The notes under the pieces: generated by a model
Told to the model about the DNA's origin: nothing
Database searches by the model: none
Seen by the model: the letters and a program-made list of their open reading frames with translations, nothing else
Program-made: the position numbers and the translations under genes
DNA from: an uncultured Chloroflexia bacterium
GTDB lineage: Bacteria > Chloroflexota > Dehalococcoidia > DSTF01 > JALHUB01
NCBI GenBank assembly: GCA_963726245.1
Contig: CAVSBT010000040.1
Span: 1 to 15,626, forward strand
Length of the DNA: 15,626 nt
Direction: 5' to 3'
Shown here: positions 1 to 15,626 of the stretch, one piece after another
Layout of the letters: each line of letters opens with the position of its first letter
How positions within the stretch are numbered: position 1 is the stretch's first letter

Positions 1-508
1 ACTGGAAGTTGACCTCCACGAAGTACTCCTCCAGGGCGGGCAGGTTCAGCGGCCGCAGCCCCGTCTCCCGCTCGATGGTCTGGAGGGTGCGCTCCACCTC
101 GGCCTCATCGTCGGAGGAGACGACGAACCACATGTTGTAGTGGTGGTCGCGTTCGTAGTTGTGGGAGATGGTGGGCAGGCGGCTGACGAGGGCCGCCACC
201 TCGTCGAAGCGCTCCGGCGGCACGTGGAGGGCGGCCAGGGTGCGTTCGCCGCCCATCTGGCGGGCGTTGAGGATGGGCCCGAAGCGGCTGAGGGCGCCCG
301 CCTTCACCAGATGTCGCAGCCGGAACAGCACCTCTTCCTCGCTCATGCCCAGGGCCTCGCCCAGGGCGGCGAAGGGCCGCGAGACGACGGGGAACCCGCC
401 CTGCGCGTGGTTCAGCAGGATGCGGTCGCGGCGGTCGAGCTGGACGGGAGCACCGGTCGCGGGGCGAGGGCGGCGTCGCCGGGGGTCCGGGCTGCCAGCG
501 CGGGCCAT
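1..508 (-). CDS. ahbA: Siroheme decarboxylase alpha-subunit-like protein (AhbA/NirD family, Lrp/AsnC fold); 3' end runs off the window
   Basis: Not in the ORF track; translated by hand from ATG at 508: MARAGSPDP...QLDRRDRILLNHAQGGFPVVSRPFAALGEALGMSEEEVLFRL...SRFGPILN...TLAALHVPPERFDEVAALV...ISHNYERDHHYNMWFVV...LNLPALEEYFVEVNFQ. The FP-x3-PF, HNY-x-R-x3-YN-x-WF and LPA motifs are typical of AhbA/NirD. Starts 3 nt after the stop of the radical SAM gene. Confidence 0.88.
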   Translation of the reverse strand, partial: MARAGSPDPRRRRPRPATGAPVQLDRRDRILLNHAQGGFPVVSRPFAALGEALGMSEEEVLFRLRHLVKAGALSRFGPILNARQMGGERTLAALHVPPERFDEVAALVSRLPTISHNYERDHHYNMWFVVSSDDEAEVERTLQTIERETGLRPLNLPALEEYFVEVNFQ

Positions 509-511
509 GCC

Positions 512-1780
512 CTAGCTCCTGCCGCCGGAGGGGACGGAGGTCCCGGTCGAGGGCGAAGGCGCCATCTCTTTCCAGGCGGGCGGCGCGTAGATGCAGTAGG
601 GCTCCGTCTCCATGTAATCGCCGGTGACGGCGAAGGCGCGGGCGCGGGAGCCTCCGCACACGTCCCGGAAGTCGCAGACGCCGCAGCGGCCCTTCAGCTT
701 CGTGTAGTCGCGAAGCTCCCGGAAGAGGGGCGAGTGGCGGTAGATCTCGACGAAGCTCTGGCGGCGGACGCTGCCGGCGGGGATCTGGAGGAAGCCGCTG
801 GGGCAGACCTCGCCGATGTGGCTGATGAAGGCGAAGCCGTTGCCGTCGTTGACCCCCTTCATGGTGGACTGGCCCAACCCTCCGGCGAAGCTGTAGCCGG
901 CGCCGGTGAGGTGCATGCTGCCGCCGGGGCCGGCCGCTACCTTCTCGCCGCGGGCCGCCGCCTCCGCCATCTCCTGGCGCCGGCGCTGGATGACCACCCG
1001 TCGGTAGTGCTGGGCGGCGGTGGTGCGCACGTCGAAGGGGGCGGTCTTCGCCAGGTCGTACATCCAGTTGAAGACACGCTCATGCTCCTCGGGCGAGATC
1101 ATGTCCTCGGCGGTGCCGCGGCCGGTGGGCACCAGGAAGAAGAAGTTGAGCATCACGGCGCCGTAGCGGGCGGCAATCTCGGCGATGGCGTCCAGCTCAT
1201 GGAGGCTGTAGCGGCTGACCGTGGTGCCGATCTGGAGGGACATGCCCAGGTCTCGCAGGTCGTCCATGATCTCCAGGGTGCGCTGGAAGGAGCCGGGGCT
1301 CTGGCGGAAGGCGTCGTGGCTATCCTGGGTGGCGCCGTCCAGGCTGATGTGAGTGCGGGTGACGCCGGCGTCGCGGGCCTTGCGCAGCCGCTCGCGGGTG
1401 ACGAGGGCCGTGGCGCTGGGCGCGAGCGCTACCCGCAGGCCGCGGTCTTTGGCGGCGTAGCTGACGAAGTCGAAGATGTCGCGTCGCATCATGGGGTCGC
1501 CGCCGGTGAGTACCAGGATGGGCCCACCGATCTCGGCAATCTGGTCGATGAGGCGGAAGCCCTCCTCGGTGGTCAGCTCACGCGGGTCGCGCTTGGGCTG
1601 GGCCTCGGCGCGGCAGTGGACGCACCGGAGGGCGCAGGCGCGGGTTATCTCCCAGGCGACGGTGAAGGGGGTGAGGTTGAAGTCGACATCGGCGACGGGC
1701 GGCTTCGGCGTGGTGCCGCGGTCGGCCGCGTCGGAGTGGCGCATGGTGGATTCGGCGGGTCGCGTCGTTTGGTGAGTCAT
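512..1780 (-). CDS. Radical SAM/SPASM protein of the heme-biosynthesis NirJ/AhbC/AhbD-related group (resembles the TIGR04053 type)
   Basis: WEITRACALRCVHCRA contains the CxxxCxxC motif; LTGGDP motif; C-terminal SPASM-like CPSGFL...CGVCDFRDVCGGSRARA...EPYC. Directly upstream of the ahbA-like gene. The start could instead be the ATG at 1744. Confidence 0.85.
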   Translation of the reverse strand: MTHQTTRPAESTMRHSDAADRGTTPKPPVADVDFNLTPFTVAWEITRACALRCVHCRAEAQPKRDPRELTTEEGFRLIDQIAEIGGPILVLTGGDPMMRRDIFDFVSYAAKDRGLRVALAPSATALVTRERLRKARDAGVTRTHISLDGATQDSHDAFRQSPGSFQRTLEIMDDLRDLGMSLQIGTTVSRYSLHELDAIAEIAARYGAVMLNFFFLVPTGRGTAEDMISPEEHERVFNWMYDLAKTAPFDVRTTAAQHYRRVVIQRRRQEMAEAAARGEKVAAGPGGSMHLTGAGYSFAGGLGQSTMKGVNDGNGFAFISHIGEVCPSGFLQIPAGSVRRQSFVEIYRHSPLFRELRDYTKLKGRCGVCDFRDVCGGSRARAFAVTGDYMETEPYCIYAPPAWKEMAPSPSTGTSVPSGGRS

Positions 1781-1841
1781 TTCCTCTTAATTATCAGGGG
1801 CGTCAACGTCAGCAAGGCAAGCCGGAGGGGAGAGGGAACAC

Positions 1842-1868
1842 GGGAACTGGGAACTGGGAACTGGAACT
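1842..1868 (+). repeat. Short tandem repeat (GGGAACT)x3 plus GGAACT in the intergenic region
   Basis: GGGAACT at 1842, 1849 and 1856, and GGAACT at 1863, read directly from the sequence. Confidence 0.8.
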
Positions 1869-1935
1869 GGGGGAGGGGTCCTGTTTCGTGTTCCTGATTC
1901 CTGTTCCTGGGGTGGGGTTGGGGCGGTGGGGTCGC

Positions 1936-2025
1936 TGGTGCCGGGGGCGGGGCTCGAACCCGCATGTCCCTCTCGGGACGGCGGATTTTAAGTCCGCTGC
2001 GTATGCCAGATTTCGCCACCCCGGC
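1936..2025 (-). tRNA. trnL: tRNA-Leu(TAA)
   Basis: Reverse complement GCCGGGGTGGCGAAATCTGGCATACGCAGCGGACTTAAAATCCGCCGTCCCGAGAGGGACATGCGGGTTCGAGCCCCGCCCCCGGCACCA. Anticodon arm GCGGA-CT-TAA-AA-TCCGC, long variable arm, GTTCGA T-loop, encoded CCA, no intron. Confidence 0.97.
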
Positions 2026-2041
2026 ACTCAAACCCGCCGTC

Positions 2042-2064
2042 GTAGCGGAGGGCTTCAGCCCTCC
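2042..2064 (+). repeat. GTAG-type REP-like palindrome
   Basis: GTAG-C-GGAGGGC-TTCA-GCCCTCC: a GTAG tetramer followed by a perfect 7-bp hairpin. Only one copy in this window. Confidence 0.45.
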
Positions 2065-2121
2065 ACCGCGAGGCACCCCTCTGGAGGCCCTAGGGCCACA
2101 CCACCTGGCGGCCAACCCCAC

Positions 2122-2159
2122 AGAAAGAACGGGCTCAGAACCGGAGGCGGTCCTGAGCC
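2122..2159 (-). terminator. Putative intrinsic terminator or processing hairpin after tRNA-Cys
   Basis: On the minus strand: GGCTCAGGACCG-CCTC-CGGTTCTGAGCC (12-bp stem with one G-U pair) followed by CGTTCTTTCT. Confidence 0.5.
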
Positions 2160-2171
2160 GGTAAGGTCGGG

Positions 2172-2246
2172 TGGAGGCGACGGCCGGATTCGAACCGGCG
2201 ATAGGGGTTTTGCAGACCCCCGCCTTAACCACTTGGCCACGTCGCC
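2172..2246 (-). tRNA. trnC: tRNA-Cys(GCA)
   Basis: Reverse complement GGCGACGTGGCCAAGTGGTTAAGGCGGGGGTCTGCAAAACCCCTATCGCCGGTTCGAATCCGGCCGTCGCCTCCA. Anticodon loop CT-GCA-AA, U73 discriminator, encoded CCA. Confidence 0.97.
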
Positions 2247-2247
2247 C

Positions 2248-2292
2248 TGGAGCGGAAGACGAGGTTCGAACTCGCGACCCCCTCCTTGGCAA
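2248..2292 (-). mobile_element. 3' half of tRNA-Gly(GCC) only; probable att site (displaced tRNA fragment) marking one end of an integrated element
   Basis: Reverse complement TTGCCAAGGAGGGGGTCGCGAGTTCGAACCTCGTCTTCCGCTCCA gives the anticodon loop, 3' anticodon stem, T arm, 3' acceptor strand and CCA. tRNA similarity stops exactly at the 5' edge of the 7-nt loop: the CCTCC needed to pair with GGAGG is absent. I found no 5' half elsewhere in the window. Confidence 0.8.
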
Positions 2293-2417
2293 TTAGCCCC
2301 CACCGCTGCAGGCTGCTTCCGAACCTGGGAAGACGGCCCGGCCTGTGCAAGCTGCTGGCAATTAGGGGGTCACGAGCCTCGCCAATTAGGTGGTCGGCTC
2401 TAGCCCACTCCGATGCC

Positions 2418-2446
2418 ATCATAGCAAGCGAAGAACCGCCCCGCAA
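2418..2446 (-). promoter_or_regulatory. Sigma70-type promoter pointing toward the tRNA-Gly fragment and tRNA-Cys
   Basis: On the minus strand: TTGCGG (2446-2441), 17-nt spacer, TATGAT (2423-2418), with an extended -10 TGn (TGCTATGAT). Confidence 0.6.
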
Positions 2447-2549
2447 GCTGGGGCTGCTTCAGGACTGAGCGCCCGTAACGCTTGTAGAGGCCGTGGGGTC
2501 GCAAAACCCCATCCGTATCTGGAGCATTGACGCCCCTGAGGCATCTGGC

Positions 2550-2642
2550 CCAGCCTTGAGGCACCGTGTCGTTATAGGGATGCAACGCAACGAGCTCGGG
2601 TGGGTGACTTCTTGACCTGCCCAGAGACGGATGGAATATTGG
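2550..2642. repeat. Degenerate direct repeat, copy 1 (copy 2 at about 10060-10162)
   Basis: 2581-2615 vs 10090-10124 match at 29/35 nt without gaps. CCAGCnTTGAGGC occurs at 2550 and 10060, at nearly the same offset. Confidence 0.7.
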
Positions 2643-2686
2643 CGCCCCACAGGGGCTGTAGCGCCCCTGTAGGCAGAGCGCTTCCG

Positions 2687-3562
2687 CTAGACGAACCCCT
2701 TCTCGGCGAGGAAGGAGAGCAGGTGATCGGCCAACACCGCGGGCGGCCCTTCGACCCGCGGTGAGGCGGTGCCGCTGAGGCCCCCCAAGACGACCGCCTC
2801 CCAGCGCTCCATCCCCGACAGTTCGCTATCGGGGACGAACAGGCCCCGCATGTCCGGCTTCGGTGGGCCGACGTCCAGTACTTGTACGCACGAGCCCCTA
2901 TCTCCCACCTCCTCCGGCGATAGTCCCAGCCGTTCGCAGTCCCAGCGCTGAATGTGCGCCCCCTGGGCTCGGAAGCGCTGGCGCAGCTGCGGATAGCGGA
3001 GGCGATCCACGCCCGGCTCCAGCGCCAAGACGGCAGGAAGAGGGCAGCGAATGACGGCGCGATAGCCCCGCTCCAGCTTCTGCTGCACCAAGAGGTCAGA
3101 CGCGCTGTCGGACTGCTCGAGATGCACGACGCCCGAGACCGTCGGCACGCCCATCAGCTCGCCGAGCTGGAGGGGCGTCTGGCCGGTGGCGCCGTCTGTC
3201 GCCTGGCGACCGCAAAGCACGAGGTCAGCGCCTAGCTCCTGTACGGCCCGCGAGAGGACACGCGCGGTCGCCAGGGTGTCGCCACCCTCGAAGGCGCGAT
3301 CCTCAAGGAGCACGGCCTCGTCGGCGCCCGCGGACAGGCAGTCGCGCAGGAACGGCTCGCACTCGGGCGAGCCCAGGCTCAGGGCGGTGACCCGCGTCCC
3401 GGGCAGGCGATCCCTGATCCGCAATGCCTCCTCCAGGGCACCCTGGTCGGCCGCATTCAGGCAGTAGCTCCGAGGCTGGTCATGGGGGTCCACCCTGCCA
3501 GATCGAATAACGGGGGCCAGGGCCAGATCGACCACCCTTGTCACGCAGACCGCGATCTTCAC
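2687..3562 (-). CDS. etfB: Electron transfer flavoprotein beta subunit (EtfB/FixA family)
   Basis: MKIAVCV start, LNAADQGALEEAL, GADEAVLL, GGDTLATARVL, DLVLCGRQATDGATGQ, LRYP motifs. Confidence 0.93.
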   Translation of the reverse strand: MKIAVCVTRVVDLALAPVIRSGRVDPHDQPRSYCLNAADQGALEEALRIRDRLPGTRVTALSLGSPECEPFLRDCLSAGADEAVLLEDRAFEGGDTLATARVLSRAVQELGADLVLCGRQATDGATGQTPLQLGELMGVPTVSGVVHLEQSDSASDLLVQQKLERGYRAVIRCPLPAVLALEPGVDRLRYPQLRQRFRAQGAHIQRWDCERLGLSPEEVGDRGSCVQVLDVGPPKPDMRGLFVPDSELSGMERWEAVVLGGLSGTASPRVEGPPAVLADHLLSFLAEKGFV

Positions 3563-3572
3563 CGCCGCCCCC

Positions 3573-4613
3573 TCACAACTGGGTGAGCATGTCGAGGGCC
3601 TCGCCGGGCGGGGGAGCCTTCGCCCTGGTCTCCCGCAGGCGGTCCACCACCGGACGCAGCACTTCGTGCACGTCGCCGACGATGGCTAGGTCAGCCAGGT
3701 CGAAGATGGGAGCGGTGCGGTCCGTATTGATGGCCACGATAGTCTTGGCGTCCCGCATACCCACAGTGTGGTGCGACGCGCCGGAGATGCCGCAGGCGAC
3801 GTACAAGCTGGGCGCCACGGTGCGTCCCGACTGACCCACCTGTCGATCATGGGGCACCCAGCCGGCGTCCACGGCCACCCGCGAGGCAGCCACGGCGCCC
3901 CCGAGAAGCGATGCCAACTCCACCAGCAGCTCGAAGCCCTCCCGGCCGCCGACGCCGCGGCCGCCCGCCACGACAACGTCGGCCTCCGCCAGGTCCATCG
4001 TGCGGGCGTCGCCCTGGATTACCCCCTGGACCGTGAAGCGCGGAGCGACGGCGCTGCACGGGGCCTCCACCCGGATCACCTGCGGCTGCCGGCCAGCCGC
4101 GCTGCGACCGGCGGCCGAAGGACGGGGCGCAAGGGTGGCCATCTGGGGCCGCGCTTCCGGGCAGACCACGGTACAGGAGGCCCGCCCCCCGTAGGCGGCA
4201 CGCGACATGCGCAGGAGCCCGTCGGGGCCGACGTTCAGTCCGGTGCAGTCGGATGCGAGGCCCGTCCCCAGGCGCGCCGCCACTCGCGACGCCAGGTCGC
4301 GGGCGAGGGCCGTCGTGCCGCAGAGGACGACGCTCGGCTCGTGCCTGCGAACAAGGTCGGTCAGGACGGCAACGCGGGTGTCGGTGTCGTGAAGAGGCGC
4401 ACCGCCAGCAGAGGCCACGAAGATGCGGGCCGCCCCCTGGGAGCCCAGGGCCCGGACCAGCTCGTCGTCACAGTCCCCGAGGACGACGGCGGCCGCCTCC
4501 ATGCCGAGCTGGCCGGCCAGCCGGGCTGCCTCGGCCATCAGGGAGACGACCGCTTCGGAGGACCTCCCCGAATGACCTTCGGCAACCGCCCAGACGGCCC
4601 CCTGGATACCCAT
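3573..4613 (-). CDS. etfA: Electron transfer flavoprotein alpha subunit (EtfA/FixB family)
   Basis: DLAEADVVVAGGRGVG, VAASRVAVDAGW, QVGQSGRTVAP, ACGISGASHHTVGM, AINTDRTAPIF motifs. ATG at 4613 has GGAG 5 nt upstream. Confidence 0.93.
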   Translation of the reverse strand: MGIQGAVWAVAEGHSGRSSEAVVSLMAEAARLAGQLGMEAAAVVLGDCDDELVRALGSQGAARIFVASAGGAPLHDTDTRVAVLTDLVRRHEPSVVLCGTTALARDLASRVAARLGTGLASDCTGLNVGPDGLLRMSRAAYGGRASCTVVCPEARPQMATLAPRPSAAGRSAAGRQPQVIRVEAPCSAVAPRFTVQGVIQGDARTMDLAEADVVVAGGRGVGGREGFELLVELASLLGGAVAASRVAVDAGWVPHDRQVGQSGRTVAPSLYVACGISGASHHTVGMRDAKTIVAINTDRTAPIFDLADLAIVGDVHEVLRPVVDRLRETRAKAPPPGEALDMLTQL

Positions 4614-4694
4614 GACCACTCCGGCCCCGCGCGTACCTGGTCGGGGCCCGTCCCGTGTTCTCCGGACGGGGACAGGTAGCGATCGCGGCCCCTG

Positions 4695-6653
4695 CTAGAC
4701 CATCCTGCCCACGCGGAGTCCATCGAGTGCCGAATCCAGCATCTTGCGGGGCGCCACGCACTGGCCGGCCGAGTACAGCTCGCGGACCTTGCCCTTGAGC
4801 GCCCGGTAGAGGCCGTCGTCGGCAACGCTGCCCCGCGCCACCACCACTGTGTCAACCTCCTCGATGGTCCTTCGCTGGCGCCCGTAGACACTGGAGACCG
4901 TCACTGTGCTGCCTTGGACGGACCTAATGTCCACGGCCGGGGTCACGACCACTCCCTTCGCCTGGAGCCGCATCAGGACCAGGGTGAGGGTGATGGGCTC
5001 GGTGGGAAACCCCATAAAGGCCTCGGGGACAAGGACCTCCACCTGGCTGCCACGTTCGGCCAGGAACTCGGCTGTGGTGAGGCTCTCCATGCCCCTGTCG
5101 GTGGCCAGCACGATGACCTTCCTGCCAGCCTCGGCCGTTCCTGAGAGCACGTCGCGGGCCGTTACGACGTTGGCCTGGTCGGCTCCCGGAAACGTCGGCC
5201 TAGCCGGAAGCCCGCCCGTTGCCACGATGACGGCGTCGGGGTTGTTGGCCAGGACGGTGCTTTCGTCGACCGGCGAGCCCAGGTTCACGTTGACGCCCAG
5301 GATTCTGAACTGCGTCTCGTAGTAGCGCACCGGCTCCGCCATGTCCTGCCGGCCCGGGGCCTTGGCCGCAATCTGAAGCTGTCCTCCCAGCACTTGCTCC
5401 CTTTCGTAGAGAGAGACAGTGTGGCCGCGGAGGGCCGCCACGCGCGCCGCCTCCATGCCGGCAATGCCCCCACCGATGACCATGACCTTCTTCTTCACCG
5501 GCGCGGGGACTATCTCCATCTCCTTCTCCCGGCCGGCGCTGGGGTTGATGGCGCAGGTGATGGGCAGCGTGTGGTGGATGCGTCCCCAGCATCCCTCGTT
5601 ACAGCCGATGCAGTAGCGGATCTCGTCCAGGCGTCCCTCGCGGGCTTTGTTCGGTAGCTCCGGGTCACAGAGGTTGGCGCGGGTCATGCCCACCATGTCC
5701 GCCTGGTTGTTGGCCAGGATGCGCTCCGCCGCCACGGGGTCGTTGACACGGCCGACGCAGAACACCGGGACACCCGCCACTTCCTTGATCCCGGCGGCCA
5801 GGTAGACGAAGGCGCCAGGGGGCAGGTACATGGGCGGTATGGGAGCACCACCGGCCCCGACCGTCACGCTCACGTAGTCCACCTTGCCGGAGCCGGTTAG
5901 CTGCGGCACGATGCGCTTCATGTCCTCCAGACCCAGGCCTCCGTCTTGGTACTGGTCGCCGCTGATACGCAGGCCAAGCGTGAAGTCGGAGCCGACCGCC
6001 GCCCGCACGGCGTCGATGACCTCCCGCACGAAGCGAGTCCGGTTCTCTTCGCTGCCCCCGTACTCGTCCTGGCGGTGGTTGGTGCGGGGCGACATGAACT
6101 GCTCGATGAGAAAGCCGTGGGTGCCCATGATCTCAACGCCGTCCAGCCCCGCCTCCCGCATCCGTCGCGCCGCCTCGCCGAACGACTGTACCAGCTCCCT
6201 GATCTCTTCCGGTTCCACGGCGTGGGAGGTCTCGACGTGGAAGGAACCCGGCAGCGCCGAACAGGACCAGAGGGGCAGGCTGCCCTCCCGCGCCTCGTAG
6301 AAGATGCTGCCCGGGTGCCAGAGCTGGGCCACGATCTTCGCTCCGTGCTCGTGGACGGCCGCTGTGATGCGCCGGAAGGGATCGATGCACTCGTCTCGGT
6401 AGGCCTGGATGACGAAGTGATCGGTGGCCGCCGACGGGTGAACAGCCTGGTCCTCGGTGACGATGAGGCCGATGCCACCCTTCGCTTTCGACACCCAGTA
6501 GTTCAGGTGCCGCTCGGAGGGAAGACCCCGGTCGGCGAAGCCGGTAAGGTGGGCCGTGCTGACGATCCGGTTTCGGACAGTGAACGAGCCGATCTTGAGG
6601 GGAGTGAAGAGGTGCTCGAACTGCGCATCTGTCGCCCCCGCTTCAGTGGTCAT
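4695..6653 (-). CDS. NADH:flavin oxidoreductase with OYE barrel, [4Fe-4S] cluster and FAD/NAD domain (FadH/TMADH/DgcA-like)
   Basis: RNRIVSTAH...KAKGGIGL, HGFLIEQFMSPRTNHRQDEYGGSEENR, Fe-S motif CIGCNEGC-x12-C(AINP), Rossmann VIGGGIAGMEAA. ATG at 6653 has GAAGGAG upstream. Confidence 0.9.
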   Translation of the reverse strand: MTTEAGATDAQFEHLFTPLKIGSFTVRNRIVSTAHLTGFADRGLPSERHLNYWVSKAKGGIGLIVTEDQAVHPSAATDHFVIQAYRDECIDPFRRITAAVHEHGAKIVAQLWHPGSIFYEAREGSLPLWSCSALPGSFHVETSHAVEPEEIRELVQSFGEAARRMREAGLDGVEIMGTHGFLIEQFMSPRTNHRQDEYGGSEENRTRFVREVIDAVRAAVGSDFTLGLRISGDQYQDGGLGLEDMKRIVPQLTGSGKVDYVSVTVGAGGAPIPPMYLPPGAFVYLAAGIKEVAGVPVFCVGRVNDPVAAERILANNQADMVGMTRANLCDPELPNKAREGRLDEIRYCIGCNEGCWGRIHHTLPITCAINPSAGREKEMEIVPAPVKKKVMVIGGGIAGMEAARVAALRGHTVSLYEREQVLGGQLQIAAKAPGRQDMAEPVRYYETQFRILGVNVNLGSPVDESTVLANNPDAVIVATGGLPARPTFPGADQANVVTARDVLSGTAEAGRKVIVLATDRGMESLTTAEFLAERGSQVEVLVPEAFMGFPTEPITLTLVLMRLQAKGVVVTPAVDIRSVQGSTVTVSSVYGRQRRTIEEVDTVVVARGSVADDGLYRALKGKVRELYSAGQCVAPRKMLDSALDGLRVGRMV

Positions 6654-6716
6654 GATTCTGCTCCTTCGGAGATGCACACGAAGGGCGTCGTAACGAAGCG
6701 GTGATCCGCGGCGCGC

Positions 6717-7301
6717 TCAGTCGTCACGAGGGACAAGACGCGCCCCGCGATTCACGACGAGGTCCTCCATCGCCTTCTCCAGCGGCACGTCCAGTGCGAC
6801 GGCCACCGTGCTCGTGTACCGCATCAGCGCTACCGATGCCACGATCTCGACGATCTCGGCGTCAGTCCAACCCACGGCCCGAAGCTCGTCGACCATCTCG
6901 TCGGTGACCGCTGCCGGCCGCCGCCCCACGACGCGGGCGAAATTCGCGGCTGCGTTCTCCTTGTCCGAGAGCCGCGGCGAGGGTTTGCCGTCGATAATCT
7001 CCAGACACTCATCCGTGCTCCAGTGCTTGCCGCGCAGGGCAATCATGTGGGCGGCGGTGCAGTACTGACACTCGACCTCGCAGGCCGTCACGACGAAAAA
7101 CACGCGCTTCAGCTCTTCGCGGATGCTGCCCTCCCGGACGGTAGCCTGGCTCAGCGTCCACAAGGCGTCCGTAGTCTCGGGAAGGTAGGCCAGCCCCTTT
7201 TGGAGACCGGGGACCATCCGGTAGTAGCCCTCGACTCTATCGAACACCTCCTTGGCCCTGCCTGTGGCCTTGTCTGGATCCAACAATGCTACGCGAGCCA
7301 T
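6717..7301 (-). CDS. AhpD/carboxymuconolactone decarboxylase-family (peroxidase-like) protein
   Basis: E-L-x9-E-C-Q-Y-C-x3-H (CxxC...H) AhpD core, plus LSDKENAA...LRAVGWTDAEIVEIV. ATG at 7301 has GGAGG upstream, giving 194 aa. Confidence 0.85.
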   Translation of the reverse strand: MARVALLDPDKATGRAKEVFDRVEGYYRMVPGLQKGLAYLPETTDALWTLSQATVREGSIREELKRVFFVVTACEVECQYCTAAHMIALRGKHWSTDECLEIIDGKPSPRLSDKENAAANFARVVGRRPAAVTDEMVDELRAVGWTDAEIVEIVASVALMRYTSTVAVALDVPLEKAMEDLVVNRGARLVPRDD

Positions 7302-7315
7302 TGGTGCCTCCTTGG

Positions 7316-8212
7316 CTAATTCGAATCGAGACTCCTGTTGTCTGGACCCATTTCGACGGGCAATTCCGGGTTTGCTCCCCATTCCATCCACGAGCCGTCA
7401 TACAGGCTGACGTTCTCGTAGCCCATGACGTACAGCACGAACAGATCGAAGGCGCCGTAGACACCTGCCCCGCAGTACGTGATCACTCTTTGATCGGGTT
7501 TGATGCCCACCTTTCGCCAGAGCGACGCCAGCTCGTCGGCCGCTAGCAGGGTCTGAGTGGTCTGGTCAACGTTGGCCGGCGCAGGCAGGTTCCGGGCCGT
7601 TGCGATGTGGCCTGTTCTGTGACTCGGGTAGAGCCGCGCCCTGCCGGCGTAGAAGGCTTTTGGCAGCGCATCGACGATGCACGTGTCGCGGCTTCCTATT
7701 GCCCGCAGCACCTCGTCGCAGGTAGCTCTGAGCGCGTGCCTGTTCCGCGCCCGGAAGGTCGCGGCGGCAGGGGCGGGCGTCCGCGTCTCCAGGGGACGGC
7801 CTTCAGCGATCCACTTGGTCAGGCCCCCATTCAGAACCCTCGCCGCGTCGTGCCCGTAGTAACGCAGGGCCCACCAGAGCCGGGCGGCCCAGGTCCCACC
7901 GCTGTCGTCATACACCACGGCCGTGCTGCCGCTTCCGATCCCCAGACGCCCCATCAGCGCCTCGAAACGGCCGGGCGACAGAATGCTGAGGGGGTCCTCC
8001 GGGTCCTCGAGATCGGATGTCGGATCCACGAACACCGCTCCCGGGATGTGGCCCTGCTGATACTCCTTCTTCCCCGGCACGCCCTGGAACGACCCGCCCG
8101 AGGCCGCCCGGACGTGATAGCGCATGTCCACCACGCGGACCGACGGATCGTCGAGGTGCGCGGCCAGCCACTCCGTCGTGGCTAGCGCTTCCGGGTGTTT
8201 GTACTCCGCCAC
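7316..8212 (-). CDS. Tandem-domain rhodanese / sulfurtransferase (SseA/TST/MST family)
   Basis: TTEWLAAHLDD, GHIPGAVF, AARLWWALRYYGH, LNGGL, active loop ITYCGAGVYG, C-terminal LYDGSWMEW signature. Confidence 0.93.
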   Translation of the reverse strand: MAEYKHPEALATTEWLAAHLDDPSVRVVDMRYHVRAASGGSFQGVPGKKEYQQGHIPGAVFVDPTSDLEDPEDPLSILSPGRFEALMGRLGIGSGSTAVVYDDSGGTWAARLWWALRYYGHDAARVLNGGLTKWIAEGRPLETRTPAPAAATFRARNRHALRATCDEVLRAIGSRDTCIVDALPKAFYAGRARLYPSHRTGHIATARNLPAPANVDQTTQTLLAADELASLWRKVGIKPDQRVITYCGAGVYGAFDLFVLYVMGYENVSLYDGSWMEWGANPELPVEMGPDNRSLDSN

Positions 8213-8214
8213 GC

Positions 8215-8874
8215 TCAGCGCCCCCTGCTTCGTTCGGATCTCGCCTCGCTGGCCCCCTGGTTTTCGGCCGTCAAGTAACCCGTGATCATGTCGACCATGG
8301 GGCCGAGGAACTCCTCGGGGTCCACTTTTTCCGGCTGCGTCTGTCGCTGAAGAACGAGGCCGTCGTTCACGGCGAGCAGGAGACGAGCGGCGCGATCCAC
8401 GTCCACGTCAGCGCGGACGAGGCCCGCGCGCTTCGCGCGGGAGAAGAACCGAGCGAGGGCGGCGGAACAGTGGTCGAAGAGCGCGGCAACCGCCTCGCGC
8501 GCCCACTCGTTGCGGCCTGCCAGCGCCCAGCACTCCATCAACAAGGGCGACCAGATGGGGTCCGTCCGGCACGTTGCCCAGGAGGCCTCCATGATGCGGA
8601 GGATGCTCTCGCGAAGTGGCAGATCGGGCTCGAGCCGGGCGGCGGTCTCTGCGGCCCGGCGGCGCACGTGCTCGAGGAGGATGGTGCGAAAGAGATCCTC
8701 CTTGCTGGCAAAGTGGCTATAGAGCGCTCCTTTGGCGATACCGCACTCGGCCGTGATCTCCTCCACGGTCGCTGCCTCGTAGCCCCGACGGCCGAAAACG
8801 CGGTAGGCCGCCTCCAGGATGCGGGCTCGTGTCTCCTCCTTGCGTTGCTGCGGTAGTGTCAGCACTCCTGCCAC
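8215..8874 (-). CDS. TetR/AcrR-family transcriptional regulator
   Basis: TRARILEAAYRVFGRRGYEAATVEEITAECGIAKGALYSHFASKEDLF helix-turn-helix. GTG start with AGGAGG upstream. Confidence 0.93.
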   Translation of the reverse strand: MAGVLTLPQQRKEETRARILEAAYRVFGRRGYEAATVEEITAECGIAKGALYSHFASKEDLFRTILLEHVRRRAAETAARLEPDLPLRESILRIMEASWATCRTDPIWSPLLMECWALAGRNEWAREAVAALFDHCSAALARFFSRAKRAGLVRADVDVDRAARLLLAVNDGLVLQRQTQPEKVDPEEFLGPMVDMITGYLTAENQGASEARSERSRGR

Positions 8875-8895
8875 TGGCCATCCTCCTCTAGGTAC

Positions 8896-8930
8896 ATGAC
8901 TGACCGGACGGTCATCGACTAGTCAGTCAT
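8896..8930. promoter_or_regulatory. Putative TetR operator made of nested palindromes
   Basis: ATGACTGAC (8896-8904) and GTCAGTCAT (8922-8930) form a perfect 9-bp inverted repeat. Inside are TGACCG-GA-CGGTCA (8901-8914) and GACTAGTC (8917-8924). The site overlaps the -10 and start region of the tetR promoter. Confidence 0.7.
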
Positions 8931-8957
8931 TCTAGGCGGGCCCGAGCGCACCGTCAA
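8929..8957 (-). promoter_or_regulatory. Sigma70 promoter for the tetR operon
   Basis: On the minus strand: TTGACG (8957-8952), 17-nt spacer, TAGAAT (8934-8929). Confidence 0.7.
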
Positions 8958-8984
8958 GACGCAGGCGGCCCGGCCACCGACCAC

Positions 8985-9013
8985 TTCCAGGGCTGGTGCC
9001 GTCGTGGTATAGT
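8985..9013 (+). promoter_or_regulatory. Sigma70 promoter for the MerB-like gene
   Basis: TTCCAG (8985-8990), 17-nt spacer, TATAGT (9008-9013), with extended -10 TG at 9005-9006. AGGAGGAG ribosome-binding site precedes ATG 9060. Confidence 0.6.
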
Positions 9014-9059
9014 CTGCAGCGCCAGGCCCAAAGGATTGACCTTGGAAAGGAGGAGCGCC

Positions 9060-9770
9060 ATGGCGGAACCGCAGCTTCTGGCAAGCATGTACCACGCGAT
9101 CATCAGCGGCATGGTTCGCGACGGCCGGGCTCCCCACTACGCGGAGCTGGCCACCGAGGTAGGCCTCTCCCCAGACGAGGCCCGCCAGGCGCTCCATGAC
9201 CTCGACGGAAGAGGCGTGCCGGGCTTCTGGGTTCGCTCGGGTACCGATCTCGTGGAGTCCTGCGCGCCCTTTTCGAACATTCCCACCCAGTACCGTATCA
9301 CCGTCGAGGGGCAGCAGAAATGGCACGGGCAGTGAGGGTTTGAGTCGCTAGCGGTCAGCTGGCTCTACCCCGGCAAGCAAGTACAGATAGACTGCCCCTG
9401 CCTCGACTGCAACGAGCCGATACGGGTGCGGATGCGGGACGGCGAGATCCTGGAAGCGTCCCCGGGCACCATCGTGGGCCACGTCAACGTGCCGTTCTCG
9501 CGCTGGCGCGAGGACATGGCCCGCGCCTGAAGCCTCATGAACCTCTTCCGGTCGGAAGAGCACGTGCGGAACTGGTCGCTGTACGACTCAGGGAGCAGCG
9601 ACGGGACTATGCCCCTTCGGGACTATGCCACCCTGTTTGGGACTGGGATGTTCCGCCAGCGGCTGGAGCCGGACTACGTGCTCCGGCTGCCGCAGCTCGC
9701 TGTCGAGTGGATGACCGCCCTGGCGAAGCTAGGGAAGACAGGGCCCTTCTGGCGGCTGGGTGGAACCTAA
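9060..9770 (+). CDS. MerB (organomercurial lyase)-like protein, predicted selenoprotein with two Sec residues (U92, U157), 236 aa
   Basis: One continuous frame from ATG 9060 to TAA 9768-9770, interrupted only by TGA 9333-9335 and TGA 9528-9530: MAEPQLL...GRAPHYAELATEVGLSPDEARQALHDL...CAPFSNIPTQYRITVEGQQKWHGQ-U-GFESLAVSWLYPGKQVQIDCPCLDCNEPIRVRMRDGEIL...GHVNVPFSRWREDMARA-U-SLMNLFRSEEHVRNW...FWRLGGT. N-terminal winged-helix-like segment, PFS-x2-PT motif, and both TGAs at MerB catalytic Cys positions, each followed by a hairpin. Confidence 0.85.
9336..9370 (+). promoter_or_regulatory. Putative bacterial SECIS element 1
   Basis: Immediately 3' of TGA 9333: stacked stems GGGT/ACCC, GAGTC/GGCTC and GCT/AGC, with CGGTC at the apex (9352-9356). 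Confidence 0.65.
9536..9566 (+). promoter_or_regulatory. Putative bacterial SECIS element 2
   Basis: 3' of TGA 9528: perfect 7-bp stem CTCTTCC (9543-9549), GGTC loop, GGAAGAG (9554-9560), with a lower stem CATG/CGTG. Confidence 0.75.
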
Positions 9771-10059
9771 CCGGACAGGAGCGGAGCCGCCGAAGACACC
9801 AAGGACGAGGGCCAGCCTCCGCGACCGTCCCCTTCGTGGTGTTAACCCGGCGTCCGCGTCTGCGCTATCCCGCAAGACTACCGAACCCGCGGGCCATGGC
9901 CGCAGGCATTAGTGGTGAAAGGCCGCGCTGACAGTCGTCAAAGCCGCTGGTGAACGCTGGTGGTCGGGCCGTGGACGGTCCGGGTCATGGAAGCGGGGTA
10001 TCCCCTCAGCGCGGCCGAGGGCCCATAGCTGCTCGCCGCGTCGCCCCAGCCAACGCCTG

Positions 10060-10162
10060 CCAGCGTTGAGGCGTCATGTCCTCTTGGGGTGCGACGCTAC
10101 GAACTCGGGTGGGTGGCTGCTCGAGGCGCGAAGACACGGGAACAGATGGCTGCAGTATTGGT
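10060..10162. repeat. Degenerate direct repeat, copy 2 (copy 1 at about 2550-2642)
   Basis: See copy 1. The shared 12-nt core CTCGGGTGGGTG is identical in both copies. Confidence 0.7.
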
Positions 10163-10360
10163 ACTCCCAATAGTCGTCATTTATAACTCTGGACTCAGCG
10201 CTCAGAGGCCTGTGGGGCACGCACAGGGTATCTCTGGCGATGGCCTGTGGCCTTCAGCACTGGCATGGCTGGCTCAGCGAGTTAAGGCCACAGGTGCGGA
10301 TGAGGTTTACTCACCCCTAGCCCTTGCAGAAGTTGAACTTGGGCTTTGGCCTCATCGGGC

Positions 10361-10582
10361 TCACGCATCATCCGTTGTGCCCTGTCCGGCATCTTGTTCA
10401 GCCGGAGGTTCGCCGCCGGGCCGTATGTCAGTCGCGCCCCGTCGGTCTCGATCGGCGGCCAACTCTGCCTCAATGTGCTGGCGTGTTGCTTGTTGCTCTG
10501 CCTGCGTTTGCGGCGTCAAGCCAAGCGTCGGCTCGGCGGCCGGCTTCTTTCTGTGACCAAACAGACGCTTGAAGAACATCAT
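10361..10582 (-). CDS. Small hypothetical protein (73 aa)
   Basis: MMFFKRLFGHRKKPAAEPTLGLTPQTQAEQQATRQHIEAELAADRDRRG...; GGAGG lies 6 nt upstream of the ATG; same strand as the upstream GH94 gene. No family recognised. Confidence 0.5.
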   Translation of the reverse strand: MMFFKRLFGHRKKPAAEPTLGLTPQTQAEQQATRQHIEAELAADRDRRGATDIRPGGEPPAEQDAGQGTTDDA

Positions 10583-10794
10583 CTGAACCCTCCGATCTCC
10601 TGTCGTCATATCCTGACTCCGCTCGTAACCCGCACCGCCGCAGCAGGGCGTAGACCTGCGGTTAAGAATTGTGGCATCAGTGTCAACGTCTTGTCTGAGC
10701 TGTGGTAGGCCAAGCAGCGGCCAGCTCTTCCTCGCTGCCGGCGGCCACCTCGCTTATTTGTATCGCGGGCAACTCGCGGCCGTGGCCAGCAAGT

Positions 10795-13700
10795 CTATTG
10801 GGGCGGCAGGCTGCCCGTGGGCGGAGGCTCGGCTATGGAAGGCCTGCTGTCGTCCGCCCAGCCGGTCACGACCTCGACCGTGTGCGCCTGGCGGTCGTCG
10901 ACGAGCCGGATCGACCTCTCGTTCTGCGCAATGCCGTCAACGACGAGGCGCACTCCATCACCCGCGCTCGCTCGTCGAACGGTGATCGCGTAGGTCGTCT
11001 CCCGGTAGCGGTAGCTAAGGGTGAACGACTGCCAGTCGGGCGGCAGGCAGGGCGTGAAAGAGAGCCGGTCCACCTCCAAGCGAAGGCCGAGCAGCGACTC
11101 GACGATCAGCCGGTACATCCAGCCGGCGGCACCCGTGTACCAAGTCCAGCCGCCTGCGCCCGTATGCGGCGGCAGCGCGTAGACATCGGCCGCGACGATG
11201 TACGGCTCCACGCGATAGGTCGCCGCCTTCTCCGCGCTCGACGCGTGGTTGAGTGGGCTGATCAGCGAGAGCAGTTCCCAGGCGCGGCGGCTGTCGCCCA
11301 GCGCCGCGAAGGCCATGACCACCCAGATCGCGGCGTGCGTGTACTGGCCGCCATTCTCCCTCACGCCCGGCGGATACCCCTTGATGTATCCGGGGTTCAG
11401 GTCGGACTTGTCAAACGGCGGGTCGAGGAGCTGGATGAGGGCCTGATCGCGCCGGACGAGCAGCCGGTCGACCGACTCCATCGCGATGCGTGCGCGGCGC
11501 AGGTCGCCGGCGCCGGAGATCACAGACCAGCTCTGGGGTATCGAGTCGATCCGGCACTCCGGGCTGCTGGCAGAGCCGAGGGGCTTGCCGCTGTCGAAGT
11601 AGGCGCGGAGGTACCGGTCGCCGTCCCAGGCACGCATCTCGGCGGCGCGGCAGAGCGCAGCGGCCTCCGACTCTGACCGCTCGGCTAGGGCAGCGTCACC
11701 GTGGAGCCGCGCGACCTCGGCAAACTGTGCGAGCACGTGGTGGAGGAAGAACGCCAGCCAGACACTCTCGCCCTGGCCGCCCCGGCCGACCAAGTTCATA
11801 CCGTCGTTCCAATCGCCGGAGCCGATCAGCGGCAGCCCGTGCCGGCCGAGCCGCGTCCCCCGCTCGATCGCCCGGACGCAGTGCTCGTAGAGCGTGCCCG
11901 CCTCCTCGGACGATGCGGGCAGGTCGTAGTAGGAGTCCTCGTCCGGGTTGAGCGGCCGCCCCTCGATGTAGGCGACGCGCTCGTCGAGGACGCCGGTGTC
12001 GCCCGTGGCGAGGACATAGCGGGCCGTCGCCAGGGGCAGCCAGAGCAAGTCATCGGAGCAGCGAGTCCGCACGCCGCGCCCGGTCGGCGGGTGCCACCAG
12101 TGCTGGACGTCCCCCTCGCGGAACTGGCGGGCCGCGCAGCGCAGCAGATGCTCGCGGATGAGCAGCGGTTGGGCGTGGAGAAGCGCCATCACGTCCTGGA
12201 GTTGGTCGCGGAAGCCGAAGGCGCCGCCCGACTGGTAGAAGCCGGTCCGCGCCCAGAGGCGGCAAGCGATCGCCTGATAGAGGAGCCAGCCATTGGCGAG
12301 GATGTTGACAGTCGGCTCCGGCGTCTCGACGCGGACGGCGCCGAGGATGCGTTCCCAGTGCGCCTCGACCGCCTCCAGCGCCGCGTGCGCGGGGCCGGGG
12401 CCGCGGAAGCGCCGCACCAGGTCGCGCGCCTCCTCCTCGTCGCGCCCGACGCCGAGGACGAAGACGATCTCCCGCTCCTCGCCGTCGGCCAGGTCGACCT
12501 GGACCTGCAGCGCGGCGCAGGGGTCCAGCCCGGCGCCAACACGGCCCGATAGGCGGGCGCGCGTCATCGCGGCGGGTTGGCCGGGCAGGCCGTTGCGGCC
12601 GAGGAACTCGGTGCGGTCGCAGGTAACGGTGCGGGTCGCCTCGTCCACGTCGAAGAAGGCGACGCGGCCGGGGAAGTCGCCGTTGTAGGGGTTGCGGGCG
12701 AAGACGGCGCCGCTGTTCGGGTCGATCTCGGTGACGACGTGGAGGAGCGACTTTGCCCGCTGCTCGCCGAGCACCCACTCAACGTAGCCCGTCGCCGAGA
12801 GGCGGCGCGCCCGGCCCGACTCGTTGCGAAGCGTAAGCGCCATCAGCTTCACCGACGCGTCGAGCGCGACGTACTCGGCCAACTCGGAGGTCACGCCGGC
12901 CTCCGCGTGCTCGAACACCGTGTAGCCGAAGCCGTGGCGGCAGGTGTAGGTGGTGGCGCCGCGGGCCGGTAGCGGCGTTGGCGACCAGTAGCGACCGGTC
13001 TCCTCGTCGCGAATGTAGAAGGCCTCGCCGCTGGCGTCGGTCACCGGGTCGTTGTACCAGGGCGTGAGACGCTGCTCGTGGGCGTTCTCGCCCCAGGTGT
13101 AGGCACCGCCGCTCTCCGTGATCACGGTGCCGAACTGTGGGTTCGCCAGCACGTTCGCCCAGGGCGCGGGCGTCGTCTCGCCGGGCCGCAGGGTGACGAC
13201 GTACTCGCGCCCGTCAAGCGTGAAGCCGCCGAGGCCGTTCGAAAGCACGAGGTCGCGGCTAGGGAGCTCGACGGCGCGCTCGGGCTCTGGCACGACGTCC
13301 TCCGCTGGCGCGAGCGCTGGCACCGCTTGCTCGACGCGGCGTCCCCGCTCGATCTGCTCGGCGAGCGTCCCGGCGCTGTCGATGATCACAACGCGGGCGA
13401 CGGTCTGCTGAAGGATCCTGTCCTCCTCCGACATCTGGTCGGCGTGCCGGACGAAGATGCCGCCCGGCCGGTCGATGACGTGCGACTCCGGTTCCGGCGG
13501 CGACGAGCCCCAGGATCTCCTCGTGCAGCTCCTGGCGGTAGCCGGACGGCTCCTCGTTCCAGATGACGAGGTCGACTGCGAGCCCGGTGAGACGCCAGTA
13601 CGCATGCGCCTGGACGAGCTGCCGCACGAGCTCGATCTTCGTTCGGTCGCTGATGCGCAGGAGGACGATGGGCAAGTCGCCGGAGATGCCGAAGCCCCAG

Positions 13701-15626
13701 AGGCCTGACTGCGCGCGCCGGTTGCGGGCGAGGACGTTCGCCGGGGCACGGCGGCCCGCGTTGGCGTAGACGATCGAGCTGGCGAGACGGCCGTAGAGCT
13801 GGGCGTCGGACTCGGTCGCGCCGAGCTGGCGGAGGACCACCTGCCGATGGGTCGTCGCCAAATCGAAGACGCGGTTGGCCAGGCGCCGGTCGTGGTACTT
13901 GCCGGCGAGCGCCATCGCCGCCTCGCGTGTCTCGCCGACGCCGGTCACCACATTCACCCAGACCGTCTCATCCGGACCTACCGTAACCTGGCGGCGAACC
14001 GAGACGATAGGATCAAGCACGGGCCCCTGGCTGTCGGAAAGGCCGGCGCCGTCCGCCATCGCCTTCGGGTCGGCGAGCGACCGGCCGCGCCCGATGAAGC
14101 GCAGCCGGTCCGTCTCGAACGACGCCTCCCCGATGGAGGTCGTCTCGCCGGCGTCCATCAAATGGACCATCCAGGGGGTCGACTCGCTGGGTGAGCGCGG
14201 CCGCCGCGAGCAGAGGATCGCGTCGTGCGAAGGGACGATCTCCGTCTGGACGAAGAGGTTGCTGAGGGCCGGGTGGGTGGCGTCGGCGGGCGGCGGCGCC
14301 ATCACCACCTCCGCATAGCTCGTCACCTCAATCGTCCGCCGCGTGCGCGAGCGGTTCGTTATCCTGATGCGCCTGATCTCGACGTCGTCCTGTGGCGAGA
14401 CGGCGATCTCGGTGTGCGTGTCGATGTCGCCATCGCGGCGCCGGTACTCGGCGCGCGCTTGGGAGAAGATCGCGTTGTAGGTCTTCGGCTGCTTGAGCAT
14501 CGGCTGGTAGGCCGCGGACCAGACCTCGCCGGTCGTCAGGTCGCGGAGGTAGCAGAACGTGCCGTAGCAGTCGCGTGTCGCGTCCTCCTGCCAGCGTGTG
14601 ACCGCGAGGTCGCGCCAACGGCTATAGCCGCCCCCGGCGTTGGTCACCATAATGCTGTAGCTGCCGTTGGAGAGCAGGTGCACCTCCGGCGAGCCGGAGT
14701 TGGGGTTGTTGAAGATGCGGAGGAGCGCCTGGTACTCGCCGGCGCGCTGCTGCAGGCCGGACGTCTCGGCGGCGTTTGGATAGAAGGGAGCGACCTTCGG
14801 CACGCGCTCCTGTAGCAGCATCTCTGTCGCCCGGAAGAGCGGCTCGGAGAGGAAGCGGCGCTGCATCGGCCTGCCGAGGAGCGTGTAGGCGAGGGAGAGG
14901 AAGCTCATACCCTCGTGATGTGGCATGAACGACCGCACGAGCGCGAACGCCGCGCCTCGCGGCTGCCGCGAGGGCGTGTAGTCGATCGCCTCGTAGAGGC
15001 CGTACCGGCCCTCCGCGCCGAGGTCGACGAGCCGCTTAAGGTTCGCGCACGCCTGTTCCGGCGCGACCATCAGCGCCATCGCCGTCGCGTAGGGTGCCAC
15101 GACCAGGTCCTCGGCGAGGCCACGCTTGAAGCCGAGGCCCGGCACGCCGAAGGCGCGGTACTGGTACCTGAGGTAGGCGTCCGTCGTATTGTAGCCGGAC
15201 TCGGAGATACCCCAGGGGACACCCCGCTGGGCGCCGTACTGGATTTGGCGCCGGACGACGGCCTTGTAGGTTCGGTCAAGCACGGTGTCCTCGTAGGTCG
15301 GCATGACGATGAGCGGCATCAGGTACTCGAACATGGAGCCGCCCCAGGAGAGGAGGGCAGGATCGGCGCCGGAGGTCGTACGAGGCGACCGAGGGCGAAC
15401 CAGTACTCCTGCGACAGTTGGTGTTGCGCGATGGCGACGAAGGTGGCGAGGCGCGCCTCTGAGGCCAGCAGGTCGTAATAGCTCGGGTCGCGCCGCCGCT
15501 CGGCGATGTCGTAGCCGATGACGAACAGGTGACGCGACTGGTCCGTCAGGAAGTCGTAGTCCATGTCGGCCAGTTCGTTGCAGAGCTGGCCGAGCCGTCG
15601 ATCGCCTCCAACCGGTCAGCCGCGCG
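10795..15626 (-). pseudogene. ndvB: C-terminal part of an NdvB/Cgs-like cyclic beta-1,2-glucan synthase-family protein with GH94 phosphorylase domains; frameshifted near 15598, 15380 and 13489 (pseudogene or sequencing errors); 5' end outside the window
   Basis: SYYDLLASEARL, (W)[83 protein letters not shown] and GGWTWYTG motifs are spread over ORFs 15319-15564, 13259-15334 and 10795-13749, which join through single-base shifts. Confidence 0.85.

Follow-up and report, generated by a model that had tools for sequence, protein, structure and literature searches.

The window, a 15,626-nt stretch of DNA from an uncultured Chloroflexia bacterium, appears to encode a member of a two-selenocysteine (Sec) MerB-like family whose genes, in one clade of Chloroflexi, are associated with a redox module, a reading to which we assign a probability of roughly 0.45. 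Members of this Dehalococcoidia-type clade keep the MerB-like gene beside an Fe-S flavoenzyme resembling 2-naphthoyl-CoA reductase (NCR) and FadH and beside an electron-transfer flavoprotein (ETF) of the CarDE/EtfAB type. In the window, the MerB-like gene (9060..9770, plus strand, 236 codons) carries two in-frame TGA codons and is separated by a divergent intergenic region of 185 nt (8875..9059) from six co-oriented minus-strand genes. These encode a TetR-family regulator (8215..8874; 219 aa; TetR_N 68.5 bits, TetR_C_6 49.7 bits), a two-domain rhodanese (7316..8212; 298 aa; Rhodanese 108.5 bits in two stretches), an AhpD/CMD-family protein (6717..7301, with its ATG at 7301 after AAGGAGG and the longest ORF reaching 7391), an OYE-type Fe-S flavoenzyme (4695..6677; 660 aa; probable ATG at 6653; Pfam Oxidored_FMN and Pyr_redox_2), the alpha (large) ETF subunit EtfA (3573..4619; 348 aa; Pfam ETF and ETF_alpha) and the beta (small) subunit EtfB (2687..3562; 291 aa; ETF 118.7 bits), and the domain scores of all seven genes lie above Pfam gathering thresholds. 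A first-pass annotation had described six co-oriented genes sharing a 185-nt divergent control region, and we recovered all seven genes in that arrangement. The gaps from TetR to EtfB are 2, 14, 39, 75 and 10 nt, and use of the RBS-preceded ATGs at 6653 (OYE) and 4613 (EtfA) gives gaps of 63 and 81 nt instead, reproducing the claimed range of 2–81 nt. The locus had also been described as distinct from a classical mer operon, and a profile search of the window ORFs gave no match to merA, merR, merT or merP; on the MerA model the OYE reaches 43 bits (cut-off 454), with a match confined to a 138-residue stretch of its C-terminal Pyr_redox_2 (FAD/NAD-type) domain.

The MerB-like protein and its in-frame TGA codons

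The MerB-like protein scores 70.9 bits on Pfam MerB (PF03243; cut-off 27), and a search with its AF2 model (pLDDT 93.8) using Foldseek returned 11 PDB matches with E ≤ 0.001, all 11 of them MerB or MerB2. The modeled protein shares the fold of these enzymes (3f0o, 3f0p and 5c17; TM 0.49–0.68), including the N-terminal helical domain and the C-terminal helices, at an identity of just 12–22%. In the alignment to MerB2 (5c17) both Sec residues fall on cysteines, and the predicted Sec92, Glu95 and Sec157 occupy the places of MerB Cys96, Asp99 and Cys159, so that in both proteins an acid or polar residue is combined with a pair of chalcogen ligands at the same three active-site positions, as Sec/Glu/Sec here and Cys/Asp/Cys in MerB. 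These three catalytic residues are strictly conserved in MerB (EC 4.99.1.2) according to the accessible text of Christakis 2021 (PMC8261052) and of Haft & Gwadz (bioRxiv 10.1101/2022.07.06.499078), and the window protein departs from them at every position. It also differs from MerB in lying in the chromosomal context of uncultured anaerobes with no merA, R, T or P nearby, and it falls far below the cut-offs of the NCBIfam MerB models (23.2 bits vs 193 and 21.4 bits vs 200). We found 463 relatives among species-representative genomes, mostly in Desulfobacterota and Chloroflexi, with Dehalococcoidia and Desulfobacterota as the hosts of the related loci. All 42 aligned members match MerB weakly (best E-value 3.5e-12), and none of the 42 departs from a C114-x-x-C117 motif, of which C117 alone is new, MerB2 having a cysteine at the place of C114 too.

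SaoL, from the SAO locus, is the only MerB-like selenoprotein that we found in print. As described in the available text of Haft & Gwadz (bioRxiv 10.1101/2022.07.06.499078), it belongs to the same PF03243 fold family, has Sec at the MerB Cys159 position, occurs in anaerobes without a mer operon, and has database entries that end prematurely at the UGA. According to the same text, the single Sec of SaoL lies in a CU dipeptide some 50 residues before the C-terminus, Cys99 and Asp102 are retained, and the gene is the marker of a nine-gene locus of the ABC-transporter/efflux kind; the window protein, by contrast, has two Sec, Glu in place of Asp, Ala before the second Sec (the sequence reads A-R-A-U-S, with no CU dipeptide), an extra CxxC, and OYE/ETF neighbors. 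Its score on the SaoL model NF040728 is 39.1 bits (cut-off 140), over residues 63–144 only, and a profile scan of the window genes found no families of the SAO neighborhood (ABC transporter, efflux pump and others) as the text of the preprint describes it. The family thus falls outside both MerB proper and SaoL, and it is so far uncatalogued and uncurated.

Translated with TGA as U, the frame has TGA at codon 92 (9333..9335, plus strand) and codon 157 (9528..9530, plus strand), at the positions of the first and second metal-ligand cysteines of MerB. Locus counts here refer to the best 80 of 463 matches in species-representative genomes: both TGAs are present in 78 of these 80 loci, the codon-92 site being TGA in 78 and TGY in 2 and the codon-157 site TGA in all 80. 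The first Sec column is Cys in 33 of 35 long representatives, and both Sec sites are Cys in 32 of the 35. The TGAs are not a matter of chance, since they coincide exactly with Cys in homologues and both return in 78 loci out of the best 80 of 463. Gene callers either fragment the gene, giving pieces of ~91, 63 and 77 aa, or take TGA for Trp, and close database homologues are either cut at the second site or carry W at both, many of them ending at the codon-157 site with a length of 155–161 aa.

Each UGA is followed on the plus strand by a SECIS-like hairpin, the first at 9347..9363 (GCUAGC-GGUCA-GCUGGC; loop 17 nt after the UGA) and the second at 9543..9560 (CUCUUCC-GGUC-GGAAGAG; loop 19 nt after the UGA), both within the range of 16–37 nt from the UGA quoted for bacterial SECIS loops in the accessible text of PMC10778597. 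In hairpin 1, 99.1% of cells are paired across 75 sequences, compared with 11–60% when the partner is slid, and the loop positions G22 and U23 never vary; in hairpin 2, 97.2% of cells are paired (71 sequences). Covariation offers minimal proof of the hairpins, with stems almost invariant across the 75 and 71 sequences and compensatory change in two pairs/cells of hairpin 2 and in none of hairpin 1. Because near-invariant stems yield little covariation, we used synonymous-site constraint as the test and found a normalised synonymous-codon entropy of 0.24 and 0.61 in the hairpin codons vs 0.84 elsewhere (p=5e-4), with hairpin 2 codons almost fixed (CGG 77/77, TCG 78/78). We count this reliance on conservation, with weak covariation, against our preferred explanation, along with the absence of the Sec-insertion genes selA, selB, selC and selD from the window. 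An Rfam search of the window at gathering threshold returned no SECIS family and only two tRNAs, Leu and Cys; an 87–90 nt tRNA considered as a tRNA-Sec candidate was rejected, as it is tRNA-Leu(UAA). Dehalococcoidia genomes with 46–49 selenoproteins are listed in the available text of the BSepDB paper (PMC13326102). We regard both TGAs as genuine selenocysteine codons, predicted to replace the MerB metal-ligand cysteines, and each UGA as probably decoded with the help of the hairpin that starts 11–12 nt downstream. The TGAs on Cys positions, the conserved hairpins and the suppressed synonymous variation thus bear out the first-pass call of a Sec-containing MerB-like gene.

Conservation of the OYE and EtfAB neighborhood

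In an unbiased clustering of 1,239 ORFs around related loci, the most widespread neighbors were OYE, from 13 sources with the window counted, EtfB, from 12, and EtfA, from 11. Among the best 80 of 463 loci, the 17 closest are of the Chloroflexi type, and 12 of these 17 contain OYE, in three gene orders with unrelated flanks; EtfAB is nearly as frequent. At seven loci the MerB-like gene is followed, ~65–90 nt on, by EtfA-EtfB in the same orientation, and a 7,488-bp unit running exactly from OYE to EtfB occurs as two copies in one chromosome at 99.9% identity. Of the rhodanese, CMD, OYE and ETF partners whose recurrence around the MerB-like gene had been put forward as a check, OYE and EtfAB do recur (OYE in 12 of the 17 closest loci), and rhodanese and CMD do not, among the best 80 of 463. 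In the 63 more distant of these 80 loci (49–60% identity) OYE is never found and an ETF of any kind only twice, so the partnership is lineage-specific rather than family-wide, and by gene content the predicted enzyme clearly functions without the OYE/ETF module in other lineages. The 12 OYE-positive loci form one clade (68–83% identity), and shared ancestry might therefore conceivably account for the linkage. The related loci share no CoA ligase, CoA transferase or transporter beside the MerB-like gene that would give a clue to the substrate. Ten of the loci have acyl-CoA dehydrogenases, but several of the ten share synteny and the distances vary, and we take this as a weak hint at most. Molybdopterin oxidoreductases (8 loci) were dropped as a second common partner, being heterogeneous; they include a type II DMSO reductase in L003, Sec-type formate dehydrogenases in L053 and L070, and members assigned to no type.

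The distribution leaves some room for a stand-alone MerB-like selenoprotein, for instance a lyase of anaerobes with high affinity for organomercurials or methylmercury, with OYE-EtfAB an independent acyl- or aryl-CoA reductase placed beside it by chance synteny in one Dehalococcoidia clade. This would fit the 63 of 63 distant loci without OYE, most of them without any recurrent neighbor (best 80 of 463), as well as the MerB-like catalytic geometry and locus L010, which has the MerB-like gene without OYE or ETF within full 10-kb flanks. We nevertheless consider it unlikely, given that the OYE/EtfA/EtfB trio outlasts three gene orders in which every flank is different, that EtfA-EtfB keep their short same-strand spacing in seven loci, and that the duplicated 7.5-kb unit is bounded exactly by OYE and a point just past EtfB.

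The OYE combines an FMN barrel, a C356-x2-C359-x3-C363...C375 motif, in which these cysteines are invariant, and an FAD-type domain, and its best PDB matches, NCR (6qkg, 6e-102) and the 2,4-dienoyl-CoA reductase FadH (1ps9, 5e-91), extend over the full length, covering the FMN barrel, the 4Fe-4S motif and the FAD domain. The NADPH-site motif GCGGIG of FadH aligns to LATDRG in the OYE, which has no GxGxxG, as is also the case for NCR, and the OYE would therefore need an external redox partner. Among NCBIfam models, the mycofactocin-associated OYE_2 (TIGR03997) fits it best, below the equivalog threshold (684.8 bits vs 793), and we saw no mycofactocin genes among the window ORFs scanned. EtfA best matches CarE (6fah, 2.9e-75), then 7koe, 5ol2 and 4kpu, with human 1efv lower (7.9e-45), and EtfB best matches CarD (6fah_B, 1.6e-34) and 4kpu_B. 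For EtfAB, 6fah, 7koe, 5ol2 and 4kpu, all established bifurcating complexes, rank above 1efv and 1efp; EtfAB is thus closest to the CarDE/EtfAB/LctBC types and is predicted to belong with the electron-bifurcating (group 2) ETFs. Compared with the ETF-coupled flavoenzymes caffeyl-CoA reductase CarCDE (6fah) and Bcd-EtfAB (5ol2), whose CarDE and EtfAB are the closest to the window EtfAB, the partner here is an NCR/FadH-like OYE and not an acyl-CoA dehydrogenase. A solved precedent for an OYE-type Fe-S flavoprotein docking an ETF is trimethylamine dehydrogenase-ETF (1o94), and 1o94/1o95 appear in the match lists of both the OYE and the ETF, so that the electron exchange suggested in the first-pass annotation gains a structural precedent by analogy.

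The TetR-rhodanese-AhpD cassette and its candidate promoter

TetR, rhodanese and AhpD span 2.3 kb and occur together in the window and one other genome, lying near a MerB-like gene in 2 of 80 loci, both copies in one genome (best 80 of 463), and the idea that they are recurrent partners falls accordingly. In both genomes the three genes lie between the OYE and MerB-like genes, with different ETF arrangements, and in L002 the OYE-ETF and MerB-like genes are found at 84–85% nucleotide identity with the three absent; from this distribution, they behave as a putative insertable accessory cassette. TetR reaches no NCBIfam equivalog cut-off. The rhodanese is 3-mercaptopyruvate-sulfurtransferase-like, with the active-site loop CGAGV, and scores 164 bits on NF008557 (cut-off 250). 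AhpD scores 29.3 bits on CMD (cut-off 23) and 74.2 bits on TIGR01926, under the cut-off of 81.8, and contains the CxxC expected of the family within a C-Q-Y-C-x-x-x-H motif.

Within the divergent region, an inverted repeat, ATGACTGAC / GTCAGTCAT, with arms 17 nt apart (8896..8930), forms a candidate TetR operator whose core, TGACTGACCGGACGGTCAT, is identical in L007/L008. Its 3′ arm is overlapped by a sigma-70-like promoter for the TetR operon, TTGACG-17-TAGAAT (8929..8957, minus strand, 10/12 matches; 1 found vs 0.2 expected), both hexamers of which are conserved in L007/L008. The TetR-proximal half of the region is conserved with L007/L008 and the MerB-proximal half is not. The conserved candidate operator lies at the minus-strand promoter, so any co-regulation of the MerB-like gene would be hypothetical.

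These observations bear on the full seven-gene pathway, in which a lyase would break a C-heteroatom bond with rhodanese as an S/Se carrier, AhpD would re-reduce the Sec pair, the flavoenzyme would exchange electrons with ETF, and TetR would control both units. The cassette does lie at the same place in two genomes with different ETF arrangements, and related loci are flanked by further redox proteins of the thiol, persulfide or cysteine-rich kind, among them CoA-disulfide-reductase-rhodanese fusions (L008, L013), an HdrA-like protein (L006), a CCG-domain protein (L007), a C_GCAxxG_C_C protein (L004) and DUF1847 (L001). Its restriction to 2 of 80 loci in one genome (best 80 of 463), its absence from L002, and an operator that overlaps the minus-strand promoter only, the MerB-proximal DNA not being conserved, make such a pathway improbable. 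What stands of the proposed seven-gene system is OYE with EtfAB in the closest loci; TetR, rhodanese and AhpD do not hold up as general members.

Proposed chemistry and significance

We infer that the protein is a MerB-type lyase with a Sec/Sec/Glu active site, cleaving a carbon-soft-heteroatom bond, and that in this lineage an NCR/FadH-like, ETF-dependent reductase is coupled to it. The enzyme would carry out a MerB-type protonolysis in which Glu95 acts as proton donor and the leaving atom is held between two selenolates; with Hg as the precedent, that atom could also be Se, a halogen or another metal(loid). By established Hg-Se chemistry, Hg(II) bound to two selenolates would be very hard to release, which argues against simple mercury detoxification. 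The OYE/ETF pair would form the redox side, reducing a released unsaturated or aryl acyl-CoA-type product, or alternatively supplying low-potential electrons. The TetR-rhodanese-AhpD genes would form a cassette that is optional, set between OYE and the MerB-like gene and autoregulated by TetR through the palindrome at its own promoter, and might conceivably help to clear the Se-bound product. Against this explanation we count the absence of OYE from all 63 distant loci and the presence of the cassette in only 2 of 80 (best 80 of 463).

The Sec pair might instead be a redox centre, catalyzing the reductive removal of a soft substituent, as a deiodinase-like dehalogenation or a deselenation; the Se-Se bond formed would have to draw low-potential electrons from ETF and the C114xxC117 dithiol. 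Sec at both ligand positions is unusual for simple metal binding, and the invariant CxxC (42 of 42 aligned members), the CarDE/EtfAB/LctBC-type ETF and the Dehalococcoidia and Desulfobacterota hosts would all be in keeping with such a role; we find it very doubtful, however, as the counterpart of C114 is already present in MerB2, leaving C117 alone as new, and the neighbor ORFs scanned include no reductive-dehalogenase or corrinoid genes. A pseudogene, or TGA read as an ordinary amino acid, was rejected as extremely improbable: one public gene caller did give W for both TGAs in many short contigs, but TGA is the stop codon of three window genes (EtfA, AhpD and TetR), a check of nine other window genes found no TGA in frame, and the same two TGAs, the hairpins and the intact frame are conserved over several phyla.

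To our knowledge, methylmercury breakdown without mer genes is unexplained in habitats where methylmercury is produced, and the MerB-like two-Sec family is common in anaerobic lineages that make it. It is conceivable, though rather unlikely, that the missing mer-independent activity which demethylates or dealkylates methylmercury or other organometal(loid)s in anoxic sediments is that of this widespread two-Sec MerB-type enzyme, and that the enzyme is wired in Dehalococcoidia to an ETF-dependent low-potential reductase; if true, organometal(loid) cleavage would be part of energy or carbon metabolism in Dehalococcoidia and not of resistance. Selenium at both ligand positions would alter the plausible chemistry, allowing much tighter soft-atom binding and possibly a Se-Se redox cycle. 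Surveys requiring Cys96/Asp99/Cys159 would miss the family, because its genes are split at the TGAs or have TGA read as Trp, and in Dehalococcoidia the conserved OYE-EtfAB partnership offers a concrete handle on its physiological role.

Two predicted selenocysteines in a MerB-like protein

With TGA read as selenocysteine, the MerB-like frame (9060–9770, plus strand) translates into 236 residues containing U92 and U157 (sites 1 and 2). No in-frame TGA occurs in any other of the nine window genes checked, and the EtfA, AhpD and TetR genes terminate at TGA as an ordinary stop. TGA stands at both sites in 78 of the best 80 of 463 related genome loci (L001–L080), the other two (L024 and L039) having TGY at site 1 and TGA at site 2. 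In an alignment of 25 sequences, 11 full-length database homologues show tryptophan at both sites because TGA was translated as Trp by the gene caller, 11 more end just before site 2 with cysteine at site 1, and two (P0031 and P0059) have cysteine at both. Searching 1.84 billion representatives with a profile recovered 1,453 relatives (473 with E ≤ 1e-10), many of them fragments whose last profile position is 91 or about 155, or pieces that span positions 94–156 and 160–234; among the listed representatives of at least 195 aa, 32 of 35 have cysteine at both sites. These agreeing lines of sequence evidence indicate that the two TGAs probably encode selenocysteine. Tryptophan at both positions marks many of the full-length homologues in a single public source (P0002–P0024), where the two in-frame TGAs seem to have led the caller to adopt a TGA=Trp code for short contigs.

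Plus-strand SECIS-like hairpins lie 3′ of the first UGA (GCUAGC-GGUCA-GCUGGC, 9347–9363) and of the second (CUCUUCC-GGUC-GGAAGAG, 9543–9560), with a GGUC loop that we take to resemble the E. coli fdhF element. We aligned the window with all motif-placed loci except the duplicate L008, giving 75 sequences at site 1 and 71 at site 2 (the motif search missed 5 and 9 loci, respectively), and found pairing kept in 99.1% and 97.2% of cells, vs 11–60% in a control with the partner strand slid. The stems vary so little that covariation is scarce: the 75 sequences at site 1 contain no compensatory cells, and site 2 has two, a number also reached in between 5 and 14 of 500 shuffles. Synonymous-site constraint is the stronger argument for these putative elements. 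Across 78 genes (leaving out the duplicate L008 and the partial L016 and L022), the R164 codon is CGG in 77/77, S165 is TCG in 78/78, L162 is CTC in 71/73 and S96 is TCG in 70/72, and normalised codon entropy falls to 0.24 for the hairpin codons at site 2 and 0.61 for those at site 1 vs 0.84 in 76 other conserved codons (hairpin vs other conserved codons, Mann-Whitney p = 5e-4). The loops begin 17 nt and 19 nt past their UGAs, both within the 16–37 nt given for bacterial SECIS loops in PMC10778597.

An AlphaFold2 model of the protein, built with 42 sequences, reached a pLDDT of 93.8, and all 11 of its PDB fold matches with E ≤ 0.001 are MerB or MerB2 (TM 0.49–0.68). Sequence alignment to the MerB2 structure 5c17 (E = 4.9e-7) places U92 and U157 on its two cysteines and E95 three positions past the first of them, at the Asp99 position, presumably a serine in MerB2. 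The equivalence with Asp99 of E. coli MerB was mapped through section 13 of Haft & Gwadz. Residues invariant in the family are Q91-U92, E95, P113-C114-L-D-C117, U157, F163, S165 and H168. The family falls below both MerB model cut-offs (23 and 21 bits vs 193 and 200) and below that for SaoL, the MerB-like selenoprotein of the SAO locus (39 bits vs 140). In the accessible parts of two selenoproteome reviews (PMC9312934 and PMC13188914) and of Haft & Gwadz, the one MerB-like selenoprotein listed is SaoL, which has a single Sec in a CU motif; we found no mention of MerB in the available part of the BSepDB paper, and full-text searches of the main text of openly accessible papers turned up no MerB homologue with two Sec. 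The MerB-like gene with two Sec is a real finding within the MerB-like selenoproteins.

The divergent gene set and its surroundings

In this window of ~68% G+C, the MerB-like gene lies 185 nt from six minus-strand genes, which encode EtfB (2687–3562), EtfA (3573–4619), a 660-aa Fe-S flavoenzyme of the old-yellow-enzyme type (OYE, 4695–6677), an AhpD/CMD protein (6717–7301), a two-domain rhodanese (7316–8212) and a TetR regulator (8215–8874). Their intergenic gaps are 2, 14, 39, 75 and 10 nt; alternative RBS-preceded ATGs at 6653 (OYE) and 4613 (EtfA) change two of these to 63 and 81 nt. The first-pass annotation had described the gene order, spacing and divergent MerB-like gene correctly, as coordinates, gaps and Pfam domains (every call above the gathering score) agree, and the absence of mer genes that it reported was borne out in all ORFs scanned. 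Neither an internal minus-strand promoter nor a credible terminator was found in the six-gene set, so a single transcription unit is plausible. In the divergent region, a perfect inverted repeat (ATGACTGAC/GTCAGTCAT, at 8896–8904 and 8922–8930) overlaps a minus-strand promoter-like site, TTGACG-17-TAGAAT. The repeat core and both promoter hexamers are kept in L007 and L008, two related loci on one chromosome, and the MerB-proximal half of the region is unconserved there, with a 34-nt indel. Conservation on the minus-strand side fits a TetR that would autoregulate its own operon via this putative operator.

The left and right flanks bear no relation to the cluster; they carry genes for Ahb-type haem synthesis and for GH94 proteins, as well as two tRNAs. 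A siroheme-decarboxylase-like protein of the NirDL/AhbAB type (2–508, minus) and a radical SAM/SPASM protein (512–1780, minus) resemble a gene pair for the alternative (Ahb) route to haem, typical of anaerobes. Just downstream of EtfB are tRNA-Leu(UAA) (1936–2025, minus), which we considered as a tRNA-Sec and rejected on its identity, and tRNA-Cys(GCA) (2172–2246, minus); the ORFs overlying them (1888–2403, plus; 1777–2292, minus) are spurious. The ~1 kb between the MerB-like and GH94 genes (9771–10794) has no recognisable gene and no Rfam match, and its ORFs at 10089–10556 (plus), 10346–10708 (plus) and 10361–10609 (minus) are without a Pfam match. The GH94-family ORFs beyond, one with glycoamylase and supersandwich domains (10795–13749, minus) and one with supersandwich and catalytic domains (13259–15625, minus), overlap by ~490 nt in different frames; either a frameshift or a downstream ORF whose start was called too far 5′ could account for this.

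Recurrent and accessory neighbours

Searching the best 80 of 463 loci with the window proteins (tblastn), we matched OYE in 12 (L001–L009, L011, L013 and L014), EtfA in 13, counting weak matches in L024 and L041, and EtfB in 12; TetR, rhodanese and AhpD were each matched in two, L007 and L008. When 1,239 ORFs lying within 7 kb of the MerB-like gene were clustered without bias, the outcome agreed: after the gene's own pieces, the most widespread clusters were OYE (13 sources, window counted), EtfB (12) and EtfA (11), followed by acyl-CoA dehydrogenase (10) and heterogeneous molybdopterin oxidoreductases (8). The seven-gene system proposed in the first-pass annotation is only partly supported: its OYE/ETF partners recur, and its rhodanese, AhpD and TetR partners do so only in L007 and L008. 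OYE-EtfA-EtfB is divergent from the MerB-like gene in the window, L002 and L003; OYE is divergent with EtfA-EtfB after the MerB-like gene on the same strand in L004–L009 and L011; and OYE is convergent, followed by EtfA-EtfB, in L013 and L014. Flanks beyond these genes differ in all three arrangements. In L009 and L011, an AcrC-like acyl-CoA dehydrogenase gene (8593–9909, minus, in each) lies between the OYE and MerB-like genes, in the place of the window's TetR-rhodanese-AhpD cassette. Close to the MerB-like gene, L053 (4248–5900) and L070 (4613–6235) have ORFs for formate dehydrogenase alpha that begin at model position about 133–135, directly after the usual Sec codon, and therefore point to a second selenoprotein gene nearby.

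The window and L002 share 85% nucleotide identity across 2701–6666 and 84% across 8979–9752, whereas the intervening 6667–8978 (AhpD, rhodanese, TetR and operator) is absent from L002 and present in L007 at 83.5% identity; this comparison marks the cassette as an accessory element inserted where the OYE and MerB-like genes meet. A 7,488-bp unit, running from the OYE stop codon to ~320 nt beyond EtfB, occurs twice at 99.9% identity in the L007/L008 chromosome, and the seven genes would there behave as one unit. The copies (5509–12995 in each locus) contain exactly OYE, AhpD, rhodanese, TetR, MerB-like, EtfA and EtfB and are separated by about 1.5 Mb on a single MAG chromosome, reflecting either recent duplication or mobility, or else an assembly artefact. 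Less than 5 kb from the MerB-like gene, L008 (3156–5213, minus) and L013 (5860–7629, plus) encode CoA-disulfide-reductase-like proteins with a fused C-terminal rhodanese domain, a persulfide/polysulfide-reductase architecture; in L013 a catalase gene lies directly upstream as well. Further cysteine-rich, persulfide or thiol redox proteins in the flanks of related loci are HdrA-like (L006), CCG-domain (L007), C_GCAxxG_C_C (L004) and DUF1847 (L001) proteins, a suggestive theme but one without conservation.

A possible lyase–reductase pairing

The OYE best matches 2-naphthoyl-CoA reductase (NCR; 6qkg, 6e-102) and then FadH (1ps9, 5e-91), with histamine and trimethylamine dehydrogenases more remote. 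It retains the 4Fe-4S cysteines C356, C359, C363 and C375, but the FadH NADPH motif GCGGIG is replaced by LATDRG, which suggests that the OYE depends on a separate redox partner. Nearest to EtfA and EtfB are CarE/CarD, the Thermotoga, Clostridioides and Acidaminococcus EtfAB and LctBC, all of them electron-bifurcating complexes, and human or Paracoccus ETF is more remote; the window's EtfAB system may bifurcate electrons.

All 12 OYE-positive loci fall within the 17 loci of 68–83% identity, which are labelled Dehalococcoidia or Chloroflexi except for L004 (Acidobacteriota). The OYE-negative loci among these 17 are L010, with full flanks, and L012, L015, L016 and L022, which are short contigs or cut by a contig end. 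The main rival reading takes the MerB-like protein as a stand-alone enzyme whose OYE/ETF synteny is lineage-specific; it draws support from the OYE being missing from all 63 more distant loci among the best 80 of 463, and we consider this reading unlikely. The reading we prefer, tentatively and with a probability of roughly 0.45, is that the enzyme works together with the reductase. Substrate, electron-flow direction and whatever part rhodanese or AhpD may play are inferred. The Sec/Glu/Sec triad would carry out MerB-type protonolysis of a carbon–soft-heteroatom bond, and in this Dehalococcoidia clade the lyase would be coupled to an ETF-dependent NCR/FadH-like reductase, with the TetR-rhodanese-AhpD cassette as an optional add-on to the set.

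Follow-up and report, generated by a model that had tools for sequence, protein, structure and literature searches.

A MerB-fold protein with selenocysteine predicted at both catalytic positions, split by annotation at two in-frame TGA codons

The frame at 9060-9770 and its forms in databases

We analysed a stretch of 15,626 nucleotides, here called the window, from an uncultured Chloroflexia bacterium placed by GTDB in the Dehalococcoidia (GCA_963726245.1, contig CAVSBT010000040.1). The host assembly was binned from a metagenome, with completeness of 83% and contamination of 6%. The window carries TetR, rhodanese, CMD/AhpD-like, OYE-like, ETF and GH94 genes, and the rhodanese, CMD/AhpD-like and TetR genes adjoin the locus at 9060-9770. 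Translated with TGA read as selenocysteine (Sec, U), this locus is a single 236-codon frame on the + strand, interrupted solely by the TGA codons 92 and 157. The default list of open reading frames splits it into 9036-9335 (+, 99 aa, TTG start) and 9537-9770 (+, 77 aa). The features of the locus, apart from two hairpins given below, are as follows.

9005..9013, + strand: possible extended -10 element TGgTATAGT, weak and unverified; read directly, without a call in the consensus scan
9049..9053, + strand: GGAGG, Shine-Dalgarno-like, 6 nt 5' of ATG 9060; read directly
9060..9770, + strand: coding sequence of the predicted MerB-fold selenoprotein, 236 residues, ATG 9060 to TAA 9768-9770; translation with TGA = U
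9333..9335, + strand: TGA codon 92, predicted selenocysteine, equivalent to MerB Cys96; translation, profile alignment and locus conservation
9342..9344, + strand: GAG codon 95, Glu at the position of MerB Asp99 (proposed proton donor); profile alignment
9399..9410, + strand: invariant C114-L-D-C117 motif, C114 aligned with the buried MerB Cys117; invariant alignment columns and profile alignment
9528..9530, + strand: TGA codon 157, predicted selenocysteine, equivalent to MerB Cys159; translation, profile alignment and locus conservation

A preliminary description of this DNA had joined the two listed fragments into one frame that only TGA breaks, at codon 92 and at codon 157; the translation and the recurrence of the pattern in 157/160 related loci both support this. 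The motifs that it quoted (WHGQ-U-GFE and MARA-U-SLMNLF), its placement of U92, E95 and U157 and the distance of 65 residues from U92 to U157 were reproduced by translation and by profile alignment to solved MerB. It had also claimed a strong ribosome-binding site, which stands (GGAGG, 6 nt from the ATG), and a promoter, which stands only in part: there is a -10-like string, and a consensus promoter scan called none on the + strand. The sole promoter called by the scan lies on the - strand at 8957-8929, facing the TetR gene.

In the relatives, tblastn alignments cover residues 1-236 across both stops. Differences from close relatives fall mostly at third codon positions in the N-terminal, middle and C-terminal segments, and as far as sequence comparison can tell, each of the three resembles a coding region kept under purifying selection. 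An additional Cys that does not vary in the alignment, C117, makes a CxxC motif with C114.

The expectation that standard annotation would miss this gene proved correct, with database entries in pieces: fragments ending at residue 91, middles of ~63 aa, tails of ~77 aa, and forms that contain Trp. Entries of ~155 aa have Cys at site 1 and end just before site 2.

Conservation of the two TGA columns and the hairpins beside them

We compared 160 related loci from public data, made up of the 80 best genome loci and the 80 best metagenome loci. Overall, TGA occupied both columns in 157/160 loci (78/80 genome loci and 79/80 metagenome loci), and the remaining 3/160 (2/80 and 1/80) had TGC at the first column and TGA at the second. 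The codon 157 column was thus TGA in 160/160, and TGG occurred at neither column in any of the 160. At the acid column the 80 genome loci encode Glu, and the codon in the 80 metagenome loci is GAA or GAG. The TGA/TGA loci are independent and spread over several phyla; within the same order as the host there were nine further two-TGA loci, at 53-83% identity. Family matches numbered 574 in contigs of a one-genome-per-species set and 431 in metagenome contigs, and by record titles the host groups include Dehalococcoidia, Syntrophales, Desulfobacterales, Nitrospirota and Acidobacteriota. The tally of relatives covers 61 genomes with G045 included, and no specific claim depends on G045.

More distant proteins carry Cys instead. 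In an alignment of the query with 22 full-length homologues, of which two are 43-47% identical to it and the other 20 are 22-38% identical, Cys stood at column 157 in 22/22 and at column 92 in at least 90%. Two criteria for a selenoprotein are met by these alignments, namely that the in-frame UGA aligns with Cys of homologues, here at both columns, and that coding conservation continues in frame beyond each UGA. The preliminary description had proposed that homologues be checked for TGA or Cys at both columns; we found TGA in close relatives, TGC at the first column in a few, and Cys/Cys in distant full-length proteins.

A further criterion is the presence of Sec machinery in the host, which the preliminary description had also named as a check. 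The host genome contains selA, selB, selD and two copies of tRNA-Sec, all above their cut-offs, so this criterion is met; the selB match spans model positions 2-248 and 528-580. In relatives with the TGA form, selA exceeded its cut-off in 10 of 11, and the remaining one shows part of selA where a contig ends. The preliminary description had named three findings that would refute it (non-Cys residues at these columns in homologues, a host without Sec machinery, TGC or TGG in raw reads); neither the homologues, nor the machinery, nor the limited read data described below spoke against it. TGA also serves as an ordinary stop here: it terminates the Pfam-supported ETF-alpha, CMD and TetR genes of the window, and it ends the counterpart of the 9060-9770 gene itself in 21/80 relatives. 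The host selD has an in-frame TGA of its own, whose region showed no clearly comparable hairpin.

Just 3' of each UGA lies a SECIS-like hairpin.

9347..9363, + strand: SECIS-like hairpin 1, GCUAGC-GGUCA-GCUGGC, stem beginning 15 nt from the U of UGA
9543..9560, + strand: SECIS-like hairpin 2, CUCUUCC-GGUC-GGAAGAG, stem beginning 16 nt from the U of UGA

Both stems are conserved, and 22-25 nt separate the U of UGA from the G-U of the GGUC-type loop. This loop may be comparable to that of the E. coli fdhF SECIS. Pairing in hairpin 1 was kept in 99.8% of cells over 71 distinct sequences, against 10-60% in slid controls; in hairpin 2 it was kept in 98.1% of cells over 67 distinct sequences, with one covarying pair (CG 43, UA 13). 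Synonymous sites are frozen within the hairpins, while flanking codons are free to vary. In hairpin 2 the frozen codons are F163 (TTC 80/80), R164 (CGG 78/79), S165 (TCG 79/79) and E166 (GAA 80/80), and in hairpin 1 it is S96 (TCG 75/75). In loci with Cys at site 1, the loop GU or the stem of hairpin 1 was degraded in 3/5. This control consists of five loci only, and a search of 300 genomes of the phylum with the Cys/Sec form added only one genome. The depth of contigs from other organisms peaks at hairpin 2.

We judged the criterion of a SECIS hairpin just 3' of each UGA to be met, with reservations. Folding energies of the single hairpins were unremarkable (z -1.30 and -1.57; 19 and 16 of 200 shuffles folded as well). 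An Rfam scan of the 1-kb region returned no SECIS family, only two chance-level matches. Covariation is limited to the one pair, and part of each stem would be held constant in any case by the conserved residues it encodes, with Trp and Cys/Ser codons among them. A genome-wide scan for TGA plus hairpin in open frames gave 37 matches, mostly spurious in this 68% GC genome, and was not used.

In our judgement 9060-9770 is very probably a genuine two-Sec selenoprotein, and the readings that would deny this fare poorly. The two in-frame stops and the quality of the bin (83% complete, 6% contamination) could suggest a pseudogene, or TGAs introduced by sequencing or assembly error, with no full-length protein made. 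This is contradicted by the two TGA columns in 157/160 independent loci from several phyla; the three segments are, moreover, coding-like under purifying selection, and the first TGA is also covered by a 204-nt contig of a different run, X1, that matches the window letter for letter. We give this reading almost no weight: the TGAs, judged by their recurrence across loci, are conserved and not damage. Among the differences listed for four runs (37 more not shown), no differing letter fell on either TGA; these runs were compared through contig coverage, in which stretches without cover are uninformative. No sequencing run with the window's own organism was found: no run matched half or more of the sampled words, and none of the matching runs listed was RNA.

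It is hardly credible, too, that TGA is read as Trp (or Gly) at non-catalytic positions. Trp does stand at both columns in 26 among 120 listed database proteins, but 26/26 of these come from contigs of at most 2.6 kb, and the DNA loci closest to them, at 46-93% identity, show stops at the W positions, at both Ws in 24/26. One 90% cluster mixes 231-aa W/W forms with fragments of 58-73 aa and 155 aa. The database W/W residues are probably gene-caller artefacts of short contigs, an inference drawn without examining the exact contigs. The absence of TGG from the loci, the termination of Pfam-supported window genes by TGA and the Cys at both columns in distant homologues all weigh against Trp as well. 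Nor do we see much chance that residues 1-91 and 160-236 are separate small proteins with an untranslated middle. An ATG at 9537 does open a 77-aa frame, and many database entries are exactly such fragments; the middle segment, however, is the best conserved, with changes mainly at third positions, the larger share of the Pfam MerB match falls within it, no in-frame start is available to it before 9426, and the catalytic columns fall exactly at the breaks.

Relationship to MerB, MerB2 and SaoL

The MerB-like assignment of the preliminary description was confirmed by a Pfam MerB (PF03243) match of E 1.3e-19 and 70.9 bits, which meets the gathering threshold of 27 and covers residues 71-177. It is the single PF03243 match in the host genome. 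Profile alignment to solved MerB chains, over residues 76-190, equates U92 with Cys96, E95 with Asp99, C114 with Cys117 and U157 with Cys159.

Membership of the described MerB types was not supported. The NCBIfam MerB models gave 23.2 bits against a cut-off of 193 and 21.4 against 200, and the SaoL model (NF040728) gave 39.1 against 140. Identity as canonical MerB or as SaoL was ruled out on these scores, which lie far under the cut-offs. The residues used as criteria in a survey of MerB homologues (Cys96, Asp99, Cys159 and Cys117, according to the accessible part of PMC8261052) are not met, being predicted Sec, Glu, Sec and Cys, which are chemically analogous. Canonical MerB (EC 4.99.1.2; plasmid R831b; PDB 1s6l, 3f0p, 3f2g, 3fn8) thus shares the Pfam family and differs in having Cys, Asp and Cys where this protein has predicted Sec, Glu and Sec. 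The protein further has a conserved C-terminal extension, at about residues 190-236, which the alignment to the solved chains does not reach, and no merA, merR, merT or merP lies near its gene.

MerB2 of Bacillus megaterium (PDB 5c17), whose setting is a mer transposon, gave the best match among solved structures (profile E 5.6e-13, residues 19 to 190 aligned). Its alignment likewise matches both catalytic columns, with Cys at each and Ser at the acid position. Of the same subfamily and architecture are uncharacterised Cys/Cys and Cys/Sec proteins, which share PTQY, Q-C/U-GFE, PCLDC and C/U-S-x-MNLFRSEEH, and for which the source names are only 'hypothetical protein' or 'alkylmercury lyase-like protein'. 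Subfamily members with one or no Sec are P0031 and P0059 (Cys/Cys) and L036, L213 and L184 (TGC/TGA).

SaoL had been cited in the preliminary description as an already described MerB-like selenoprotein, rightly so on the accessible text of three sources (10.1101/2022.07.06.499078, PMC9312934 and PMC13188914); it is the sole MerB-like selenoprotein listed in the portions available of the last two. As far as the first of these could be consulted, SaoL and the 9060-9770 protein are both of MerB fold, truncated by annotation at UGA, with Sec (here predicted) at the MerB Cys159 position and neither within a mer operon. On the same partial evidence, the single Sec of SaoL lies in a Cys-Sec (CU) dipeptide, and its Cys99 and Asp102 are retained. 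Here, by contrast, Sec is predicted at both catalytic columns, Ala precedes U157 (A-U at 156-157, not CU), a second Sec falls at 92, and the acid is Glu. SaoL hosts are mainly Firmicutes, again going by the available text, whereas record titles here name mostly Dehalococcoidia/Chloroflexota, Syntrophales and Desulfobacterales bins. The neighbours also differ from the nine-gene SAO set of SaoL: a Pfam scan of the window found no ABC transporter or efflux genes, and the individual Sao models were not searched. The statement that no characterised MerB has both catalytic Cys replaced by Sec agrees with the literature searched, in which we found no description of a two-Sec MerB-like form; supplementary alignments or tables may list variants.

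Possible function and significance

Gene context gave limited guidance on function. No mer genes lie beside the 9060-9770 gene, and the best MerA model match in the 83% complete genome reached 240.6 bits against a cut-off of 454.45. Classical broad-spectrum mercury resistance is not indicated, because there is no mer operon. A six-frame genome search found no HgcA motif, a weak negative given the approximate motif used and the incomplete genome. Clustering of open reading frames over 81 loci gave no partner in more than 13 loci; without a universal partner, the gene context says little about the substrate. An OYE-like flavoenzyme or ETF alpha/beta was found in the flanks examined of 40/79 close-clade loci and 4/91 others, a linkage confined to one clade.

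Overall, the best explanation, which we hold with moderate confidence, is a cytoplasmic MerB-fold protein with two Sec, SelB-dependent Sec insertion and an organometallic clamp followed by protonolysis; there is no direct evidence of selenium incorporation or activity. SelB bound to Sec-tRNA would read each hairpin, and the ribosome would place selenocysteine at codons 92 and 157, giving one 236-residue chain. By analogy with the MerB mechanism, an organometallic substrate may then be clamped at its soft metal or metalloid atom by the two selenolates, and Glu95, standing where MerB has Asp99, could cleave the carbon-metal bond by protonating the leaving carbon. U92, E95 and U157 are predicted to cluster in three dimensions through the MerB alignment, a placement for which a sequence alignment is the only support. 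Selone mimics of organomercurial lyase split Hg-C faster than their sulfur analogues, according to the available part of PMC11639659. That carbon-metal bond cleavage is the actual job of this protein remains a tentative proposal, somewhat short of probable, with lyase activity and substrate both inferred.

The same two-Sec MerB-fold protein might instead be no lyase at all. Its paired selenols could serve as a diselenide redox centre of very low potential, carry soft metals or selenium, or sense a ligand. The lack of mer context would suit such roles, as would the redox genes (OYE-like/ETF) that neighbour it in the close clade, the adjoining rhodanese, CMD/AhpD-like and TetR genes, and the extra invariant C117 with its CxxC. 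Two distant Cys/Cys homologues have an apparent C-terminal LuxR-type HTH tail, read from the alignment and not from Pfam; if correctly read, it fits a sensing role for the fold. However, the MerB triad pattern of Cys/Sec, Asp/Glu and Cys/Sec is exactly retained with Glu95 invariant, a carrier or redox pair has no obvious need for a proton donor, and the OYE/ETF linkage, limited to its one clade, may reflect shared ancestry. We regard a non-lyase role as possible, and unlikely on balance.

What the comparison describes is a widespread two-Sec MerB-like branch that routine annotation cuts into fragments. The further idea that this gene is the founding example of a widespread and overlooked 'all-selenium' MerB family, and that it cleaves methylmercury or other organometal(loid)s independently of mer where sediments are anoxic, is speculative, and we think it improbable. 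By record titles, the hosts (Dehalococcoidia, Syntrophales, Desulfobacterales, Nitrospirota and Acidobacteriota) overlap groups known to carry hgcAB. If the idea were true, the protein would be a candidate for the long-sought enzyme of anaerobic methylmercury degradation independent of the mer operon; in any case, organometal chemistry in anaerobes without mer operons gains a specific candidate that can be tested. Beyond the single-Sec SaoL, the gene points to a second branch, found much more widely, where selenium makes up both members of the metal-binding pair and each Sec has its own in-frame SECIS. Surveys that screen MerB for Cys96 and Cys159, as the accessible part of PMC8261052 describes, would not count the two-Sec family. 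The accessible part of a 2026 review (PMC13188914) gives 119 selenoprotein families, nearly all single-Sec, and the present family would add a multi-Sec bacterial one with two well-defined SECIS elements.

The reading frame and its two TGA codons

The default ORF list splits the gene under study into two fragments, 9036-9335 (+) and 9537-9770 (+). When TGA was translated as U (predicted selenocysteine, Sec), a single frame of 236 codons ran from the ATG at 9060, bearing out the preliminary description, which had taken the fragments for one frame broken at codons 92 and 157. That description also proposed a promoter and a strong ribosome-binding site upstream. The latter stood (GGAGG), while a consensus scan of the gene region detected neither a terminator nor a promoter on the + strand, leaving only one promoter-like string as a lead.

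Features of the frame
9005-9013 (+), string TGgTATAGT, a lead only
6 nt before ATG 9060 (+), GGAGG, read from the sequence
9333-9335 (+), TGA codon of U92, from translation
9528-9530 (+), TGA codon of U157, from translation
9768-9770 (+), stop codon TAA, from translation

Both TGA codons are conserved. A search of 61 genomes from the window's taxonomic order gave a match in 14, its own genome among them. Two in-frame TGAs were present in each of nine complete or nearly complete loci (53-83% identity), and a further locus, at 43% identity, pairs a first-column Cys with a second-column TGA. When each species was represented by a single genome, a scan yielded 574 stretches encoding a relative, and the best 80 read TGA/Glu/TGA in 78 cases and TGC/Glu/TGA in two. 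Among the best 80 of 431 metagenome relatives, 79 were TGA/TGA and one TGC/TGA. TGG occurred at neither Sec column in these two sets of 80. According to record titles, the hosts in the species scan include Dehalococcoidia and other Chloroflexota, Syntrophales, Desulfobacterales, Nitrospinota, Acidobacteriota, Poribacteria, Abyssobacteria and Ca. Sulfobium. In some closed Chloroflexota genomes the two-Sec gene is present twice, in widely separated places, as in G009 (C1:1930139-1930843, L032, and C1:177126-177827, L041) and OY969584.1 (L050, L051).

We then compared codon positions with 11 close relatives of equal length, over the three segments divided by the TGAs. The third position held most differences in all three (for locus L047, 16/5/42, 3/2/28 and 15/7/30 by codon position), and before 9426 the middle segment lacks any start codon in frame. 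Together with the conserved TGAs, this shows translation of the middle and C-terminal parts in this frame and excludes a pseudogene or an assembly error.

The preliminary description had named Trp in homologues as refuting its reading. Among 120 listed database proteins, 26 had Trp at both columns, two had Cys at both, 91 had Cys at the first without reaching the second, and one had Phe at the first; the seven aligned from the 91 all stop one residue short of column 157. Every source contig of the 26 Trp/Trp proteins is at most 2.6 kb long, the DNA loci nearest to them (46-93% identical) have stop codons at the Trp sites (both sites in 24 of 26), and one 90% cluster mixes 231-aa Trp/Trp members with shorter pieces (58-73 aa and 155 aa). 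From these observations we infer, without proof since the source contigs themselves were unseen, that the Trp residues reflect a gene caller's choice of a TGA-sense code on short contigs. The two-Sec reading is thus not refuted. An exhaustive profile search gave many matches that stop at profile position 91, span 94-156 or span 160-232, a signature matching splits at the two TGAs. Source records call the relatives 'hypothetical protein' or 'alkylmercury lyase-like protein'.

Host machinery and the hairpins after the TGAs

The Sec machinery sought in the host bin G000 (2.68 Mb, 83% complete, 6.3% contaminated) was present: selA (547.6 bits), selB (258.2 bits, barely above its cut-off), selD and two tRNA-Sec genes.

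Machinery loci in G000
C31:67876-67969 (-), tRNA-Sec, anticodon TCA, 71 bits (L002)
C19:83811-83904 (-), tRNA-Sec, anticodon TCA, 71 bits (L003)
C27:105940-106875 (+), selD with its own in-frame TGA (L019)

Given the contamination, the two tRNA-Sec genes could be a true duplicate or come from two organisms binned together. A second selD-like gene at C31:35422-36172 (+) lies in two adjoining pieces in different frames (L020, L021), which may reflect a frameshift or a foreign contig. In the window, two cross-hits to the tRNA-Sec model below cut-off, 1940-2025 (-) and 2175-2247 (-) at 38 and 42 bits, are probably ordinary tRNA genes. TGA terminates the ETF-alpha, CMD and TetR genes of the window, and the two-Sec gene itself stops at TGA in 21 of 80 relatives, so TGA is not generally reassigned. 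Among relatives with a TGA-bearing copy, selA exceeded the cut-off in 10 of 11, the eleventh having no more than a partial selA at the edge of a contig; because 45 of 61 genomes of the order have selA, this co-occurrence is a weak test. In the relative G010, selA lies in ten pieces over three contigs, suggesting a frameshift-rich assembly.

A hairpin follows each TGA.

Hairpins
9347-9363, after the first TGA, GCUAGC-GGUCA-GCUGGC
9543-9560, after the second TGA, CUCUUCC-GGUC-GGAAGAG

Paired cells amounted to 99.8% and 98.1% over 71 and 67 distinct sequences, with 10-61% in slid controls. Covariation was found at one pair (CG 43, UA 13, UG 4, unpaired 7). Synonymous sites give the strongest evidence of selection on the hairpin RNA; at the flanking codons (G93, P104, H168, R170), all or most synonyms occur.

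Codon use inside the hairpins, with overall use of the same codon in these genes
S96: TCG 75/75; overall 28%
F163: TTC 80/80; overall 59%
R164: CGG 78/79; overall 31%
S165: TCG 79/79; overall 28%
E166: GAA 80/80; overall 51%

Of the five loci that have Cys in place of the first TGA, a small sample, three have lost either the GU in the loop of hairpin 1 or one of its stem pairs. Contigs from four metagenome runs (sediment and soil) were aligned to the gene; their summed depth was greatest at 9540-9566 (417 in run X4, 123 in X2) and had a lesser maximum at 9324-9350. A steep rise was confined to the two segments made up of a TGA and its hairpin (in X4, up to 417 versus about 15 elsewhere), which are flanked by many loose contig ends; many different organisms therefore have these segments of about 40 nt in common at the nucleotide level. 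Counting against a recoding signal, 8-10% of shuffles fold as well as each single hairpin, an Rfam search of the hairpin region gave no match, and conserved residues alone fix part of each stem. We take the family to bear two in-frame SECIS elements. That the gene encodes a genuine two-Sec selenoprotein we hold with high confidence.

Relation to MerB and SaoL, possible function and gene neighbourhood

With C for U, the protein scored 70.9 bits against Pfam MerB (organomercurial lyase; E 1.3e-19, cut-off 27), and MerB2 (PDB 5c17) was its best solved relative. A profile of 36 family members matched MerB2 at E 5.6e-13; aligned to the MerB2 and R831b MerB chains, it placed U92 on Cys96, E95 on Asp99, C114 on Cys117 and U157 on Cys159. 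The accessible text of a survey of mer genes uses these four positions as defining criteria for MerB (PMC8261052). In an alignment of the query with 22 homologues (20 distant full-length proteins at 22-38% identity, P0031 at 47%, P0059 at 43%), Cys occupied column 157 in all homologues and column 92 in at least 90% of them, with Asp or Glu usual three residues past the first Cys. The proposal of a MerB-like protein with Sec at both catalytic positions is supported: the gene is real, its TGA/TGA pair conserved, the MerB columns aligned and the Sec machinery present. An invariant P-C-L-D-C motif (window 9399-9410) carries the match to buried Cys117 as its first Cys; its second Cys, likewise invariant, is additional and forms a CxxC of unknown role. 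Two distant Cys/Cys homologues, P0232 (313 aa) and P0233 (326 aa), have a C-terminal extension that, read off the aligned tails without a Pfam scan, looks like a LuxR-type HTH; if so, the fold would seem usable as the sensing domain of a transcription factor.

No NCBIfam model (release 20.0) claims the protein: SaoL gave 39.1 bits (cut-off 140) and the two MerB models 23.2 and 21.4 (cut-offs 193 and 200). In the available part of the Haft and Gwadz preprint (10.1101/2022.07.06.499078), SaoL is a MerB-like selenoprotein encoded in an SAO locus of nine genes, chiefly in Firmicutes, with a CU dipeptide, Sec at the Cys159 position only, and Cys99 and Asp102 retained. The protein described here, by contrast, has Sec at both catalytic positions. 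In the portions available, a 2026 review counts 119 selenoprotein families or subfamilies, nearly all single-Sec, with SaoL (motif CU, one Sec) as the sole MerB-like entry (PMC13188914); a 2022 review has the same sole entry without a motif (PMC9312934). We found no two-Sec MerB in the searched literature; subscription journals and supplements were thinly covered, so a prior description is not excluded. The family is a second, widespread MerB-like selenoprotein branch with Sec at both catalytic positions, its activity and substrate not shown.

Functional assignment depends on conservation of the MerB catalytic pattern, by which a soft metal would be gripped by two chalcogenolates and the acid three residues past the first of them would donate a proton to the leaving carbon. 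Selone mimics of organomercurial lyase cleave Hg-C bonds faster than sulfur analogues, according to the accessible part of one review (PMC11639659). Lyase action is a tentative inference from sequence, held at slightly below even odds; a redox, carrier or sensing role instead is somewhat less likely. G000 contains one PF03243 match, no MerA above cut-off in this 83% complete bin, and, in a weak test, no match to an HgcA motif.

The gene is solitary, with a divergent TetR gene on one side and a convergent GH94 gene on the other. Upstream on the opposite strand lie genes for a two-domain rhodanese, a CMD/AhpD-like protein, an OYE-like FMN/FAD oxidoreductase and ETF alpha/beta. A constant partner was sought among 81 loci, and no gene family occurred in more than 13. 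OYE-like or ETF genes appeared in the fetched flanks of 40 of 79 close-clade loci versus 4 of 91 others, a linkage that may be shared ancestry only. The TetR, rhodanese and CMD/AhpD-like genes lie between the two-Sec gene and the OYE/ETF cluster (6717-8874, -), a trio found in the flanks of just 2-4 of 170 related loci. Two long overlapping ORFs at 10795-13749 (-) and 13259-15334 (-), each with a GH94 supersandwich domain, may be two adjacent GH94-type phosphorylase/glucan synthase genes or a single gene whose frame is disturbed.
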